Source of the DNA: Candidatus Falkowbacteria bacterium RIFOXYC2_FULL_36_12
GTDB taxonomy: Bacteria; Patescibacteriota; Patescibacteriia; UBA11705
Assembly: GCA_001778235.1 (NCBI GenBank)
Contig: MFGJ01000001.1
Location: forward strand, 5,152 to 69,151
Direction: 5' to 3'
Length of the DNA: 64,000 bases
Part shown: in pieces, positions 1-64,000 of the stretch
How the letters are laid out: each line of letters starts with the position of its first letter
How positions within the stretch are numbered: the first letter of the stretch is position 1
The notes under the pieces: model-generated
Told to the model about the DNA's origin: nothing
Databases searched by the model: none
What the model saw: the letters and a program-made list of their open reading frames with translations, nothing else
Made by a program: the position numbers and the translations under genes

Positions 1-480
1 AAATTCATCTTTTATGGCTTTAATCAATGATTCAAATTGAATTAATTTTGTAATCAGGGCAAAAGCAGTAATCATGCCTGTGTTGGTAATATCTCTGCCA
101 ATAATCTGACGAGCAAAATCAGTCACTGGGATGGTATAGAGTTTTAATAAATCAAGTTGAGGCCAATTTGCCTGCTCTGAATTAACGAAAATAACTGTTG
201 ATTTTTTTATGCCCTCAAGAACATCTGGAACTAATTTGAGTAATGTCGGATCTTGGACTATGAGAAAATCTGGCTGATAAATTTGAGACTGTATTCTCAC
301 TGGCTCTGATGAAATTCGCACAAAGGCTTCGACAGGAGCACCACGACGCTCGACTCCAAAATTGGGGAAAGCCTGTGAAAACTTGCCTTCATAAAAAGCG
401 GCTTTAGCAATCAAATTTGCAGCTGTAACAGCTCCTTGACCTCCTCGGCCATGAATCCGAATTTGGATATATTTTTTCAT
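1..480 (-). CDS. 2-oxoacid:ferredoxin oxidoreductase gamma subunit (PorG-like). The gene runs past the window's 5' edge, so its C-terminus is missing.
   Basis: Reverse-strand translation from the ATG at 478-480 gives MKKYIQIRIHGRGGQGAVTAANLIAKAAFYEGKFSQAFPNFGVERRGAPVEAFVRIS..., which matches the gamma-subunit GRGGQG motif and fold. It is open to position 1 and has no stop, which is why the ORF track lacks it. Confidence 0.6.
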   Translation of the reverse strand, partial: MKKYIQIRIHGRGGQGAVTAANLIAKAAFYEGKFSQAFPNFGVERRGAPVEAFVRISSEPVRIQSQIYQPDFLIVQDPTLLKLVPDVLEGIKKSTVIFVNSEQANWPQLDLLKLYTIPVTDFARQIIGRDITNTGMITAFALITKLIQFESLIKAIKDEF

Positions 481-482
481 AA

Positions 483-1193
483 TTATTTTGCAATAGAATT
501 AATAATGTCTTCCCAAGTTTCTATGGAAACATAACCGGCCAACTTGTAACCATTAACAAAAAAAGTTGGAGTGCCGACAACTTCCAATTCTTCAGCCAGA
601 CTAACATCAGCTAGAATTTTCTGCTGATTTCTTTGTTCAGTCATACATTGGGTGAAATGGAATTCATTTAAACCTGTCTGAATAGCAATTTGGAGAAGAT
701 CAGCTGGAGTAACTTTATCCTGGAGTTGGAATAATCGATCATGAAAAGGCCAAAACTTACCTTGGAGATGAGCACACTCACCAGCCTGGGCATAAGCGAC
801 CGAAGCTTCGTCAATAATCGGAAAATTTCTCCAATAAAACCTAACCTGATCAGGATATTTTAATTGTAACTGACGAATAACAGAATAATTTCTTTGGCTA
901 ACCTGACATAAAAAATCACCAAATTCAACAATGACAATCGGGGCGATGGGCGAGCCGAAATAGGGATCAGACGGGTCAATAATTTTGTCCATGGAATATG
1001 GGGCGTCAGACTGGCCAACCTTTGCCTGGCTATTATAGACTGAAGCAAAAGAACGATAAACCAAGAAACCAAAAATCAAAAGTGCAATAACAATCAATAT
1101 TAAAATAAAAAGTAAAAGTTTCCCCCACCATTTTTTGTACCACGATAACTTAATTGGAAGCTGTGAATCTTCAATCATAATTTGATTTTGCAT
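483..1193 (-). CDS. Membrane-anchored DsbA-like thioredoxin-fold protein (thiol:disulfide oxidoreductase family).
   Basis: One N-terminal TM helix (LLLFILILIVIALLIFGFLVY) is followed by a thioredoxin-like domain. FGDFLCQVSQ is a CxxS variant of the DsbA CxxC motif. The C-terminal VVGTPTFFVNG resembles DsbA. Confidence 0.55.
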   Translation of the reverse strand: MQNQIMIEDSQLPIKLSWYKKWWGKLLLFILILIVIALLIFGFLVYRSFASVYNSQAKVGQSDAPYSMDKIIDPSDPYFGSPIAPIVIVEFGDFLCQVSQRNYSVIRQLQLKYPDQVRFYWRNFPIIDEASVAYAQAGECAHLQGKFWPFHDRLFQLQDKVTPADLLQIAIQTGLNEFHFTQCMTEQRNQQKILADVSLAEELEVVGTPTFFVNGYKLAGYVSIETWEDIINSIAK

Positions 1194-1358
1194 CTAATTT
1201 ATTTTACCACAAAACATTGATTTTCAGAAATCTTGTTATAGTTGACAATATTCACAGGTATATGTAATATAATTAAATCTCAAAATTAAATAAAAATGTC
1301 TAGCTTGACGAATTCGTGTTATTTTGATATAGTTGAGCTAGTAAATTAAGCTAATTTT

Positions 1359-1577
1359 ATGGACCAAATCATTATTATTATTCAAATGGTTGTAGCTGTT
1401 CTACTGATTATTTTCATTTTACTCCAAAATCGCGGTTCTGGAGCTGGAGGTATTTTTGGCGGTGCAGGCGGAGGCTCATTCCGAAGCAAAAGAGGACTGG
1501 ACAAAAAGCTTCATATTTTAACTATTATCTTCTCAATATTATTTCTTGGTTTATCAATAGCAAATTTGTTATTTTAA
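1359..1577 (+). CDS. secG: Preprotein translocase subunit SecG.
   Basis: 72 aa with two TM helices flanking the glycine-rich LLQNRGSGAGGIFGGAGGG segment typical of SecG. Confidence 0.7.
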   Translation: MDQIIIIIQMVVAVLLIIFILLQNRGSGAGGIFGGAGGGSFRSKRGLDKKLHILTIIFSILFLGLSIANLLF

Positions 1578-1600
1578 CTAAAAATAATACTTAATATTTT

Positions 1601-3466
1601 GTGAATTTTTTCAAAAATATTCTCTTTTCAATCAAAGCAAAAAGAACTCCAAAATTAACTGATACAAAAACCCGTAAAAAATTGCTTGAACACAATCAAA
1701 CTGACCAAAAATTGGTAGCTTCACTTTCAAATAAAAAAATCCCAACTTTTAAACAAGTAAAATATTTGGGAAAACTTTTGACGGTCAGAGAAAAATTAGC
1801 AATCAAAATTTTTACAACATTTGTAATAGTTGGTGTGATTTTTATTGGCATCAACTCATACTTAAATTTATCTAATGTTGCTCCAGCCAAAGGTGGAAAG
1901 TATACTGAAGCATTGGTTGGATCGCCTCAATTTATTAACCCAATACTTGCTCAAACAAATGATGTGGATCTTGATCTAAGCTCAATCTTGTTTAATGGAT
2001 TGATGCAATACACACCTGGTCTTGGACTGGTTGAAGATTTGGCGGAGAGCTATTCAATAAGTGAGGATCAGAAAGTCTACACCTTTGTTTTGAGAAAAGA
2101 TGTTTATTGGCATGATGGACAGCTGTTTACGGCTGATGATGTAATCTTTACTTTTTCCAGAATCAATGACCCAAACGCCAAAAGTCCCTTATATTTTAAT
2201 TTCAAAGGTACAACTGTAGAAAAAATTGATGATTTTACTATCAGATTTATTTTGACTGAACCTTTTGCACCATTTCTCGAAAACTTAACTGTAGGAATTA
2301 TTCCAGCCCATGTCTGGAAAAATATCCCAGTACAAAATTCACATTTATCAGATCTTAATTTGAAACCGATTGGTACTGGTCCATATCAATTTGCATCTTT
2401 AACCAAGGATAATAAAACCGGAGAGATTAAATCATATACACTTGAAAGAAATAATGGATATTTTGATGGCCCAGCAAATATTGATAAAATAATATTTAAA
2501 TTTTACCCAAATTTTGATTTGGCGATAGAAGCTCTAAACAATAAAAATGTTCAAGCAATGAGCTTCTTGCCAAAAGAAAAGCAAGATAGAATAATTAATG
2601 ATCGATCACTAAATTATCAATATTTAAACCTACCACAATATACTGCAATATTTTTTAACCAAAAAGAAAATACTTTACTTAAAAACCAAACTTTGAGAAA
2701 AATATTAGCGCATGGAATTGACAAAGATAAACTGGTGAGTGATGTACTGAATTCAGAGGCTCAAAAAATCGAGGGAACAATTTTGCCAGGACAACTTGGT
2801 TATACAGATGATTACCCAAAATATCCTTTTGATATTGAATACGCAAAAGGAGAGCTGGAGAAATTGGACTGGAAACTAGCAACATACGAAGTGGAAGCAA
2901 AAGAAGGTGAAACAACTGAAACATACCCATTCCAAGTTCGGAAGAAAAATAGTACCTACCTGGAACTCGGTCTAACAACGGTCAATTTGCCGGAAAATGT
3001 TGATATTGCCAAGGCAATCCAAAAAACCTGGCAATTGCTTGGAGTAAAAACAAATATCAAACTGGTGGAACCTGATAATATTGCTGAAACTCTGAAAAAT
3101 CGTGATTATGAAATCCTGCTGTATGGCGCGATTATTGGTTATGATCCAGATCCATTTGCTTTTTGGCATTCATCACAAGCTCAACAACCTGGATTGAATT
3201 TATCTCAATTTACCAACAATAATGCTGACAAATTGCTATCTGATGCAAGAAAAACAACTAATATTGAAGAAAGAGAAAAAGACTACATTGCATTCCAAAA
3301 GATAATCGCTGAAGAGGTTCCTGCTGTTTTTCTCTATAACCCTACTTATACTTATCCTCAAACAAATAAAATTCTTGGTTTTGAAAACCACACAATTGTC
3401 ATCCCTGCTAATAGGTTGGCTAACATTGAAAAGTGGTACATCAAAACTGATCGAAAATTCAACTAA
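1601..3466 (+). CDS. Family-5 ABC transporter substrate-binding protein (peptide/nickel, OppA/DppA-like) with an N-terminal membrane anchor.
   Basis: 621 aa. An N-terminal TM segment is followed by a large periplasmic-type domain whose sequence resembles family-5 solute-binding proteins. Confidence 0.5.
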   Translation: MNFFKNILFSIKAKRTPKLTDTKTRKKLLEHNQTDQKLVASLSNKKIPTFKQVKYLGKLLTVREKLAIKIFTTFVIVGVIFIGINSYLNLSNVAPAKGGKYTEALVGSPQFINPILAQTNDVDLDLSSILFNGLMQYTPGLGLVEDLAESYSISEDQKVYTFVLRKDVYWHDGQLFTADDVIFTFSRINDPNAKSPLYFNFKGTTVEKIDDFTIRFILTEPFAPFLENLTVGIIPAHVWKNIPVQNSHLSDLNLKPIGTGPYQFASLTKDNKTGEIKSYTLERNNGYFDGPANIDKIIFKFYPNFDLAIEALNNKNVQAMSFLPKEKQDRIINDRSLNYQYLNLPQYTAIFFNQKENTLLKNQTLRKILAHGIDKDKLVSDVLNSEAQKIEGTILPGQLGYTDDYPKYPFDIEYAKGELEKLDWKLATYEVEAKEGETTETYPFQVRKKNSTYLELGLTTVNLPENVDIAKAIQKTWQLLGVKTNIKLVEPDNIAETLKNRDYEILLYGAIIGYDPDPFAFWHSSQAQQPGLNLSQFTNNNADKLLSDARKTTNIEEREKDYIAFQKIIAEEVPAVFLYNPTYTYPQTNKILGFENHTIVIPANRLANIEKWYIKTDRKFN

Positions 3467-3710
3467 TATTTCTTCCTATATAATTAATTAAAAGCAACGA
3501 ATTTATTTTAAATTCGCAGATTTGTAGTTTATCTCAATTAAAAAATAACTAATATAAATCAAAACTACATAAAAAGATATGATACAAAAAAGACACACAC
3601 AGATAAAAACTAAGCCAGGTCAACAGAACCAACATGCTTCAAGAGTAGTCAGAAAACACTCTTATAATACCAGTCGCACAAGTAGACCAACAAATTATTT
3701 CGAGCCAGGA

Positions 3711-5402
3711 ATGAATAATGGTGGAGCTCCAAAACTGAAAATTATCGGACTTGGAGGACTAGAGGAAGTTGGTAGGAATATGACCCTACTTGAATATGAT
3801 AAAGATATCATAATCATAGATATGGGATTAATGTTTCCGGATGAAGATATGCCGGGGATTGATTATATTATTCCTGATATATCTTATTTAAAAGGCAAAG
3901 AGAAAAACATCAAAGGAGTTATTATTACTCATGGTCACTATGACCACATTGGTGCGATCTCTCATTTAATTCCTGAACTAGGATTTCCAACCCTATACAT
4001 GACTCCGCTTACTGCCGGATTGGTCAAAAAACGGCACGAGGAATATAAATTGCGAGAGCTAGATATAACAATTGTTGATCCAGAAGTTGACAAGATAAAA
4101 CTTGGTAATTTTCTGATTGAATTTTTCAGAGTTAACCACAATATCCCAGATTCATTCGGCGTAGTTGTTCGGACTCCACTTGGAACTGTTGTTCACACTG
4201 GAGATTTTAAAATCGACTTTGCACCGATTCATGATAAACCAGCTGATTTAAACCGTTTTGCTGAAATTGGTAAAAATGGTGTTACTGCCCTACTGATAGA
4301 CAGTACTAATGCTGGTAACCCAGGGAACCAAATTTCAGAACATGTTGTAGAAAATGAACTGGAAAAGATTTTCCAAGAATCTGACGGTATGATTTTGGCT
4401 GGAACTTTTGCTTCACTATTAAATCGTGTTCAACAATTAATTTCTCTAGCCGAAAAATACGGTCGAAAGGTTTACCTCGATGGACGAAGCATGATATCAA
4501 ATGCGGAAATTGCTCATCAACTGGGATATTTGAAATTCAAACCAACAACTTTGATTGAAGGTGGAGAAATTGATAAATACCCAAGAAACAAGTTGCTAGT
4601 AATAGGGACTGGAGCTCAAGGAGAAAAAAATGCTGTTTTGATGAGAATTGCCAACAAAGATCATAAACACATTGAAATAGAACAAGGAGATTGTGTAATT
4701 TTCTCATCTTCAGTTATTCCTGGAAATGAAAGAACAATTCAAAGCCTAAAAGATACTTTTGCGAGATTGGGAGCGAGAATCTACCACTATAAAATGATGG
4801 ATGTCCACGCAGGAGGACATGCGCAACAAGAAGATTTGAAATTGACTATGCGCCTTTTCAAACCAAAATATATTATGCCGATTGAAGCAAATTATTTCCT
4901 AAGAGTTACCAATGGAGAAGTGGCTGAACAAATTGGTTTTGCTAAAGAAAATATTTTACTCCCTGACAATGGCCAAGTAACTGAATTCAAAAGACAGGGA
5001 CGCGAAGTAATTGCCGAAGTAACAAAAGAAAAAGTGCCGACAGAATATATTATGGTTGATGGTCTTGGTGTTGGAGATGTAAGTAATATTGTGATACGAG
5101 ACCGCCAAGTGCTGGCTGATGATGGGATGTTTGTCGTTATCGCCACTCTTGATGCAAAATCAGGCGAATTGGTTGGTAGTCCAGATATTATTTCCCGTGG
5201 ATTTGTTTATATGAAAGAAAGTAAGAAACTGATTGAAGAAGCTCGAGCTAGGGTGAGAAAAATTTGTAAAGAAAAAGGTAATAATAAGAAATTTACAGGC
5301 ACTGATGAAATCAGGAATAAAATCCGAGATGATGTAGGTAAATTCTTGTTTTTCAAAACTAAGAGAAGACCAATGGTTTTACCGGTGGTGATTGAAGTGT
5401 AA
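3711..5402 (+). CDS. rnj: Ribonuclease J (metallo-beta-lactamase / beta-CASP).
   Basis: KLKIIGLGGLEEVGRNM start, the HGHYDHIG zinc motif, and beta-CASP and C-terminal domains. The track starts the ORF at 3579 with a 44-aa Arg/Ser/Thr-rich extension. The ATG at 3711 (MNNGGAPKLKII) fits the canonical RNase J N-terminus. Confidence 0.85.
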   Translation: MNNGGAPKLKIIGLGGLEEVGRNMTLLEYDKDIIIIDMGLMFPDEDMPGIDYIIPDISYLKGKEKNIKGVIITHGHYDHIGAISHLIPELGFPTLYMTPLTAGLVKKRHEEYKLRELDITIVDPEVDKIKLGNFLIEFFRVNHNIPDSFGVVVRTPLGTVVHTGDFKIDFAPIHDKPADLNRFAEIGKNGVTALLIDSTNAGNPGNQISEHVVENELEKIFQESDGMILAGTFASLLNRVQQLISLAEKYGRKVYLDGRSMISNAEIAHQLGYLKFKPTTLIEGGEIDKYPRNKLLVIGTGAQGEKNAVLMRIANKDHKHIEIEQGDCVIFSSSVIPGNERTIQSLKDTFARLGARIYHYKMMDVHAGGHAQQEDLKLTMRLFKPKYIMPIEANYFLRVTNGEVAEQIGFAKENILLPDNGQVTEFKRQGREVIAEVTKEKVPTEYIMVDGLGVGDVSNIVIRDRQVLADDGMFVVIATLDAKSGELVGSPDIISRGFVYMKESKKLIEEARARVRKICKEKGNNKKFTGTDEIRNKIRDDVGKFLFFKTKRRPMVLPVVIEV

Positions 5403-5419
5403 ACATTACGAATACTAGA

Positions 5420-5450
5420 AAAAAACACGCCCAGAAAGGTGTGTTTTTTA
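5420..5450 (+). terminator. Rho-independent terminator after rnj.
   Basis: ACACGCCCAGAAAGGTGTGT hairpin followed by a T-run. Confidence 0.6.
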
Positions 5451-5454
5451 TTAT

Positions 5455-5895
5455 AAACATAAACTACCAGTGATAGCTAGTGTGGGCGTTTAAAGGCGAA
5501 GCCGTTGAAAGTAGTAGGCATCAGTTTAATCTAAATGTAAGTTGTTGTTTTGCTAAAGTGAGTTATTTTGAGATTGAGTGATTGATTTCGCTTTGCGAGC
5601 TACTTTTGACACCCTGCCTACCGGCAGGCAGGCAAAAGTAGCCAAAAGTGCTGGGGGGATTCAATGCGAATTGAAATGATTATCTCTCGTGCATTGATTA
5701 CGCGCAGAATCCCCCCAGACCTGCCTTCATCAAGATTATGGCAGGCAAGCCCCGATGCTTGGCATGTTCGTGGGGATGAATAATAAAGTAATTGCTTAAT
5801 ACGGTGGAAAATGAATTGCAGGTGATTAAATTATATAAAGATGGAGGCCTTTGCCCGAAAGATAGAAACTACCAGTTGCTATGCTGGTGGTTTTT
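5455..5895. repeat. Dispersed hairpin-rich repeat element, copy 1.
   Basis: It shares long blocks with 18040..18660: TTGAAAGTAGT-GG...TAATTTAAATGTAAGT-GTT--TGTT-GCTAAAG, GTGATTGAT, a CCTGCCTACCGGCAGGCAGG palindrome, GGGGGGATTC...GAATCCCCCC inverted repeats, and CATGTTCGTGGGG. It is flanked by imperfect direct repeats of AAACTACCAGT at 5461 and 5867. Confidence 0.7.
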
Positions 5896-5927
5896 CATTT
5901 GATTTGGCTAATTATAAACAAATATCA

Positions 5928-5956
5928 TTGACAAATCTAGCTTCTTTTGCTATAAT
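5928..5956 (+). promoter_or_regulatory. Consensus sigma70-type promoter for rnpB.
   Basis: TTGACA (5928-5933), a 17-bp spacer, then TATAAT (5951-5956). The RNase P RNA 5' end lies about 8 nt downstream. Confidence 0.7.
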
Positions 5957-5963
5957 GATGTTG

Positions 5964-6562
5964 GTTCCAAATGAGTAGTTCTGTCGCCCCCCCACTAAAA
6001 TTTATGTTTTATGTTTACCTTTTACAAAGCTTAAAGGATAAAAAACTTTATATTGGTTATACAAATGATTTAAGAAGAAGATTTGCTGAACATAATAAAG
6101 GTGAATCTAAGTCAACAAGAAATAGAAGACCTTTTAGATTGGTTTACTATGAAGCCTTTTTATCTCAAATTGATGCAAAAAACAGGGAACGGAAATTAAA
6201 ACTATTCAAAAATACTTACAACCACTTGAAAAAACGGATAGTAAATAGTCTTTTAGAACATAAATTTTAGTGGGGGGGAGGAAAGTCCGAACACTCACAC
6301 TTTGGTGTAGAATGGTAGCGGGTAATTCCCGTCGATTGGCTAGATTTATCATGTCAATCAGAGGTGCGAGCAGTGACGTCAAATTGAGAAATTAATTTGA
6401 ATCCCTTTGGGGATAATCTCTTTCGAAAGATAGAGAGTGAAACGGCTAAATCCTTACTTGAGTGCAAGAGCAAATTAGGTAGCTCGCTTGAACCTACAAG
6501 CAATTGTAGGGCTAGATAGATGACAGTTAAAACAGAATTCGGCTTACTCACTTGTTTGGAAC
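5964..6562 (+). ncRNA. rnpB: RNase P RNA (bacterial type A) with a ~290-nt expansion of helix P3 that contains an ORF.
   Basis: P4 5' strand GGAGGAAAGTCCGAACAC at 6279-6296. GCAAGAGCAAATTAGG matches the GCAAGGCCAAAUAGG region. GGGCTAGATAGATGACAG...ACAGAATTCGGCTTAC matches GGCCUAGAUGAAUGAC...ACAGAACCCGGCUUA. P1 pairs GGTTCCAAATGAG with CTCACTTGTTTGGAACC. A terminator follows at 6570-6596 (GTGACGGCGTCAC plus a T-run). Confidence 0.85.
6004..6270 (+). CDS. GIY-YIG nuclease family protein (UPF0213 / YhbQ-like, 88 aa) lying inside the RNase P RNA P3 helix.
   Basis: MFYVYLLQSLKDKKLYIGYTNDLRRRFAEHNKGESKSTRNRRPFRLVYYEAFL... matches the small GIY-YIG (YhbQ/COG2827) pattern. The ORF sits exactly in the loop of a perfect 20-bp stem (5987-6006 pairs with 6259-6278), so its ATG pairs with the CAT just upstream of its stop. 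The track start at 5971 would read through the rnpB P1/P2 strands, so 6004 is preferred. Confidence 0.75.
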   Translation: MFYVYLLQSLKDKKLYIGYTNDLRRRFAEHNKGESKSTRNRRPFRLVYYEAFLSQIDAKNRERKLKLFKNTYNHLKKRIVNSLLEHKF

Positions 6563-6654
6563 CAAAAAAAGATAGTGACGGCGTCACTGTTTTTTTATTT
6601 GAAAAAACATTAATTTTTAAGTATAATATCTGTAGTTATTTATTTAAATTTATT

Positions 6655-8079
6655 ATGAAGAAAAAATCCGAGTTAGTTTTCACAGCAATAAAGATTCCAC
6701 TAGATTATGCTTTACTGGTTTTATCTGGAGTATTAGCCTACTTGATTCGAATAAACGAAAATATTACCCAGTACAGACAAGTGGAATTTAATATTGATTT
6801 AAATGAAATTTTCACCACTTCCCTACTCCTGTCTGTTGTATGGCTATTATTTTTTGCTATGGCTGGTTTGTATAAATTTCGGCGATTGAAAATCACTGAT
6901 GAATTGGGAAAAATTATTCTTGCCTGTTCAACTGGTATGAGCGCGATTATTATTTATATGTTCTTTGTCCGTGAATTATTTGATTCAAGATTTATTGTGC
7001 TTACTGCCTGGGTTTTGAGTATATTTCTGATAATAGTTGCCAGAATTATTTTGAGGAAAATACAAAATATTAGTCTGAAGTTTGGGGTGGGAAGTCACAA
7101 AATAATAATTGTTGGCAACAATGAGGCGACCAAAGAGTTGATAAAAACTTTTAAGCAACAACCAGAATTAGGTTATAAAATAATTGCTGAATGTAAAAAA
7201 TTTGATAATGAAAAATTTATTGATTTGCACAAAAAATATTTCATTGATGAAATAATTCAAACTGATTCATCGTTATCAAGAGCTGAATCAATAGAGCTAA
7301 TAAACTTTTCAGAAAATAATAACATTATTTTCAAATATGCGGCAGGTACATTTGAAGCAAGGACGACAAATATTGATGTTCATATGATTGCCGGGATTCC
7401 CCTAATCGAAATCCGTAAAACTAAGCTTGATGGCTGGGGGAAAATTGCCAAGAGATTAATTGATTTTATTTATTCAATAATTTTAATTGTTGTATTATCC
7501 CCTGTGATGCTAATAATTTTGCTGGCAATAAAAATCGAATCCAGAGGACCAGCAATTTTCCGAAATGAACGAGTATCTCGGCATGGTAAATTTCATGTCT
7601 TCAAATTCAGATCAATGTATGCTGATTATTGCATTGGCAAACAGTTTGAAAAATTTACTGACCAAAAAAAGATTATTGAATTTGAAAAAGATTTAATAAA
7701 AAAACAATCTGAAAGAAAAGGACCAGTTTATAAAATTTTAAATGACCCAAGGAGGACAAAGGTCGGCAGATTTATTGAGAGAACTTCACTCGATGAATTG
7801 CCACAATTATTCAATGTCCTGATTGGCAATATGAGTTTAGTGGGGCCAAGACCGCATCAACCAAGAGAAGTAGAAAAGTATGAAATGCACCACAAGAGAG
7901 TACTTGATATTAAACCGGGAATTACTGGACTGGCACAAATTTCTGGGCGGAGTGATCTTGATTTCGAAGATGAAGTTAAATTGGATACATATTACATTGA
8001 AAACTGGTCACTAAAATTGGATTTCTGGATAATGTTAAAAACTCCACTGGTAGTTTTGTCCAGGAAATCAAAAGTATAA
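6655..8079 (+). CDS. Polyprenyl-phosphate hexose-1-phosphate transferase (WbaP / bacterial sugar transferase family); the initiating glycosyltransferase.
   Basis: Several N-terminal TM helices, then a C-terminal bacterial sugar transferase domain (GPRPHQPREVEKYEMHHKRVLDIKPGITGLAQISGRSDLDFEDEVKLDTYYIENWSLKLDFWIMLKT). The track start at 6520 lies inside rnpB, so the ATG at 6655 (MKKKSELVFTAIKIPLDY) is preferred. Confidence 0.8.
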   Translation: MKKKSELVFTAIKIPLDYALLVLSGVLAYLIRINENITQYRQVEFNIDLNEIFTTSLLLSVVWLLFFAMAGLYKFRRLKITDELGKIILACSTGMSAIIIYMFFVRELFDSRFIVLTAWVLSIFLIIVARIILRKIQNISLKFGVGSHKIIIVGNNEATKELIKTFKQQPELGYKIIAECKKFDNEKFIDLHKKYFIDEIIQTDSSLSRAESIELINFSENNNIIFKYAAGTFEARTTNIDVHMIAGIPLIEIRKTKLDGWGKIAKRLIDFIYSIILIVVLSPVMLIILLAIKIESRGPAIFRNERVSRHGKFHVFKFRSMYADYCIGKQFEKFTDQKKIIEFEKDLIKKQSERKGPVYKILNDPRRTKVGRFIERTSLDELPQLFNVLIGNMSLVGPRPHQPREVEKYEMHHKRVLDIKPGITGLAQISGRSDLDFEDEVKLDTYYIENWSLKLDFWIMLKTPLVVLSRKSKV

Positions 8080-8096
8080 ATCATAACTACAAAAAT

Positions 8097-8846
8097 ATGG
8101 CCATGTTCCAAGAAAGGTTTGAACCATCTGAACAGGAGGATCCATCTCTAAATATTGAAAAGCGACTTTCATTCTCTGCAGTATCCATTGAAACGGTTGA
8201 GGCATATTTAGACTCGGTAGAATCAGAACCACAGGAAAAGCAAATTGAAGAATTTAAAAAAATTCTAAACGCAATAAAAATAAACCAATCTCGTTGGATT
8301 GAACCTGTACTCAATCTTGAATATTTTGAGATACAAATAAAACCAGAATATAAAAAACTGCGGATTGAGTATAATCAACTAAAAACTGACTTAGAAGATG
8401 TTGAAATAGAGACGGATAGAAAAGAAGATCGAGAAAAGTTGTTTGAAGCGTTTAAAAATGATTGGGATAAGTTCAGGAGACAATATGTCAACGCGAAATT
8501 TATGCCACATTTAGCGACTTCATTGGAAAAAGTGGAGCAAGGCAGAGAGAGTGAACTATTAAACAAAACATTAGAAATGATAAAAGATGACATTGTTAGA
8601 ATGGCAAATGACTACTTTGAGGCAGTAAAGCCAATACTACTTTCAGGCATAATGTCAGAAGACCCAATAGAAAAACATCAGGCTGAAATTTATAAAAAAA
8701 CAAAATTCGAATTTGAAAAATTAATAAAACTGGCAGACAAAGCAATAAAAACCAGTGATGACAAAGAGAAAAAAGTCTGGTATAATGAATTAATAGATAA
8801 ATGGAATATATTTCAAGATGAACATATGGTATATGAGAAACAATAA
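8097..8846 (+). CDS. Hypothetical acidic, helix-rich cytoplasmic protein.
   Basis: 249-aa ORF, about 30% Glu/Lys, no TM segment, and no motif I recognise. Confidence 0.4.
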   Translation: MAMFQERFEPSEQEDPSLNIEKRLSFSAVSIETVEAYLDSVESEPQEKQIEEFKKILNAIKINQSRWIEPVLNLEYFEIQIKPEYKKLRIEYNQLKTDLEDVEIETDRKEDREKLFEAFKNDWDKFRRQYVNAKFMPHLATSLEKVEQGRESELLNKTLEMIKDDIVRMANDYFEAVKPILLSGIMSEDPIEKHQAEIYKKTKFEFEKLIKLADKAIKTSDDKEKKVWYNELIDKWNIFQDEHMVYEKQ

Positions 8847-8863
8847 TTAATAATACAAACTTT

Positions 8864-9343
8864 ATGGAACTTGAAAGTCAAATGTTAAACTTACCTCCGG
8901 AGGGTCCAAGTAAACAACTAAAACAAGAACAACCTAATAATGTGACTGAACTCGAGACTGGTGAATTAGCTGGAGTTATGAGCAGAGTAAATAAATTTTG
9001 GGATACTCCGTTTGAGACTACCACTACAGAAGAAATAAACCAAACAGTTGATAATTTTTTAACTGAATTGAAACCACTTAGAACAAGGATTGATGATAAA
9101 GTAAAATTGTATGAGTTTCAACTAAAGGACCTGCCAGTAACTTCAAAACAAATAAAAGAAGTAAATGAAGGAATAAAAGATCGACTTGAGATGGTTCGAG
9201 AAGTACAATCAAAATTTGATACATTATTAGTAAAACTGGAAGCTGTTAGAAAAGAAAATAACTTGCTTAAAAAAGATGACTTGCTTGATGAAGTAAAAAA
9301 TCTTTGGGAAAAATTTTATTCTGAAACTGTCGTAGAAGTATAA
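8864..9343 (+). CDS. Hypothetical acidic coiled-coil protein.
   Basis: 159-aa ORF, 18 bp downstream of the previous gene. A terminator hairpin (AGTCACTCGAAAGAGTGACT plus T-run) at 9355-9385 closes this two-gene unit. Confidence 0.4.
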   Translation: MELESQMLNLPPEGPSKQLKQEQPNNVTELETGELAGVMSRVNKFWDTPFETTTTEEINQTVDNFLTELKPLRTRIDDKVKLYEFQLKDLPVTSKQIKEVNEGIKDRLEMVREVQSKFDTLLVKLEAVRKENNLLKKDDLLDEVKNLWEKFYSETVVEV

Positions 9344-9482
9344 TTAAAATATTTGAGTCACTCGAAAGAGTGACTATTTTATTACAAAAAATTGTAATAA
9401 GATAAACTAAAAAGTGATTTTGTTGTTTCAAAAAGTTTTTTTTCTTTACAAAATTGATAAAAAAACTTAAAATACTATTGCC

Positions 9483-9701
9483 ATGGACAAAAAGAGGAAA
9501 AAAATGATCACTGAAGTCAAATATGACTGTTGCAAATGTGAAGGAACTGGCAATGTTCAGGTCAAACACGGGTTAAATACTGTTGCCAATGAAACATGTG
9601 ACAAATGTAATGGCAAAGGCTATTTGTCAACAAGGTGTAGAAAACAAACTTGTAAATGCAGTACTTCCCCTGATACAAGTGTAACAAAATTTTTTGAATA
9701 G
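9483..9701 (+). CDS. Small cysteine-rich zinc-finger protein with two DnaJ-type CxxCxGxG motifs.
   Basis: CCKCEGTG and CDKCNGKG followed by CRKQTCKC. A promoter-like TTTACA-N17-TAAAAT sits upstream. It is only 72 aa, so moderate confidence. Confidence 0.35.
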   Translation: MDKKRKKMITEVKYDCCKCEGTGNVQVKHGLNTVANETCDKCNGKGYLSTRCRKQTCKCSTSPDTSVTKFFE

Positions 9702-9829
9702 ACCCTTTAAATGGTTTAATTGGAACAATATTTTGTAAAAAATAAACTTTGAATAGTTGGAGTAGCAGTTGACAATACCTATCAATGTGATAAAATAATA
9801 AATTCATAGCCTGGAGGGGGACGAAGAAA

Positions 9830-10324
9830 ATGAAACACCAACAAATAAGTTTTACACTGTCTGTGTTGGATGATTCATGGTTTGATAACAGAAAAAACAG
9901 AGGTAAATTAATTATTTTCACCAGTCTGTTTCCAATTGTTTGGTTTTTATCCTGTTTCTTACTACCAGATAATCCGATTCAAAAACTAAGCAATTATCTG
10001 GTATTGAAGTATTTTATTGTTGTTTGCATTCCCCTGTTTGGAGTTCTTTCCCTGATCGTAGGAATTCAAAAGATTTGCGGACATGAAAGGAGATTTTTTC
10101 ATATTTTGAGCCTACTGACATATGCAAGCTGGTTTATCGCATCAGGATATCTGCACTTTAATATTTACAGCAATGACTATATTGAACAAGCAATTAATTA
10201 CTTAGCTCGAAGAAGCTATTGGTGGTTTGAGCTACTGGGATTTTTGAGCGTATTAGCTATGACTTTTTGTGCAGTCACCATATTGATGGAGACTCTGGAA
10301 AACAGAGATACTAGATCAACATAA
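9830..10324 (+). CDS. Hypothetical integral membrane protein (4 TM).
   Basis: Hydrophobic helices and a GGAGGGGG RBS 8 nt upstream. A TTGACA (9769-9774) / TAAAAT (9791-9796) promoter lies upstream. Confidence 0.45.
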   Translation: MKHQQISFTLSVLDDSWFDNRKNRGKLIIFTSLFPIVWFLSCFLLPDNPIQKLSNYLVLKYFIVVCIPLFGVLSLIVGIQKICGHERRFFHILSLLTYASWFIASGYLHFNIYSNDYIEQAINYLARRSYWWFELLGFLSVLAMTFCAVTILMETLENRDTRST

Positions 10325-10385
10325 CAAAATTTTTCGAATAAGATCATCAATGTATGGTCTTTTTTGTTTGATGTGAATATATATA

Positions 10386-10806
10386 GTTTCCACGAATTAC
10401 GAATATGCTAAGTTTCCACGAATAACGAATCTGCCACCTGCCTACGCTGACTTCAGCTTCGGCAGGCAGGCGAATCTACAAATTGAGGTGAATGATGAAT
10501 GGTTTCCACGAATAACGAATTTGCCACGAATCTACAAATTGAGGTGAATGATGAGTAGTTTCCACAAATAACAAATCTGCCACGAATCTACAAATTGAGG
10601 TGAATGATGAATAGTTTCCACGAATTGCGAATCTGCCACGAATCTACAAATTGAGGTGAATGATGAGTAGTTTCCACAAATAACAAATCTGCCACGAATC
10701 TACAAATTGAGATGAATGATGAATGGTTTCCACGAATAACGAATCTGCCACCTGCCTACGCTGACTTCAGCTTCGGCAGGCAGGCGAATCTACAAATTGA
10801 GTTGTG
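10386..10806. repeat. Tandem array of six ~56-bp direct repeats (plus one truncated unit). The first and last full units each carry a 33-bp palindrome insertion.
   Basis: The unit GTTTCCACGAATAACGAATCTGCCACGAATCTACAAATTGAGGTGAATGATGAAT(A/G) starts at 10412, 10502, 10558, 10614, 10670 and 10726. Units 1 and 6 contain CTGCCTACGCTGACTTCAGCTTCGGCAGGCAGG. There are no unique spacers, so this is not CRISPR. Confidence 0.85.
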
Positions 10807-10992
10807 AGTATAACCAGTTATAACAAACAGAAAGGTAATTTTCTTCCTATTGTGTCAAACTCTGCATAACTTGTTTGGTGAAGATTGGGAAATACTGTAA
10901 AATACCAATACAAATATACAAATGTTTACGAATATTACAAATACAAGGAGTTGTATTCATATTGTTTATAGTATTCGCAAATACGTAATTCT

Positions 10993-12096
10993 ATGAAAGT
11001 TGCTCTAGTGCACGACCACTTAACTCAAGATGGAGGGGCGGAAAAAGTATTGCAAGCATTGCAGGATGTCTACACAACAAGTCCGACATATACTTTGGTT
11101 TATGACAAAAAGAAAGTCAATAAAATATACCAAAGCCGAGATATTCGGACTTCTTTTATTCAAAAATTTCCATTTGGAGTCAGAAAATTTGAATGGTTTT
11201 TGGTTTTTATGCCAGCGGCGGCGGAAAATTTTGATTTGTCAGAATATGATGTTGTTATTTCTAGTGCTTCAGCTTTTTCTAAAGGCATAATAACTAAACC
11301 AGACGCTCTACACATCTGCTACTGCCACACTCCGACTAGATATCTCTGGACAGATTCAATCAATTACATAAAAGAACTTCGACAAAGCCCAATAATCAAG
11401 AGAACCTTGCCATTAGTACTTACTAAACTACGGATGTGGGATAGATTAGCGGCAGAACGAGTCAATGTTTTTGTTGCCAATTCTCGTGAAGTACAAAAAA
11501 GAATAAAAAAATACTACCGCCGAGAAAGTATTGTTGTTTTTCCGCCAGTAGAAACAAAGAAATTTCAAATCCGACAGAATATCGGCAATTTTTATTTAAC
11601 AGGTGGTAGACTTGTGCCATATAAACGATTTGATTTAACAGTAAAAACTTTCAATCGTCTGGGATTAAAATTGAAGATTTTTGGTGAAGGTCCGGCGTTT
11701 CAAGAACTTAGAAAAATGGCTGGACCCACCATTGAATTTTTAGGGAAAATTGATGAGGAAGCAAAGATTGAATTGTTTGAAACATGTATAGCCTTTATTC
11801 ATCCACAAATTGAAGACTTTGGTATCACTCCGGTTGAGGCTATGGCTGCTGGAAGACCAGTAATTGCTTTCAATCGTGGAGGAGCACTTGATACAATAAT
11901 CGATGGCAAAACTGGAATATTTTTCAATGAACAAGAATGGGAGACGCTGGCCGATACGCTAATCCATTTCAAACCAGAAAACTTTAAACCTGAAGACATA
12001 AGAAACCATGCCTTAAATTTTGATGAGACTGTTTTCAAAAAAAACATGGCTGATTTGGTGAACAAATCTTGGGAAAAATGGCAGAATACTTTATAA
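10993..12096 (+). CDS. Glycosyltransferase family 4 (GT-B, group 1).
   Basis: MKVALVHDHLTQDGGAEKV N-terminus. The C-terminal GT1 motif FIHPQIEDFGITPVEAMAAGRPVIAFNRGGALDTIIDGKTG includes the EX7E-like region. Confidence 0.8.
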   Translation: MKVALVHDHLTQDGGAEKVLQALQDVYTTSPTYTLVYDKKKVNKIYQSRDIRTSFIQKFPFGVRKFEWFLVFMPAAAENFDLSEYDVVISSASAFSKGIITKPDALHICYCHTPTRYLWTDSINYIKELRQSPIIKRTLPLVLTKLRMWDRLAAERVNVFVANSREVQKRIKKYYRRESIVVFPPVETKKFQIRQNIGNFYLTGGRLVPYKRFDLTVKTFNRLGLKLKIFGEGPAFQELRKMAGPTIEFLGKIDEEAKIELFETCIAFIHPQIEDFGITPVEAMAAGRPVIAFNRGGALDTIIDGKTGIFFNEQEWETLADTLIHFKPENFKPEDIRNHALNFDETVFKKNMADLVNKSWEKWQNTL

Positions 12097-12150
12097 CGAG
12101 AACAGCGAGTAAAGCAAGTACAGCGAGAACAGCGAGTACAGCAAGTACGG
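12097..12150. repeat. 9-bp periodic AGCGAG(N)AC repeat (six units); member of a dispersed family.
   Basis: CGAGAACAG CGAGTAAAG CAAGTACAG CGAGAACAG CGAGTACAG CAAGTACGG. Related copies occur at 33355-33405, 39458-39480, 45492-45525 and 61679-61720, and inside rpsA at 62966-63003. Confidence 0.7.
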
Positions 12151-12179
12151 TAATGACCTTACATAATTTTGCTTAATTT

Positions 12180-13313
12180 ATGAATATTGCCATTGATATA
12201 AGAAATCTAATGGAGAATGAAATTACTGGTGTTGGAGAGTATACCTTTAATTTGCTAACCGCACTTTTTGAGTTGGATAAATCCAATAATTATTTTCTTT
12301 TTTATAATTCTTCAAAAAATGTTACTGTTCCTCCTTTTAACTTTGAAAATGTGAAACTTGTTAAATTCAGTTTTCCAAATAAATTGTTGAATCTAAGCTT
12401 GAAAGTTCTCAAATATCCAAAACTTGATAAACTAATTTTCAGGAAATTGAATGTAAAAATAGATTTATTTTTTTTCCCGAATTTAAATTTCTTTGCAACT
12501 GATTGCTCGTATTTTATCACTTGTCATGATTTGAGTTTTGAAATTTTCCCTGAATTTTTTTCTTGGAAAAGAAAGCTTTGGCACAAAATTATTAACCCAA
12601 AAAAACTTTTTGAAAAAGCGAAAAAAATCATTGCTGTTTCATCAAACACAAAGTCAGATTTAGAGAACATTTACAAAATTAATCCTGAAAAAATTTACGA
12701 AATTTATTCTGGAGTATCTGAACAATTTCAAAAATTGGATTTGTCAGATCCTGGCCGGGATCGTGTGCGTAAAAAATATCATCTGCCGTCCAAATTTATT
12801 TTATATCTTGGAACACTTGAGCCGAGAAAAAACATTGAGAGTTTGATTGAAGCTTTTTCATTATTTAAACAAAAAAATCAAAGCAAAAATATTGAACTGG
12901 TAATCGCTGGGAAACCTGGATGGAAATATAGTTCAATTTTCAATAGTGCAAAAAAATCAAAGCATTTTAAACAGATCCATTTTATCAATTATGTGAATAA
13001 TAAAGATAAAGTTTTCCTTTATAACCTAGCGCAATGTTTTGTTTTCCCAAGCTACTATGAAGGATTTGGGTTTCCTCCGCTTGAAGCTATTTACTGTGGA
13101 ACAACAACCATAGCCAGCCATACTTCTTCTCTACCTGAAATATTAGGTAACAATGCAATCTATATTGACCCATACAATATCAATGATATTGTAAAATCGT
13201 TTGAATCAATTGACACTTTTTCATTGAAAGTTGTAAACCGAAAATTCTCATGGCAGACTACAGCAGAAAAAATGTTGAAAATTTTTATTGACACTTCAAT
13301 AAATTGTAATTAA
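12180..13313 (+). CDS. Glycosyltransferase family 4 (group 1).
   Basis: MNIAIDIRNL start, and the C-terminal FVFPSYYEGFGFPPLEAIYCGTTTIASHTSSLPEILG motif typical of GT4 mannosyl/glucosyltransferases. It is a paralogue of 18755..19870. Confidence 0.8.
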   Translation: MNIAIDIRNLMENEITGVGEYTFNLLTALFELDKSNNYFLFYNSSKNVTVPPFNFENVKLVKFSFPNKLLNLSLKVLKYPKLDKLIFRKLNVKIDLFFFPNLNFFATDCSYFITCHDLSFEIFPEFFSWKRKLWHKIINPKKLFEKAKKIIAVSSNTKSDLENIYKINPEKIYEIYSGVSEQFQKLDLSDPGRDRVRKKYHLPSKFILYLGTLEPRKNIESLIEAFSLFKQKNQSKNIELVIAGKPGWKYSSIFNSAKKSKHFKQIHFINYVNNKDKVFLYNLAQCFVFPSYYEGFGFPPLEAIYCGTTTIASHTSSLPEILGNNAIYIDPYNINDIVKSFESIDTFSLKVVNRKFSWQTTAEKMLKIFIDTSINCN

Positions 13314-13346
13314 GATAAGAAGTTGAACAAAAGGCAGGAGACAGCG

Positions 13347-14060
13347 ATGTCACAGCCAGAACCAGTAAATTATAGGCAGATTTATCATCAAATTTTGAAT
13401 CATTTATCAATTGATGAAAGAGTTGCGATGGCTCTTGGCGCTGTGGGCGATCTTTTACAAGCATTTTGTTTTGACCAGAATGAACAAGTTATTATTGCGG
13501 TGATTTCAAACCAGACCTTTGGTTTAGAACAGGCAAGATTAATTGCTGAACATCACCACAATGGCGCAAGCTTGGACCATTTAACTAAAACTCCAAATTT
13601 TATCAGTGATTCGGCCGTAAGATCTCACCTATTGAAGAATCGAGCCAGTACTGCGTTGGTCTTGAAAAGAATATTTTTGATACTTGATTTGTTTCACTTG
13701 CATAATGTTGCCTCTGGACAAGAAGCAACTGAACAAGCAAAGATGCAAGCTAGAGATGCGTTACGAAAAAAATTTGACCAGAGCACGCCAGAACAACGAG
13801 TTCATTTTATTATTAACACAGAAGGCAGATGCTTGCGTTTCTTTTACAAAATGAAAATGGGGCCAGAAACCGCTGACTTGCTTGGCAAACATGAATATAC
13901 TAAATTTATTTTAGTAAGAAATCTTCTTGTTTTTCCAGGATTGCCACCTCAAGTATTAAGAGGAATGTCAAAATCACCAGTTATCTGGAGAAACAATGAA
14001 TATAGAAGAAGAATTCTTGGACATACAAATTGTCCGATGGATGTAAAACAAAAAAGGTAA
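13347..14060 (+). CDS. Hypothetical protein with GC content visibly higher than neighbouring genes.
   Basis: Track ORF 13323..14060; the ATG at 13347 has an AGGCAGGAG RBS. I recognise no family. Possibly acquired. Confidence 0.4.
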   Translation: MSQPEPVNYRQIYHQILNHLSIDERVAMALGAVGDLLQAFCFDQNEQVIIAVISNQTFGLEQARLIAEHHHNGASLDHLTKTPNFISDSAVRSHLLKNRASTALVLKRIFLILDLFHLHNVASGQEATEQAKMQARDALRKKFDQSTPEQRVHFIINTEGRCLRFFYKMKMGPETADLLGKHEYTKFILVRNLLVFPGLPPQVLRGMSKSPVIWRNNEYRRRILGHTNCPMDVKQKR

Positions 14061-14195
14061 GATTACCTAAATTAAGAGATATTAATATCTCTTTTTATTT
14101 TTATATTACTGAAATTATGTTAATGGCAAGTGTATTAAATTTTTCTCTAATTTACAATAAATTCTGTTAAAATAACTAAGTTTTATTAGCTGTTA

Positions 14196-14224
14196 TTGAC
14201 AAACCTATTGATTTTTGCTATAAT
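14196..14224 (+). promoter_or_regulatory. Consensus promoter of the tRNA operon.
   Basis: TTGACA (14196-14201), 17-bp spacer, TATAAT (14219-14224), about 45 nt upstream of tRNA-Lys. Confidence 0.7.
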
Positions 14225-14269
14225 ATATTGTTATTTGTTCATTAGAAGGTTGACCGCCTTAAGGTCAAT

Positions 14270-14342
14270 GGGCCGCTAGCTCAGTTGGTAGAGCAGCAGA
14301 CTTTTAATCTGTTGGTCATCGGTTCGATTCCGATGCGGCTCA
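14270..14342 (+). tRNA. tRNA-Lys (anticodon TTT).
   Basis: Acceptor GGGCCGC/GCGGCTC, D-arm GCTCAGTTGGTAGAGC, anticodon loop CTTTTAA, T-arm ATCGGTTCGATTCCGAT. Confidence 0.85.
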
Positions 14343-14378
14343 CCCCATTTCTTCAAGAAGCCAAAAACAGGCTTCAAG

Positions 14379-14453
14379 GCTGGCATAGCTCAATGGTAGA
14401 GCAGCTGATTTGTAATCAGCCGGTTGAGGGTTCGATTCCCTTTGCCAGCTCCA
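14379..14453 (+). tRNA. tRNA-Thr (anticodon TGT), with an encoded CCA.
   Basis: Acceptor GCTGGCA/TGCCAGC, anticodon stem GCTGA/TCAGC with loop TTTGTAA, T-arm GAGGGTTCGATTCCCTT, 3' CCA present. Confidence 0.85.
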
Positions 14454-14467
14454 TTCTTTCGTCCATT

Positions 14468-14541
<74 letters not shown>

Positions 14542-14545
14542 CACT

Positions 14546-14662
14546 GGAGGAGTGGCCGAATGGTTGAAGGCGGCGGTCTTGAAAACCGCAGGTACGCAAG
14601 TACCCAGGGGTTCTCCGCCAAAGGACGGACTAGTCCTACGGCTAGGATTCCCTCCTCCTCCG
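14546..14662 (+). tRNA. tRNA-Ser (anticodon TGA)-like gene with an apparent ~32-nt insertion in the T-arm; possibly an intron-like element or a pseudogene.
   Basis: The 5' half is canonical class II: acceptor GGAGGAG, D-arm TGGCCGAATGGTTGAAGGC, anticodon stem GCGGT/ACCGC with loop CTTGAAA, and variable arm GGTACGCAAGTACC. The acceptor 3' strand CTCCTCC lies at 14655-14661. GGGGTTC and GATTCCCTC are separated by TCCGCCAAAGGACGGACTAGTCCTACGGCTAG, making the gene 117 nt rather than about 90. Confidence 0.5.
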
Positions 14663-14737
14663 CTCGTTTGAAGGAATTTCTAAGGGAGTAAATAAACTCC
14701 CCGGGAGATAACAGCCTAAAACTGGATCTCCCGAAAT

Positions 14738-14808
14738 TGGGGCGTCGTCAAGCGGTAAGACACAGGGCTTTGGTCCCTGCATCCTAGGTTCGAATCCTAG
14801 CGCCCCAG
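14738..14808 (+). tRNA. tRNA-Gln (anticodon TTG).
   Basis: U1-A72 acceptor TGGGGCG/CGCCCCA as in E. coli tRNA-Gln. Anticodon stem CAGGG/CCCTG with loop CTTTGGT. T-arm CTAGGTTCGAATCCTAG. Confidence 0.8.
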
Positions 14809-14837
14809 CATAAATGCTAGTCACAGCAGTGACTAGA

Positions 14838-14878
14838 GCCGTGAAAACTCAACAGAGTTAGTAACGGCTTTTTTTTAA
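14838..14878 (+). terminator. Rho-independent terminator of the tRNA operon.
   Basis: GCCGTGAAAACTCAACAGAGTTAGTAACGGC followed by T8. Confidence 0.6.
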
Positions 14879-14961
14879 TTTTATTGGTTAGAATATTGAC
14901 AAAATTGTATTTTTTAGTATAATAAACATAGATTGTCCGAGTCGAGCAAACGGAGAAAAAC

Positions 14962-15144
14962 ATGGGAAAAGCAAAAAAAAATTTTAGTCTGATTCAACAC
15001 AGAACTGATGAACAAATAAAAAAACTACAAGAAGAAGTGAAACAAGCTCGGCAGGAAGCCAAGGATCAGGATGCAGATATTCTAACTCTTGAAGAACTTG
15101 AAAGAAAATTGCTTCTGAACGATAAAGAAACTGAAAAAAAGTAA
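14962..15144 (+). CDS. Small, highly charged hypothetical protein (60 aa).
   Basis: Preceded by a consensus TTGACA (14896-14901) / TATAAT promoter and a GAGTCGAGCAAACGGAGAAAAAC leader. KKNF..QEEVKQARQEAKDQ helical. Confidence 0.4.
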   Translation: MGKAKKNFSLIQHRTDEQIKKLQEEVKQARQEAKDQDADILTLEELERKLLLNDKETEKK

Positions 15145-15197
15145 CATTGCTAAATCGCAGTGTTTTTTGTTTTATTTATGGGGAAATGATATACTCT
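15145..15197. repeat. 53-bp exact duplicate, copy A. Copy B is at 16121..16173.
   Basis: CATTGCTAAATCGCAGTGTTTTTTGTTTTATTTATGGGGAAATGATATACTCT occurs identically after gene 14962..15144 and after gene 15718..16119. Confidence 0.9.
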
Positions 15198-15311
15198 CTA
15201 TGGTTTTTCTTGACAAAAGTATAGAAGTTTGTTATTCTATACTATTGGACTTTGAAACAGTTTGGAAATTAATGAATTCAGCCCCCCCCCTCACACCACC
15301 AGGAGAAAACC

Positions 15312-15674
15312 ATGCATAACATCTCACATTTGATTTACACATCTGACCTGTGTCAATTCATTTATGGACTGGGTCTTGTATTGGGGGTTTGTTTCATTAT
15401 TTCCAGCTTTATTTCCTCTCTTATTCTTGATGTATCCTTCAGATTTGACATTGTTCATCGTGATTCTGGCAAAAACTTTATTATGGCGATGACCTGTGCT
15501 GGTGCCTTCTTCATTTCAATTTTTGGACTCAATTCCCTGCCAATTGAAAGAAATATGTATTGGGACATTGGAGCTCTGGTTGGATTGTGTTCTGGAATTC
15601 TAGTAATAGTCATTGTCTATCTGGCTGTTAGTATGTTTATTCATTCAAAGACTACGACTCATTCAAGAATCTAA
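15312..15674 (+). CDS. Small integral membrane protein (4 TM); paralogue of the next gene.
   Basis: NSLPIERNMYWDIGALVGL resembles NSLLATELNVFWDIGSLIGG in 15718..16119. AGGAG RBS. A C9 homopolymer (15282-15290) sits just upstream. Confidence 0.55.
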   Translation: MHNISHLIYTSDLCQFIYGLGLVLGVCFIISSFISSLILDVSFRFDIVHRDSGKNFIMAMTCAGAFFISIFGLNSLPIERNMYWDIGALVGLCSGILVIVIVYLAVSMFIHSKTTTHSRI

Positions 15675-15717
15675 ATATTGACCTAGTTCCACGAAACAAG
15701 GATGGAGGAGAATAAAC

Positions 15718-16119
15718 ATGCCACCAACATCATTCTACGAAAAATTGGCGTACGGAACTCATAATTTGATGCTTGCTGATAGCATTCCGACATCCGATCT
15801 TTATCAATTAATTTATGGGATGATGCTGTTTCTTTCTTTTGGTTTTTTTGTTGCAGGGATAATGGCAAATGTGATGCTGGATACTAACCGTTGGTGTTAC
15901 AATAATATGGGAGAAATTGTTGGAATGAGTTCATGTGGCATTGGTTCTACTCTCTTTGCAGTATTTGGACTGAATAGCCTGCTGGCTACAGAGCTCAATG
16001 TATTTTGGGATATCGGTTCTTTAATTGGAGGGTTTTTAGGTATTGCTCTCATTGTTATCACTTACATTACGACGAAATTATACTTTTGTTCAAAAACAAT
16101 CAGACAGACAAGAAACTAA
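15718..16119 (+). CDS. Small integral membrane protein (4 TM); paralogue of 15312..15674.
   Basis: Strong RBS GGATGGAGGAG. Similar TM architecture and conserved segments. Confidence 0.55.
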   Translation: MPPTSFYEKLAYGTHNLMLADSIPTSDLYQLIYGMMLFLSFGFFVAGIMANVMLDTNRWCYNNMGEIVGMSSCGIGSTLFAVFGLNSLLATELNVFWDIGSLIGGFLGIALIVITYITTKLYFCSKTIRQTRN

Positions 16120-16120
16120 A

Positions 16121-16173
16121 CATTGCTAAATCGCAGTGTTTTTTGTTTTATTTATGGGGAAATGATATACTCT
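16121..16173. repeat. 53-bp exact duplicate, copy B.
   Basis: Identical to 15145..15197. Confidence 0.9.
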
Positions 16174-16198
16174 AACTATATTAATTTAATGCAAATTT

Positions 16199-18007
16199 AT
16201 GACTAAATTTGAACAATTTTATCGTGAAGCACTTCGAGATTTAAAAAAATTAATTCAGAGATTTCCTCTTGCAATGCTGGCAGCGGTAGCAAGTGTTGTT
16301 CTCGGGATTATTGGTATTGAGATTGAACAATCGGGCAAAGAGGTGCCACTTGGTTTGATGTACACCCTCATGTCTTTGGTTTTGACTTTCCCGATGTTTG
16401 TCTTGGCTGAACTTATTTCAGAGAGTCTTAACTGGGATGTGACAAAAAAATATCTATTAAAATTGGTGCCAATCTTAATTGGTGTGGTGTACTTTTTCTC
16501 GCTGATGCTACCCTACCAGGAAATATCAGAAAGGCAAGGAATTGAGTTTTTCTTACTAAATGTTATTTTTTATTTCTTGATTTTGGTTGCACCCTTTATA
16601 AACAATAATTTCCGTTCTAAATTATGGAACTTTAGTAAACAAATTATTATAAGATTATTTTTTTCAGTTCTCTTCACTGGAGTAATTTTTGCAGGTGTTT
16701 CTCTGGCTATCACTGCAGTGCAATATTTATTTGAACTGAAAATTGACAATGAGATATTTATAGAAATCTGGATTTCTGCAGTTGGATTATTTGGGATAAA
16801 TTTTCTTTTGGCTGGTGTGCCAACGCTAAAAGAAATGAATGATGAAATTGACTATCCGAAATTATTGAAAGTGTGTGTTCAGTATATTTTATTACCATTA
16901 CTGGCAGTTTATGGAATAATTTTGTATGTTTATACTCTAAGAATTATTTTCACATCTGCTTGGCCGAAGGAAGGTGTTGTCCAGTGGGTCATGGTTTATG
17001 GAATTGGAGGATTTGTAACTTTTGCCCTAGCAAAACCTTTAACAATGCATGTTAAATTATTAAAAAAAATATTTACTGGTTTTTTTATTTCAGTTTTACC
17101 ACTGCTCATAGTCTATTTTTCAGCTATTGGTATTCGAATTTCTGAATATGGAGTGACAGTTGACCGTTACCTTGTTGTATTGTTTGGACTTTGGTTAATC
17201 CCTGTTACATTTTATTATTTATTAAGTAGGAAAAAACACCTACACTGGTTAATTGGCTCTGTTGTAATCTGTGTTTTGATCTTCCTGTATGGTCCATGGA
17301 ATGGGTATAATATTTCTTTTAACAGCCAGGTACAAAGATTGGAAAACTTATTAATAAAAAACAATCTTCTGATTGATGGGAAACTACAGAAAGCTCCTGA
17401 CAATTTTTCTATCTCTGAATATACTGAAATTGAATCGATCTCTCGATATTTATATCGAAGTTATGAGGTAGAAAAGATTAACAAATGGCTTGGCGAAGAA
17501 AATGTTGAACTTATTAATAAAAATATTCTACAAAAAAATGGTAAAACATATTATGCACATTCAAGGGCTTTTCTTCAGGCAATTAATTTAATAAAAATAG
17601 ATAGTGTTATTGATAAACCTGCGATACTGTTTAGCTATCAACCTGAATCCGATGTCTTCCCAGTTGCAACATATGATTATGTCTATTCATTTCAAGGTTT
17701 AAGTGATGATGCAGTAAGGTTTCCTGAAAAGTTTTACAGAGATACGATCTCAACATCATTAACAACAAATGAATTGCTTATAATGAAAAATTCGAACATC
17801 TTAATTGAGATAAACCTAACGGATATAGCTTATAAATTGATTAAAAAATCTACCCCTTACAATATCCCGATTGATGATATGATTATCTACGCGAGCAATG
17901 AAAAGATTGAGATCAAACTGCTTCTAAGTAATTTACAATTTAGCCTTGATAATGAACGACCTCTAATTAAAACCGTGAGTGGATTGGTTGCTTTCTCACT
18001 GAAATAA
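16199..18007 (+). CDS. Large polytopic membrane protein (about 10-12 TM) with a C-terminal soluble domain; function unknown, possibly envelope or glycan related.
   Basis: 602 aa with long hydrophobic helices through residue ~370, then a hydrophilic C-terminal domain. It sits within the glycosylation locus. Confidence 0.45.
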   Translation: MTKFEQFYREALRDLKKLIQRFPLAMLAAVASVVLGIIGIEIEQSGKEVPLGLMYTLMSLVLTFPMFVLAELISESLNWDVTKKYLLKLVPILIGVVYFFSLMLPYQEISERQGIEFFLLNVIFYFLILVAPFINNNFRSKLWNFSKQIIIRLFFSVLFTGVIFAGVSLAITAVQYLFELKIDNEIFIEIWISAVGLFGINFLLAGVPTLKEMNDEIDYPKLLKVCVQYILLPLLAVYGIILYVYTLRIIFTSAWPKEGVVQWVMVYGIGGFVTFALAKPLTMHVKLLKKIFTGFFISVLPLLIVYFSAIGIRISEYGVTVDRYLVVLFGLWLIPVTFYYLLSRKKHLHWLIGSVVICVLIFLYGPWNGYNISFNSQVQRLENLLIKNNLLIDGKLQKAPDNFSISEYTEIESISRYLYRSYEVEKINKWLGEENVELINKNILQKNGKTYYAHSRAFLQAINLIKIDSVIDKPAILFSYQPESDVFPVATYDYVYSFQGLSDDAVRFPEKFYRDTISTSLTTNELLIMKNSNILIEINLTDIAYKLIKKSTPYNIPIDDMIIYASNEKIEIKLLLSNLQFSLDNERPLIKTVSGLVAFSLK

Positions 18008-18039
18008 TACTTAAAAGCTTACCAGTTATTGGTGAGCTT

Positions 18040-18660
18040 TTTTATTATTTGGACATAAATCATCAGCGACAGCTGGTGTGTGTGCTTAAAAGCGCAGCAA
18101 TTGAAAGTAGTGGTTAGCGGTGTAATTTAAATGTAAGTGGTTGATGTTGCTAAAGCAAGTTTTTTTTAGAATAAGTGATTGATAAAGCTTCGCTTGACAC
18201 TTTTTGATGGCAAAAAGTGTCCAAAAACCATTGGGGGCTTTAATTGCTACTTTTGAACACTATTTTGTGTTTTGAACACGGCAAGAAAGCCCCCAAACCC
18301 GAGGTTTACCATGTTCGTGGGGTTTAAAGTTAGTGATTGGTTTTGCTAAAGCAGGTTTTTTGAAAAAAGTGATTGATTGCCTGCCTACCCTGCCTACCGG
18401 CAGGCAGGCGGCAGGCAGGCAAAAAGGACGAACCGCCTACACTAAAGTTTCGGCGGTCAAGAAAGTTTTGGGGGTTTTAAAACAAATGCTTTTGAACATC
18501 TTCGTGTGGTTCATGACCGCGATAAACCCCCCAAACACCGAGGCTATTCATCTTAGGTGTTTTGAAATTAAATAAATGATTTTTTTGATTGATATTGCTA
18601 AAGCAAGCTTTTTTTGACCTGTGAGATAGAAACTACCTCCGTGAGCTGATGGTTTTTTAT
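18040..18660. repeat. Dispersed hairpin-rich repeat element, copy 2, containing two internal modules.
   Basis: Two modules each have GCTAAAGCA-GTTTTTT, GTGATTGAT, a hairpin, a GGGGG...CCCCC long stem, then ACCGAGG. Hairpins: GACACTTTTTGATGGCAAAAAGTGTC, then CCTGCCTACCCTGCCTACCGGCAGGCAGGCGGCAGGCAGG. Stems: GGGGGCTTT...AAAGCCCCC and GGGGGTTT...AAACCCCCC. ACCATGTTCGTGGGG and the flanking GATAGAAACTACC motif match copy 1. Track ORF 18333..18575 inside it is probably spurious. Confidence 0.7.
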
Positions 18661-18754
18661 TTGGAAAAATGTTTTATTTTTGCTAAAATACAAGTATTAA
18701 TATAATAATCTTATTGATTCCGTAACAAGTACGGAATAGACAGACAGAGAGTGT

Positions 18755-19870
18755 ATGAAAATTGCTATTGATGCGAGAATGTATGGGGAAAAACAGACAA
18801 CAGGGATTGGTCAGTATATTAAGCAAATTACTGATAATATTTTTCGGATTGATGAAGAAAATGAGTATATAATGTTCATGCGAGAGCCTGAATTTTCTAC
18901 ATATTTTCCACCAAGTCCAAGAGTAAAAAAAATTTTAGTAACTCCTCGCTGGTATACCTATGCTGAACAATTTAAATTGCCGTTTGAATTTGCCAAAGAA
19001 AAATTTGATCTGATTCATTATCCGCATTTTAATTCACCTATTTTTTTTAGAAAAAAGTCTGTGTGTACTATTCATGATGTCACACCTTTTCTTTTTCCAG
19101 GACATAGAATGAAATCAATTATTAGGCGCCTTGGATATCGAACTGTTTTTGCTGGGACTGTAAATAATGCTAAGAAAATAATCACTGTTTCCGAAAGCAC
19201 AAAAAACGGGATAATTAAGCATTTTAAAATAGATTCTGAAAAAATAAAAGTCATTTATGAAGGTGTGGATGAAAGGTTCAAAGTTACCGTGGAAAATGGT
19301 ATAATAAGTAGTGTAAAAAAGAGGTATAATATTACTGGACCTTTTATTCTTTTTGTAGGTGTTTGGCGCAATCATAAAAACATTGAAGGGCTGATTTCAG
19401 CTTATGAAATTCTCAAGAAAAAATATCATATCCGACAGAAATTAGTTCTGGCTGGACAGGAAGACAAGGACTATTCAAATATCAGAACAATGATTGAAAA
19501 TTCAGGTTACAAAGACTGCATTATTACTCCGGGATTTATTGAGAGCAAGGATTTGCCAAGCCTCTATAGCGGAGCTGATGTATTTGTTATCCCGTCATTC
19601 ATTGAAGGATTTGGCCTGATTGCTCTCGAAGCTCAAAAATGTGGCTGTCCAGTTGTAGCCAGCAATATTACAAGTTTGCCTGAAATTTTAGCTGATTCTG
19701 CCATATTGTTTGATCCGTATAACAAAAATCAGATGGCTGAAAAAATTTACACTATTTTGGATAATAAAAAATTACAACAAGAATTGAGAGAGAAAGGATT
19801 TCAGAATGTTGAAAGATTTTCTTGGGAAAAAGCTGCCAGAGAAACTATTGAAGTCTATACCGAGCGTTGA
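18755..19870 (+). CDS. Glycosyltransferase family 4 (group 1).
   Basis: MKIAIDARMYGEKQTTGIGQY start. C-terminal FVIPSFIEGFGLIALEAQKCGCPVVASNITSLPEILADSAILFDP. Confidence 0.8.
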   Translation: MKIAIDARMYGEKQTTGIGQYIKQITDNIFRIDEENEYIMFMREPEFSTYFPPSPRVKKILVTPRWYTYAEQFKLPFEFAKEKFDLIHYPHFNSPIFFRKKSVCTIHDVTPFLFPGHRMKSIIRRLGYRTVFAGTVNNAKKIITVSESTKNGIIKHFKIDSEKIKVIYEGVDERFKVTVENGIISSVKKRYNITGPFILFVGVWRNHKNIEGLISAYEILKKKYHIRQKLVLAGQEDKDYSNIRTMIENSGYKDCIITPGFIESKDLPSLYSGADVFVIPSFIEGFGLIALEAQKCGCPVVASNITSLPEILADSAILFDPYNKNQMAEKIYTILDNKKLQQELREKGFQNVERFSWEKAARETIEVYTER

Positions 19871-19912
19871 TGGAGACTGGGAAAATATTTATACAAAAAC
19901 AAATTTAATATC

Positions 19913-22450
19913 ATGCCGAGAAAAAAAGTAGAAACAAAAAAGAAAAACAATAAGACAAGAAAAACCAGTACAAAAGCAATGAAAGTTACTAGGGCAGAAA
20001 GAAAAGAGCTTGAGAAAACTGCTTTGTGTTTTGGTATTTCAGAAAAAGACATGGCGGATATTTTGGCAAACAGCACGATTAAAGAACAACATGAATTAAT
20101 AAAAGAATTAACAGATCAATTGCCAAGAGACGAAGCAATTGTTACTTCAAAAGATCCAAAGTGTAATAATATTGTGGTCCAAAATGTACGGAGCCGACAT
20201 GAACACTCACCTTTTGTTTTGAATCTGAAGAAAATGGCCCAAGAAAGAGAAGAAAAAATAAAGCGAAAACAATTTGTGGTTGAACGACTAAGAAAATTTT
20301 CCCATCCGATTGAGGCGTCAACAAGAATAATTCAAGATAAAGCTGAAAAATATACGCCTTCTAAAAATATTGTTACTGCTAAGCCTGACAACAAAAAAGC
20401 CAAGAGACAAAAACCAACAAAATTTATCAGCGACCAATTTAACAAAGGACCATTGCTACGATTACCAGCATTGTGGATGAAACCAGCCTTGGCTTTTGCA
20501 ATTGTGGCTGTGCTGGTAATTTTGCCGATCAAAGGATTTACATATGTAAATGATTTGATTGATAGCAAGGATAAAGTAGTAGCAGCATCAGAACAAGCCT
20601 TGGACGACCTAAAAACCGCCGGTCAATCTTTGTCAGAAAAAGATATTCTTTCTGCCAGTGAAAAATTTGCCAAAGCGGAAATCAATTTTGAATCTGCATC
20701 AGATGAATTGAAAAATGTTAACTCATACTTGGTGGCAGCAATAAAGATCGTACCAAAAGCTGGAAAATATTTCACGGACGCAGAAAGATTAACCGAAGCC
20801 GGAATGCAATCGGCTGAATTAGGTCAAGAAATGACTACAATTTTTGATAAGTTTTATTTACAAGAAAACACTCTAACTCTGACTGATAAAATAGTGACAC
20901 TAAAAGATGAATTGAATACTTCTTTACTACCAAAACTGCAGTCAATCACTACACTTCTGGCTCAAGTAGACCCAAAAATCCTGCCAGAAGAAAAGCAAGC
21001 TCAATTTATTGCGGTTCAAGACAACATTAGCTCAATCAACAAAGATATTGAAGAACTGGTAAGTTTCAGTAATGATCTAGTTGAAATACTCGGACAAAAT
21101 TACAAGAGACGATATTTATTTATATTTCAAAATAATAATGAACTCCGAGCAACTGGTGGATTTATGGGGAGTATGGCACTGGTTGATATTTATAATGGCA
21201 AGATACAAAATATTGAAATTCCGGGGGGTGGAACTTATGATTCAAAGGGGAGTTTGTTGAAACAGGTAAAATCACCAGATCCATTACATTTAATTAATGC
21301 AAAATGGGAACTCCAAGATGCTAATTGGTTTGCTGACTTCCCAACAACGGCGAAAAAAATTCAATGGTTTTATGAAAATTCTGACGGACCATCAGTTGAC
21401 GGTGTGATAGCAATCAATGCAACTTTACTGGAGAAAATATTAGAGAGTACACAACCAATTGCCATGCCAGAATATGGAAAAACAATTACCCCTGACAATT
21501 TTATTGCTGAAACCCAAAAATCAGTCGAGGTTGAATACGACAAAATTGAAAATAAACCTAAGCAGTTTATCGCTGATCTAGCACCAAAACTTCTGGAGCA
21601 AGTTTTCAATTCACAGCAAACTGATTTAGTCACGCTAGTAACCACACTGAAAAATGGCTTGAAAGAAAAAGAAATCCAACTTTATTTCAACAATGAAAAC
21701 TGGCAACAACGAATCAAGAACTATGATTGGTCTGGTGAAGTTAAATCAACTTCAAATGATTATTTATCAATCATTAATTCTAATATTGCTGGCGGGAAAA
21801 CTGATTTATTTATCGAGCAAACAATTGATCATACTTCTGAAATCCAGCCAGATGGGACAATTGTTGATTCAATCATTATAAAAAGAAAACACAATGGCGA
21901 CCAGCTTGATCCATTTTCAGGCGTAAGAAATGTAGACTATATGCGGGTATATGTTCCAGCAGGTAGCCAATTTATTTCAGCTGATGGCTTTGACCAACCG
22001 CCAGTACAATTATTTAAATCAGCTGAAGATTATTACCAAGATGATACATTATTAAACACATTAGAACAAAATAAAATGGTTGATCCTGAAACAGGAACAA
22101 TTATATATACTGAAAATGACAAGGCAGTATTCGGCAATTGGACGCAAACAGACCCAGGAGAAGAATCTATAATTAGCCTAAAATATAAACTGCCTTTCAA
22201 GATTGAACAGACAAATAGTAATTGGATTGGTGATTTGTTTTCAAAAGAAACATCAAAAGATTTTTATTCAATTTTTTATCAAAAACAGTCTGGTGCAATA
22301 AACACAAAAATAAATTCAAAAATCATTTTACCGAATAAACTAAAAGCTATTTGGTCTTATTCTGAAGATGAATTTAGTCCAATTAGCACTGAACAAAACT
22401 TTGAGCTTGAGAGCGACAAGATGAATGGCATTATAATTCAAGCACAGTAA
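19913..22450 (+). CDS. Large membrane-anchored extracytoplasmic protein, possibly DUF4012 family; cell-surface biogenesis.
   Basis: Lys-rich N-terminal tail, one TM (LAFAIVAVLVILPI), then a ~650-aa external domain containing RATGGFMGSMALVD, which I tentatively associate with DUF4012. Translationally adjacent to the next gene (stop 22450, next start 22453). Confidence 0.4.
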   Translation: MPRKKVETKKKNNKTRKTSTKAMKVTRAERKELEKTALCFGISEKDMADILANSTIKEQHELIKELTDQLPRDEAIVTSKDPKCNNIVVQNVRSRHEHSPFVLNLKKMAQEREEKIKRKQFVVERLRKFSHPIEASTRIIQDKAEKYTPSKNIVTAKPDNKKAKRQKPTKFISDQFNKGPLLRLPALWMKPALAFAIVAVLVILPIKGFTYVNDLIDSKDKVVAASEQALDDLKTAGQSLSEKDILSASEKFAKAEINFESASDELKNVNSYLVAAIKIVPKAGKYFTDAERLTEAGMQSAELGQEMTTIFDKFYLQENTLTLTDKIVTLKDELNTSLLPKLQSITTLLAQVDPKILPEEKQAQFIAVQDNISSINKDIEELVSFSNDLVEILGQNYKRRYLFIFQNNNELRATGGFMGSMALVDIYNGKIQNIEIPGGGTYDSKGSLLKQVKSPDPLHLINAKWELQDANWFADFPTTAKKIQWFYENSDGPSVDGVIAINATLLEKILESTQPIAMPEYGKTITPDNFIAETQKSVEVEYDKIENKPKQFIADLAPKLLEQVFNSQQTDLVTLVTTLKNGLKEKEIQLYFNNENWQQRIKNYDWSGEVKSTSNDYLSIINSNIAGGKTDLFIEQTIDHTSEIQPDGTIVDSIIIKRKHNGDQLDPFSGVRNVDYMRVYVPAGSQFISADGFDQPPVQLFKSAEDYYQDDTLLNTLEQNKMVDPETGTIIYTENDKAVFGNWTQTDPGEESIISLKYKLPFKIEQTNSNWIGDLFSKETSKDFYSIFYQKQSGAINTKINSKIILPNKLKAIWSYSEDEFSPISTEQNFELESDKMNGIIIQAQ

Positions 22451-22452
22451 TT

Positions 22453-24450
22453 ATGAGCAAGAGAAAAAAAAACAAGCATTTTTATAAAAGAAATTCAATT
22501 ACTGAAAAAACAAAAAATACTGGCGGAGCACCAACAGAATCAGGTTTTGATGAGACAAAAAAAGAAGGGGGAAAAAATCCTTTGGACTCCCTACACGAAA
22601 TTTTTGAAGAAAAAAAATCAGCTGAAGAAACATCTAATAAAAAAAATTCAAAGGACAAGGGTGAAAATAATATTTTAGCCCAGATAGTCAAGGAAGAAAG
22701 AAAAAAAAGAAAAGGCCGAATTGTTTTATTCGCCTCTATTTTTTTGTCTGTCTGCGCGCTGGCAACTGCATTTGGATTTGTCTATTTCAACACAATAAAT
22801 CCTTTTACCCAAGAGAAGATTGAAATGGCAATAAAGGGACCGGAAAAAGCTAAAATGGGCGAAGAGATTGATTATAAAATAATATATTTGAATTCAGGTA
22901 AAGTTGATATAAATAATGCAAAAATAATTTTATCAGAACCAAGTGGATTCCAATTAACCAGTTCAGCGCCGGAAATAGATGGTCATAGTTTTCATCTTGG
23001 TGACATAAAAAAAGGTGAAAAAGGCTATGTAGAACTGTCTGGGACTTTAATCGACTCACCTGAACAAGTTCAGACTCTGAAAGCAACTCTGATTTTTACA
23101 CCAAGTAATTTTTCTGCTGAATTTAGTATCAAGAGTGAACTTAGTATAGTGATTGAACCTCTTGATCTTGGTTTAGTTTTCAATACATTGCCAAACGCAG
23201 CGACCAATGAGGTGTTACAATTTGATATTGAATATAAAAATAATGAACTTTTTCCTATTGAAAATATAAAATTAAAATTTGTTGCACCTGAAACATTTAG
23301 TCTTGAGTCTACAACACCTGAATTCACTACCCCAGATGAAAAAGAATGGTCTTTGGGAAAACTGGATCCTGGCGATGAAGGTAAGATTGTAATAAAAGGA
23401 AAATTTACGGGCGAAAATCTTCAAGACAAAGAACCTCAAGAATTAAAAGTTCAACTACTTTTAATCAACAAGGAAGAACAAAATTATCAACAACAAGAAT
23501 TGATTCAACAAATACAGATTGTTGAACAGGCTATCAGCACAACACTGATAATTAATGGTTCCAATGAAGACCAAAATATCAATTACACTGATAATCTCCA
23601 ATTCACAGTCAATTATAAAAACAATGGTAAGGAAGAGTATAATAATCTTGCATTGTCAGTAATTATTGAGTCTGAACCGATTGAACTGTTGGACTGGGAG
23701 AAACTTGATGATGAGCTTTATGGCAGAGTAGAAAAAACAGACAAGGGTAAAAAGATAACATGGACTGGAAACCAAATTGATAATTTGGAAACTCTAGGAG
23801 CTGGAGAAAAAAACTCATTAAACTTCTCTTTGCCTCTCCGAGATTTGGAGATATTTACCTATAATGACCTTACAAAGGCAAAGCTAGTAATCTATTCACA
23901 AATAAATATTTCTGATACAAATAGAGCTTACCCAAACATTGAAAGCAATAAAATAACTTTGATGTTAAATTCTAATACAAATCTGCAAACAGAAGCGCGC
24001 TATTACTACACTGACGGCACCCCGATTGGGTCAGGTTCAATCCCTCCAAAATCAAATCAAGAAACAGAATATGTAATTTTTTGGGAGTTGAATAATGATT
24101 TACATGAAATTGAAAATATTACTATATCAACGACTTTACCTGACAAAGTTGAATGGCTAGATAAATATACATTAAATGTGGGAGAAATGTTCTATGCAGA
24201 TAATAATAGGGAAATTACTTGGACTTTAAATAGACTGCCTGTATCGGCTGAAAATCCAACTATAAACTTTCGCATTAAGCTCACTCCCGACACTAATGAT
24301 GTTGGTAAATTGATGAAATTATTAAACAATATAACTCTTAGAGCAACTGACACTGAAACTGGAGATATAATCAGTGAAACTTATGGAATTGTTTCGACCA
24401 ATCTTGAGAGTGATGAATTTGCAGTCGGTAAAGGAATTGTTACAGAATAA
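22453..24450 (+). CDS. Membrane-anchored surface protein with repeated beta-sandwich (DUF11 / conserved-repeat-domain-like) modules.
   Basis: Lys-rich N-terminus, TM (IVLFASIFLSVCALATAFGFVYF), then repeated modules such as LGKLDPGDEGKIVIKGKFTG and LKATLIFTPSNFSAEF. A terminator hairpin AACAGAGGACGCTGATCCTCTTTTTT follows at 24466-24492. Confidence 0.45.
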   Translation: MSKRKKNKHFYKRNSITEKTKNTGGAPTESGFDETKKEGGKNPLDSLHEIFEEKKSAEETSNKKNSKDKGENNILAQIVKEERKKRKGRIVLFASIFLSVCALATAFGFVYFNTINPFTQEKIEMAIKGPEKAKMGEEIDYKIIYLNSGKVDINNAKIILSEPSGFQLTSSAPEIDGHSFHLGDIKKGEKGYVELSGTLIDSPEQVQTLKATLIFTPSNFSAEFSIKSELSIVIEPLDLGLVFNTLPNAATNEVLQFDIEYKNNELFPIENIKLKFVAPETFSLESTTPEFTTPDEKEWSLGKLDPGDEGKIVIKGKFTGENLQDKEPQELKVQLLLINKEEQNYQQQELIQQIQIVEQAISTTLIINGSNEDQNINYTDNLQFTVNYKNNGKEEYNNLALSVIIESEPIELLDWEKLDDELYGRVEKTDKGKKITWTGNQIDNLETLGAGEKNSLNFSLPLRDLEIFTYNDLTKAKLVIYSQINISDTNRAYPNIESNKITLMLNSNTNLQTEARYYYTDGTPIGSGSIPPKSNQETEYVIFWELNNDLHEIENITISTTLPDKVEWLDKYTLNVGEMFYADNNREITWTLNRLPVSAENPTINFRIKLTPDTNDVGKLMKLLNNITLRATDTETGDIISETYGIVSTNLESDEFAVGKGIVTE

Positions 24451-24789
24451 ATTTTTTATAACAAAACAGAGGACGCTGATCCTCTTTTTTGTATTCTGCG
24501 AGAACATGGTCTCATCCGTAGTCCTCAAGATGTTTTTCTATTCCTTGACAAGCTTCTCCCTCCTCTCCAGGTTCTTTGAGTGGTAGACATACCCGATAAG
24601 GTATTTGTCACTATAATGACTTGGTATTATAACAAACCAATTTAGTTTTGTCAATAGCGATAAACAACATCTAGCAGTAGTTATTTTTGCCTAATTTTAG
24701 CTACTTATTCTGATTTTACTGCCTTCCCTAATTAATTTATGTCAACACCTATTGACATAAACCATTATCTATGATATACTTTTTTATAA

Positions 24790-25075
24790 TCAACAGATAG
24801 ATTTCCACCCCAATCCGGCCAAAACCGGGGAAGAGAGGAATTGTGAGTCAGCGGAGCAATGCCATTTTTCAAATGAGAAAAGAATTGATGATTAGGATTG
24901 TTCTGATGGCGATGCTCCAGAAAATTCTTCAAAGCGGTTTAGGGGATCAAGGCGGATTGTGTGATAGCAATAACAACCGTCATTCAGGTTTACAGATGGG
25001 TGTTTGTGGCCTTACAGATATCGTTCCCGGCATTTATCTGCAGATGTAGAGTCGCTCTAACAAGATCGTCTCTTT
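24790..25075 (+). ncRNA. Candidate structured ncRNA (unclassified), GC-rich relative to its surroundings.
   Basis: A TTGACA-N17-GATATACT promoter lies at about 24752-24782. The region is about 45% GC against about 30% for neighbours. It has a local hairpin CCGGCCAAAACCGG, long-range complementarity (CAATGCC at 24862 with GGCATT at 25029), and ends in the hairpin TAGAGTCGCTCTA plus a T-run. The track ORF 24843..25049 needs a GTG start and has no RBS. Confidence 0.25.
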
Positions 25076-25822
25076 TTAATTTGCTAAATTCCAAAGCATT
25101 TTATAAATTTCTCTAAAGCTCAAATTTATTATGCTGTCTTCAATTAAAACTGCTCGCGGTTTCCCCTTTAAGCTATTTATCCATAAAAAATTATCAAAAA
25201 GTGCAATCTCAACCTCTAAATTCATTTTTGTTTTCGGTATATATTTAGACTTAAATTGTTTATATTGTTTAGAAAAGTTAGTAATCTCTGGGATTGGAGA
25301 ATCAGACACTTGTATATGTTTATACTCTTGAATTTTTTTGATTAGTTTTGTATACACCTCTTCTTTTTCACTTGTTAATTCAAAATGCTTCGACACTGGT
25401 GCAATCGCAAAAAAATATTTATGAGTCGTTTTTACCAAATCATCTCTGAATGAATTTATTGCATCTTCACCCTCATAATAGCGAACACCAGGTCTATCTT
25501 TTTGTGCATTAAATATAGCTTCAAGACTTGGAAGTATTTTGTTAAATTCATTTTCCTTGAAAATGATTTCTGATTTTTCTCTTTCAATCAGTTTTTTTAC
25601 CTTTGATGGCTTTTCAGCAATAAAATAGGTTTTCTTGTCCATTGATACCTGTGACACCAGACCTCTATTTTTTAGCAAATCCAGCTGGACATAGGTTGTT
25701 GCCCTATTTACGCCTGCTTTAGTTGAAATTTGCTGGACCGTTGACTGCGCCAACTCCAAGGCAGCGAGGTAAACCTTGCCCTCTTTTTCACTTAATCCGA
25801 ATTCTTGTAATTCTTTTAACAT
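25076..25822 (-). CDS. TrmB-family transcriptional regulator.
   Basis: N-terminal winged HTH MLKELQEFGLSEKEGKVYLAALELAQSTVQQISTKAGVNRATTYVQLDLLKNRGLV, followed by a TrmB-like C-terminal domain. Confidence 0.7.
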   Translation of the reverse strand: MLKELQEFGLSEKEGKVYLAALELAQSTVQQISTKAGVNRATTYVQLDLLKNRGLVSQVSMDKKTYFIAEKPSKVKKLIEREKSEIIFKENEFNKILPSLEAIFNAQKDRPGVRYYEGEDAINSFRDDLVKTTHKYFFAIAPVSKHFELTSEKEEVYTKLIKKIQEYKHIQVSDSPIPEITNFSKQYKQFKSKYIPKTKMNLEVEIALFDNFLWINSLKGKPRAVLIEDSIINLSFREIYKMLWNLAN

Positions 25823-26586
25823 AAATTATCTATCGGTTCAGCTTCCTGCCATAAAATTTCAAACAATATTTTCATTGATGTGGCAAAAAACTTATCCTTA
25901 AAAATTATAATTTCTTTGTCTCTTAGAATAGTAACGACCTTCTGAGCAATCAAAAATTCACATGGAATATTGTACTTAACAAACGGTAAATATTTTATAA
26001 AAACCTTATCATTTTCCGTATTAAGTTTTTGTAGAAATTTATTTACTTGCTTTACCCTCGCAATTACAATCCCTTTATAAAGCTTAGTTGATTCTAAAAG
26101 TTTTTCTGCGTATGCCTTGTCTTTTTCATTCACTCTATCAATCTGTTTCAATTCTTCCCTATTGAATATACTGTAAATGAAGTCTGAGCGCATTGAGACC
26201 AAAAAATCACGGGCCATTTCAATATCCTTCAAATCATACTTACAAACACTGATTTTTTCTTCTTCAACACTATAGAGTGATTCAAGCTCTGGCATAATCA
26301 AATCCAATGTTAGTTTCCTGCGACGAATCTCCTGTTCCTGCGTCTGCCAGATATGACGCAATTTTTCAGGTTTTTCTGCTACCAGATAGGCTTTGCCATT
26401 TTTCTCTTCAGTCTTTATCAACCCTCGCGTAATCAGATTCCTGATGTGAGTATAAGCTGTTGTCCGGTTAATTTCAGCTTTTTCAGCAATCTTTTGGACA
26501 CTACAAAAGCCTAACTGCAGAGCGGCGAGATAGACTTCAGCTTCTTTTTCTGACAGACCTAACTGTAATAGATGATTTACTACCAT
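25816..26586 (-). CDS. TrmB-family transcriptional regulator; paralogue of the downstream gene, overlapping it by 7 bp.
   Basis: MVVNHLLQLGLSEKEAEVYLAALQLGFCSVQKIAEKAEINRTTAYTHIRNLITRGLI wHTH. Tandem arrangement with 25076..25822. Confidence 0.7.
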   Translation of the reverse strand: MVVNHLLQLGLSEKEAEVYLAALQLGFCSVQKIAEKAEINRTTAYTHIRNLITRGLIKTEEKNGKAYLVAEKPEKLRHIWQTQEQEIRRRKLTLDLIMPELESLYSVEEEKISVCKYDLKDIEMARDFLVSMRSDFIYSIFNREELKQIDRVNEKDKAYAEKLLESTKLYKGIVIARVKQVNKFLQKLNTENDKVFIKYLPFVKYNIPCEFLIAQKVVTILRDKEIIIFKDKFFATSMKILFEILWQEAEPIDNLC

Positions 26587-26744
26587 ATCTTATAGTACAA
26601 TTATAACATTTTGAAAGATAAAAAAAAGAGCACGGCCAAGTGCACTCTTTTTATCATTAATATGTATATGCAGGGGTCAACCAAATCTCTTACCTAGCAA
26701 GTATATCAATTTTGTCAACCAGTGTAAATGATTTTATACACATC

Positions 26745-29126
26745 CTAGACTACAATACTTAACATTTTACCAGAAACAAATATAAATTTTTTCGGTTTGC
26801 TGATAAGATACTTCTGCAATTTTTCATCTGACATAACCAACTTTTTGATTTCTTCTTCAGTAATATCTGGCGAAACAATCAGTCTTTGGCGGACCTTGCC
26901 GTTGATCATGATTGGCATTTCGATTGTCGATATTTTTATTTTATTTTTATCAAACTTTGGCCACTTTTCTTGACAGACATATTGCTTATTGCCATATTTC
27001 TGATTCAATTCTTCAGCTAGGTGTGGAGCAAAAGGAGACAAAAGAATTAAAAATGTTTTAAAAGTATCTTGGCTACATCCTGTGATAATTATTTCATTAA
27101 CGAATTCCATCAAACTTGAAACCGCAGTATTGAAGTGCATTTGATCAATGTCTTTTGTGACTTTGTGAATTGTTTGCTGGAGTGAAGAAATAATTTTTTC
27201 AGAATCTTTAGCAACAAAATTCTCAAATTTCCAAACTTTATCCAAAAACCTTTTAACGCCCTTAATACCATTTGTATCCCAAATAACCGCTTGATCATAC
27301 GGACCAATGAACATCTCGTAGACACGAAGAACATCTGCGCCATATTCTGTAACTATAACATCTGGATTGATAACATTTCCACGAGATTTTGACATTTTTT
27401 CACCATCGGGAGCTAATATCATTCCATGAGAAACGCGAGATTGATATGGTTCAGAAGTTGGGACGACTCCTATGTCGTAAAGAAACTTATTCCAAAATCT
27501 TGAATAGAGTAAATGCAATGTTGTGTGCTCCATTCCCCCATTGTATAAATCAACTGGCATCCAATATTTTAATTTATCTTGGTCAGCAAACGATTGGTCA
27601 TTTTTCGGGTCAATATAGCGGAGGAAATACCAAGAACTACCAGCCCAATTCGGCATAGTATCAGTTTCCCGCTTAGCTGGACCAGAACATTTTGGACAAG
27701 TTGTATTCACCCAGTCGGAAATATCAGCTAGCGGTGATTCACCTGTGTCTGTTGGTTCATATTTTTCCACCATTGGTAGGGCAACAGGCAATTGATCTTC
27801 TGGAACAGGGATTTCACCACATTTTTCACAAAAAACAATCGGGATTGGTTCGCCCCAATAATGTTGACGAGAAAAAATCCAATCTCGAAGCTTATAATTC
27901 TTGGCTGACTTACCAATTCCATTGTCTTCCAGCCATTTGTTTATAGCTTCAATAGCCTTTTCAACTTCAAGTCCATTGAGAAAATCTGAATTTATTAATT
28001 TTCCGTCACCAATGTATGCTTTGGCTAATATTCCCTGCTCCGACTGTATTACTTCTTTTATATCCAATTTAAATTTCTTGGCGAATTCAAAATCCCTTTC
28101 ATCATGAGCTGGGACAGCCATAATTGCACCTGTGCCATAAGTTGACAGAACATAATCAGCGATCCAAATTGGAAGTAATTCTTTGTTCACAGGATTTACA
28201 GCATAAGAGCCAGTCCAGACACCGGTTTTTTCTTTGGCCAATTCTGTGCGCTCAAGATCACTCTTGGTGCGAGTCAGTTTTTGATAGGCTAAAACAGCTT
28301 TTCGTTGTTTGTCGGTTGTAAGTGCTTCAACCAGTTCATGTTCTGGAGACAAAACCATGTAGGTTGTCCCAAATATAGTATCTGGCCTAGTAGTATAAAC
28401 ACGGATTTTCTCATTGGAATTATCAACTAAAAAATCTATTTCCGCGCCATAACTGCGACCAATCCAATTGATTTGCGAAGTTTTTATTTTATCAAGATAA
28501 TCAACTGTCTCTAGATCTTCAATCAAACGATCAGCGTACTGTGTAATCTTCAAGAGCCATTGATTCAAATTTTTCCGTTCGGCAACATGACCGCACCGTT
28601 CGCATTTAGCATCAACGACTTCCTCATTGGCTAATCCAATCTTGCATGAAGGACACCAATTGATGGGCATGGCTTTTTTGTAAGCTAATCCTTTTTTATA
28701 TAATTGCAGGAATATCCACTGGGTCCATTTATAATATTCTGGCTCGGTGGTATTAATTTCCCTAGACCAATCAAAAGAAATTCCCAAGCTTTGAATTTGT
28801 TTTTTAAATATTGCAATGTTCTGCCTTGTAGCGTCAGCTGGATGAATACCAGTTTTTATAGCATAATTTTCAGTTGGTAAACCAAAAGCATCCCAGCCAA
28901 TCGGATATAAAACATTTTTACCAACTAGACGCTTGTGCCGAGCAATGACATCCAGGGCTGTGTGGCTCCGGACATGTCCAACATGAAGTCCATCACCAGA
29001 TGGATAAGGAAATTCAATCAAACAATAATATTTTTCTCTGGTTGAATTATCTTCAGACTGAAAAGTCTGCTCATCGCGCCAGATTTTCTGCCATTTTTTT
29101 TCTGTTTTTTTGAAGTTGTACTTCAT
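26745..29126 (-). CDS. leuS: Leucyl-tRNA synthetase.
   Basis: HVGHVRSH (HIGH motif), KMSKS, and editing and anticodon-binding domains. The track start at 29141 is a TTG; the ATG at 29124-29126 gives the canonical MKYNFKKTEKKWQKIW start. A terminator AGAGCACGGCCAAGTGCACTCT lies at about 26620-26650. Confidence 0.9.
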   Translation of the reverse strand: MKYNFKKTEKKWQKIWRDEQTFQSEDNSTREKYYCLIEFPYPSGDGLHVGHVRSHTALDVIARHKRLVGKNVLYPIGWDAFGLPTENYAIKTGIHPADATRQNIAIFKKQIQSLGISFDWSREINTTEPEYYKWTQWIFLQLYKKGLAYKKAMPINWCPSCKIGLANEEVVDAKCERCGHVAERKNLNQWLLKITQYADRLIEDLETVDYLDKIKTSQINWIGRSYGAEIDFLVDNSNEKIRVYTTRPDTIFGTTYMVLSPEHELVEALTTDKQRKAVLAYQKLTRTKSDLERTELAKEKTGVWTGSYAVNPVNKELLPIWIADYVLSTYGTGAIMAVPAHDERDFEFAKKFKLDIKEVIQSEQGILAKAYIGDGKLINSDFLNGLEVEKAIEAINKWLEDNGIGKSAKNYKLRDWIFSRQHYWGEPIPIVFCEKCGEIPVPEDQLPVALPMVEKYEPTDTGESPLADISDWVNTTCPKCSGPAKRETDTMPNWAGSSWYFLRYIDPKNDQSFADQDKLKYWMPVDLYNGGMEHTTLHLLYSRFWNKFLYDIGVVPTSEPYQSRVSHGMILAPDGEKMSKSRGNVINPDVIVTEYGADVLRVYEMFIGPYDQAVIWDTNGIKGVKRFLDKVWKFENFVAKDSEKIISSLQQTIHKVTKDIDQMHFNTAVSSLMEFVNEIIITGCSQDTFKTFLILLSPFAPHLAEELNQKYGNKQYVCQEKWPKFDKNKIKISTIEMPIMINGKVRQRLIVSPDITEEEIKKLVMSDEKLQKYLISKPKKFIFVSGKMLSIVV

Positions 29127-29291
29127 ATTACGAATATACAAATACTACGAACATTACAAATACTAAAAAATGCGTAGATTAGTAAAGATTGGTTATTAGT
29201 AATCTATTGCCATTTTATCCTAAATACTGTCTTTTTTCAAGTTTAACAAAAAACAGAGGTGTTACTCTGCTTATTTTGATAAATGATAAGT

Positions 29292-29612
29292 TTATTTACG
29301 AACAATTCTTATTTCAATTAAAATCAAATCACAACCTGTGCACCTACAAAGAAGGCAAAGAACTGAACCATTGATCGGAAGCTTAGATAAAGCACTATTT
29401 AGCCTGGTCAAAATAGACTGAACGAATCCGATAAATTGTAGGTCGCTATAATCAACCAGCGGTGACAATTCACGCAGAAAACTACGCAAAGGAAACTCTT
29501 CAGAAATTTGCTTTAATCCCTGATGACGGAAAAAACGATATAAGCTCAAAATGTATCCAGTCAAATTAGACACCAGACGCAGTCTGACTCTGTCTTCTGC
29601 TTGATTATCCAT
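29292..29612 (-). CDS. Hypothetical protein (106 aa) with higher GC than its neighbours.
   Basis: The ATG at 29610-29612 (MDNQAEDRVRLRL...) is preceded by an AAGGAG RBS. I recognise no family. GC is about 42%. Confidence 0.4.
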   Translation of the reverse strand: MDNQAEDRVRLRLVSNLTGYILSLYRFFRHQGLKQISEEFPLRSFLRELSPLVDYSDLQFIGFVQSILTRLNSALSKLPINGSVLCLLCRCTGCDLILIEIRIVRK

Positions 29613-29674
29613 CGGGGCTCCTTTCCAGGTAAGATAGAATCTTATCAAAAAAGTTTTTTTCCGTCAATGATTTA

Positions 29675-30283
29675 TTAGAGAAGTTTATTTTTTAATGGTT
29701 TAAAACTGGTACGGTGAATCGGACATAAACCTAATTGATTAATTTTTTCTAAATGCATAGCAGTACCATAACCTTTGTGAAGATCAAAGCCATAATTTGG
29801 ATAAACCTTGGCAAATGAATCCATAATTCTATCGTGGATGACTTTGGCAATTATTGAGGCGGCGGCAATGGAAAGAATATTGGCATCACCTTTTTTGAAT
29901 GATTCAAAAGGAGTTTCAAAATATACTCCAGGCATATGGTCAATCAGAATATAATCAGGTTGGACATGGAGAAAGGTCCAAGCTCGCTTCATGGCTATTT
30001 TGTTGGCAAAGCCAAGACCGTGTTTGTCAATTTCTGTATTATGAACAACCCCAACAGACCAAGAGATAACATTGTCACGAACTATGTCAAAAAAGTATTC
30101 CCGTTTAGCACTTGTAAGACTCTTTGATTCTTTTAATTCACTAAGGGGATTTAAATTTTGAGGATCTAAAATTACGGCTGCAGCAACTAAAGGCCCGGCA
30201 AGCGGTCCACGCCCAGCCTCATCTATACCACAAATGTTTTGAAACCCTTGGTCCAATAATTTTTGTTCGAGAGAATAATTCAT
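29675..30283 (-). CDS. rnhB: Ribonuclease HII.
   Basis: GIDEAGRGPLAGPLVAAAVIL catalytic motif. The start is set at MNYSLEQKLL rather than the upstream track start. Confidence 0.85.
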   Translation of the reverse strand: MNYSLEQKLLDQGFQNICGIDEAGRGPLAGPLVAAAVILDPQNLNPLSELKESKSLTSAKREYFFDIVRDNVISWSVGVVHNTEIDKHGLGFANKIAMKRAWTFLHVQPDYILIDHMPGVYFETPFESFKKGDANILSIAAASIIAKVIHDRIMDSFAKVYPNYGFDLHKGYGTAMHLEKINQLGLCPIHRTSFKPLKNKLL

Positions 30284-30378
30284 ACTATAATCAAGATTAA
30301 CAAAAATTTTGAATATTAACAATTTTATTAAATTTTATCAGACTAAAAAACTCCGCTGATGCGGAGTTTTTGAAGTGA

Positions 30379-30639
30379 TTAAGCTGAAAGATGAGCACTT
30401 AATAATTTTGTCATTTCAAACATTGATACTTCTTTTTTGCCACCAAAAACTTTTAATAGTTTTTCGTCAGCTAAAATGTTTCTTTTGTTCTGTGGATTTT
30501 GAAGATCATTCTTCTTGATATACTCCCAAATCTTTTTTACAACTTGAGATCTTGGCAATGGGCCTTTTCCAACTACTGCTTCTAAATCAGCTGAGAGCTT
30601 ATAAGGCTTCATCAAAGCTGGATTTACTTTTCTTGGCAT
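30379..30639 (-). CDS. SWIB/MDM2 domain protein.
   Basis: 86 aa. KKIWEYIKKNDLQNPQNKRNILADEKLLKVFGGKKEVSMFEMTKLLSAHL matches the SWIB domain consensus. Confidence 0.65.
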   Translation of the reverse strand: MPRKVNPALMKPYKLSADLEAVVGKGPLPRSQVVKKIWEYIKKNDLQNPQNKRNILADEKLLKVFGGKKEVSMFEMTKLLSAHLSA

Positions 30640-30723
30640 AATTATAAAATTAATTTATTAGTTGCTTTTTCTAAGACCTTTTGTTTGAGTATAGCAAACT
30701 TTCACTTAGGACGCAACTAGATT

Positions 30724-31953
30724 TTAGTGTAAATCTAGCTTATCTGCAATTCGACTAACTGCTAGAACAAAAGCAGCGGTGCGTAGATCAATATTATGCT
30801 CTTGAGCTTTGCTCCAGACGGCATCAAGAGAGCTGGTCATTATTTGCTCTAATTTAGCAAAAACATCAGCTTCTTCCCAATACTTATCATCCAGATTTTG
30901 TTGCCATTCAAAATAACTAACTGTCACGCCTCCTGCATTGGCCAAGACATCTGGCACAACCACTTTGCCGGCTTCAAATAACAACTTATCCGCAGCTGGA
31001 TTTGTAGGTCCATTGGCAAGTTCGAGTAAAACTTTTGCCTTTATATTGTGAGCATTTTTCTCTGTAATCTGATTTTCAAGAGCAGCCGGGATTAAAATAT
31101 CAACCTCAACTTCTAATAATTGTTCGTTGGTTATTTTCTGACCAGAAACATATTCAATAACTGAACCTTTTGCCTGTTTTGTTAATTTTACTTGTTCAAT
31201 ATCAAGACCGTCCATGTTTAAAATTCCACCTTGGGAATCTGAAACCGCGACAACTTTGTACCCGCCAGCTACAAGCAAATCCGCCATGACTGAACCAGCA
31301 TTACCAAAACCCTGGATAGCGATTTTAATTTCTGACTTTGATTTATTAAGAGTTTTCTGGATAACTTGTTCGAGCACATAAAATCCGCCCATGGCAGTTG
31401 CTCGATCTCTGCCTTTTGAACCACCTTTGTCTAATGGCTTGCCAGTAACAACCGCTAAATCTTCCTTGCCCGTAACCCGAGTATATTCATCGACTATCCA
31501 ACTCATTATTTCCGGTGTGGTATAAATATCTGGTGCAGGAACATCAACCTGCGAACCTATCACCGGTGCTATGGCTCGAGTAAAAGATCGTGTAAGTTTT
31601 TCCAGTTCTGCTTTTGATAATAGCTTAGGGTCAATGGTAATGCCACCCTTTCCACCACCCATAGGAATGTTAACTACCGCACACTTTATAGCCATCCAAA
31701 ATGCCAAAGCTTTGACTTCATCTAAATCAACCGAAGGATAAAATCGTAAACCACCCTTGTATGGACCACGGAGATTATTAAACTGAACACGATAACCATC
31801 AAAAACCTTGAAAGATCCATCATCCATTTTTACCGGTACTTTTACCTGAATCACTCGATCAGGTTTTTTTATAATTTCAAATTTATTAGCATCAAGATTT
31901 AAAATCTTCGCTGCATTTTCTAATTGTTGAATTGCATTTTCAAATGGAGACAT
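30724..31953 (-). CDS. gdhA: Glutamate dehydrogenase (Glu/Leu/Phe/Val dehydrogenase family).
   Basis: NIPMGGGKGGI catalytic Lys motif. NAD(P)-binding GFGNAGS. 409 aa. Confidence 0.85.
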   Translation of the reverse strand: MSPFENAIQQLENAAKILNLDANKFEIIKKPDRVIQVKVPVKMDDGSFKVFDGYRVQFNNLRGPYKGGLRFYPSVDLDEVKALAFWMAIKCAVVNIPMGGGKGGITIDPKLLSKAELEKLTRSFTRAIAPVIGSQVDVPAPDIYTTPEIMSWIVDEYTRVTGKEDLAVVTGKPLDKGGSKGRDRATAMGGFYVLEQVIQKTLNKSKSEIKIAIQGFGNAGSVMADLLVAGGYKVVAVSDSQGGILNMDGLDIEQVKLTKQAKGSVIEYVSGQKITNEQLLEVEVDILIPAALENQITEKNAHNIKAKVLLELANGPTNPAADKLLFEAGKVVVPDVLANAGGVTVSYFEWQQNLDDKYWEEADVFAKLEQIMTSSLDAVWSKAQEHNIDLRTAAFVLAVSRIADKLDLH

Positions 31954-31983
31954 ATTATTTTTATTATTCCTTTAATAATTGTT

Positions 31984-32943
31984 TTATCGAGTTAAATCAG
32001 GAGCCAATCCAATTGAGCCATTCTTGCCTCTCAACATCTGGATATATTTGGCAGTTGACATTGCGGCCTTGGCGCCATCACCGGCTGAAATTACGGCTTG
32101 TTTAAAAGGCGTATTAGTAATATCACCAGCGGCAAAAATTCCTGGGGCTGAAGTTTTATTTTCATTATCAACAATGACATAACCTCTCTCATCTAAATTT
32201 ACCAAATCTTTTATCATGTCGGTTTTTGTTATCCAACCAATTTCAATAAAAACTCCGTCAAGATTTAATTCTGTTTCTTGCTGTGTCTGATTGTTAAGCA
32301 AAATAACTTTTTCTAGTTTTTGTTCACCGATAAATTCCTTTATTTCTGTAAAATTCATTGATTCCACATTACCGGCAGCATTAACTTGGTCAATCAATAC
32401 TTGTTCAGCACGAAATTTATCACTGCGATTGAATAAATAAACTTTTTTGGCAATATTTGATAAATATTCAGCAGCATCAAAACTGGAATTACCCCCACCA
32501 ACAACACCAACGATCTTGCTTTTAAAAAATGGAGCATCACAAGTGGCGCAATAAGCCACACCTCGTCCTGTTAATTTTTTTTCACCAGGGACGCCAAGAG
32601 TTCTCTGCTCTAAACCATAAGCTAGGATAACTGCCTTGGATTCAAAGGCACCAATCGTGCTCTTTATTTCAAATTTTCCTTCCTCAATTTTTGTAACCTG
32701 ATTGACTTCGCCGAGTTTGATTTGCGCACCAGCAGTTTCAGCCTGCTGTTTGAATTTATTCATCAATTCTGGGCCCAAAATAGTGCCTGTACCAGGGTAA
32801 TTTTCAATTTCCGTAGTAATTGCTGCTTGGCCACCATATGTTTTGGTGATAACTAATGTTTTTAGTTCGCGTCTGGCAGTATACAAGGCAGCGGTTAACC
32901 CAGCGCAGGCGCCACCAATAATGACAACATCATATTGTTCCAT
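31984..32943 (-). CDS. trxB: Thioredoxin-disulfide reductase.
   Basis: FAD-binding YDVVIIGGACAGLTAALY. Redox-active CATCD. NADPH-site GGGNSSFDAAEY. The start is set at MEQYDVVIIGG. Confidence 0.85.
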   Translation of the reverse strand: MEQYDVVIIGGACAGLTAALYTARRELKTLVITKTYGGQAAITTEIENYPGTGTILGPELMNKFKQQAETAGAQIKLGEVNQVTKIEEGKFEIKSTIGAFESKAVILAYGLEQRTLGVPGEKKLTGRGVAYCATCDAPFFKSKIVGVVGGGNSSFDAAEYLSNIAKKVYLFNRSDKFRAEQVLIDQVNAAGNVESMNFTEIKEFIGEQKLEKVILLNNQTQQETELNLDGVFIEIGWITKTDMIKDLVNLDERGYVIVDNENKTSAPGIFAAGDITNTPFKQAVISAGDGAKAAMSTAKYIQMLRGKNGSIGLAPDLTR

Positions 32944-33027
32944 AGATTTTTTTAAATTTAGCTTTACCATAGAGTAATGCGAATTAATACTTTGATAAAT
33001 AAAAAGACGGTTCCCCGCCTGATTATT

Positions 33028-33351
33028 TTATAATGCTTCTAATTTTTGTTTTAGACTGGCTTTGTCTTGGATTCCGAGCAATCTTTCTTTTTCTTCACCA
33101 TTTTTGAAAATAATAATTGTCGGAATACTCATAACGCCATATTCCCCTGCCTTTGCTTGGCTTTCATCGACATTGAGTTTGGCAATTTTTATACCTGAAC
33201 CAGCTAACTCCTCGGACAATTCATCAATTATTGGACCCATTACCTGGCAAGGGCCACACCAAGTAGCAAAAAAATCCACTAAAACTGGTTTATCTTTGTA
33301 ATTTTTTACCTCTTGATCAAAATTTGCATCAGTTAAATTTAATTCTGACAT
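33028..33351 (-). CDS. trxA: Thioredoxin.
   Basis: WCGPCQ active site. 107 aa. Confidence 0.9.
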   Translation of the reverse strand: MSELNLTDANFDQEVKNYKDKPVLVDFFATWCGPCQVMGPIIDELSEELAGSGIKIAKLNVDESQAKAGEYGVMSIPTIIIFKNGEEKERLLGIQDKASLKQKLEAL

Positions 33352-33437
33352 AGTTTTAAGCGAGTAAAGCGAGAACAGCGAGTAAAGTTATGACTGTAGT
33401 GGCTTTATTTACTGAACTGACTGATCTTGCCTTTTAA

Positions 33438-33575
33438 TTATTTTTTATTTTCCAACCAAAAACGCACAACATGGCGAATAAATTCGCTCTTGCTGGTATA
33501 CTTATGTTTTTTCATTTGTTTTTCCACTTCCTGACATAACTCTTGCGGAAGTGAAATTGTAACTACACAACGCAT
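33438..33575 (-). CDS. Ribbon-helix-helix (CopG/Arc/MetJ-like) small DNA-binding protein, 45 aa; below the track's size cutoff.
   Basis: Reverse translation gives MRCVVTISLPQELCQEVEKQMKKHKYTSKSEFIRHVVRFWLENKK. The beta-strand then two helices pattern with SKSEFIR..V..W is typical of RHH proteins. A palindrome GTATTACAGTGTAATAC sits about 100 bp upstream at 33678-33694. Confidence 0.45.
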   Translation of the reverse strand: MRCVVTISLPQELCQEVEKQMKKHKYTSKSEFIRHVVRFWLENKK

Positions 33576-33783
33576 TTGATAAGCGAGAAAAGTTAATTAT
33601 TCACTGGCTGTACCCTGTACTTGCTTTAGATTAAGTTAAGTAAGTTGACTCGAATCATAAATACTTACCTACACGACTGTATTACAGTGTAATACAATTA
33701 TACTGAATTTTATTTTTTTGTCAAATTATTAAAACAGGCGGGCAAAGGTTCCCCTTTGCCCGCCTGATATGTTCCAACAAAAC

Positions 33784-35757
33784 TTAAATTCGCTTTTTTA
33801 TTTCCTTTTCAAAGTAGACATCAAGAATATCACCAACTTCAACTAAAGGCTGACCATCAAATTGCATACCAAATTCCTGTCCCTTAACTACATTACTAAC
33901 AACTTCTTTACCAATTTGCAATTCAACAATTTTACCCTTGGAAATAAACTCTTCATGGCGTAAAATTACGGCGACTGCTCCTTTTTCAATAGAACCAGAC
34001 TTGACCCGACAACCGACAATCATGGATTTTTCTTGTTTTTTAAATATTTTTATTACTTCAGCCTGACCTAAATCTTCACGGATAACTTCGGCCTTGATCA
34101 TTTCATTGGCTTTTTCTCTAACAGCATCGATTAATTCGTAAATTATTTTATATTTTTTTATTTCAACACCTTTTTCTTGGGCCAATGAAGCTGCAGATGA
34201 ACTCGGAACAACACTAAAACCAACTAACATCGCGCCAGTAGCATCAGCACTCATAACATCGCTTTCGGTTATATTACCAAGACCTCTCGCAATAAATTTA
34301 ATTTTTACATCTTCGGTGTTTAATTTTTCAAGTGATTCAATTACTGCTTCTTGGGAACCAAGAACATCTGAACGCAAAATAATATTTATTTTGGTAGCGC
34401 CTTCATCATGTTCATCATCCTTGTCAACTGTATTTTGCATAAAAGTATCTTCTTTGTTGCCTAATTTGTGAGCCTTGGTTTTCTTAACTTTGCCAGTGGT
34501 TATTTCAAGAATATCTCCCACGACCGGAGCAGATTTCATACCAACTAGTTGAGCTGGGACTGATGGGCCGGCTGAATCGATTTCCTGTCCAAGATAATTG
34601 TGCATAGCTCTAATCTTGCCATAAAAATCTCCGTTTATCATCATCTGATCACCGCGATGCAATGTACCATTTTTTACTAAAACTGTTGCAACCGGGCCAA
34701 AGCCTTTATCAACATGTGATTCAATGATTGTACCGACAACCTCGCCATCTGGATTAGCAACAATTTTGTCAACTGACATTTCAGCGACGAGTAAGACTTG
34801 TTCTAGTAATTCATTAATATTTTCATTTTGTTTGGCAGAAATCGGGACACAAATTGTCTTGCCCCCCCATTCTTCAGTTAGAAGATTGTGTTGAGCAAGA
34901 TCTTGCTTAACCTTTTCAATATTTGCATCGGGTAAATCTATTTTGTTTATGGCAACAACAATTGGAATACCAGCATTTTCAGCAATCTTCTGGGCTTCAA
35001 TGGTTTGAGGTTTGACACTGTCATTGGCAGCCACAACTAAAATCGCAATATCGGCAACATTGGCACCACGAGATCTCATGGCAGTGAAGGCTTCGTGTCC
35101 TGGAGTATCAATAAAAGTAATCAATTTACCTTTTCGCATAATTTGATAAGCACCAATATGTTGAGTAATTCCACCGGCTTCACCGGCGACAACATTGGTT
35201 TTACGAATGGCATCAAGAAGTTTTGTTTTCCCATGGTCGACATGACCCATAACAACGATAACTGGTGGGCGTGGCAGTTTGGCTGTATCATCGGCTAAAA
35301 TCTGTTTAACCTTTTGATCTTTTTCCAATGCAAGTTCTTCGTGAACTTTTTGTTCAACTGCTGTATAGCCAAGGTCTTCGGCAATAATGGCGGCTGTATC
35401 GTAGTCTATTCTTTGATTTAATGAAGCCATAACACCGTTTCTCATCAGCTCCTTGATAACATCGGTAGCAGGTAAATTTAAAATTGAAGCAAAAGTTTTT
35501 ACGGTTAAAACTGGAGGAATTTTTACCTCACCTTTTTCAATCAACTCACCTTTTTCATCTTTATGACGAATTTTAAGATATTCTTGCTCTTGGGCTTTGC
35601 GATATTGATAATCGCCCCAAGCTTTGATGATTCTATGACCTAAACGATCATCAATTTTTATGGCTTTTTTACCAATATCAAAACCTAATTCAGGAAGTTT
35701 TTCCCTTAATTCTTCAGTAGATATTCGTAATTTTCGAGATAATTCGGTAACATTCAT
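33784..35757 (-). CDS. infB: Translation initiation factor IF-2.
   Basis: G-domain VVIVVMGHVDHGKTKLLDAIR, DTPGHEAF, NKID. 657 aa. A terminator CAGGCGGGCAAAGG/CCTTTGCCCGCCTG lies at 33737-33769. Confidence 0.9.
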   Translation of the reverse strand: MNVTELSRKLRISTEELREKLPELGFDIGKKAIKIDDRLGHRIIKAWGDYQYRKAQEQEYLKIRHKDEKGELIEKGEVKIPPVLTVKTFASILNLPATDVIKELMRNGVMASLNQRIDYDTAAIIAEDLGYTAVEQKVHEELALEKDQKVKQILADDTAKLPRPPVIVVMGHVDHGKTKLLDAIRKTNVVAGEAGGITQHIGAYQIMRKGKLITFIDTPGHEAFTAMRSRGANVADIAILVVAANDSVKPQTIEAQKIAENAGIPIVVAINKIDLPDANIEKVKQDLAQHNLLTEEWGGKTICVPISAKQNENINELLEQVLLVAEMSVDKIVANPDGEVVGTIIESHVDKGFGPVATVLVKNGTLHRGDQMMINGDFYGKIRAMHNYLGQEIDSAGPSVPAQLVGMKSAPVVGDILEITTGKVKKTKAHKLGNKEDTFMQNTVDKDDEHDEGATKINIILRSDVLGSQEAVIESLEKLNTEDVKIKFIARGLGNITESDVMSADATGAMLVGFSVVPSSSAASLAQEKGVEIKKYKIIYELIDAVREKANEMIKAEVIREDLGQAEVIKIFKKQEKSMIVGCRVKSGSIEKGAVAVILRHEEFISKGKIVELQIGKEVVSNVVKGQEFGMQFDGQPLVEVGDILDVYFEKEIKKRI

Positions 35758-35977
35758 GTAATTATATTGGCAATTAAATAAGTTATTAATATTCTATCTT
35801 AATCTAGCAAAAATGTCAATCAAATCACTTATAACTAACTGCTTTTAAATTATTAATTTTCTTAAATTATAAATTATTGACAATTCAAACCAGTTATGAT
35901 AAATTGAAGTATTGATATTTAACAATTTGAGTGTTGCAAAAGTCAACGCTGACAACCAGCAGAGGCAGGAGAAAAAC

Positions 35978-36841
35978 ATGAATACTGGCTGGAAAATTGC
36001 TATTTCTGTATTTTTTGGAGCTTTGATTGGATCATTGGTTTCAATCAACTATTCTTGGTGGATTGGCATGATTGTTGGTGGTATTGTTGGTTATCTGTCA
36101 GTAGAACCAATGGCTATTCCGAAAGCAATTGCAAAGGTTTTCAAGAGTATGTATTCAGAGTCAAACAGAAATAAATTTAAGTTTACTGGGAAAATTTTTG
36201 TATGCCTGTATTTGTCCATGTGTTTTGTGATCGTCACCCCTGTTTTTCCAATCCATGCTTTTGGTATATGGCTAGGAAAAATCACCTTACTATCATTATA
36301 TTTTTATGAATTTACCTTTTTAATAGCTGCTTTATTTTCGAGTATTGTTATAAGCATAACATTCTATGGTGAAACTTATTGGAAGTATGAAAATTATATG
36401 CTTTCAAGTTATGAGATTTCCCAAATTCCTCCAGGAATTACTCTTGTTTACTCTATGCAGAGTCCAAAAAAATATTTCAAATCATTTTTGAGAAGTTATT
36501 TTAATATTGTGACTATAATAAGTAAAGGATTTGTGATATTTTTCATTATTATGCTTCCGATGTTCATTTTTTGGAAAATGCCTGTATATATTTTCTGGAA
36601 AATTCCTATCGGCATTGGTAAGTTTACCTGGGCTGTTGTCAAGATTATTCATTGTCACAACAGAGTAATCGCGGGAATTGATGCTGTTATCTTTGCTTGT
36701 TTGGGATATGGGTTGAGTTATCTGACGCCAATGGCGCCACTGATTGGAGCTGTGATTGGTTTTGCACTAAGTAAGCTTCACTGGGAATTGGTGAGTGTGA
36801 GATGGCTAAAAGTTTGTCCGCAGAAAATTAAAAATGATTAA
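35978..36841 (+). CDS. Hypothetical integral membrane protein.
   Basis: Multiple TM helices. The ATG at 35978 has a GGAGAAAAAC RBS. A TTGACA-N17-TAAATT promoter lies at 35876-35908. Confidence 0.45.
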   Translation: MNTGWKIAISVFFGALIGSLVSINYSWWIGMIVGGIVGYLSVEPMAIPKAIAKVFKSMYSESNRNKFKFTGKIFVCLYLSMCFVIVTPVFPIHAFGIWLGKITLLSLYFYEFTFLIAALFSSIVISITFYGETYWKYENYMLSSYEISQIPPGITLVYSMQSPKKYFKSFLRSYFNIVTIISKGFVIFFIIMLPMFIFWKMPVYIFWKIPIGIGKFTWAVVKIIHCHNRVIAGIDAVIFACLGYGLSYLTPMAPLIGAVIGFALSKLHWELVSVRWLKVCPQKIKND

Positions 36842-36893
36842 ATCGCTTTATATTATAAGGTGATTTTTTTAATTATTTAATTTTACCCTTATA

Positions 36894-37167
36894 CCCTGAA
36901 ATAAATTCAGGGTGACAAGTGAGAGATCCTGAAAACAGTACCCGGAGATCCTGAAACAAGTTCAGGATGACGAGTGTAGGGTTCAGGATGACGAGTGTAG
37001 GGTTTTTGATGACGAGTGGTGTGTGGTCCCGTCACTCTGAACTTGTTTCAGAGTCTCCTGAATTGACATTAGAGGAAGGAATGGAAAAATTAATTTGAAT
37101 TTTGAAGAATTATATCCTGAAACAAGTTCAGGATGACGAGTGTAGGGTTCAGGGTGACAAGTGTGGG
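36894..37167. repeat. Intergenic array of palindromic hairpin repeats: CCTGAAACAAGTTCAGG followed by (G/A)TGAC(G/A)AGTGTAGGG.
   Basis: Units such as ATCCTGAAACAAGTTCAGGATGACGAGTGTAGGGTTCAGGATGACGAGTGTAGGG appear in both orientations (CTGAACTTGTTTCAG). They are followed by the GC-rich hairpin GCCGACCCGTTGCCGAGCAGCGGGTCGGC. The same family lies inside the CDS at 53985..54238. Confidence 0.8.
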
Positions 37168-37263
37168 AAATAAAAACAGCCGACCCGTTGCCGAGCAGCG
37201 GGTCGGCGGAGAGACCTAACTTTCCCTTGATTTTTTAGCAAATTTAAAGTATAATAGGCTCAT

Positions 37264-38415
37264 ATGAAATACTTTTTCCAAGTAGGAAATCATCCAAAAT
37301 TAGCTAAATCAGAGCTGGAAGCTGTGCTAAGACGAGAAAATATTGACTTTGAAATCAGTTTTGTAATTGAGAATATAATTGTACTTGAAACAAAGATTAC
37401 TTTAGAAAAAAACTTGCTGAAATTGCTGGGAGGTTTTGTGAAATTTGGGATTATTGAATTTGAAACCACAAGAAATAATTTACAAAAAGATATTTTTCAG
37501 TACTTGATAAAATACAATTATGAAAAAATATTTTTTGGTTTGAATAATTTCACATCGGAAAATTTGAAACTGAATAAAATCGGACTAGAGCTAAAAAAAG
37601 AATTGAAAAATAGTAATAAAAATTGCCGTTTTGTCAGTGGGGTGGAAAATCCGCTCTCAAGTGTGATAATTCACAAAAATAATCTAGACAAAGAAAATGG
37701 CTTTGATTTAAATTTTATTTCTAGTGCAGATACAATATTAGTGGGAAGAACTCTGGCAGTGCAAGATTATAATTTTTATTCAAAAATTGATTATGGTAGG
37801 CCAGCCAAAGATGATCTGTCAGGTATGTTGCCACCAAAAGTCAGTCAAATAATGATCAACTTAGCTGAAATAAAAAACAACAAATTAAAAGTTCTTGATC
37901 CATTTTGTGGTTCGGGCACAATCCTACAAATGGCAGCACTTCAAGGTGTGATAAATTTAATTGGATATGACAATTCTGTAAAAGCCATAAAAGATACAAC
38001 TGAAAATCTTGATTGGCTGAAAAAATCTTTTGATTTGAAATTTAATCTTGAATTGGAGACTTTGGGGATTGAAAATCTTGAGCAAAAAATCAAAGCTGGT
38101 AGCATAGATGTCGTTGTGACAGAACCTTATCTTGGTCCAGCAATGAGAGGAAGTGAAGGAAATGACTTTGTAAAAAAAGTGCAGGAAGAATTAAGTCAGC
38201 TTTATACCAAAATGTTTACGCAATTGGAAAAAGCCTTGAAATCATCTGGAGTGATGATAATAATAATTCCAGAGATACATATAAAAGGAAAAATATACCA
38301 ATTCAACATAAATGAATTGATTGGGAACAAATTACAAGTAGAAAATGAGTGGCAATATTCAAGAGAAAAGCAAAGAGTTGTCAGAAATATTTACAAAATA
38401 AAAAAAGTGACCTGA
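37264..38415 (+). CDS. Putative SAM-dependent RNA methyltransferase (UPF0020 / THUMP-associated N2-G methylase-like).
   Basis: Motif I VLDPFCGSGTILQMAALQG and motif IV-like DVVVTEPYLGP in the C-terminal half. The N-terminal ~170 aa might be THUMP-like. A TATAAT at 37243-37248 lies upstream. Confidence 0.4.
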   Translation: MKYFFQVGNHPKLAKSELEAVLRRENIDFEISFVIENIIVLETKITLEKNLLKLLGGFVKFGIIEFETTRNNLQKDIFQYLIKYNYEKIFFGLNNFTSENLKLNKIGLELKKELKNSNKNCRFVSGVENPLSSVIIHKNNLDKENGFDLNFISSADTILVGRTLAVQDYNFYSKIDYGRPAKDDLSGMLPPKVSQIMINLAEIKNNKLKVLDPFCGSGTILQMAALQGVINLIGYDNSVKAIKDTTENLDWLKKSFDLKFNLELETLGIENLEQKIKAGSIDVVVTEPYLGPAMRGSEGNDFVKKVQEELSQLYTKMFTQLEKALKSSGVMIIIIPEIHIKGKIYQFNINELIGNKLQVENEWQYSREKQRVVRNIYKIKKVT

Positions 38416-38436
38416 AGAGGTCGCTTTTTTATATTA

Positions 38437-39447
38437 TTATTTCTTTTTTTTAACTCGATGTTTAATTTGATCAACGATTCTACGCATCTTGGATTTACCA
38501 CGCTTCAAAGCTAATTCCTCAAACAGTATCGACCAGACAGTGACCTGGAAGGTGGTATAACCTGAACCGAATACAGCAATAATAGCTAAAGCAAGGATAA
38601 CTATTAAAACTACAAGTAAACCTAAACCGCCACTTAGTGACATCAAGACCATCATTAAATAAAGCAAAATAAATGGAGACAAGACAAACACAGCAAAAAC
38701 TATAGCAAGCAAACCGATTAAGATATTGAGTAGAAACAAGATAAAGCCCATTTCAATATTGAGTAACATGTTTTGCTTGAAAATATACCAAGCATAACGA
38801 ATTGAGACAAAAATTCCTTTGTCGCGCAGAACAATAAAAGCTGAAGCGTAGATAGTGAGGAAATATATTATAATACCCAGTAGCAGTAAAACTAAAAATG
38901 AAACTATGTACAAGGCATAAGCAATCCAACTGGTTTGGGCGATATATAGAGAAACCAGGAAAGCAATAAAAATTACAAAGCCGGTCATAACTACTCGGGT
39001 AATTATATTCAAGCCTAGGACAGGCCAGAATTTGTGTATACCCAAGCTGAATGCTTGTTTGAATGAAATTTTCTTGTTTTGATCGAGAGTTATGGCTGAT
39101 TTAATCAAACTAATCTGCGAAACAATGGCTAAAATTATTATCAACGAAGCGACTAACATCACAAACAAGATAGTGAAAAGTGATAAACTGAAAGAAACAG
39201 TATCTGTCTGCCAAAGATCAATTAACTTGGTCCAAGAAAAAGTACTGAAAATACCAGTATTGGCATATTGCCTCAAGGTGTAATAAATACTCCGACCTTC
39301 GGACATGTCATTGAAGCTACGAATGATTGCTTCATAAAAACTGGCATTGCCAAGAAAAGTGGCGAAGAAGCCAAAGAGCCACAACCAGCGGAAACGCCAA
39401 GTCACTCTCCATGAACGAAACAATATTTGTCGATAAAATTTTTCCAT
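38437..39447 (-). CDS. Hypothetical polytopic membrane protein with a Lys-rich C-terminus.
   Basis: 336 aa, 6-8 TM helices. The AGCGAG repeat sits immediately 5' of its start. Confidence 0.45.
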   Translation of the reverse strand: MEKFYRQILFRSWRVTWRFRWLWLFGFFATFLGNASFYEAIIRSFNDMSEGRSIYYTLRQYANTGIFSTFSWTKLIDLWQTDTVSFSLSLFTILFVMLVASLIIILAIVSQISLIKSAITLDQNKKISFKQAFSLGIHKFWPVLGLNIITRVVMTGFVIFIAFLVSLYIAQTSWIAYALYIVSFLVLLLLGIIIYFLTIYASAFIVLRDKGIFVSIRYAWYIFKQNMLLNIEMGFILFLLNILIGLLAIVFAVFVLSPFILLYLMMVLMSLSGGLGLLVVLIVILALAIIAVFGSGYTTFQVTVWSILFEELALKRGKSKMRRIVDQIKHRVKKKK

Positions 39448-39626
39448 AATTTTTTACAAGCGAGAAAAGCAAGATAAATCAGATAAGAACAAGGTTATCC
39501 TACCTGCTTTTCAATGACTTTTTAATATTGCATTAATTATATCACAATTTGCAGGAATAAAGAAAAAGTTGTGGAAAAAAAGATACTGCCTTTGAAGCAG
39601 TATCTTTTTTATTGAAAAATTGTATG

Positions 39627-41465
39627 TTATTTATTTTCTCGGCTAACTTTTGGGCCACATATTTCTATGAAACGATCTTTTTCAATTGTTTCTTTCTCTA
39701 TAAGTTCAGCAACTATTGCCTCTAGCTTATCACGATGATTTTCTAATATTTTTTTGTCGGTTTCAACTGCATCAAAGATTAATTGGTCTATTTCCGTGTC
39801 AATCTCTTCAGCAATTTTTTCAGAATAATTTCGCTGTTCCCTAATATCTCGTCCTAAAAAGATTAATTCTTCTTTCTCACCGTAAATACGGGGAACCAAT
39901 TTATCACTCATACCATAACGAGTAATAAGTCTTCTGGCTGTCTTGGTAGCTTTTTCCAAATCATTGGATGCACCGGTGGTGACTTCGGAGAAAATCACCT
40001 TTTCAGTTGTATGCCCGGCAAGCAAAACAGCAATATTGTCAATAAATTCTGACTTTTTATGTAGATATTTATCGCTTTCTGGCAAACTAAGCGTATAACC
40101 AGCGGCATGACCGCGAGAAATAATAGAAACTTTGTGAACAGGATCAGCGTTTGGCAAGAGGTGAGCAACAAGAGCGTGTCCAGCTTCGTGATAAGCTGTA
40201 ATCTTTTTTTCTTGCTCGGACAAAACATGACTCTTCCGTTCTGGTCCAATCATTACTTTTTCAATACTGTTTAATAATTCTGATTGTGTTATCTTTTTTA
40301 GATTGTTTCTAGCAGCAAGAATGGCGGCTTCGTTTAGTACATTTTCTAAATCTGCACCAGACATACCAGATGTTCGTTCAGCAACATGACGAAGATTTAC
40401 ATCTTGTTCAGTTGGCTTGTTCCGCATATGCACTTGTAAAATTTCTTCTCGATCGTTTATATCTGGTAAATCGAGGACAACTTGACGATCAAAGCGACCA
40501 GGTCGAAGCAGAGCTGGATCAAGAACATCAGGACGATTGGTGGCGGCCATAACAATAACATTGGCATTCGGCTCAAAGCCATCCATTTCTGTCAAAATCT
40601 GGTTAAGAGTTTGTTCTCTCTCATCATGTGAGCCTCCAAGTCCTGAACCGCGTTGACGACCAACTGCATCAATTTCATCAACAAAAACAATAGCTGGAGC
40701 ATTTTTCTTGGCTCGATTAAATAAATCTCGCACGCGTGAAGCGCCAACACCAACAAACATTTCTACAAATTCTGAACCTGAAATAGAAAGAAAAGGCACA
40801 CCAGCTTCTCCGGCAACGGCCTTGGCTAATAATGTTTTTCCTGTGCCCGGAGGTCCCATCAGAAGGACACCCTTTGGGATTTTGGCACCAAGGGCTAAAA
40901 ATTTTTTCGGGTTTTTTAGAAAATCAACAATTTCCAAAAGTTCTTCTTTGGCCTCTTTGACACCAGCAACATTTTTGAAAGTTGTTTTTGTTTTACTATC
41001 TTTTTTTTGTTCACGCGCTTTGCTAAGACCAAAACTCATAGCATTTTTATTGGCACCTTGAACTTGTCGAAGCATAAACCAAAGCAATAGCCCAATAAAG
41101 AAAACCATTAGCAGTGTTGGAAGAAGGCTCTTCATTAGCATAGAAAAAGTATCTTCTTTGACAACTTCACGAGAAAACTTTGTCAGTTTGTCCGGTGAAA
41201 TCTCATAACTTGAAAGCAGTTCAGAAAAAGATTCTATATCTTCTTTATAAACCGACTGATTTGTCCCATCAAGTAAAGTGATATTCAACTTATTTCCCTG
41301 AACTGCTATTTTATCAATTTTCTCATCATTTATTTCCTGCACCATTTTCTGAATATCAATATTTTCAACTGGTTCAGAATCCAGGTTATATAAACTAAAT
41401 AATGATGCAATCGCAAGGACAACAATGAAGAATATTGCAATATTTTTTAGTATACTTTTTTTCAT
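39627..41465 (-). CDS. ftsH: ATP-dependent zinc metalloprotease FtsH.
   Basis: Walker [12 protein letters not shown], and zinc-binding HEAGHA. Two N-terminal TM segments. Confidence 0.9.
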
Positions 41466-41493
41466 AGCGTAATACTTTTTTTAAAGTTAGATA

Positions 41494-44400
41494 TTACTTA
41501 ATTTCAGTCTCTGTAGCCCTTGCCATATCCTCCATATTACTTTTTTCTTTTTCAGTAGGAATATGAGCAGTACCTCGAGCTAGATCTTCAACTGTTGCAC
41601 CGAAGCCTGTACCTGCAGGAATTAATCTACCAATAATAATATTTTCTTTCAGACCTTCAAGTCTGTCAATCTTTCCGGTTACAGCGGCGTTGATCAAGAC
41701 TCTAGCTGTTTCTTGGAAGGAGGCAGCTGCGAGGAAACTCTTGGTTGAAAGGGAAACTTTTGATATGCCTAAAAATACTTCACGGTACTCTGCTAATCTG
41801 CCTTTTTCTTTTGCTGTTTTCTGATTTTCCTCAATTAGTTCAGAATACTCAACTATTTCACCCTCTAATAAATTTGTATCGCCAGGATCTTCAACATAAA
41901 CACGAGAAAACATTTGTTTAACAATGGTTTCAACATGCTTATCATTCAATGGCTGACCCTGTGACTTATAAATGTATTGAATTTCTTTCAAAATATATTT
42001 TTCAACCGCTTGTCTGCCTTTTAGTTTGTACAACTGTTCTAGAGCCAAACTTCCTTCAGTCAACTGGTCACCTTTTTCAATTTCAACGCCATCCCTAACC
42101 CACAAAACTGTACCGGCTGGAATAACATATTCTCTCTCCATTTGGACAGTGCCACTGACAACAAGCTCTTTATCAGATAACCTTATTGTACCTGATTTGC
42201 CGGTTTTAACTTTTTTCTTATTGGCATCAACATAGAGAACATCATTGTCTTTGACCAAATCTCCATCTTTGACTTTCAGTTTCAAGGCAGAAATATCTTT
42301 GAACTTATGGACCTCGTCTTCTTTGTTTTCATAAGAAACCTTGATAATTTTTTCACCAAATGAAGTTCTGGCGATTATATCTCCTTTTGGTCCCTTGATT
42401 GTTCTTGGTTGTTCAACAATCGAAACTTTTCCGCCAACTTCACTAAGAAGCGCTTTTTTCTTTGGACTGCGAGCCTCAAAAACTTCTTCAACTCGAGGAA
42501 GACCTTGGGTGATATCATCTCCGCCAGCAACACCTCCAGTATGGAAGGTTCTCATTGTCAGCTGTGTACCAGGTTCACCAATACTTTGAGCCGCAATAAT
42601 ACCAACTGCAGTTCCCATCTTTACTTCTCGATTGTAAGCTAAATCAAAACCATAGCATTTTCGACAAACACCTCGTGGTAGTTTACAACTTAGAACAGAT
42701 CTAACATTGGCAGAGTCTAATTCAAGTTTATCAAGTTTACGAGCAATCTCATCGGTAATTACCTCACCTTTTTTAACAATAGCTTTGCCTTTGGCGTCTT
42801 TTATATCGGACAAGAGATAGCGACCAACTATTCTTTCAATCAAAGTCTGATTCATTTGTTCGCTTTCTTCTTTGGTAAAAATTTTACCTTCTGTATCACC
42901 ACAATCTTCTTTTACGACAATCACATCTTGGGCAACATCGACTAAACGACGAGTCAGATATCCAGCACCAGCTGTACGCAAAGCTGTATCGGTCAAACCT
43001 TTTCGAGAACCGTGACTAGAAATATAATATTCAAGGACACTGAATCCTTCTCGGAAATTTGCTTTTACCGGTAATTCAATAATCTGACCAGCCGGGTTTG
43101 TCACCAAACCTTTCATACCCATCATCTGTGTCAACTGTCCCCATGAACCACGGGAACCAGAATTAATCATAGTGTAAACTGGACCATTTTTATCAAGTGC
43201 ATCCTTGGTTAAAGCAGTAACTCGATCCTTAACATCGGTCCAGGTTTCAATAACTTTTGTATATCTTTCGTCAGGAGTCAATAATCCATTATTAAACTGT
43301 TCATTGATTACTTCAACACGACCATTTCCCTCGTCAACTAATTCAGTTTTACCCTTTACTTCTGGGGTATCTTTCATGCCCCAAGAAAATCCAGCTTTTG
43401 TAAGTTGTTTATAACCGAAATTCTTGACACGATCCAAAACACCGGCAACTTCAACAAAAGTATACTGTTCAAGACAAAGCTTGATAATTGCGCCCATTCT
43501 TTTTTTATCTACTTCTTCATTGAAAAAATCAACTTTATCAGGTAGAAGTTCATTAAAAAGAATTCTGCCCAGACAGGTTTCAAGCATATCTTGCTTAACC
43601 TTACCTCTTAAGACTTTATTATTTGAGACTTTTATCAAAATTTTGTCTCTTAATGATATTTTGCGTAAAGCATAAGCCAACTTAGCCTCCTCAACATCAG
43701 CAAAAGTTTTGATTGGCTTTGGTTGGTCTTCTCTCATCAGAGTTACATAATAACAACCCCAAACCATATCAAGTGACGGTGTTGCAATCGGATTACCGGT
43801 TGCAGGTTTTAACAAATTATTGGTTGACAACATCAAATCACGAGCTTCTTGTTTGGCTTCTTCAGTTAGAGGAACATGCACAGCCATCTGGTCTCCATCA
43901 AAGTCAGCATTGAAGGCAGAACAAACCAAAGGATGAAGCTGAATAGCTTTTCCTTCAATCAAGATTGGACGAAATGCTTGGATACCAAGTCGATGCAAAG
44001 TTGGAGCACGATTTAACATAACTAGGGCACTTTTGATAATATCTTCAAGAATATCCCAGACTTCTGGTCGATCAGCTTCAATAAATCTATTGGCACTCCT
44101 GATATTATGTACATACTCTTCTTTTATCAGACGACTTATAACAAATGGCTTGAATAGTTCTAAAGCCATTTTCTTTGGTAAACCACATTGATCCAAAGTT
44201 AAATTTGGTCCGACCACGATAACGCTTCGTCCTGAATAATCAATTCTTTTACCAAGCAAATTCTGACGGAAACGACCTTGTTTACCCTTCAAATAATCTG
44301 CAATTGATTTCAAACTTCTTTTTTGACCGGTTGAAGCAGTAGTTGTCTTGGTGTGACGGGCAGAATTGTCAATCAAAGCGTCTACAGCTTCCTGGAGCAT

Positions 44401-45483
44401 GCGCTTTTCATTACGACAAATTACTTCTGGAGCGTTTAATTCAGCCAACCGCTTCAAACGATTGTTTCGGCTGATAATTCGTCGATACAAATCATTTAAA
44501 TCACTGGTAGCAAAACGACCACCATCAAGTGGAACCATAGGACGCAAATCAGGAGGAATAACAGGCACAGCATTTAACACAGTCCATTCGGGTTTTAGAT
44601 TATTTTTAAATAAACTTTTTAATAGTTTTACACGATTTATTATTTTTTTCTTTTTTGTTCCCTTTTCATCATGTTCAATTTCTGATTCAAGTGCGAGAAC
44701 GGTTTTTTCTAAATCAAATCTCTGTAATAATTTATAAATTGCCTCGGCTCCAATTCCTGCTTCAAAAACATGGCCATAGCGCAATGATAAATCGTGAAAC
44801 TGTGATTCACTAATAATACTTAACACTTTTAAATCTTTTAATTCTTTTTCAGCAGAACTAAAATTTTCCTTGAGGTCTTCCTCTTCATTTAGGTGCCAAG
44901 ATTCCAATTTTTTTAATTCATCCTTTCTCTCCTTGGACTTCAAATCAGCGCTTTCCAAAACATTTAATTTTTGTTTGTGCTGACCCTCAATATTTTTCAT
45001 TTTTGATCTGTATTCCTTTTGAAGATTGTCTAATTCTTCTTTCTTAGCTTCCTCGTCGATTTCAGTAACAATAAAGCTGGCAAAGTAAATAACTTTTTCC
45101 AATTTTTGCACAGACATATCCAAAACTAATCCAATTTTACTTGGAACTCCACGCAAAAACCAGATATGTGTTACAGGAGAGGCTAGATCAATGTGCCCCA
45201 TTCTCTGGCGACGAACCACTGAACGAGTAACCTCTACTCCGCATTTATCACAAACAATTCCCTTGTATCTAATTTTTTTATACTTACCACAATAACATTC
45301 CCAATCTTTACTTGGACCAAAAATTTTCTCACAGAATAGTCCATCTTTTTCTGGTTTTTGGGTTCGGTAATTGATTGTTTCAGGTCGGGTCACTTCACCA
45401 TGAGACCAAGACCGTATGTCATCTGGAGAAGCGAGTTTTAATCGGATTGAATCAAAATCGCTTATTTTTAATGCTTCACCCAT
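41494..45483 (-). CDS. rpoC: DNA-directed RNA polymerase subunit beta'.
   Basis: NADFDGDQMAVHVPL catalytic motif, a zinc-binding Cys cluster and the trigger-loop region. 1329 aa. Confidence 0.95.
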   Translation of the reverse strand: MGEALKISDFDSIRLKLASPDDIRSWSHGEVTRPETINYRTQKPEKDGLFCEKIFGPSKDWECYCGKYKKIRYKGIVCDKCGVEVTRSVVRRQRMGHIDLASPVTHIWFLRGVPSKIGLVLDMSVQKLEKVIYFASFIVTEIDEEAKKEELDNLQKEYRSKMKNIEGQHKQKLNVLESADLKSKERKDELKKLESWHLNEEEDLKENFSSAEKELKDLKVLSIISESQFHDLSLRYGHVFEAGIGAEAIYKLLQRFDLEKTVLALESEIEHDEKGTKKKKIINRVKLLKSLFKNNLKPEWTVLNAVPVIPPDLRPMVPLDGGRFATSDLNDLYRRIISRNNRLKRLAELNAPEVICRNEKRMLQEAVDALIDNSARHTKTTTASTGQKRSLKSIADYLKGKQGRFRQNLLGKRIDYSGRSVIVVGPNLTLDQCGLPKKMALELFKPFVISRLIKEEYVHNIRSANRFIEADRPEVWDILEDIIKSALVMLNRAPTLHRLGIQAFRPILIEGKAIQLHPLVCSAFNADFDGDQMAVHVPLTEEAKQEARDLMLSTNNLLKPATGNPIATPSLDMVWGCYYVTLMREDQPKPIKTFADVEEAKLAYALRKISLRDKILIKVSNNKVLRGKVKQDMLETCLGRILFNELLPDKVDFFNEEVDKKRMGAIIKLCLEQYTFVEVAGVLDRVKNFGYKQLTKAGFSWGMKDTPEVKGKTELVDEGNGRVEVINEQFNNGLLTPDERYTKVIETWTDVKDRVTALTKDALDKNGPVYTMINSGSRGSWGQLTQMMGMKGLVTNPAGQIIELPVKANFREGFSVLEYYISSHGSRKGLTDTALRTAGAGYLTRRLVDVAQDVIVVKEDCGDTEGKIFTKEESEQMNQTLIERIVGRYLLSDIKDAKGKAIVKKGEVITDEIARKLDKLELDSANVRSVLSCKLPRGVCRKCYGFDLAYNREVKMGTAVGIIAAQSIGEPGTQLTMRTFHTGGVAGGDDITQGLPRVEEVFEARSPKKKALLSEVGGKVSIVEQPRTIKGPKGDIIARTSFGEKIIKVSYENKEDEVHKFKDISALKLKVKDGDLVKDNDVLYVDANKKKVKTGKSGTIRLSDKELVVSGTVQMEREYVIPAGTVLWVRDGVEIEKGDQLTEGSLALEQLYKLKGRQAVEKYILKEIQYIYKSQGQPLNDKHVETIVKQMFSRVYVEDPGDTNLLEGEIVEYSELIEENQKTAKEKGRLAEYREVFLGISKVSLSTKSFLAAASFQETARVLINAAVTGKIDRLEGLKENIIIGRLIPAGTGFGATVEDLARGTAHIPTEKEKSNMEDMARATETEIK

Positions 45484-45603
45484 ATTTTTGAAAGCGAGAA
45501 CAGCGAGTTAAGCGAGGTAAGCAAATGAAGTAAAAATGAGACTTATTTGCTGTACTAGCTGTATCAGCTGAACTGACTATATATTTATATATAATTTATT
45601 GAT

Positions 45604-48600
45604 TTATCTTTGATCACGATTTCCTTCGTTTTCTCCATCATTGTCCTGATAATCAATTGTTTTTCCACCTTTCATGAGTTCAACATCCAGACATAAACCT
45701 TTTAATTCTCGGATTAAAACATTGAATGATTCTGGAACATTCAAACGACGAATCGGTTCACCCTTGATAATTGATTCATAGGCTTTGGCGCGACCTAAAA
45801 CATCATCTGACTTAATGGTCAAAATTTCTTGCAAAGTATGGGCGGCACCATAAGCTTCCAAAGCCCAAACTTCCATTTCTCCAAATCTCTGACCACCAAA
45901 TTGGGCTTTACCTCCAAGAGGTTGCTGGGTGATTAATGAGTATGGACCAATTGATCGTTGGTGAATCTTGTCATCAACCATATGATTTAATTTCAAAATA
46001 TAGTTGTACCCGACAGTAACCTGGTGATCAAATTGTTCTCCGGTTTTTCCATTTGTCAGTGTAATCTGGCCACTTTCAGGATAACCGGCTTTTTTCAATT
46101 CTTCCTGAATTGTTTCTTCAGATATCCCATTGAAAACAGGGGTAGCAACTTTGTAACCAAGTTTGTGAGCAGCAAGACCTAAATGAGTTTCTAATATCTG
46201 ACCCAAATTCATACGAGAAGCAATACCAAGCGGTGTCAGTAGAACTTCAAGAGGTGTACCATCTTCCATGAATGGCATATCTTCAACCGGAACGACCCTC
46301 GAAATAACACCTTTGTTTCCGTGTCGACCAGCAAGTTTATCACCGACCTGAACTTTTCGTAGGTTGGCGACTGAAATTTGGATTGTTTTTATAACGCCAG
46401 GTGAAAGCTTATCACCATTTTCTTGAGAAAAGATTTTTATATCAACCACTTTACCTTGTTCTCCATGTTCCAACCGAAGTGAAGTATCTCGAACATCACG
46501 AGCTTTTTCACCAAAAATAGCTTTGAGCAATTTTTCTTCAGCTGAAAGCTCGGTTTCACCCTTTGGAGTAATTTTTCCAACAAGAATATCACCTGATTGG
46601 ACAAATGCGCCCACTCGGACAATGCCTTCAGCATCAAGATTGTTTAGTTTTTCTTCAGAAATATTTGGAATATCTGAAGTTACCATTTCTGAACCAAGCT
46701 TTGTTTCTCGAACATCGATAGAATAGTTATCAATATGAATTGAAGAGAATGTATCTCTTTGAACAACTTTTTCTGAAATAACAATCGCGTCTTCATAATT
46801 GAAACCTTCATACGCCATGTAACCGACGAGAACATTCTGTCCAAGTGCCAATTCTCCTTTGTCAACTGATGGACCATCAGCAATTACTTGGCCTTTTTTG
46901 ATTTTGTCACCCAAATCAACAATCGGCATCTGATTTAGACTGGTTGATGAGTTGGAACAAATATATTTATTTAGGGAATGAGTTTTGGTTTTTCCATCCT
47001 TGTATTTTATTCTAATGGCGTCACCTTGGACACCGACAACCTCACCATCTTGCTCTGCGAGTAAAACATGTCCTGAATCTCTGGCGGCAACAGCTTCCAT
47101 ACCAGTACCGACAATTGGTGACTGGGGTCTAACGGTTGGGACTGCTTGCCGTTGCATGTTTGTTCCCATCAAAGCGCGGACAGCATCATCATGTTCAAGG
47201 AACGGAATCAAGGCTGTTGCAACGCTGACAATCTGATTGGATGAAACATCAACATGATCGATTTTATAAACATAATCAAAATCAGGTTTGGAATATTTTC
47301 GAAGCGGTAATTTTTCATCAAGAAAATAACCATTATCGTCAACAGGAGCAGTACTAGAGGTAGCGATTGATTTTTCTTCAATAATAGCATTTAGATAAAC
47401 AACATTGGTTGTGACTTTGTTTTCGACACTGGCATCAATTTCATCGGCGGGAACATTGCATTTATCAAGATCAACGCCCTTCACTTTATCGCCTTTTTTA
47501 AATACAACCTGATTTGTCTTTGGATCAATTAAATCTTTGGTGACTAAATGTTCAACCTGAAAATATGGAGTTTCAATAAAACCAAATTCATTGACACGAG
47601 CATAGCTGGCCAAATGACCAACAAGTCCAATATTTGGACCTTCTGGAGTAGCAATAGGACAAATACGGCCATAATGAGTGGCGTGAACATCACGAACATC
47701 AAAACCAGCTCTTTCACGGCTTAATCCGCCAGGACCCATGGCTGAAATTCTTCGTTTATGCTCCAACTCTGAAAGCGGATTGGTCTGATCCATGAACTGT
47801 GAAAGCTGTGAAGACATGAAAAATTCCTTGACAACACCAATGACCGGACGAGCATTGATTAATTTTGAAGGCGTAAGGGTTGTTGGATCCATGGTACTCA
47901 TGCGGTCCTTTACAATTCTCTCCATACGAGCAAGTCCAACTCGGAATCTATTCTGAATCAATTCACCAACTGCACGGATTCTTCTATTGCCCAAGTGATC
48001 AATATCATCAGCATCTTCTTGGGTAATATTTAATTTAATAATTTCTTTTATAACATTAACTACATCTTCAATCTTCAAAACTCTGTCTTTGTCATCCAAT
48101 TTATAATCTGTACCAAATCTTTGGTTCATTTTGTAACGACCAACTTTTCCAAAGTCATAACGCGAAAAATTGAAAAACATTGAATAAATCAGAGAACGGG
48201 CATTGTCTGGAGTAGCAAGATCGCCTGGACGAATTCTTTTATAAACTTCAATCAGACCGTCTTCAACTGTGGTTGAAATATCTTTGGCAAGAGTTGACTC
48301 AATAAATCTGATGTCTTCGTGATTATCAACATCTTTGAAATAATTTAGAATCTCTTCATTGGTTGCAACGCCAAAAGCGCGCAAAAGTGATGTGATTGCA
48401 ACTTTTCTCTTCCTGTCAATCTTGACCCAGATGACATTGTTGGCATCGGTTTCAATTTCTAGCCAGGCTCCGCGATTTGGAATAATCTTGGCGCCATAAA
48501 ATCTGCGATTTTTTTCACGAACATAGCTTGAAGTAAAGAATACTCCAGCAGAACGGATAATTTGAGAAACAATTGCTCTCTCAATTCCATTAATAATAAA

Positions 48601-48954
48601 AGTACCGCGATCGGTGATTAACGGAAAATCACCCAAAAATATTTCTTGGGTTTCTTTTTGTTTTGTCTTGGTGTTTTTCAGAGTTGCCTTGATACGAATC
48701 GGAGCTTCATAAGTAATGTTTTTACTCTTTGAAGTAACCTCATCAAATTTTGGTTCATCAAGGTAATAATCATCGAAGTGCAGTTCCAAGCCTTTTTCAG
48801 AAACATCAATGATTGGTGATATTTCTTCAAACAGTTCACCGAGCCCTTCTTTTAAAAACCAATAATATGAGTTCTTTTGAATCTCAATTAAATCCGGTGG
48901 GTCGATTGGATAAATTTTTGTGAAATACTTTCGATCAGGAGCCTTTTTGGACAT
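45604..48954 (-). CDS. rpoB: DNA-directed RNA polymerase subunit beta.
   Basis: Conserved GEMEVWALEAYGAA and the rifampicin-cluster region. 1116 aa. A candidate promoter TTGACA-N17-TAGTAT lies on the minus strand at about 49121-49155. Confidence 0.95.
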   Translation of the reverse strand: MSKKAPDRKYFTKIYPIDPPDLIEIQKNSYYWFLKEGLGELFEEISPIIDVSEKGLELHFDDYYLDEPKFDEVTSKSKNITYEAPIRIKATLKNTKTKQKETQEIFLGDFPLITDRGTFIINGIERAIVSQIIRSAGVFFTSSYVREKNRRFYGAKIIPNRGAWLEIETDANNVIWVKIDRKRKVAITSLLRAFGVATNEEILNYFKDVDNHEDIRFIESTLAKDISTTVEDGLIEVYKRIRPGDLATPDNARSLIYSMFFNFSRYDFGKVGRYKMNQRFGTDYKLDDKDRVLKIEDVVNVIKEIIKLNITQEDADDIDHLGNRRIRAVGELIQNRFRVGLARMERIVKDRMSTMDPTTLTPSKLINARPVIGVVKEFFMSSQLSQFMDQTNPLSELEHKRRISAMGPGGLSRERAGFDVRDVHATHYGRICPIATPEGPNIGLVGHLASYARVNEFGFIETPYFQVEHLVTKDLIDPKTNQVVFKKGDKVKGVDLDKCNVPADEIDASVENKVTTNVVYLNAIIEEKSIATSSTAPVDDNGYFLDEKLPLRKYSKPDFDYVYKIDHVDVSSNQIVSVATALIPFLEHDDAVRALMGTNMQRQAVPTVRPQSPIVGTGMEAVAARDSGHVLLAEQDGEVVGVQGDAIRIKYKDGKTKTHSLNKYICSNSSTSLNQMPIVDLGDKIKKGQVIADGPSVDKGELALGQNVLVGYMAYEGFNYEDAIVISEKVVQRDTFSSIHIDNYSIDVRETKLGSEMVTSDIPNISEEKLNNLDAEGIVRVGAFVQSGDILVGKITPKGETELSAEEKLLKAIFGEKARDVRDTSLRLEHGEQGKVVDIKIFSQENGDKLSPGVIKTIQISVANLRKVQVGDKLAGRHGNKGVISRVVPVEDMPFMEDGTPLEVLLTPLGIASRMNLGQILETHLGLAAHKLGYKVATPVFNGISEETIQEELKKAGYPESGQITLTNGKTGEQFDHQVTVGYNYILKLNHMVDDKIHQRSIGPYSLITQQPLGGKAQFGGQRFGEMEVWALEAYGAAHTLQEILTIKSDDVLGRAKAYESIIKGEPIRRLNVPESFNVLIRELKGLCLDVELMKGGKTIDYQDNDGENEGNRDQR

Positions 48955-49317
48955 AAAAATATGCTCCTCCCCTTACATTAGGAACGAGTTTTTTGATTGT
49001 CTTAAGTTGTAGCGACACTAACCCCGTAAAACATTGTAATTTTTGGTGAACCTGGAACCTCCGATTTATAATCAAAAGGCCAAGTTCCTAGATTGGGGAG
49101 ATTAAATTTAATGTAAATCTGCATTAATACTATCAAATAATTAAATGTCTGTCAAATATCTGATATTTGCCCAGTTCTTTACTCTTTTTAGTCAAAAAAA
49201 AATGTCAATAAAAAGTATCCACAAGGTTGTGGTAATTTTACGATTGACAAACTACACGATTTATTGCAATAAAACATCCACGAGAAATGAATATTTTATA
49301 AAGCTTTATTTATGTTG

Positions 49318-49626
49318 TTATTGTTTGTGATTTCGTTTTTCCATGAAATAATAAATAATTGCCCCGATTATACCAGTAAAAACTATAACCAAAATCCAGA
49401 CAGTCTGATTGTCTTTTTGATTTTTGATTGCATCGATTAGCATCCAAAGCCAAAAAACAAAAACTGCTCCAAAAATAACCACCATAATAACCGGTAAAAA
49501 CCAAATCCATGTTGGCATCTGATCACAAGGGACAACTTCGCCATTGAGAGTGCATGTTTGAGCCAGTACTGGGGAAGCAATAAGAAATGATGCGATTGCA
49601 ACAAATAAACTTTTTATAATTTTCAT
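49318..49626 (-). CDS. Small secreted/membrane protein (signal peptide plus two C-terminal TM).
   Basis: MKIIKSLFVAIASFLIASPVLA signal-like N-terminus. Hypothetical. Confidence 0.35.
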   Translation of the reverse strand: MKIIKSLFVAIASFLIASPVLAQTCTLNGEVVPCDQMPTWIWFLPVIMVVIFGAVFVFWLWMLIDAIKNQKDNQTVWILVIVFTGIIGAIIYYFMEKRNHKQ

Positions 49627-49636
49627 TTTTTTATAT

Positions 49637-49876
49637 TTATTTATTAGAATAAATTACTAAACCGATTATTACTACAAGAATAATAACTGAAACGATTATA
49701 ACGGCTGCTTTGGCTAATGGATTATTGGTCTCAATAGAGACTTTTTTTTCAAACTTGAACGATTTGTTCATAGGTTTATATTTATTTTTAATTAATATAT
49801 TTTTGAGTAAATCAGAATGTATCTTACTTTCACGACTAGCTGTAAACTGAAGAAACTCAACTAATTTGATGAACAA
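49637..49876 (-). CDS. Small C-tail-anchored membrane protein.
   Basis: 79 aa with a C-terminal TM (AAVIIVSVIILVVIIGLVIY). Hypothetical. Confidence 0.3.
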   Translation of the reverse strand: MFIKLVEFLQFTASRESKIHSDLLKNILIKNKYKPMNKSFKFEKKVSIETNNPLAKAAVIIVSVIILVVIIGLVIYSNK

Positions 49877-49888
49877 TTCTAAAGTTGA

Positions 49889-50827
49889 TTAAACCAAGGT
49901 TGTAATTGGTCGGCTCTGAACAATATAAAATTCTCCTCTTGCAAATGCCCATTCAATATCGCAAGGGAATTCATAATGTTCTTCTATGTGTTTACAAATT
50001 TCTGCGATTTCAAGTATTTGTTCTTCTGATAATTTCTGTTTACTACCCTTTTCTTCTACTAAATCTTGTTGTTCAGTATTATTCCTTTTTTGAACTATAT
50101 GCATTTTTTGGACTGAAATATTTTGATCAATAATTTTCATTGTTTCCTTGTCTACAACATATGAATCTGGTGTGACTAGACCACCAACGATTGCTTCTCC
50201 TTGTCCAAAGATTGCTTCAATTATCATCTGATTTTTATCTTGAGTAACTGGATGAACAGTAAAGGTAATTCCTGAAATTTCGCTGTCAATCATTTTTTGA
50301 ATAACGACTGCAACTGAAACTTTTTTATCTTTTAAACCTTGTTCAATTCGGTAATGAATTGCTCGAGGAGTAAAAAGTGAAGCCCAGCATTTTTTCACTG
50401 AATCTAATAAATTTTCATGATTAACAAATAAATAACTTTCTAGTTCACCGGCCCAGGAAGCTGTTGATGAATCCTCTGCTGTTGCACTACTACGAACTGC
50501 AACATATTTCGCATTGAGATCTGAAAAAGATTTTTCTATCTCCTGCGCTATATCATCAGGCATTGTTGCTCCTATAATAAGCGATTCAATAGTTTTCGAA
50601 GCATTGTCAATACTGTTTACATCATCAGAATTTGCTTTGTCCATTTGGGCGTCAATTTCTACATTGATATCTGTTACTTCAAGAAATTTTTCAAAACTAT
50701 TGGATAAAACTACAAAACCGTCGGGGACTGGTATGCTGTTATTAATCATCTCACCGAGCGATGCACCTTTGCCACCGGCAATTTTCACATCTGATTTATT
50801 TATTTTTTTTATTTTTTTACAAAACAT
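49889..50827 (-). CDS. PEP-synthase / pyruvate-phosphate-dikinase N-terminal nucleotide-binding (ATP-grasp, PPDK_N) domain protein.
   Basis: KIAGGKGASLGEM matches the VGGKGANLGEM motif of PEP synthase and rifampin phosphotransferase ATP-binding domains. It is a stand-alone 312-aa protein whose start lies 2 bp after the upstream gene's stop. Confidence 0.65.
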   Translation of the reverse strand: MFCKKIKKINKSDVKIAGGKGASLGEMINNSIPVPDGFVVLSNSFEKFLEVTDINVEIDAQMDKANSDDVNSIDNASKTIESLIIGATMPDDIAQEIEKSFSDLNAKYVAVRSSATAEDSSTASWAGELESYLFVNHENLLDSVKKCWASLFTPRAIHYRIEQGLKDKKVSVAVVIQKMIDSEISGITFTVHPVTQDKNQMIIEAIFGQGEAIVGGLVTPDSYVVDKETMKIIDQNISVQKMHIVQKRNNTEQQDLVEEKGSKQKLSEEQILEIAEICKHIEEHYEFPCDIEWAFARGEFYIVQSRPITTLV

Positions 50828-50829
50828 AT

Positions 50830-51759
50830 CTATATTGCGTCTATTTTTTTGGCCTTTATATTTTTAGCTTCCATATATTCTCCAGCTAATTTTTTTATCT
50901 CTTCTAAATCCAAATCAAATTTTTGTTCTGATCCATTTTCCCGTTTCAAAACAAAAGATACTTTTTTGTGGCCACTCATATCATTCTCGACAACTAAATC
51001 CCAGCTATCTAAAATCTTTAGACTGCCACCGATTTCTTCCAATGAATCCAAGCCGTGTTTGCCATTATCTTGGATTAACGCGTATTTGAGAAAGGCTTCA
51101 GTTGAAGTTTTATGCCCTGAACTAACCAAATCAATTACTCGCCCGCCAGGCATGTAATCTGGTAGATTCAGTAAACGATTAACTTTAAACGCCACACCCG
51201 TTGCATCAAATCTAGAGATCAAAACGCCACTCTTATCTTTTGCTTCATTGACTAACCAGTCAACTGATTCTTCTTCAGCATATTCCATGATTTCTTCCTG
51301 TTCGTCAGAACTTAATTGTTTAAAATTCGCATTAGGAAAATGTTCATTTATGTATTCTTTTTTGCGTTTATCCATCAGCTCCACATACTTTTTATTAATT
51401 TCCGGGTCAGCGTCAGCTTCATCAACTTCAGGAATTGGCAATTCAAAAAAAGCTGATGCTCCTTGTTTTTTTTGTAAAACTTTTATATCAATTCCTGCTG
51501 ATTCAAGAGCATGTCTCAAAGTTTCTTCGGTTCGGTCAATCTCTGTGGCATAGGCCCGATTTACTTTTCTATCAGTTAAATTTTTTTTGCCATATTGACC
51601 GGCCCGATCAATGCCACCAATTGATAAATTTGACAGCGACACCCCAGCTCCATCAAAAACATTGCCGGATTTTTTTTGGGAATGTCGGACAAAAGTAAAA
51701 GTAACCTTGGTGTTTTTACCGCGTTCTTGTTTTTCCGGGCCAAGTAATACTTCTTTCAT
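50830..51759 (-). CDS. Putative histidine-phosphatase-superfamily protein (phosphoglycerate-mutase-like).
   Basis: FTFVRHSQKKSGN fits the [LIVM]-x-R-H-[GS] phosphohistidine signature. A second His sits in the LVSSGHKTSTEAF context. It lies between the two dikinase-domain genes. Confidence 0.4.
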   Translation of the reverse strand: MKEVLLGPEKQERGKNTKVTFTFVRHSQKKSGNVFDGAGVSLSNLSIGGIDRAGQYGKKNLTDRKVNRAYATEIDRTEETLRHALESAGIDIKVLQKKQGASAFFELPIPEVDEADADPEINKKYVELMDKRKKEYINEHFPNANFKQLSSDEQEEIMEYAEEESVDWLVNEAKDKSGVLISRFDATGVAFKVNRLLNLPDYMPGGRVIDLVSSGHKTSTEAFLKYALIQDNGKHGLDSLEEIGGSLKILDSWDLVVENDMSGHKKVSFVLKRENGSEQKFDLDLEEIKKLAGEYMEAKNIKAKKIDAI

Positions 51760-51825
51760 AAAATTAATATTAAATTACTTAATTATTTATCCATAGCTCG
51801 AGTGACTCACAATGACAAGGTTTTT

Positions 51826-53172
51826 TTATTTTATTTTCCTTACTATTGAATTTTTTGTGTCCAATTCCACTAAATCTCCATCTTTAAATATTTCTGTCGC
51901 CGACTTTGTCCCAACTAAACCTGGTAATTTGAATTCCCGACAGACAATGGCTGCGTGGCAGGTAATACCACCCTCATCAGTAATTACTCCAGCAGCTTTT
52001 TTCAAGGCAGGGAGCAAATTTGGTCTGGTCATTTCCGTGACAATGATTTCGCCGCCTTTCATTTTCTTAATTTTTTCATTATGATTCCCAGCATCTTTAT
52101 ATGACAAAACTAACACCGGCCCGCTGACTTTACCGGAGGATACTGCAAATCCTTTTAATTGATCTCTTGATTTTTCATTCGCTTGGCCTGTTAAAATTTT
52201 CAATTTGTCTTCAGCTTCTTGCCCCCAATAGGTTTTAATTTTCTTTTGCTGATAAATTTTTAAACATCCTGTTAACCTTTTTTTAAGTTCGTCTCGACTT
52301 AGTTTTTTCGCTTTTCCAAAAAGTAGATTCTTTAATTCTGAGTAGAAATACAGCCGGCCATCGTCAGGCATCAAACCTACTCGCTCGTAAATTAAACTCA
52401 ATAGATAATCAAACCAAATCATCCCCGGCATATAAGTTAAGCGAATTTGATATCTTCTAAATTTTATCCGTGTCAAACTATCAATTATTTTTTTTATTTT
52501 TTCATTCGGATTTAATTGATTCATCAAATCAACTTTTTCCCGAATATCATTCTTCCCCTTCTCAAATAATTGCCCTTCATTTAAAAGTTCTTTCCAGTTT
52601 TTTGTTTGCTTCAAAACTTCGGTATATGACTGCGACATGAGCGGAGACGCCTCATTATAAATGAACTTTTTTTCGCTCAACAGCACCGTATCAATCGATT
52701 CGTTAATGTCTGCCACATTTTTGGTCGTTAACCACTCTTTGAGGTCATTTTCCAAAACACAATATTTATACTCATCTATAAAACTATAAACCACTACAAA
52801 CTGATCAAAAATTTCAAAATGTTTTTCAAAACGCAACCAAAGTTCTTGGTGATTCATAATCTCAAAATCAAGGTGCGCCATGTCTTTTATCAACAAAAAA
52901 TAATTGCTGATCGCCTGTTCCACTGCTTTTTCTACCAGCTGAATATTTTTTGCTTTAACAAAATATACCCGACCAAAATTTTCTGCCCGCGCCAATTCTT
53001 CTTCGGGCAAATACCATTCTGCATAATTCTTCTTTTGGTACATGGCTGACTGATTCGTCCCGAAACCAAACCTCTTTTGGCTTTTTTCACCTGTGGCTCT
53101 CAATATATTCCCCAAGTCAGCCAGCAGCAACCCTTCTTCTAACCACACTTTTATCCACTTAAAGTTTTTCAT
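51826..53172 (-). CDS. PEP-utilizing-enzyme mobile (phosphohistidine swivel) domain protein with a ~340-aa N-terminal putative substrate-binding region.
   Basis: The C-terminal GGITCHAAIVCREFKLPGLVG matches the GG-TSHAAI-ARE phosphohistidine-domain motif of PEP synthase, PPDK and rifampin phosphotransferase. Its start overlaps the MurE-like stop by 4 bp. Confidence 0.6.
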   Translation of the reverse strand: MKNFKWIKVWLEEGLLLADLGNILRATGEKSQKRFGFGTNQSAMYQKKNYAEWYLPEEELARAENFGRVYFVKAKNIQLVEKAVEQAISNYFLLIKDMAHLDFEIMNHQELWLRFEKHFEIFDQFVVVYSFIDEYKYCVLENDLKEWLTTKNVADINESIDTVLLSEKKFIYNEASPLMSQSYTEVLKQTKNWKELLNEGQLFEKGKNDIREKVDLMNQLNPNEKIKKIIDSLTRIKFRRYQIRLTYMPGMIWFDYLLSLIYERVGLMPDDGRLYFYSELKNLLFGKAKKLSRDELKKRLTGCLKIYQQKKIKTYWGQEAEDKLKILTGQANEKSRDQLKGFAVSSGKVSGPVLVLSYKDAGNHNEKIKKMKGGEIIVTEMTRPNLLPALKKAAGVITDEGGITCHAAIVCREFKLPGLVGTKSATEIFKDGDLVELDTKNSIVRKIK

Positions 53173-54791
53173 TGTTTTTTCAATAATTTTCTAACAACTT
53201 CTCGATCATCCCAAGGAATATATTTTCCGCCGGCAACGGCCATAGCTCTTTCTGAACCTTTGCCCGTGAGTAGGACTAAGTCTCCTGCCTGTGCCAAACT
53301 TAGGGCTCTTTCGATGGCGGAACGGCGGTCAAGAATTTTAAATAGATTTTGATTTTCAATTTTGCCCTTTTCGATAGCTCCGTCAGCAACTTGATTAATA
53401 ATAGTCTGCGGATCTTCATCATAAGGATCTTCATTGGTAACAATTACAATGTCAGCTTTGGATCCAGCCATGTTTCCAAGAATTGGACGGCGAGCTTTGT
53501 CTCGACCTCCGCCACAAGAACCGAGGACATGAATCAATTTTTTATAAGGCAAATCTGAATTTTTAATTTGATCCAAAGTTTCATAAAGTTTTTTCATGGA
53601 ACCTGGCTCTGGAGCATAATCGACCATAATTGAAAAATTTTGGCCTTGATTAATTAGCTCTGTGCGACCTGGAACAACTGGAACAGATTCAAGGGCTGAT
53701 TTAATTTTTGTTATTTCAATTCCTTCTTGTGTAGCAATTGCAATGGCTGGCAGAGAGTTTTCAACATTGAAGGCGCCGATGAGTTGTAAGTTGATAGTTG
53801 TTAGATTATAGTTGAAAGATGTGCCTTTGACTGAAACCTTAATGTCAGAAGCTTTGAAGTCGGCTTGCTTCTTTACGCTGAAGGTATTTTTTTTGTCAGC
53901 TGGGAAATTGAGAAAATATTCAGCGTGTTCATCGTCGATGTTTATAATTGAGATTTTTGGGATTGTTTTATTTTTATCATCATACCCTGAAACAAGTTCA
54001 GGGTGACAAGTGGGAGATCCTGAAACAAGTTCAGGGTGACAAGTGGGAGATCCTGAAACAAGTTCAGGATGACAAGTGTGGTGGGTGTGGAGTGTGCTTT
54101 GGGAAGTAGGTGTTTCAGGATGACAAGTGGGAGATCCTGAAACAAGTTCAGGATGACAAGTGTGGTAGGTGTGGAGTGTGCTTTGGGGAGTAGGTGTTTC
54201 AGGATGACAAGTGGGGTGTTCGGGGTGACAAGTGTGGGACTCTGACTGACAAGCGATAATATCCGAATAATTCTTTTTTGGCATTTTTGTCAGGTGTGAG
54301 AAGAATTTCCCTTTGGCTTTTTTATAATTTTCAAAACCGCCATGTGCCTCTATGTGCTCTGGAGTTAAGTTGGTAAAAACCGCATAATCATAATTTATTG
54401 CAATGTGCCGGTATTGTTCAACTCCTTGAGATGAAGTTTCAATTACAGCATATTTACAACCAGCATCAACCATTTTCTTTAGATATTTCTGAAGTTGAAA
54501 GCGACCGAGCATGGTCATTTTTTTATCATTTAATTTTTCTTCATTTGCTACCTTGAATAAAACTGTAGATAAAGCGCCAACTTTGTCTCCGCCAGCTTCA
54601 AGCGCTTTGGAAATAAGACTAACCGTAGTTGATTTGCCATTGGTGCCGGTAACTCCGATGACGATCATTTTATTGGAAGGATTACCATAAATAAAAGAAC
54701 CAAAAACCGCTAAACTCTTGTAATAAAACTGGAGTAAAAAATTGGGAATTAATTTTTTTATAAGATTTTTCATATAATTAAATACTATCAT
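53169..54791 (-). CDS. murE: Mur ligase family protein (MurE-like UDP-N-acetylmuramoyl-tripeptide ligase) carrying an in-frame ~85-aa repeat-encoded insertion.
   Basis: P-loop GVTGTNGKSTT, TPEHIEAHGGFENYKKAKGKFF, ISIINIDDEHA, GRTELINQGQNFSIMVDYA, and C-terminal DRRSAIERALSLAQAGDLVLLTGKGSE. The N-terminal domain is short (P-loop at residue ~50). Residues ~185-270 (HTCHPEHPTCHPETPTPQSTLHTYHTCHPELVSGSPTCHPE...) are encoded by the hairpin repeat array. Confidence 0.65.
   Translation of the reverse strand: MIVFNYMKNLIKKLIPNFLLQFYYKSLAVFGSFIYGNPSNKMIVIGVTGTNGKSTTVSLISKALEAGGDKVGALSTVLFKVANEEKLNDKKMTMLGRFQLQKYLKKMVDAGCKYAVIETSSQGVEQYRHIAINYDYAVFTNLTPEHIEAHGGFENYKKAKGKFFSHLTKMPKKNYSDIIACQSESHTCHPEHPTCHPETPTPQSTLHTYHTCHPELVSGSPTCHPETPTSQSTLHTHHTCHPELVSGSPTCHPELVSGSPTCHPELVSGYDDKNKTIPKISIINIDDEHAEYFLNFPADKKNTFSVKKQADFKASDIKVSVKGTSFNYNLTTINLQLIGAFNVENSLPAIAIATQEGIEITKIKSALESVPVVPGRTELINQGQNFSIMVDYAPEPGSMKKLYETLDQIKNSDLPYKKLIHVLGSCGGGRDKARRPILGNMAGSKADIVIVTNEDPYDEDPQTIINQVADGAIEKGKIENQNLFKILDRRSAIERALSLAQAGDLVLLTGKGSERAMAVAGGKYIPWDDREVVRKLLKKQ
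53985..54238. repeat. Hairpin repeat array (same family as 36894..37167) inside the MurE-like CDS, with the reading frame preserved.
   Basis: Three units of the 33-bp AGATCCTGAAACAAGTTCAGGGTGACAAGTGGG, then two 66-bp variants (…GTGTGGTGGGTGTGGAGTGTGCTTTGGGAAGTAGGTGTTTCAGGATGACAAGTGGG…). All unit lengths are multiples of 3. Confidence 0.85.
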
Positions 54792-54834
54792 TATTATTGC
54801 AAATTTTCAACCAAAAAACGCTAACATTGTAGCG

Positions 54835-55116
54835 CTAATCAATTATTTCTATTTCCCGTAGTTTACGGATTAAATCTCGCTTGGCATTGTTGACAGGCAT
54901 AAAAAACGATCCAGAACTTATAATTTCCTTTCCATGGTAGTATAGGCATTTGTATTTCCGGGTAGAAACCCATTTTTCTCCATTGTACCAACATTGCTCC
55001 CAGAGTTCAGCGGGGACATTCCCAATCAAGACAAAATCCTCAACTTTGCGAAATCTGGTATTGCCAAAACTGGGTTTACCTCGATTTCTTTCCATCTTCG
55101 CCTCCTGTTTTTCCAA
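54835..55116 (-). CDS. Hypothetical small protein.
   Basis: 93-aa ORF containing CWYNGEKW...CLYYHG. No recognised family. Confidence 0.3.
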   Translation of the reverse strand: MEKQEAKMERNRGKPSFGNTRFRKVEDFVLIGNVPAELWEQCWYNGEKWVSTRKYKCLYYHGKEIISSGSFFMPVNNAKRDLIRKLREIEIID

Positions 55117-55277
55117 GAAACAAAATCAATATAGCAAAAATAATTATCAATGTAAATATAGGCATCTTTGACAAATTTGTTATAATAGAATAGAATTTAT
55201 AATTAAATTCTGTTGTAGATTAGTTGCGAAAAAATCGTATTTACTAATTGATTGAGCCAACAGTAAAAATAACTTTT

Positions 55278-55616
55278 ATGACTGATCGAATGCTACAAAT
55301 AAATGTTTTGCTCCAACGAGCTATTGCGGAAATCATTACTTATGACATTGAATTGCCACAAGAATATTTGGTTACTGTAACAAGAGTAAAAACCGGGGCT
55401 GATCTGCGGGCGGCTACTGCATTTCTAAGTATTTTACCAATGGAACACAGCCGGGAGGCAATGGCTTATATCATCAGAAATAGGAAGCTAATACAAAAAC
55501 AACTTGGAGATAAAGTCCAGCTAAGATTTACTCCAAAAGTTTTATTCAAAGTTGATGTGACCGAACAAAAAGCAGCAGAAATCAATGATATCCTTGATAG
55601 GATCAAGGAAGAATAA
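55278..55616 (+). CDS. rbfA: Ribosome-binding factor A.
   Basis: MTDRMLQINVLLQRAIAEIIT...VTVTRVKTGADLRAATAFLSIL matches RbfA KH-like fold conservation. Start chosen at the ATG at 55278. Confidence 0.75.
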   Translation: MTDRMLQINVLLQRAIAEIITYDIELPQEYLVTVTRVKTGADLRAATAFLSILPMEHSREAMAYIIRNRKLIQKQLGDKVQLRFTPKVLFKVDVTEQKAAEINDILDRIKEE

Positions 55617-55618
55617 TT

Positions 55619-56587
55619 ATGAGCAATGGAGAAAAACTATTTTCACTTATAGATCAAAGCAGGAGAATACTGGTAATCGCGCATCGCCGACCTGATGGCG
55701 ACACAACAGGTTCTGCCTGCGCTTTTTTGGATTATCTACTATTGAAAGGAAAAATTGCTCGAGGATTTTGTATTGATATTATCCCAGAAAATCTAGGATT
55801 TCTATTGCCAGAAACTGATATTTTTTTTCATGATGTTTATCAGCTAGACTTAAATAGCTATGATTTAATTATTGCAGTGGATTGCGGGGAACTAAAACAA
55901 ACTGGGATTTCAGAGATTTTGCAAAATAGACCTGTAAAAACCTTGCTTATCAATATTGATCACCATCATACCAATGATTATTTTGGCGACATGAACATTG
56001 TTGAGTCGCAAGCATCTTCGACGGCAGAAATTGTACATAACCTATTTTTACAAACTGGAAAAATTTTATCAAAGAGAGCAATAAACTGCCTGCTGACGGG
56101 CATTTTGACTGATACAACATATTTCTCAAATGCTGCAACAACATCAAGTGCGATAAAATCCGCGTCAACCCTACTCGAACAAGGAGCCAAGATTAATCAA
56201 ATTACACAAAAAATCTGGCAAAATAAAAATCTCGCCAGTTTACAACTCTGGGGTAAAATCTTTGAACGGATTATATTCAACCAAGAAACTAAAACTGCAA
56301 CGGCAATTATTACCAAGGATGATTTAGACACCCCGGGTCTACCAGATGACTCACTTGAAGGAATTAGCAACTATTTAACATCTCTGGCAGATACAAAAAT
56401 TGTTTTGGTACTAATGCAAATTGATGACAATACAATAAAAGGTAGTCTACGAACAACTTATGATGATGTTGATGTTTCAGAAATTGCTCAAAGATATGGT
56501 GGCGGTGGGCACAAGAAAGCTGCTGGGTTTACAACACATGGAAAAATAGTTTTTGATGATATAAGTTGGAAAATTAAAACCACTTAA
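55619..56587 (+). CDS. nrnA: DHH-family phosphoesterase (NrnA-like oligoribonuclease / pAp phosphatase).
   Basis: HRRPDGDTTGS, DHHHTN and GGGH (DHHA1) motifs. A bidirectional terminator AAGAAGGCGTTTAACGGCCTTCTT lies at 56606-56632. Confidence 0.8.
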   Translation: MSNGEKLFSLIDQSRRILVIAHRRPDGDTTGSACAFLDYLLLKGKIARGFCIDIIPENLGFLLPETDIFFHDVYQLDLNSYDLIIAVDCGELKQTGISEILQNRPVKTLLINIDHHHTNDYFGDMNIVESQASSTAEIVHNLFLQTGKILSKRAINCLLTGILTDTTYFSNAATTSSAIKSASTLLEQGAKINQITQKIWQNKNLASLQLWGKIFERIIFNQETKTATAIITKDDLDTPGLPDDSLEGISNYLTSLADTKIVLVLMQIDDNTIKGSLRTTYDDVDVSEIAQRYGGGGHKKAAGFTTHGKIVFDDISWKIKTT

Positions 56588-56663
56588 TAATTTTTTATAA
56601 AACAAAAGAAGGCGTTTAACGGCCTTCTTTTAAATTTGATAGATATGAAATATAGAAAATCTG

Positions 56664-56891
56664 CTATTTGTTTTTTCTGAAAAATTTTATTGTTGTGACA
56701 ATTAATGCAATCAGAAAAATAATTGGGAGTAACCAGTGAACTGAACAATGTAAACGGAATGGAATCAATAATAGGGTTGAAGAATCACCTAATCCGCCAT
56801 GACAGGTTCCGAGTGTATAACCATAAAACCAATTAGCAAGCGACCAAAGAAGCAAAATATACCAAACTATTGTTTTTTTGATGTAACTCAT
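56664..56891 (-). CDS. Small membrane protein (2 TM).
   Basis: 75-aa ORF with two hydrophobic helices. Hypothetical. Confidence 0.3.
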   Translation of the reverse strand: MSYIKKTIVWYILLLWSLANWFYGYTLGTCHGGLGDSSTLLLIPFRLHCSVHWLLPIIFLIALIVTTIKFFRKNK

Positions 56892-56937
56892 AATTCTTTA
56901 CTTATTTATTTACTTAATTCTTTACTTATTTATTTAC

Positions 56938-59475
56938 TTACTCAACTGACTTGCCGACAAGAGTAACGCTAGCGACTTTGTCATCTGGATTCTTGAAACG
57001 CATGATATGGACACCTTGAGTGTCTCGACCAAGGACAGGAACTGATTCAAGTGGAATACGGATAAGCTGACCTTTTTCAGATATTACCATCAAATCCAAG
57101 GCCGAAGCGTCATCTTTATTAATCATAAACCCACGAACTACCTTACCTGTTTTGACAGAAACTTTCTGGGTTCGGATGCCTGAACCACCACGATTTTGGA
57201 CTTTGTAATAGGCTAGCTGGGATCTCTTGCCATAACCTTTTTCAGTAACAACAACGGTTTGTAGTTCTTTTTCAAGTTTTGGTTCAAGTTTAGTCAAAGC
57301 AACAACAAAGTCTTCTGGTTTTAATTTAATGCCTCGAACACCAGCAGCGGTCCTGCCCATTGGACGGACATCTTTTTCCCTAAACCTGATTGACTGACCA
57401 CGACTAGAAACTAGTTGCAATTCATGATTACCATTGGTTGGGTGAACCCATTTTAATCTTTCATCATCTTTTAATTTTATAGCAATCAAGCCTGAACGAC
57501 GAACATTGGTAAAGTCTTCAAGATTTGTTTTCTTGATGGTTCCGCCAGTTGTAGCCATGAATAAAAATTTGGCATCAGCGGTATCGCTATTAAGCGGTAA
57601 AATGGTAGAAACTTTCTCAACTTGTGATAATTGCAAGAAATTTACCAGTGAGCTTCCCTTGGCAGTACGAGAACCGACGGGGACTTCATAGGCTTTCAAT
57701 TGGAAGACTCGTCCTTTGGTGGTGAAGAATAGAAGATCGTCATGAGTCTGGGTTGTAAGTAGTGTGTCAACAATGTCTTCTTCTTTGGTTGTCAAACCAA
57801 TAACACCTTTGCCACCGCGAGCTTGGGTTTTGAAGGTTTCAGGTGGCATTCGTTTAATATAACCATCACGGGTTAAAAATATAATTGTTGGTTCATTTGG
57901 CACAAGATCTTCTTGTTTGAATTCACCGACTTCGCCAGCAACAATTTTTGTTCGGCGCTCATCACCATATTTTTCTTTTAAAGCAGATACTGAATCAGTG
58001 ATAATCTTCAAAATTTTCTTGTCTGAACCAAGGATTTCTTTTAATTCCTTGATTAAACTTTTCTTTTCTTTTAATTCAGCCTCAATACGAAGTCTTTCAA
58101 GGTTGGCTAAATTCTGCAGTCTCATTTCTAGGATTGCAATTGACTGAATTTCAGATAATTTGAATTTTTGCATTAAACTATTTTTGGCCTCTTCCCGATC
58201 TTTTGATTTTTTAATTAACTTTATAACGGCGTCAATATTATCAATGGCAATTTGCAAGCCCTCTAAAATATGAGCCCGGGCTTCGGCCTTTTCCAATTCA
58301 AACTGGGTGCGACGACGAACAACTTCTTTTCTATGTTTTAAATAATATTCTAAAACTTCTTTTAAATTCAAAACTCTTGGCTGAATGCCATCAACCAAAG
58401 CCAGCATATTAACATTGAAGCTGGTTTGCAAAGTTGTTAATTTGAATAAACGGTTGAGAACCTTTTGTGGAAAGGCTTCTTTTTTTAATTCAATAACAAC
58501 ACGAACACCATCTTTGTCAGATTCATCTCTAATATCTCGGATACCTTCGAGTCTTTTTTCTTTGACCAAAGCAGCAATTTTTTCGAGCAAAGTTGCTTTG
58601 TTGACTTGATATGGGACTTCATTGATAATAATCTGAAATCGACCTTCTTTTTCTTCAATAATTTCGGTCTTGGCTCGACAGATAATTCGTCCTTTGCCCG
58701 TAGCATAAGCACTCTTGATATCATTTATATTGTAAATAATTCCACCGGTTGGGAAATCAGGACCTGGAACAAACTTTACCAAATCCTCAATTTCACAATC
58801 AGGATCATTGGCTAAATAAGCAATCGCATCACAGAGTTCGCCTAAATTGTGCGGAGGAATATTGGTAGCCATACCAACGGCAATACCAGAAACACCATTT
58901 AACAAAAGGTTTGGAAGTTCAGCTGGCATAACCTTTGGTTCCTTTTGAGTACCATCATAGTTAGGGACAAAATCAACGGTATTTTTCTCAATATCTCGAA
59001 GTGCTTCTTCGGCAATTGGCTTCATCTTGACTTCAGTATAACGCATAGCAGCTGCGCCATCGCCATCCATAGAACCAAAGTTTCCCTGTCCATTTACCAA
59101 AAGATATCTCATGGTAAAATCTTGGGCCATACGGACCATAGATTCATAAACTGCGCTATCGCCATGAGGATGATATTTACCAAGAACTTCACCGACAACT
59201 GTGGCGGATTTTCGAAACTTGGCAGTAGATTTCAAACCAAGATTCCACATAGCATATAGAATACGGCGGTGAACCGGTTTGAAACCATCACGAACATCAG
59301 GCAAAGCACGCTGGACAATAACGCTCATGGCGTAATCCAGGTAACAATTTTCCATTTCTTCAATCAAACCTTGGTCAATAATTTTTTCTTTTATTATCTC
59401 CGGTTCTAGTGCTTTATTATCCTTCTTGGGTTTAGTTGAACCTGTTGATTTTTCATCTTTTTTCTTCCGTGGCAT
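56938..59475 (-). CDS. gyrA: DNA gyrase subunit A.
   Basis: Active-site region [11 protein letters not shown] with the catalytic Tyr, the QRDR-like region [17 protein letters not shown], and C-terminal beta-pinwheel repeats. 845 aa with a Lys-rich N-terminal extension. Confidence 0.95.
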
Positions 59476-59546
59476 AAATTTATCAAATATGTATTTGGCG
59501 AACTAAAATTTTAGCTCAACCATTTTTGAGTTAATGTAAAATATTT

Positions 59547-59852
59547 TTATGGTGTTGGTAGAATATCTTCAGCTTTTATCTGACCATCGAGAGATGCGTC
59601 TGGAATAGTTGAATCCTCTGTAGTAGTCGAATCTTCGGTATTGAAAATAGTACCAAAATCTTTCAAACCCTGCTCCAAGTCCTGAATTGCTTGATCAGTA
59701 GTTTTGTCAGACTCAACCTTGAATTCATTATCAATCTTCTGAAAATTCAAACGGATGAAAAACAGCCAACCAACAAAAATTATAATAAAAACTAAAATTA
59801 TAATTAAAAGCAAACTTTTATCCTTGTTTTTGTTTTTGTTTTCTTGATCCAT
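59547..59852 (-). CDS. Hypothetical single-TM acidic protein.
   Basis: 101 aa. A Lys-rich N-terminus, a TM (LLLIIILVFIIIFVGWLFFI), then an acidic tail. Confidence 0.35.
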   Translation of the reverse strand: MDQENKNKNKDKSLLLIIILVFIIIFVGWLFFIRLNFQKIDNEFKVESDKTTDQAIQDLEQGLKDFGTIFNTEDSTTTEDSTIPDASLDGQIKAEDILPTP

Positions 59853-59858
59853 AAGTTT

Positions 59859-60518
59859 TTATGATTTTTCTAAAATAACAACTCTAATATTATCTTCGGG
59901 TAAATCTTTTCTGGTGATTTTTAATTTTGTTTCTTTGTCAGCCTTGCCACCCATTTCTTTCAAAAATTTCTTTTCATCGTCAATATCAATAGTTAATCCT
60001 GGAATTTTGTAATGCATTGGGATGACCATTCTTGGTTCAATTTGGCGAACAACTTCGGCAGCTTCAGCTCCATCAATAGTATACTTGCCACCAACAGGAA
60101 TTAGTAAAACATCTATATCGCCAAGAAAATCAATCTGCTCTTCAGTTAATTTTTGACCCAAGTCTCCGAGATGAGCGACGACTATATGATCAATTTCAAT
60201 TTTGAAAATTGTGTTTGATCCCCTTTCGGAGCCATTTTTCTTATCATGAAAAGATGGAATACCATTGATAAAAACTTTTTTTGTTTCATATTCTCCTGGA
60301 CGGTCAATAATAGTCGTAATCTCGTCTTGGTTACCAGTAACCTTCTCGGTATTATTGTGGTCAAAATGATCATGAGAAACAGTAACAACATCTGCTGAAA
60401 TCTTCGGTGGAAACAAACCAGTATCTTTGCCATATGGATCAGTAACAACGATGACTTCTTTGCCGTCTATTTTTTCACTAAGTTTGAAGGATGAATGGCC
60501 AAACCATGAAATATTCAT
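59859..60518 (-). CDS. Metallo-beta-lactamase-fold hydrolase (UPF0173-like).
   Basis: MNISWFGHSSFKLS start and VTVSHDHFDHNN metal-binding motif. The track start at 60638 would add 40 hydrophobic residues, so the ATG at 60516-60518 is preferred. Confidence 0.7.
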   Translation of the reverse strand: MNISWFGHSSFKLSEKIDGKEVIVVTDPYGKDTGLFPPKISADVVTVSHDHFDHNNTEKVTGNQDEITTIIDRPGEYETKKVFINGIPSFHDKKNGSERGSNTIFKIEIDHIVVAHLGDLGQKLTEEQIDFLGDIDVLLIPVGGKYTIDGAEAAEVVRQIEPRMVIPMHYKIPGLTIDIDDEKKFLKEMGGKADKETKLKITRKDLPEDNIRVVILEKS

Positions 60519-60709
60519 ATAAAATCTGCCTGTTATGGATAAATAATATGCTTGTATTTTAACAAAGATGTAAATAAATGTAAATAATGGCGGAATAGAC
60601 AAAACAGCGCAGAGCTTAATTTTGGCGGTTGTAATCAATTTTGACGGATAAAGGGTTAAATAAAAAAGCCCAGATACTATCTGAACTCTATAATTTTAGA
60701 TTTAAATTT

Positions 60710-61459
60710 TTAATCAACTTGGTGACGCGATTCAGACTTGACGGTATAATTGACAGATCCAAGCGACAATCCAAGATTGATATCTTGCCACATCTTACGG
60801 GTGTAGGCAACCGTCTCCGTCACCCAAGCATGGAAAACCGGGAGTTCGGAAAATACCGGAGTGACAGGAACACTAAACGGAGCGGTTTGGAAAACATCAC
60901 AGAACCCCTGCAAACGGGAGCGATAGTATTCCTGAATTTGTAAAGGTGTTCTGCCAATGTCCAGCAGATTTTTTACTATCTGATAAGATATATCTACATG
61001 GATCAAATAAGTAAATGCGACCCAGAATTTATGCCCTGATGAAAAATTTACTTCTTTCTGGAAATTGTAACTATTGGACAATGGAAGTCTGATGACATTA
61101 TAGTTCGTAAGCGAGTGAAAATATTTAGTGAGGGCTGAATCTGGCAGTGTCAGATAAAACGAAATATTACGCCTTTTATTGGCAAAATACCATAGATGAT
61201 CACCTGCTGGCGTTTCTTCATTCCCAATTTTAATTTCCGTGATGGTTGAAAGATCATAGCGGTGTAGCTTAAAGATAATGAAAACCTGCCAGGCGACATA
61301 GATAATGATGGGAATCAGTGTCAATATATTATACCAAACAAAAAGGAAAAGCATCAGAAAAAGTAAAACAATAGATTCGAGCAAACGAGCAATCCATCGA
61401 CCCCCAACAGAATAGAACTTAAATTTACTGATGTAATTCAATTTTTCCTGATTTGTCAT
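60710..61459 (-). CDS. Hypothetical membrane protein (2-3 N-terminal TM plus a C-terminal soluble domain).
   Basis: Start chosen at MTNQEKLNYISKF (ATG at 61457-61459). No family recognised. Confidence 0.4.
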   Translation of the reverse strand: MTNQEKLNYISKFKFYSVGGRWIARLLESIVLLFLMLFLFVWYNILTLIPIIIYVAWQVFIIFKLHRYDLSTITEIKIGNEETPAGDHLWYFANKRRNISFYLTLPDSALTKYFHSLTNYNVIRLPLSNSYNFQKEVNFSSGHKFWVAFTYLIHVDISYQIVKNLLDIGRTPLQIQEYYRSRLQGFCDVFQTAPFSVPVTPVFSELPVFHAWVTETVAYTRKMWQDINLGLSLGSVNYTVKSESRHQVD

Positions 61460-61830
61460 GATGAATTCATCTCCTTGTCTGTTTGGCGTTGTTTGTAGGG
61501 AACAATAATAGTTTATTTTATAATTTATTTTAGAATTTGTCAAGTCTAGCTGGTGATGAGTAAAAACATATCACGATTCTACCAATACTTGACATTTAAT
61601 ATAATTCATATTAAACTTAAGTCACTTATTTATAATCTAGCTACAAGCTAGACTTGCCCGAACAAGAATAAAGCGAGGTCAGCGAGTACAGCGAGTAAAG
61701 TTATGACTGTACTTGATCCTCCAGCTTAATCAATAACGGGCGGGTTAATCATTTATTTGGTAAATCCGCTAAAGGCGGAATTTTTATTACTTATTTTAAT
61801 AAAAGCTCTACGGATAGACCAAAAATTTAT

Positions 61831-63102
61831 ATGGTAGCAACTAAATCAAAAAAAATAGCCCAGAAAAAAGCTTTGCAGGAAAAAGACCTTAATTCAAAAA
61901 TGGCGCAACTTTTGGAAAAAGATATTACAAACTTCAAACCACTTGAAATGAATCAATTGGTAAAAGGCACTGTGATCAATGCGACAAAAACTGAAGTCTT
62001 GGTTGATGTTGAGGGCATCACTACTGGGATAATCCGAGGCAAAGAATTGTCTTATGATACCGAAGAACAACAGCAACTAAAAGTTGGTGACAATGTTGAA
62101 GCTACGGTGATTGATCTTGAAAATGAAATCGGCATGCTTGAACTGTCATTTCGTTTTGCCAGTCATCAGAAAGCATGGGAAAATTTGGATATATTCAGAC
62201 AAGAGAATAAAATTGTTAGCGCTAAAATTCTTGATGCCAATAAAGGTGGTTTGTTAATCACTGTCAATGGAGTAAAAGGATTTTTGCCTGTATCACAATT
62301 AAATCCTGAACATTATCCTCGAGTCCCTGGCGGAGATAAAAATAAAATTTTGGATAAACTGAAAAGTTATGTCGGAGAATCATTTGAAGCTAAAGTTATT
62401 GATGTTGATGAATCTCAAGAAAAATTAATTGTTTCAGAAAAAGCTGCCTGGGAAGAAACCCAGAAAGATGTCCTTGATAAATACAAAGTCGGAGATGTAA
62501 TTGACGGAACAATAACAGCTGTAACTGATTTTGGAATCTTTATTAAATTCGGTGAAAACCTTGAAGGATTGGTTCATATTTCTGAACTTGCTTGGCAGAG
62601 AATTGATAACCCAGCTGAACTATTCAAGGTTGGACAAGATATCAAAGCAGAAATTATCAATATTGAAGGCTCAAAGATTTTCTTGTCAATCAAAAAACTT
62701 CAGACTGACCCATGGACTGACATTGAAAAGAAATACAAGGTTGGTCAATTGGTAAAAGGTAAAGTATTAAAAGTAAATCCATTTGGATTATTTGTCGAGC
62801 TAGACAAGGACATCCACGGACTTGCTCATGTGTCTGAACTGTCAAATAAAACCATTACCAACACTGAAGATATTGCCAAGCCTGGAGATGAAAAAGAATT
62901 TAAGATTGTTTCAATAGAACCAAATGAACATAGACTTGGTTTGAGCTTGAAAGATCTTGAGGGAAAAGCGAGTTCAGCGAGTACAGTAAATACAGCAAGT
63001 AAAGATGCTGTAGAGGAGAAAGAGACTGAAAAAGTTGAGGATGTTAAGCAGAAGGAACATGTTGAAACAACTGAAGACGAAAAAACAGTAGATAAAGAAT
63101 AA
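61831..63102 (+). CDS. rpsA: 30S ribosomal protein S1 (four S1 domains) with a Glu/Lys-rich C-terminal tail.
   Basis: Repeated S1 OB-fold signatures (GxVxG…GLxHxSE…). The tail codons KASSASTVNTASK are encoded by an AGCGAG-type 9-mer repeat at 62966-63003. Confidence 0.85.
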   Translation: MVATKSKKIAQKKALQEKDLNSKMAQLLEKDITNFKPLEMNQLVKGTVINATKTEVLVDVEGITTGIIRGKELSYDTEEQQQLKVGDNVEATVIDLENEIGMLELSFRFASHQKAWENLDIFRQENKIVSAKILDANKGGLLITVNGVKGFLPVSQLNPEHYPRVPGGDKNKILDKLKSYVGESFEAKVIDVDESQEKLIVSEKAAWEETQKDVLDKYKVGDVIDGTITAVTDFGIFIKFGENLEGLVHISELAWQRIDNPAELFKVGQDIKAEIINIEGSKIFLSIKKLQTDPWTDIEKKYKVGQLVKGKVLKVNPFGLFVELDKDIHGLAHVSELSNKTITNTEDIAKPGDEKEFKIVSIEPNEHRLGLSLKDLEGKASSASTVNTASKDAVEEKETEKVEDVKQKEHVETTEDEKTVDKE

Positions 63103-63116
63103 ATTCTGATATATAA

Positions 63117-63143
63117 AGCCCCGCTGAAAAGCGGGGCTTTTTG
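63117..63143 (+). terminator. Rho-independent terminator after rpsA.
   Basis: AAAGCCCCGCTGAAAAGCGGGGCTTTTT. Confidence 0.8.
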
Positions 63144-63257
63144 GATTTAGTTTATACCTTGCCAATTAATCAAACAACATTGACAAAGTCTACTATTATT
63201 GATATAATTGTTTATCACAGAATCACTTTGACAAAGCAAAAGGGCAAGGAGAGTGAG

Positions 63258-63842
63258 ATGAGAGAAACACTGTCAATAATTGCAGGTATTTTATTCGTAA
63301 TTGGTTTTGTTCCTTATGTAATTGCAATCTTGAGAAAAGAAACTAAGCCGGAAAAAGCAACATGGATTATCTGGGCGACACTTGATTCTCTCACTTTGGC
63401 TGGAATGTACTACGAAGAAACTGTGAATGGACAAATTGTTGGGGCTGTTTTAGGAGTTTGGATTGTGGTGTTTTTTGCCATGAAGTATGGGACACCTGGC
63501 TGGACATTGCTAGATAAAGCATGCCTGATGGGAGCAGTGATAGGAATTGCACTTTGGCAAATTTTTAGTGACCCACTGTTTGGAATCATGACCAGTCTAG
63601 TCGTGGTATCTCTAGGCTCTATTCCGACCTTTGTATCAGCCTGGGAAGACCCAAGTAAAGAAAATAAGCTGGCATGGGTGATTTTCTGGGTTTCTAGTGT
63701 TCTCGCGGTGATTACTATCCCTCATTGGACGCTAGAAGATGCAGCCCAACCAATAACATTTTGCGTTGTTGAGTCGATAATGATGTATATTTTATTTTCA
63801 CGAAATCAAAAAACAATTTCAAAGACATCAGTAAAAATCTGA
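63258..63842 (+). CDS. Hypothetical integral membrane protein (about 5 TM).
   Basis: The ATG at 63258 has an AAGGAGAG RBS. The track start at 63141 lacks an RBS. Confidence 0.45.
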   Translation: MRETLSIIAGILFVIGFVPYVIAILRKETKPEKATWIIWATLDSLTLAGMYYEETVNGQIVGAVLGVWIVVFFAMKYGTPGWTLLDKACLMGAVIGIALWQIFSDPLFGIMTSLVVVSLGSIPTFVSAWEDPSKENKLAWVIFWVSSVLAVITIPHWTLEDAAQPITFCVVESIMMYILFSRNQKTISKTSVKI

Positions 63843-63900
63843 AGTCTTTTTTTATTAAAAAAATCAACAATGTTATTGCTGATTTGCTGGTGAGAATTCC

Positions 63901-64000
63901 TTACCCGTCCGAGTATTCGCGATTTGGATCCAAATCACTAACTTGTAAAGTATCTCCTGAAGGATTTATCGCCAACTGATTGTAATGACGAATAATACTT
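63901..64000 (-). CDS. 3' end of an unidentified gene that continues beyond the window's 3' edge.
   Basis: An open reverse-strand frame (…SIIRHYNQLAINPSGDTLQVSDLDPNREYSDG*) ends at a TAA at 63901-63903. Only 33 codons are visible. Confidence 0.25.
   Translation of the reverse strand, partial: SIIRHYNQLAINPSGDTLQVSDLDPNREYSDG

What the first reader, a model, noticed from the sequence alone, without database searches (positions are those of the whole stretch)
49889..53172. Three-gene operon encoding a split PEP-synthase / rifampin-phosphotransferase-like dikinase with an embedded histidine-phosphatase-like gene.
Gene 1 (51826..53172) ends in a phosphohistidine swivel domain (GGITCHAAIVCREF). 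Gene 3 (49889..50827) is a stand-alone PPDK_N ATP-grasp domain (GGKGASLGEM). These two are normally fused in PEP synthase, PPDK and rifampin phosphotransferase. Between them, coupled by a 2-bp spacer, lies a gene with the RHS/SGH signature of the histidine-phosphatase superfamily. The ~340-aa N-terminal region of gene 1 is unassigned and would be the substrate-binding module. The operon abuts murE. This looks like a phosphotransfer and dephosphorylation system of unknown substrate, which could be antibiotic or cell-wall related or a regulatory switch.
Basis: partly seen in the sequence, partly recalled or inferred. Interest (0 to 1): 0.6.

Follow-up and report, generated by a model that had tools for sequence, protein, structure and literature searches.

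The report
Split dikinase with partner histidine phosphatase
A candidate-phylum bacterium encodes an ATP-driven phosphate-transfer enzyme split over two genes, with a histidine-phosphatase gene between them. That phosphatase family sits beside the same phosphate-carrier domain in nearly every genome examined, so this looks like an undescribed kinase/phosphatase module whose substrate is unknown.

Summary
Three co-directional minus-strand genes follow murE in a Candidatus Falkowbacteria genome.

- **g3** (49889-50827) is a stand-alone PPDK_N ATP-grasp protein (Pfam E 6e-100). It resembles HpeI (PDB 9GOJ, E 5e-51).
- **g1** (51826-53172) ends in a phosphohistidine swivel domain with invariant His406. 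Its roughly 335-aa N-terminal region folds like the substrate-binding domain of rifampin phosphotransferase, not like the pyruvate-binding barrel of PEP synthase.
- **g2** (50830-51759) has a confident histidine-phosphatase fold. The catalytic residues R25, H26, R76 and H216 are invariant across the family.

Together, g1 and g3 form a two-component small-molecule dikinase, a kind already known from PpsAB, CreHI and HpeHI.

The new element is g2. Its family is small, and every named source is a candidate-phyla-radiation (CPR) bacterium except one bin labelled Gammaproteobacteria. In 18 of 19 non-redundant loci it lies next to a swivel-domain gene, even though the partner architecture differs:

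- g1-like gene plus PPDK_N;
- a single-chain rifampin-phosphotransferase-like protein;
- a free 109-aa swivel protein plus an orphan 360-aa protein.

The substrate is unknown. My best guess is that g2 removes a phosphate the dikinase installs on a small molecule. The main rival is that g2 dephosphorylates the swivel phosphohistidine itself, as SixA does for NPr.

The parts
49889..50827 (-). g3: stand-alone ATP-grasp nucleotide-binding component of the dikinase (PPDK_N, 312 aa), equivalent to HpeI/PpsB/CreI
   Evidence: Pfam PF01326 E 6.4e-100 covering 2-311 of 328 profile positions. NCBIfam matches cover only the N-terminal third of PEP synthase and rifampin phosphotransferase models. PDB: ATP-grasp of rifampin phosphotransferase 5hv6 E 1e-61; HpeI 9goj E 5e-51.
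50830..51759 (-). g2: HisPhosL, a divergent histidine-phosphatase-superfamily enzyme (309 aa). Catalytic R25/H26 at 51682-51687, R76 at 51532-51534, H216 at 51112-51114. Has a helical cap insertion at about residues 119-202.
   Evidence: AF2 pLDDT 87, pTM 0.85. The 50 best Foldseek PDB hits shown are all histidine acid phosphatases, PGM-like mutases or phosphatases, probability 1.00. Family profile vs PDB: 3r7a E 0.0023. R25, H26, R76 and H216 are invariant in 24 homologs and in essentially all of 124 representative clusters.
52168..53172 (-). g1 N-terminal region (residues 1-335): mostly helical acceptor-binding domain resembling the rifampin-binding domain of rifampin phosphotransferase. No Pfam family.
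   Evidence: No Pfam hit. AF2 pLDDT 90. Rifampin phosphotransferase structures are the only PDB entries matched beyond the swivel domain (TMq 0.48-0.52 for the best four). NCBIfam RedH model aligns g1 225-445 to its positions 657-876. Invariant E141, R240, R264, R299.
51826..52167 (-). g1 C-terminal phosphohistidine swivel domain (residues 336-448 plus stop). Catalytic His406 at 51955-51957 in GGITCHAAIV.
   Evidence: Pfam PF00391 E 1.4e-21, residues 372-440. PEP synthase 8a8e E 2.6e-19. H406 and the flanking motif are invariant in 21 homologs.
53169..54791 (-). murE, immediately upstream, with its stop overlapping the g1 start (ATGA). This is context, and probably the same transcription unit, not part of the module.
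   Evidence: NCBIfam murE E 2.5e-102. Junction sequence. murE-g1 adjacency is seen only in L001 among the related loci.

Best explanation
g3 and g1 form a two-component, ATP-dependent small-molecule dikinase of the rifampin-phosphotransferase / PpsAB / HpeHI type. g3 binds ATP. His406 on the g1 swivel domain attacks the beta-phosphate, giving AMP, Pi and g1-His~P. The swivel domain then delivers the phosphate to an unknown, probably polar or anionic acceptor held in the g1 N-terminal domain. g2 is a catalytically competent histidine phosphatase dedicated to this machinery. Through a phospho-His26 intermediate it removes the phosphate from the dikinase product, or from a downstream intermediate, so the module is a phosphorylate-then-dephosphorylate pair like HpeHI + HpeD. 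Shown: the domain identities, the intact catalytic residues, and the conserved genomic linkage. Inferred: the phosphotransfer chemistry (by homology), the target of g2, and the substrate.
For: Dikinase:
- g3 is a full PPDK_N and matches the stand-alone HpeI structure 9GOJ.
- g1 has the invariant GGxT[CS]HAA motif 42 residues from its C-terminus, as described for the rifampin phosphotransferase / HpeH family.
- Rifampin phosphotransferase is the only solved structure aligning beyond the swivel domain. The same result was reported for HpeH.
- Rosetta-stone fusions [g1-like][swivel][PPDK_N] exist: P0053, P0055, P0065.

g2 activity:
- The fold and the invariant R/H/R/H set support an active enzyme.

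Linkage:
- A swivel-domain gene lies next to HisPhosL, or is separated from it only by gene X, in 18 of 19 non-redundant loci. No other neighbour family is conserved.
- The same g1-like / HisPhosL / PPDK_N order recurs in L017 at only 26% HisPhosL identity.

Small-molecule target:
- Most characterised members of this superfamily act on small molecules (established knowledge).
- g2 has a roughly 85-residue helical cap like the acid phosphatases it best matches.
- HisPhosL is never fused to a swivel, X or PPDK_N domain among the ten longest representatives scanned with Pfam and the listed representatives (P0207-P0349) scanned with local profiles.
- A g1 ortholog on a contig that also encodes TFIIB (so probably archaeal) is overlapped by a HAD phosphatase instead.
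- The HpeHI cluster carries the HAD phosphatase HpeD, which acts on a phosphorylated intermediate.
Against: - No enzyme that would act between the phosphorylation and dephosphorylation steps is conserved in the operon. Taken alone, the pair would be a futile cycle.
- HisPhosL proteins 44-50% identical to one another are paired with acceptor modules that show no detectable sequence similarity: g1N, X, and the middle region of a single-chain rifampin-phosphotransferase-like protein.
- Several loci carry two or more swivel proteins but only one HisPhosL (L005, L006, L013, L017).
- Both points fit better with a target on the swivel domain itself.
- No substrate could be inferred.
- PPDK_N is within 6 kb in only 6 of 19 loci.
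Confidence: 0.4

Rival explanations
1. g2 acts on the carrier protein, not on a metabolite. It takes the phosphate from the swivel phosphohistidine (His406 to His26 transfer, then hydrolysis), or from the neighbouring regulatory Thr404. This would reset or throttle the dikinase, as SixA does for the phosphocarrier NPr and for Ndk. Alternatively it passes the phosphate on to a substrate of its own.
For: The only partner that stays constant across three architectures and down to 26% HisPhosL identity is the swivel domain. In the commonest arrangement HisPhosL directly precedes a free-standing 109-aa swivel protein, separated by a few bases. Clusters with several swivel paralogs have one HisPhosL. 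There is a precedent: SixA, from the same superfamily, dephosphorylates NPr by His-to-His transfer (PMC7948535) and also acts on the Ndk phosphohistidine (PMC12934123).
Against: g2 is twice the size of SixA and has a large helical cap typical of small-molecule enzymes. No HisPhosL-swivel fusion was found in the representatives checked. Hydrolysing the intermediate would waste ATP in an energy-poor organism.
Confidence: 0.3
2. The pair forms a polymer-directed dikinase/phosphatase cycle analogous to plant glucan,water dikinase plus the SEX4/LSF2 phosphatases. g1/g3 would phosphorylate a polysaccharide or cell-envelope polymer and g2 would remove the phosphate after remodelling.
For: Fused homologs have the domain order [binding domain][His domain][PPDK_N]. 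From my own knowledge this is the order in glucan,water dikinase; I did not test it here. A phosphorylate-then-dephosphorylate cycle needs no third enzyme in the operon (PMC12892837). In the window the module follows murE.
Against: No carbohydrate-binding module was detected. The g1 N-terminal domain matches the rifampin-binding domain. The murE linkage is confined to Falkowbacteria. SEX4-type phosphatases have a different fold.
Confidence: 0.07
3. This is an ordinary split PEP synthase (ppsA) or a rifamycin-resistance phosphotransferase, and g2 is an unrelated housekeeping phosphoglycerate-mutase-like gene that happens to lie between the halves.
For: The best NCBIfam names for g3 and the g1 C-terminus are PEP synthase and rifamycin phosphotransferase. 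The g2 profile weakly hits phosphoglycerate mutases.
Against: No PEP-utilizers_C / pyruvate-binding domain is present in any of the three proteins. All NCBIfam scores are far below the family cutoffs, for example the rifamycin phosphotransferase model at 282 vs 999 bits and PEP synthase at 340 vs 598. The g2-swivel adjacency is conserved in 18 of 19 loci, which excludes chance placement. g2 scores below the Pfam His_Phos_1 threshold.
Confidence: 0.05

Closest known systems
Two-component small-molecule dikinases HpeHI, CreHI and PpsAB (phenylphosphate synthase)
   Same: The ATP-grasp protein (HpeI/PpsB) is separate from a protein carrying a rifampin-phosphotransferase-like binding domain and a C-terminal swivel His domain (HpeH/PpsA). 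The genes are neighbours. The GGxT[SC]HAA motif lies near the C-terminus. g3 matches HpeI 9GOJ at E 5e-51. As with HpeH, rifampin phosphotransferase is the only solved structure matched beyond the swivel domain.
   Different: g1 is 448 aa, whereas HpeH is 71 kDa (about 650 aa). The binding domain is about 335 aa, with no sequence match to PRK08296/PpsA-type N-terminal regions and with invariant Arg/Glu residues. The host has a small, CPR-type genome and the locus has no aromatic-catabolism context. A histidine-phosphatase gene lies between the two components. The partner phosphatase in the Hpe cluster is a HAD enzyme (HpeD), and a carboxylase acts between kinase and phosphatase.
Rifampin phosphotransferase (RPH-Lm, PDB 5FBS/5FBT/5HV1)
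   Same: It has the same three functional modules: ATP-grasp, helical substrate-binding domain, and swivel His domain. It gives the best structural match for g1 and a strong sequence match for g3.
   Different: It is a single chain with the order grasp-binding-swivel. Here there are two chains, and the fused relatives are circularly permuted (binding-swivel-grasp). The NCBIfam rifamycin phosphotransferase cutoffs are not reached. There is no evidence for rifamycin binding.
SixA (phosphohistidine phosphatase of the histidine-phosphatase superfamily)
   Same: It has the same superfamily and RHG catalytic histidine. It acts on a phosphohistidine carrier of a PEP-utilizer-type relay by His-to-His transfer. 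g2 is genomically tied to such a carrier domain.
   Different: SixA is a minimal core of about 160 aa with no cap (own knowledge). g2 is 309 aa, with a helical cap and a C-terminal beta subdomain. A protein substrate for g2 is untested.
Glucan,water dikinase with SEX4/LSF2 phosphatases
   Same: A dikinase with a phosphohistidine domain works together with a dedicated phosphatase in a phosphorylation/dephosphorylation cycle. The domain order of the fused g1-g3 homologs matches that of glucan,water dikinase (own knowledge).
   Different: No carbohydrate-binding modules are present. The phosphatase fold differs (dual-specificity vs histidine phosphatase). The host is bacterial with a small, CPR-type genome.

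Membership tests
Two-component rifampin-phosphotransferase-like small-molecule dikinase (PpsAB/CreHI/HpeHI) | Stand-alone ATP-grasp (PPDK_N) component | tested here: met
   g3: PF01326 E 6.4e-100, 312 aa, no other domain. HpeI 9GOJ E 5e-51.
Two-component rifampin-phosphotransferase-like small-molecule dikinase (PpsAB/CreHI/HpeHI) | Second component ends in a swivel domain with the catalytic His in GGxT[SC]HAA, within about 50 residues of the C-terminus | tested here: met
   GGITCHAAIV, His406 of 448. Invariant in 21 homologs. PF00391 E 1.4e-21.
Two-component rifampin-phosphotransferase-like small-molecule dikinase (PpsAB/CreHI/HpeHI) | Acceptor-binding domain homologous to the rifampin-binding domain, N-terminal to the swivel domain | tested here: met
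   Foldseek: rifampin phosphotransferase entries E 7e-11 to 5e-10, TMq 0.48-0.52, against about 0.2 for swivel-only hits. Residue-level alignment was not available, and the domain is smaller than in rifampin phosphotransferase or HpeH.
Two-component rifampin-phosphotransferase-like small-molecule dikinase (PpsAB/CreHI/HpeHI) | ATP to AMP + Pi + phospho-acceptor via a phosphohistidine intermediate | not testable with these tools
   This is a biochemical property.
PEP synthase (pyruvate, water dikinase) | C-terminal PEP/pyruvate-binding TIM-barrel domain (PEP-utilizers_C) | tested here: not met
   No such Pfam hit in g1, g2 or g3. NCBIfam PEP_synth models match only positions about 3-337 (g3) and 325-460 (g1), at scores far below the cutoffs.
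Rifampin phosphotransferase (resistance enzyme) | Single-chain enzyme reaching the NCBIfam equivalog cutoff NF041857 | tested here: not met
   g3 scores 282 bits and g1 52.6 bits against a cutoff of 999. The enzyme is in two chains.
Histidine phosphatase superfamily (branch 1, PGM-like) | Alpha/beta/alpha core fold | tested here: met
   AF2 pLDDT 87. The 50 best Foldseek PDB hits shown are all superfamily members, probability 1.00, E down to 3e-7, TM 0.4-0.5.
Histidine phosphatase superfamily (branch 1, PGM-like) | Catalytic RH(G/S) histidine plus two Arg and a second His | tested here: met
   R25, H26, R76 and H216 are invariant in A1. Across 124 representative clusters they are present in 112/112, 112/112, 115/116 and 119/122 ungapped sequences.
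Histidine phosphatase superfamily (branch 1, PGM-like) | Pfam PF00300 gathering score | tested here: not met
   g2 scores 12.6 bits against a cutoff of 21.7. Some family members carry a precomputed PF00300 hit, and P0240 scores 22.1 bits. So g2 is a divergent member, not an excluded one.
Histidine phosphatase superfamily (branch 1, PGM-like) | Identified proton-donor Glu/Asp | tested here: inconclusive
   Candidates are E221 (80 of 124) and the acidic cap helix E159/E162/E163. The geometry was not examined.
SixA-type phosphohistidine phosphatase | Minimal core of about 160 aa without a cap domain | tested here: not met
   g2 is 309 aa, with three long cap helices (119-202) and a C-terminal beta subdomain.
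SixA-type phosphohistidine phosphatase | Dephosphorylates a phosphohistidine on a carrier protein | not testable with these tools
   Only genomic linkage to swivel-domain genes was shown.

The most novel reading that the evidence does not exclude
HisPhosL is a dedicated protein-directed partner of swivel phosphocarrier domains. Under this reading, CPR bacteria and DPANN-like archaea run an ATP-driven, PTS-like phosphohistidine relay. A stand-alone PPDK_N protein plays the role of Enzyme I. Free or fused swivel modules play the role of HPr, and some are attached to sensor-like, rifampin-phosphotransferase-like or HTH domains. The orphan X protein is a new acceptor or catalytic domain. HisPhosL is the SixA-like reset, or the terminal phosphotransferase.
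Probability: 0.25. Interest if true: 0.8.

Novelty: new variant of a known kind. Interest (0 to 1): 0.55.

Why it matters
Two-component dikinases have been characterised only in aromatic catabolism by free-living bacteria. Here the same machinery appears in small, CPR-type genomes and in DPANN-like contigs, with a smaller, Arg/Glu-lined binding domain. It is tied to a histidine-phosphatase family that curated profile libraries do not confidently recognise.

The conserved HisPhosL / free swivel / X triad has no described counterpart: X matches no Pfam, NCBIfam or PDB sequence. If g2 acts on the swivel phosphohistidine, it would be a second bacterial example, after SixA, of enzymatic control of a phosphocarrier, and it would point to an ATP-fuelled phosphorelay in organisms thought to have minimal regulation. 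If g2 acts on a metabolite, the module marks an unknown phosphorylated intermediate in CPR metabolism.

Either way, three small soluble proteins make this directly testable in vitro.

Tried and rejected
- **X versus the g1 N-terminal domain.** I tested whether the 360-aa X protein of related loci is homologous to the g1 N-terminal domain. hhalign gave probability 0.2%, so this was rejected at sequence level.
- **Identity of X.** X has no Pfam or NCBIfam family and no PDB sequence match.
- **Fusions of HisPhosL.** I looked for HisPhosL fused to swivel, X, g1N or PPDK_N among the long representative proteins. None was found.
- **Possible distant relatives beside g1 homologs.** I tested whether unknown proteins next to archaeal-type g1 homologs (L028 477 aa, L030 347 aa, L011 244 aa) are distant HisPhosL relatives. 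The motifs line up (IRHS, SSNEARALATA, GFGHENY; ISRHG, EDIGG), but hhalign, HMMER and PDB searches are not significant. This is kept as a lead only. The wide HMM was badly built (910 match states) and is uninformative.
- **Anti-phage defence.** No PADLOC hits.
- **Promoter and terminator scan.** Matches were at chance level.
- **murE link.** Not conserved outside Falkowbacteria.
- **The 107-aa ORF between g2 and g3 in L001.** It has no counterpart in the window or in L014.
- **Literature.** Searches found no description of a swivel-domain / histidine-phosphatase module.
Full report
**Source and layout**

The window comes from Candidatus Falkowbacteria bacterium RIFOXYC2_FULL_36_12, according to the names attached to identical proteins. 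G+C content is about 35% throughout.

On the minus strand the gene order is:
- murE (53169-54791);
- g1 (51826-53172, 448 aa);
- g2 (50830-51759, 309 aa);
- g3 (49889-50827, 312 aa);
- two small membrane-protein ORFs;
- then, after a gap, rpoB.

The murE stop overlaps the g1 start (ATGA). g1 and g2 are 66 bp apart, and g2 and g3 are 2 bp apart. Promoter-like and terminator-like matches are at chance level. The only suggestive terminators flank the block, at 54836-54817 and 49232-49219.

**g3**

g3 is a complete PPDK_N ATP-grasp domain and nothing else: PF01326 at E 6.4e-100, covering profile positions 2-311 of 328. NCBIfam models of PEP synthase, rifamycin phosphotransferase and PigC/RedH match only their N-terminal roughly 330 positions, well below the family cutoffs.

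Against solved structures, g3 matches:
- PEP synthases;
- 9goj (E 5e-51).

9GOJ is HpeI, the stand-alone ATP-grasp component of the two-component dikinase HpeHI.

**g1**

The C-terminus of g1 is a PEP-utilizers swivel domain (PF00391, E 1.4e-21, residues 372-440). The catalytic histidine, His406, lies in GGITCHAAIV, 42 residues from the end. This motif is invariant in 21 homologs. It matches the description of the rifampin phosphotransferase / HpeH family motif.

The first roughly 335 residues have no Pfam family. An AlphaFold2 model built on the family alignment is confident (pLDDT 90, pTM 0.86). Foldseek against the PDB returns rifampin phosphotransferase as the top six hits. The best four reach E 7e-11 to 5e-10 with TMq 0.48-0.52. 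Every other hit (pyruvate kinase C-terminal domain, PPDK, Enzyme I) covers only the swivel domain, at TMq about 0.2. The same pattern was published for HpeH.

At sequence level, the RedH and PRK06241 models extend about 110 residues upstream of the swivel domain. There is no PEP/pyruvate-binding TIM barrel, so this is not a split ppsA.

Proteins P0053, P0055 and P0065 fuse a g1-like protein to a C-terminal PPDK_N. This is Rosetta-stone evidence that g1 and g3 work together. The fused order, binding domain then swivel then ATP-grasp, mirrors the gene order in the window.

Invariant E141, R240, R264 and R299 in the N-terminal domain suggest a polar or anionic acceptor rather than a hydrophobic one. 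This is inference.

**g2**

Pfam gives only a sub-threshold His_Phos_1 hit (E 0.11), and phmmer against the PDB finds nothing. Three further lines of evidence establish the assignment:
- The alignment of 24 homologs has invariant R25-H26 (RHSQK), R76 (xxRTxET) and H216 (GHKTSTE), which is the canonical catalytic set.
- The AF2 model is confident (pLDDT 87), and the 50 best Foldseek hits shown are all histidine acid phosphatases, phosphoglycerate/bisphosphoglycerate mutases, TIGAR, RosC, GpgP and similar proteins, at probability 1.00.
- The family profile hits phosphoglycerate mutase 3r7a (E 0.0023) and TIGAR (E 0.014), aligned through the RH and Arg motifs.

An exhaustive profile search of 1.84 billion representatives finds only 359 clusters at E ≤ 1e-3. 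Every hit or locus that carries an organism name is from a candidate-phyla-radiation (CPR) bacterium, except one bin labelled Gammaproteobacteria. Across 124 representatives the four catalytic residues are essentially invariant, so the family is under selection for catalysis.

Relative to the minimal fold, g2 has a helical cap of about 85 residues (helices 119-140, 151-171 and 181-202, including a conserved acidic stretch) and a C-terminal beta subdomain.

**Comparative genomics: the main new result**

I collected loci encoding g2 relatives from GTDB genomes, metagenomes and contig look-ups. I then mapped five profiles onto them: HisPhosL, g1N, swivel, X and PPDK_N.

After removing duplicates there are 19 loci. 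In 18 of them a swivel-domain gene is the immediate neighbour of HisPhosL, or is separated from it only by gene X. The exception, L015, is a contig that begins 250 bp upstream of the gene. All-against-all clustering of the neighbouring ORFs finds no other conserved family.

Three architectures occur:
- **(A) The commonest.** HisPhosL, then a free-standing 109-aa swivel protein, then a roughly 360-aa protein "X". The genes are separated by a few bases or overlap. Found in L002-L010, L013, L018, L019, L022 and L026. A PPDK_N gene is close by in L009 and L013.
- **(B)** A g1-like gene, HisPhosL, then PPDK_N. Found in the window, L001 and L017.
- **(C)** A single-chain rifampin-phosphotransferase-like protein of 764-772 aa, followed by HisPhosL. 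Found in L014 and L024.

X has no Pfam, NCBIfam or PDB match and no detectable similarity to g1N. It is fused behind a swivel domain in ten proteins, so X too is a direct partner of the carrier.

The window's HisPhosL is 48% identical to a type-A member, 44% to the type-C member, and only 26% to the other type-B member, L017. The partner architecture has therefore changed repeatedly while the link to the swivel domain was kept. HisPhosL itself is never fused to any of these domains among the representatives checked.

**g1 relatives without HisPhosL**

g1-type proteins also occur on contigs that appear archaeal. One source record is named 'archaeon' (P0058, L011), and L029 also encodes TFIIB.
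- L029: the g1 ortholog is overlapped by a HAD-family hydrolase, followed by an HD-domain protein.
- L028 and L030: a PPDK_N gene, then a protein carrying IRHS ... SSNEARALATA ... GFGHENY motifs, then a g1-like gene. L030 has three further swivel paralogs.
- L011: four g1-like paralogs, three of them with N-terminal HTH_17/MerR domains.

The motif-level resemblance of the L028/L030 protein and of L011_244 to HisPhosL is not statistically supported. I treat it as a lead only.

**Mechanism**

By homology with PpsAB, HpeHI and rifampin phosphotransferase:
1. g3 presents ATP.
2. His406 of g1 attacks the beta-phosphate.
3. The gamma-phosphate is released as Pi.
4. The swivel domain carries the remaining phosphate to an acceptor bound in the g1 N-terminal domain.

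This part is well supported (about 0.85), although no chemistry was tested.

The role of g2 is the open question. I favour a small-molecule phosphatase acting on the product or on a later intermediate (0.4), for these reasons:
- most of this superfamily acts on metabolites;
- g2 has a large cap;
- g2 is never fused to the phosphotransfer domains;
- a HAD phosphatase takes its place beside an archaeal-type ortholog;
- the characterised HpeHI cluster includes a phosphatase, HpeD, that removes the phosphate after an intervening carboxylation.

Against this:
- no intervening enzyme is conserved here;
- closely related HisPhosL proteins accompany unrelated acceptor modules;
- several loci have multiple swivel proteins but one HisPhosL.

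Those three facts favour the main rival (0.3): g2 takes the phosphate directly from the swivel phosphohistidine (or from Thr404). SixA, from the same superfamily, does this to NPr by His-to-His transfer and also to Ndk.

A cycle like that of glucan,water dikinase and SEX4 on a polymer remains possible but has little support. An ordinary ppsA, a rifampin-resistance enzyme, or a coincidental neighbour are effectively excluded.

**Novelty and verdict**

The split dikinase is a new member of a described subfamily (PMC12167813). The dedicated, CPR-associated histidine-phosphatase partner and the HisPhosL / free swivel / X triad are, as far as the searched literature shows, undescribed. I classify the finding as a new variant of a known kind, with interest 0.55.

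The substrate is unknown. The cell-wall and antibiotic suggestions are not supported by conserved context.

Noticed in passing
window 53986-54234 (inside murE) and 36895-37138: murE carries an in-frame tandem array (33-nt and 84-nt periods, 97-98% matches) encoding repeated CHPELVSGSPT... peptides. This makes the protein about 77 aa longer than its L001 ortholog, which has a single CHPELVSGS copy at the same site. The same 23-mer (CCTGAAACAAGTTCAGGATGAC[AG]) occurs three times at 36895-37138, against 0 expected by chance. It looks like a REP-like palindromic element that has expanded inside a coding sequence, splitting the Mur_ligase_M domain.
   Followed up: partly
L002:7233-8297, L009:7162-8238, L010:7159-8223, L013:6188-7270 and proteins P0169-P0206: There is an orphan family 'X' of about 360 aa that has no Pfam, NCBIfam or PDB match. 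It has invariant N120, D163, G174, Y176, W202, H231, W309 and P311. It is always encoded beside a free swivel domain and HisPhosL, and it is fused behind the swivel domain in ten proteins. It may be a new acceptor or catalytic domain for phosphohistidine transfer.
   Followed up: partly
L011 679-9153 (contig from a record named 'archaeon', JBDRNU010000025): Four g1-like paralogs are clustered here. Three carry an N-terminal HTH_17/MerR-type DNA-binding domain in front of the rifampin-phosphotransferase-like and swivel domains, which suggests phosphohistidine-linked transcription regulators.
   Followed up: no
L029 4001-6530: On a contig that also encodes TFIIB, a g1 ortholog (448 aa) is overlapped by 13 nt by a HAD-family hydrolase and followed by an HD-domain protein. 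A phosphatase of a different fold occupies the place of g2.
   Followed up: partly
L028 2532-3965; L030 2384-3966; L011 9231-9965: These proteins lie between PPDK_N and g1-like genes. They carry IRHS / SSNEARALATA / GFGHENY motifs in histidine-phosphatase order, fused to or preceded by a coiled-coil region. L011_244 has ISRHG and an EDIGG...ERKN tail resembling the HisPhosL C-terminus. The similarity is not statistically significant.
   Followed up: partly
L011 5253-6008 and L027 3198-3983: A family of 251-261 aa (38% identical, no Pfam) sits directly upstream of g1-like genes. It has an N-terminal GCYGGxRGTT loop that loosely recalls Cys-based phosphatase P-loops. It was not tested.
   Followed up: no
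proteins P0064, P0069, P0074, P0075, P0083, P0086, P0088: These proteins of 676-781 aa each contain two swivel (PEP-utilizers) domains; two of them are named in their source records as Patescibacteria or Moraniibacteria.
   Followed up: no
window 14269-14809: This is a tRNA cluster (Lys-TTT, Thr-TGT, Pro-TGG, Gln-TTG). Rfam also reports a 117-nt tRNA match at 14546-14662 (38 bits) that ARAGORN does not call. It may be an intron-containing or otherwise atypical tRNA.
   Followed up: no
window 49318-49876: Two small membrane-protein ORFs lie directly downstream of g3 on the same strand: 79 aa with one predicted TM segment, and 102 aa with a PLDc_N domain (E 2.6e-9). A terminator-like hairpin follows at 49232-49219, so they may be co-transcribed with the module.
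   Followed up: no
L017 3749-4192: An acylphosphatase gene follows the g1-like / HisPhosL / PPDK_N trio in this distant relative of the window's operon.
   Followed up: no

What the first reader, a model, noticed from the sequence alone, without database searches (positions are those of the whole stretch)
53985..54238. Palindromic hairpin repeat inserted in frame inside the MurE-like ligase; the same repeat forms an intergenic array at 36894..37167.
The repeat is CCTGAAACAAGTTCAGG (a 6-bp stem with a 5-nt loop) plus GTGACAAGTGGG. It is tandemly repeated as three 33-bp units and two 66-bp units inside the Mur ligase gene, between the HLD-HG motif and the NIDDEHA strand. All unit lengths are multiples of 3. 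The ORF therefore stays open and gains about 85 residues rich in His, Cys, Pro and Thr (CHPE, HTCHPELVSGSPT). The same family in both orientations makes an intergenic array 17 kb away. This points to a mobile, hairpin-forming mini-repeat tolerated as a protein insertion in an essential cell-wall enzyme, or to a recent insertion.
Basis: seen in the sequence. Interest (0 to 1): 0.8.

Follow-up and report, generated by a model that had tools for sequence, protein, structure and literature searches.

The report
Ssn-type hairpin repeat inside MurE
A short hairpin-forming DNA repeat has been copied in tandem, in frame, into a floppy surface loop of the essential cell-wall enzyme MurE in a Falkowbacteria (CPR) genome; in other genomes this hairpin brackets small GIY-YIG nuclease genes of the kind published as Ssn, so it is a neat example of selfish DNA tolerated inside a protein, not a new kind of system.

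Summary
Window 53984-54238 holds four complete and three half copies of the hairpin RGAYCCTGAAACAAGTTCAGGRTGAC inside murE (53169-54791, minus strand). All unit spacings are multiples of 3. A second array, colinear with the first at both ends, lies at 36893-37168.

It is an insertion. In 96 of the 120 closest MurE homologues this loop is 16 aa; here it is 113 aa. AlphaFold gives pLDDT below 50 for residues 188-270 and above 90 for most of the rest.

Five length variants (540, 529, 501 and 466 aa, plus a 540-aa form with one substitution) share an identical backbone outside the array. A 75%-identical orthologue carries one copy in the same loop and frame, and a 77%-identical one keeps a decayed half unit. 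The seed is therefore old and the amplification recent.

The exact 22-mer occurs in more than 120 genomes of many phyla, and its stem covaries. In 80 metagenome loci, GTCAY-headed hairpins, mostly this type, bracket small GIY-YIG genes. This matches the published Ssn nuclease/SRM (NTS, dRS3) system of Chenal et al. 2025, although the published SRM search pattern misses this subtype.

The same hairpin also sits in frame in Treponema GltB and MetE. The closest functional analogue is the Rickettsia palindromic element. I rate it a new variant of a known kind, of moderate interest.

The parts
53169..54791 (-). murE (UDP-MurNAc-tripeptide synthetase), 540 aa, intact ORF that hosts the array
   Evidence: ORF. 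Pfam Mur_ligase_M and Mur_ligase_C. TIGR01085 scores 343 bits, above its 257 cutoff. Residues that are invariant across 120 homologues (including G46-K53, A159 and K160) are all present here. The model matches solved MurE structures with TM 0.65-0.75.
53984..54238 (-). In-frame tandem array of the hairpin repeat. The GTCAY-headed strand is the coding strand, and the array encodes residues about 187-269 (TCHPELVSGSP units).
   Evidence: TRF finds 33-bp, 84-bp and 21-bp periods. Codon view. Spacings 33, 33, 51, 33, 51, 21. pLDDT is below 50 for residues 188-270.
53984..54007 (-). Complete hairpin 1: ACCCTGAAACAAGTTCAGGGTGAC on the + strand, read as GTCACCC...GGGT on the coding strand
54017..54040 (-). 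Complete hairpin 2, with one mismatch in the stem
54050..54073 (-). Complete hairpin 3 (ATCC...GGAT variant)
54134..54157 (-). Complete hairpin 4
54113..54124 (-). Half unit (TTTCAGGATGAC) at the end of the first 51-bp spacer block
54197..54229 (-). Two half units (TTTCAGGATGAC at 54197-54208 and GTTCGGGGTGAC at 54218-54229), 21 bp apart
54234..54254 (-). Oldest, decayed unit (GCTTGTCAGTCAGAGTCCCAC, coding ACQSESH). It matches a relic in the orthologue P0005 at 14 of 21 positions (my count by eye).
   Evidence: Codon views of the window and L208
36893..37168 (.). Second, intergenic array of the same family. Complete hairpins at 36893-36916, 36948-36971 and 37114-37137, and an inverted one at 37031-37054. 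Half units at 36981-36992, 37002-37013 and 37147-37158.
   Evidence: Colinear with the murE array at both ends. It lies between ORFs 35912-36841 and 37264-38415.

Best explanation
The repeat is a subtype of the Ssn-related-motif (SRM; NTS/dRS3-like) class of oriented hairpin repeats. These consist of a GTCAY head, a stem-loop and an RTCY tail. In other genomes this subtype forms the terminal inverted repeats around small GIY-YIG (Ssn-type) ssDNA-nuclease genes and is scattered as orphan copies.

One copy landed long ago in the loop of the MurE ATP-binding domain that joins the helix carrying the conserved A159-K160 to the SIINIDD strand. In this Falkowbacteria lineage the copy and its flank were then duplicated in tandem, probably by slippage or unequal recombination between hairpin units. 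The result is 4 complete and 3 half units.

MurE is essential, so only variants that are a multiple of 3 in length and free of stop codons survive. Two of the three frames of the GTCAY strand are open. The frame used reads CHPELVSGS.

The encoded 85 or so residues form a disordered excursion outside the Mur ligase fold, so the enzyme keeps working.

Shown:
- the anatomy of the array;
- its status as an insertion relative to orthologues;
- the predicted disorder;
- the length variants;
- the cross-phylum identity and stem covariation;
- the linkage to GIY-YIG genes in other genomes.

Inferred:
- the duplication mechanism;
- that MurE remains active;
- that an Ssn-type enzyme spreads or maintains the copies;
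- that this genome has, or once had, a cognate Ssn.
For: Insertion status:
- The loop is 16 aa in 96/120 closest homologues and 113 aa here.
- Solved MurE structures have no counterpart between query residues about 169 and 280.

Tolerance:
- AF2 mean pLDDT is 83. Residues 188-270 fall below 50 and most of the rest is above 90.
- Columns that are invariant across 120 homologues are all retained here.
- The fold matches MurE structures.

Dynamics:
- Variants of 540, 529, 501 and 466 aa, plus a P-to-S variant, are 100% identical outside the array, and all differences are whole units.
- The full-length form is present on 7 contigs from at least two assemblies, and it carries three NCBI protein accessions named for Falkowbacteria MAGs.

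Age:
- P0004 (75% identical) has a single tGTCACCCTGAACTTGTTTCAGGGTCT in the same loop and frame.
- P0005 (77% identical) keeps ACTTGTCAGGCTGAG..., a decayed half unit.
- Other orthologues carry other GTCAT/ATGAC relics in the same loop.

Family:
- The exact 22-mer is found in more than 120 genome loci across Sphingomonadales, Bacteroidota, Treponema, Patescibacteria, Gracilibacteria, Melainabacteria, Elusimicrobia and others.
- The stem covaries in 139/142 copies.
- Of 80 metagenome GIY-YIG loci, 55 have a GTCAY hairpin within 200 nt upstream, 52 within 200 nt downstream, and 44 on both sides. Density is 3.0 per kb near the gene against 0.22 per kb further away.
- The hairpin type changes with protein divergence, down to the canonical NTS GTCATTCCCGCGCAGGCGGGAATCCA.
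- The published system is described in PMC11893778.

Frame constraint:
- Spacings are all multiples of 3 in murE but not in the intergenic array.

Generality:
- The same hairpin sits in frame in Treponema GltB (between domains), Treponema MetE (twice) and a Patescibacteria PMT_2/TPR protein.
Against: - The published degenerate SRM pattern does not match this hairpin, and has no match anywhere in the window.
- No ssn gene flanked by this hairpin is present in the 64-kb window. The only GIY-YIG ORF (6004-6270) is not bracketed by it.
- Only two loci carry the repeat in 64 kb, so high copy number in this genome is not shown.
- The shorter variants could come from assembler collapse of a 254-bp tandem repeat rather than real polymorphism. 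P0002 and P0003 come from one SRA run and have no contig on record.
- The 80 GIY-YIG loci were chosen as relatives of three proteins that were themselves found beside hairpins, which is an ascertainment bias.
- The hairpin detector used was my own definition.
- MurE activity with the insert is untested.
Confidence: 0.72

Rival explanations
1. Assembly artefact: the array, or its length, results from mis-assembly of short reads across a repeat, and the true murE has no insert or only one unit.
For: The array (254 bp) is longer than typical short reads. Variants of 529, 501 and 466 aa on an identical backbone, two of them from the same run SRR3989339, are what repeat collapse would produce. P0002 and P0003 have no contig on record.
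Against: The full 540-aa form recurs on 7 contigs from at least two assemblies, and the identical array is found in three NCBI protein accessions named for Falkowbacteria MAGs. Every variant keeps at least one unit. A 75%-identical orthologue from other samples has a unit in the same loop. This rival can only affect the copy number, not the existence of the insertion.
Confidence: 0.1
2. The insert is a selected functional module of this MurE, for example a His/Cys-rich metal-binding or interaction loop, not merely tolerated selfish DNA.
For: By my count from the translation, the approximately 85 coded residues contain 7 Cys and about 14 His at regular spacing (TCHPE...). The frame has been kept over substantial divergence, since P0004 uses the same frame. 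The loop is a hotspot, with insertions in 24/120 homologues.
Against: The amino-acid composition is dictated by the hairpin sequence in one of only three open frames. The segment is absent from 96/120 orthologues and is predicted disordered. The copy number varies on an identical backbone. The same peptide occurs in unrelated proteins and in short, probably spurious ORFs. The same array also exists in non-coding DNA.
Confidence: 0.08
3. It is a REP/RAYT-type or IS200/IS605-derived palindromic element (mobilised by a Y1 HUH transposase), not an Ssn/SRM element.
For: The general look is similar: an oriented short palindrome with a conserved unpaired head, clustering into arrays like BIMEs, and doublets like REPINs in sphingomonads. 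PMC11893778 itself draws this analogy.
Against: The head is GTCAY, not GTAG. Clustering of all ORFs within 1.5 kb of 142 copies gave no recurrent protein family other than GIY-YIG, which was found in 3 loci and always adjacent. Of 80 GIY-YIG loci, 55 have the hairpin upstream and 52 downstream.
Confidence: 0.05
4. The hairpins act at the RNA or DNA level inside murE, for example as transcription pause sites, mRNA stability elements or recombination-control marks cut by Ssn, and are kept for that reason.
For: Stem covariation shows selection on the hairpin itself. Each complete unit folds as predicted in ssDNA. In Neisseria, NTS copies modulate transformation through Ssn cleavage.
Against: There is no Rfam family on either array. 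The RNA folding z-score is only -0.76. The covariation is explained by recognition by the nuclease partner wherever the element sits. Most orthologues do without the insert.
Confidence: 0.05

Closest known systems
SRM / NTS (extended dRS3) hairpin repeats partnered with Ssn GIY-YIG ssDNA nucleases (Chenal et al. 2025, Nat Commun 16:2388, PMC11893778)
   Same: It is an oriented hairpin with a non-palindromic GTCAY head and an RTCY tail, 24-27 nt long. It is present in many phyla. It brackets small single-domain GIY-YIG genes in an IS-like arrangement (hairpin, gene, inverted hairpin). The hairpin type co-varies with the nuclease lineage. Copies cluster into arrays.
   Different: The stem and loop sequence (CTGAA-CTTGT-TTCAG) is not captured by the published search pattern. 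Here the copies lie inside an essential gene, in frame and tandemly amplified, whereas NTS copies are reported to be rarely inside genes (2%). No cognate ssn gene is seen in this window. Cleavage of this subtype is untested.
Rickettsia palindromic elements (RPE; Ogata et al. 2000 Science 290:347 and 2002 Genome Res 12:808, as summarised in PMC10969869)
   Same: Palindromic selfish DNA inserted in frame into unrelated housekeeping genes, adding a peptide that is compatible with the fold of the host protein. The same element is also found in non-coding DNA (for other host genes here).
   Different: RPEs are about 100-150 bp single insertions, described in that literature from Rickettsia genomes. 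Here the unit is 33 bp, the core is shared across phyla, it is amplified into a tandem array with length variants, and it has a candidate enzymatic partner. Sequence similarity to RPEs was not tested.
REP / BIME / REPIN elements with RAYT (Y1) transposases
   Same: Short oriented palindromes with a conserved unpaired head that act as ssDNA hairpins. They form clusters and inverted doublets and flank a small domesticated nuclease or transposase gene.
   Different: The head differs (GTAG against GTCAY) and so does the enzyme family (HUH Y1 against GIY-YIG). REPs are extragenic by definition.
Intragenic MITEs such as ERIC or BOX that carry open frames (reviewed in PMC10969869)
   Same: Small non-autonomous repeats that can create in-frame fusions with host genes.
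   Different: Those are longer elements with terminal inverted repeats and target-site duplications. No target-site duplication is evident at either array here.

Membership tests
SRM / NTS hairpin repeats (Ssn-related motifs) | Conserved non-palindromic 5' head GTCWY directly abutting the hairpin, which gives the repeat an orientation | tested here: met
   All 8 complete copies in the window read GTCAY followed by the stem. In 142 copies from other genomes the RG-A-Y context on the other strand is conserved.
SRM / NTS hairpin repeats (Ssn-related motifs) | A 20-50 nt inverted repeat able to form a hairpin in ssDNA | tested here: met
   8-bp stem with a 5-nt loop. Three compensatory stem variants occur within the window. 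The seventh pair is T-A or C-G in 139/142 copies. The ssDNA fold shows the hairpins.
SRM / NTS hairpin repeats (Ssn-related motifs) | Literal match to the published degenerate search pattern HGTCWYN(0-2)YYVSBRHN(0-5)WNVSBRGN(0-2)RNCYNB | tested here: not met
   A regex built from the paper matches the canonical NTS but not the window unit or the GCTGAAC sister type, and it has no match in the window. That pattern was built by hand from 29 genomes.
SRM / NTS hairpin repeats (Ssn-related motifs) | Copies flank ssn (small single-domain GIY-YIG) genes, often on both sides in inverted orientation | tested here: met
   In other genomes: L049, L098 and L111. Of 80 metagenome loci, 55 have a hairpin upstream, 52 downstream and 44 on both sides, with 14-fold local enrichment. 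Most hairpins next to the closest relatives are of this exact type. Relatives at 50-65% identity carry the canonical NTS. In this window: not seen.
SRM / NTS hairpin repeats (Ssn-related motifs) | A cognate Ssn nuclease is encoded in the same genome, and the motif is present at high copy number | tested here: inconclusive
   Only 64 kb is available. The repeat occurs at two loci. One GIY-YIG ORF at 6004-6270 (Pfam PF01541) gives a weak tblastn match to an Ssn-type query (42% identity over 64 aa, E 2e-7), but it is not flanked by the hairpin.
SRM / NTS hairpin repeats (Ssn-related motifs) | Strand-specific binding and cleavage of ssDNA (not dsDNA or RNA) just upstream of the motif by Ssn | not testable with these tools
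   This needs purified enzyme and oligonucleotides. Published for Neisseria and Wolbachia homologues only.
Rickettsia palindromic elements (RPE) | In-frame insertion into unrelated protein-coding genes at positions compatible with the fold | tested here: met
   MurE disordered loop. GltB interdomain linker, MetE and a PMT_2/TPR protein in other genomes.
Rickettsia palindromic elements (RPE) | A single element of about 100-150 bp belonging to one of the RPE sequence families of Rickettsia | tested here: not met
   The unit is 33 bp (24-nt hairpin plus spacer) and the host is a CPR bacterium. Direct sequence comparison with RPE consensus sequences was not done.
REP / RAYT (REPIN) system | GTAG head on the palindrome and a flanked Y1 (HUH) transposase gene | tested here: not met
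   The head is GTCAY. The only protein family recurrent next to the copies is GIY-YIG. No Pfam scan of every neighbouring ORF was done.
MurE (UDP-MurNAc-L-Ala-D-Glu: diamino-acid ligase) | Mur ligase middle and C-terminal domains, family-level HMM score above its cutoff, and family-invariant residues (including G46-K53 and A159-K160) retained | tested here: met
   PF08245 and PF02875. TIGR01085 scores 343 against 257. All columns invariant across 120 homologues are conserved in the window protein. The model matches solved MurE structures. Enzyme activity was not tested.
CRISPR array | Identical repeats separated by unique spacers of similar length, usually with cas genes nearby | tested here: not met
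   The spacers are themselves repeated (AAGTGGGAG twice, and two near-identical long spacer blocks within the 51-bp units). The array lies inside an ORF.

The most novel reading that the evidence does not exclude
In-frame capture of Ssn-type hairpins may be a general, cross-phylum route by which proteins gain and vary surface loops: a bacterial-wide counterpart of the Rickettsia RPE phenomenon, driven or maintained by a ssDNA nuclease. In small CPR genomes such arrays would then make essential genes such as murE length-polymorphic within populations, and possibly subject to Ssn cleavage of the coding strand during replication, transcription or DNA uptake.
Probability: 0.2. Interest if true: 0.7.

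Novelty: new variant of a known kind. Interest (0 to 1): 0.5.

Why it matters
The finding links two literatures that have not been joined: the 2025 Ssn/SRM hairpin system and the older idea of selfish palindromes inside protein-coding genes.

- An SRM-type hairpin can live inside an essential gene, in frame, and expand into an array there.
- At least one abundant hairpin subtype, found in Sphingomonadales, Bacteroidota, Treponema and CPR, is invisible to the published SRM search pattern. Current SRM censuses therefore probably undercount.
- For annotators, it explains a recurrent class of odd peptides (CHPELVSGS, ILKQVQDD, VILNLFQDL) in hypothetical and real proteins.
- For CPR biology, it identifies one MurE loop as a repeatedly used insertion-tolerant site.

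Tried and rejected
- Rfam, at gathering thresholds on the whole window and in E-value mode on both arrays, found no credible RNA family.
- A literature search for the sequence itself, and for GIY-YIG with REP or REPIN, found nothing relevant. Searching for dRS3 with GIY-YIG found the Ssn paper.
- Clustering all ORFs within 1.5 kb of 142 hairpins, to find a linked enzyme, gave only repeat-coded peptides and 3 GIY-YIG genes. The linkage only became clear when I started from the GIY-YIG protein.
- A protein search with the insert peptide gave only 4 short ORFs, and it did not return the MurE proteins themselves, presumably because of composition filters. It is therefore useless as a census.
- DNA for the short variants P0002 and P0003 is not on record. 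Real polymorphism and assembly collapse cannot be separated.
- I looked for a target-site duplication at the two arrays and found none. The left flanks share only an AT-rich context ending in TA.
- I considered CRISPR, an intein or other excised element, and programmed bypass. All were rejected because the ORF is simply open and the spacers are repeated.
Full report
**What is there**

The window is AT-rich. Its MurE protein is identical, apart from the called start, to proteins deposited for Candidatus Falkowbacteria bacterium RIFOXYD2_FULL_35_9 and sister MAGs.

The ORF 53169-54791 (minus strand, 540 aa) is MurE:
- Pfam finds Mur_ligase_M and Mur_ligase_C.
- TIGR01085 scores 343 bits against a cutoff of 257.

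The HMM and PDB alignments are all broken in two. Nothing aligns between residues about 169 and 280.

That gap contains the repeat. On the + strand, four complete copies of A[T/C]CCTGAAACAAGTTCAGG[A/G]TGAC lie at 53984, 54017, 54050 and 54134. Three half copies ([G/T]TTC[A/G]GG[A/G]TGAC) lie at 54113, 54197 and 54218. TRF reports periods of 33, 84 (= 33 + 51) and 21 bp at 97-98% identity for the first two.

A second array of the same family lies at 36893-37168, between two ORFs. It has three direct copies, one inverted complete copy and three half copies. The core occurs 9 times in the window against 0.2 expected by chance. The two arrays are colinear over their first 100 bp or so and share the last 22 bp (GTTCrGGGTGACAAGTGTGGGA). 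They are therefore copies of one composite array, not independent growths.

**It is an insertion, and the protein should tolerate it**

Among the 120 closest homologues (59-77% identical outside the variants), the segment from L167 to K279 is 16 residues in 96 proteins. Here it is 113.

AlphaFold2 with that alignment gives a mean pLDDT of 83. Most of the Mur ligase fold scores above 90, and the only long low-confidence stretch is residues 188-270, which is exactly the repeat-coded part. The model superposes on solved MurE structures with TM 0.65-0.75.

The insertion sits after the helix that carries the invariant A159-K160 and before the SIINIDD strand. From general knowledge of Mur ligases, that lysine is the one carbamylated in the active site. 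Every residue invariant across the 120 homologues is retained.

**Frame**

On the coding strand the unit reads ACTT-GTCAYCCTGAACTTGTTTCAGGATCT-CCC, which is 33 nt and encodes TCHPELVSGSP. Spacings between successive units in murE are 33, 33, 51, 33, 51 and 21, all multiples of 3. In the intergenic array they are 55, 21, 21, 124 and 21. This fits selection for an open frame in an essential gene. Reading the hairpin in all six frames by eye, three are free of stop codons: CHPELVSGS and VILNLFQDL on one strand, and ILKQVQDD on the other.

**Dynamics and age**

The protein collection holds the same MurE backbone, 100% identical outside the array, with several array lengths:
- 540 aa;
- 540 aa with one P-to-S change inside the array;
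- 529 aa (one 33-bp unit fewer);
- 501 aa;
- 466 aa (a single unit).

The full-length form is on 7 contigs from at least two assemblies and carries three NCBI protein accessions. The two shortest forms come from one SRA run and have no contig on record. They may therefore be real population variants or collapsed assemblies.

The seed is old:
- The 75%-identical Falkowbacteria orthologue P0004 has a single tGTCACCCTGAACTTGTTTCAGGGTCT in the same loop and the same frame.
- The 77%-identical P0005 has no hairpin, but it keeps ACTTGTCAGGCTGAGGCTCTC. By my count this matches the most degenerate unit at the gene-proximal end of the window array at 14 of 21 positions.

The array thus shows an age gradient: decayed units at one end and perfect hairpins at the other.

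Twenty-four of the 120 homologues have something extra in this loop. At least two of these (P0007 and P0044) carry other GTCAT/ATGAC-type relics. This loop is a repeatedly used, insertion-tolerant site.

**What the repeat is**

The hits include Sphingomonadales, Bacteroidota, Treponema, Patescibacteria, Gracilibacteria, Melainabacteria, Elusimicrobia, Dadabacteria, Nitrospirae and others.

In the 142 copies, the base before CCTGAA covaries with the R: T-A 75 times, C-G 64 times and other combinations 3 times. The next base out is A in 125 copies. The true stem is therefore 8 bp and is under selection as a structure.

Neighbouring sister copies differ by compensated stem changes (GCTGAA..TTCAGC, TCCGAA..TTCGGA) but keep GTCAT...ATCY.

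Three of the 120 loci had a small GIY-YIG gene, each time directly bracketed by the hairpins. Starting from those proteins, a metagenome scan returned 80 loci:
- 55 have a GTCAY hairpin within 200 nt upstream, 52 within 200 nt downstream, and 44 on both sides.
- The typical layout is GTCAT-hairpin-ATCCA, about 37 nt, the ORF, about 20 nt, and then the inverted hairpin.
- Hairpin density is 3.0 per kb near the gene against 0.22 per kb elsewhere.
- As protein identity to the query falls to 50-65%, the hairpin changes to other types, including GTCATTCCCGCGCAGGCGGGAATCCA.

That last sequence is the Neisseria NTS. A literature search then showed that this system was published in 2025. Ssn is a family of small GIY-YIG (cd10448) nucleases that bind NTS/SRM hairpins in ssDNA and cut just upstream, in a strand-specific manner. 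In that study 71% of ssn homologues are flanked by SRMs. The authors note the IS-like NTS-ssnA-NTS layout and the analogy with REP/RAYT (PMC11893778).

The window repeat has the defining anatomy of an SRM, and its subtype is demonstrably Ssn-associated in other genomes. However, it does not match the published degenerate search pattern. I therefore file it as an SRM-class hairpin of a subtype not covered by that pattern.

Two caveats apply:
- My 80 loci were picked as relatives of proteins already found beside hairpins.
- The hairpin detector was my own.

The independent publication removes most of that concern.

**What is unusual**

The paper reports NTS copies to be rarely intragenic (2%). 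Here an SRM-type hairpin lies in an essential gene, in frame, tandemly amplified and length-variable.

It is not unique. The exact 22-mer also sits in frame in several other genes:
- Treponema GltB, between the Glu_synthase and GXGXG domains;
- Treponema MetE, twice, as inverted doublets;
- a Patescibacteria PMT_2/TPR protein.

Functionally, this is the Rickettsia RPE phenomenon, with a much shorter unit, a cross-phylum core and a candidate enzyme partner.

Arrays of hairpin plus short spacer, and 21-24-bp arrays of half hairpins, recur elsewhere. Local tandem growth therefore seems to be a property of the element. I infer slippage or unequal exchange between units. A role for Ssn cleavage in seeding duplications is speculation.

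**What is not shown**

- No cognate ssn gene is visible in the 64 kb. The only GIY-YIG ORF (6004-6270) is not flanked by the hairpin.
- Genome-wide copy number, MurE activity with the insert, expression of the peptide and Ssn cleavage of this subtype are all untested.
- There is no Rfam family on either array. ssDNA folding shows the hairpins (z = -2.2), while RNA folding is unremarkable (z = -0.76).

**Verdict**

The element is an instance of a recently described class, in an unusual coding, amplified context and of an uncatalogued subtype. It is a new variant of a known kind and of moderate interest.

Noticed in passing
window 5961-6567 (+), ORF 6004-6270: The RNase P RNA gene appears to carry a 267-nt insertion encoding an 88-aa GIY-YIG protein (Pfam PF01541, E 6e-17) in the terminal loop of P3. 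Rfam class A matches 6231-6562 at only 71 bits (gathering score 100, E 3e-21), so the default scan missed it. With the ORF spliced out, the 5' piece (5961-6003) pairs with the 3' end to form P1, and GCCCCCCCACUAAAA pairs with UUUUAGUGGGGGGG to form P3. No report of a bacterial RNase P RNA with such an insert turned up in one literature search.
   Followed up: partly
window 14546-14662 (+): Rfam reports a 117-nt tRNA match (38 bits) in the tRNA cluster 14269-14809. ARAGORN does not call it. It may be an intron-containing or otherwise interrupted tRNA.
   Followed up: no
window 12097-12148, 33358-33387, 45502-45522, 61672-61697, 62967-63001: Short arrays of a 9-nt unit (AGCGAGWAC and variants) recur in intergenic spacers, twice directly before AGTTATGACTGTA. 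They occur once inside the 3' part of ORF 61831-63102, where they encode KASSASTVNTASK. This is a second small repeat family that is also tolerated in frame.
   Followed up: no
window 10385-10760; also 5614-5632 and 18380-18421: A 56-bp unit is repeated five times (112-bp super-unit, 91-95% identity), bounded on both sides by CCACCTGCCTACGCTGACTTCAG. Related CCTGCCTAC...GGCAGGCAGG palindromes occur at two other intergenic sites.
   Followed up: no
MurE homologues P0038, P0041, P0048, P0053, P0057, P0066, P0101 (alignment A1, columns 340-375 and 485-560): Besides the loop studied here, two other MurE positions carry long, lineage-specific, low-complexity insertions in CPR orthologues. One follows the KK-QAD segment and the other lies between IKNSD and LPYKK. 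CPR MurE proteins therefore seem generally permissive to loop insertions.
   Followed up: no
L081 1955-4399 (Treponema sp. MetE) and L033 4236-8000 (Treponema sp. GltB): The same exact hairpin is inserted in frame in conserved metabolic enzymes of spirochaetes. MetE has two composite inserts (NCHSELDSESVNSQTLKQVQGD-type, an inverted doublet of two hairpin subtypes), and GltB has one insert in an interdomain linker.
   Followed up: partly
L082 about 2590-2680 (Bacterium BMS3Bbin05): A complete hairpin is followed by three tandem 21-bp half-hairpin units (AATAAACAAGTTCAGGGTGAC). This is the same 21-bp half-unit periodicity seen in both window arrays, which suggests a recurrent mode of local growth.
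   Followed up: no
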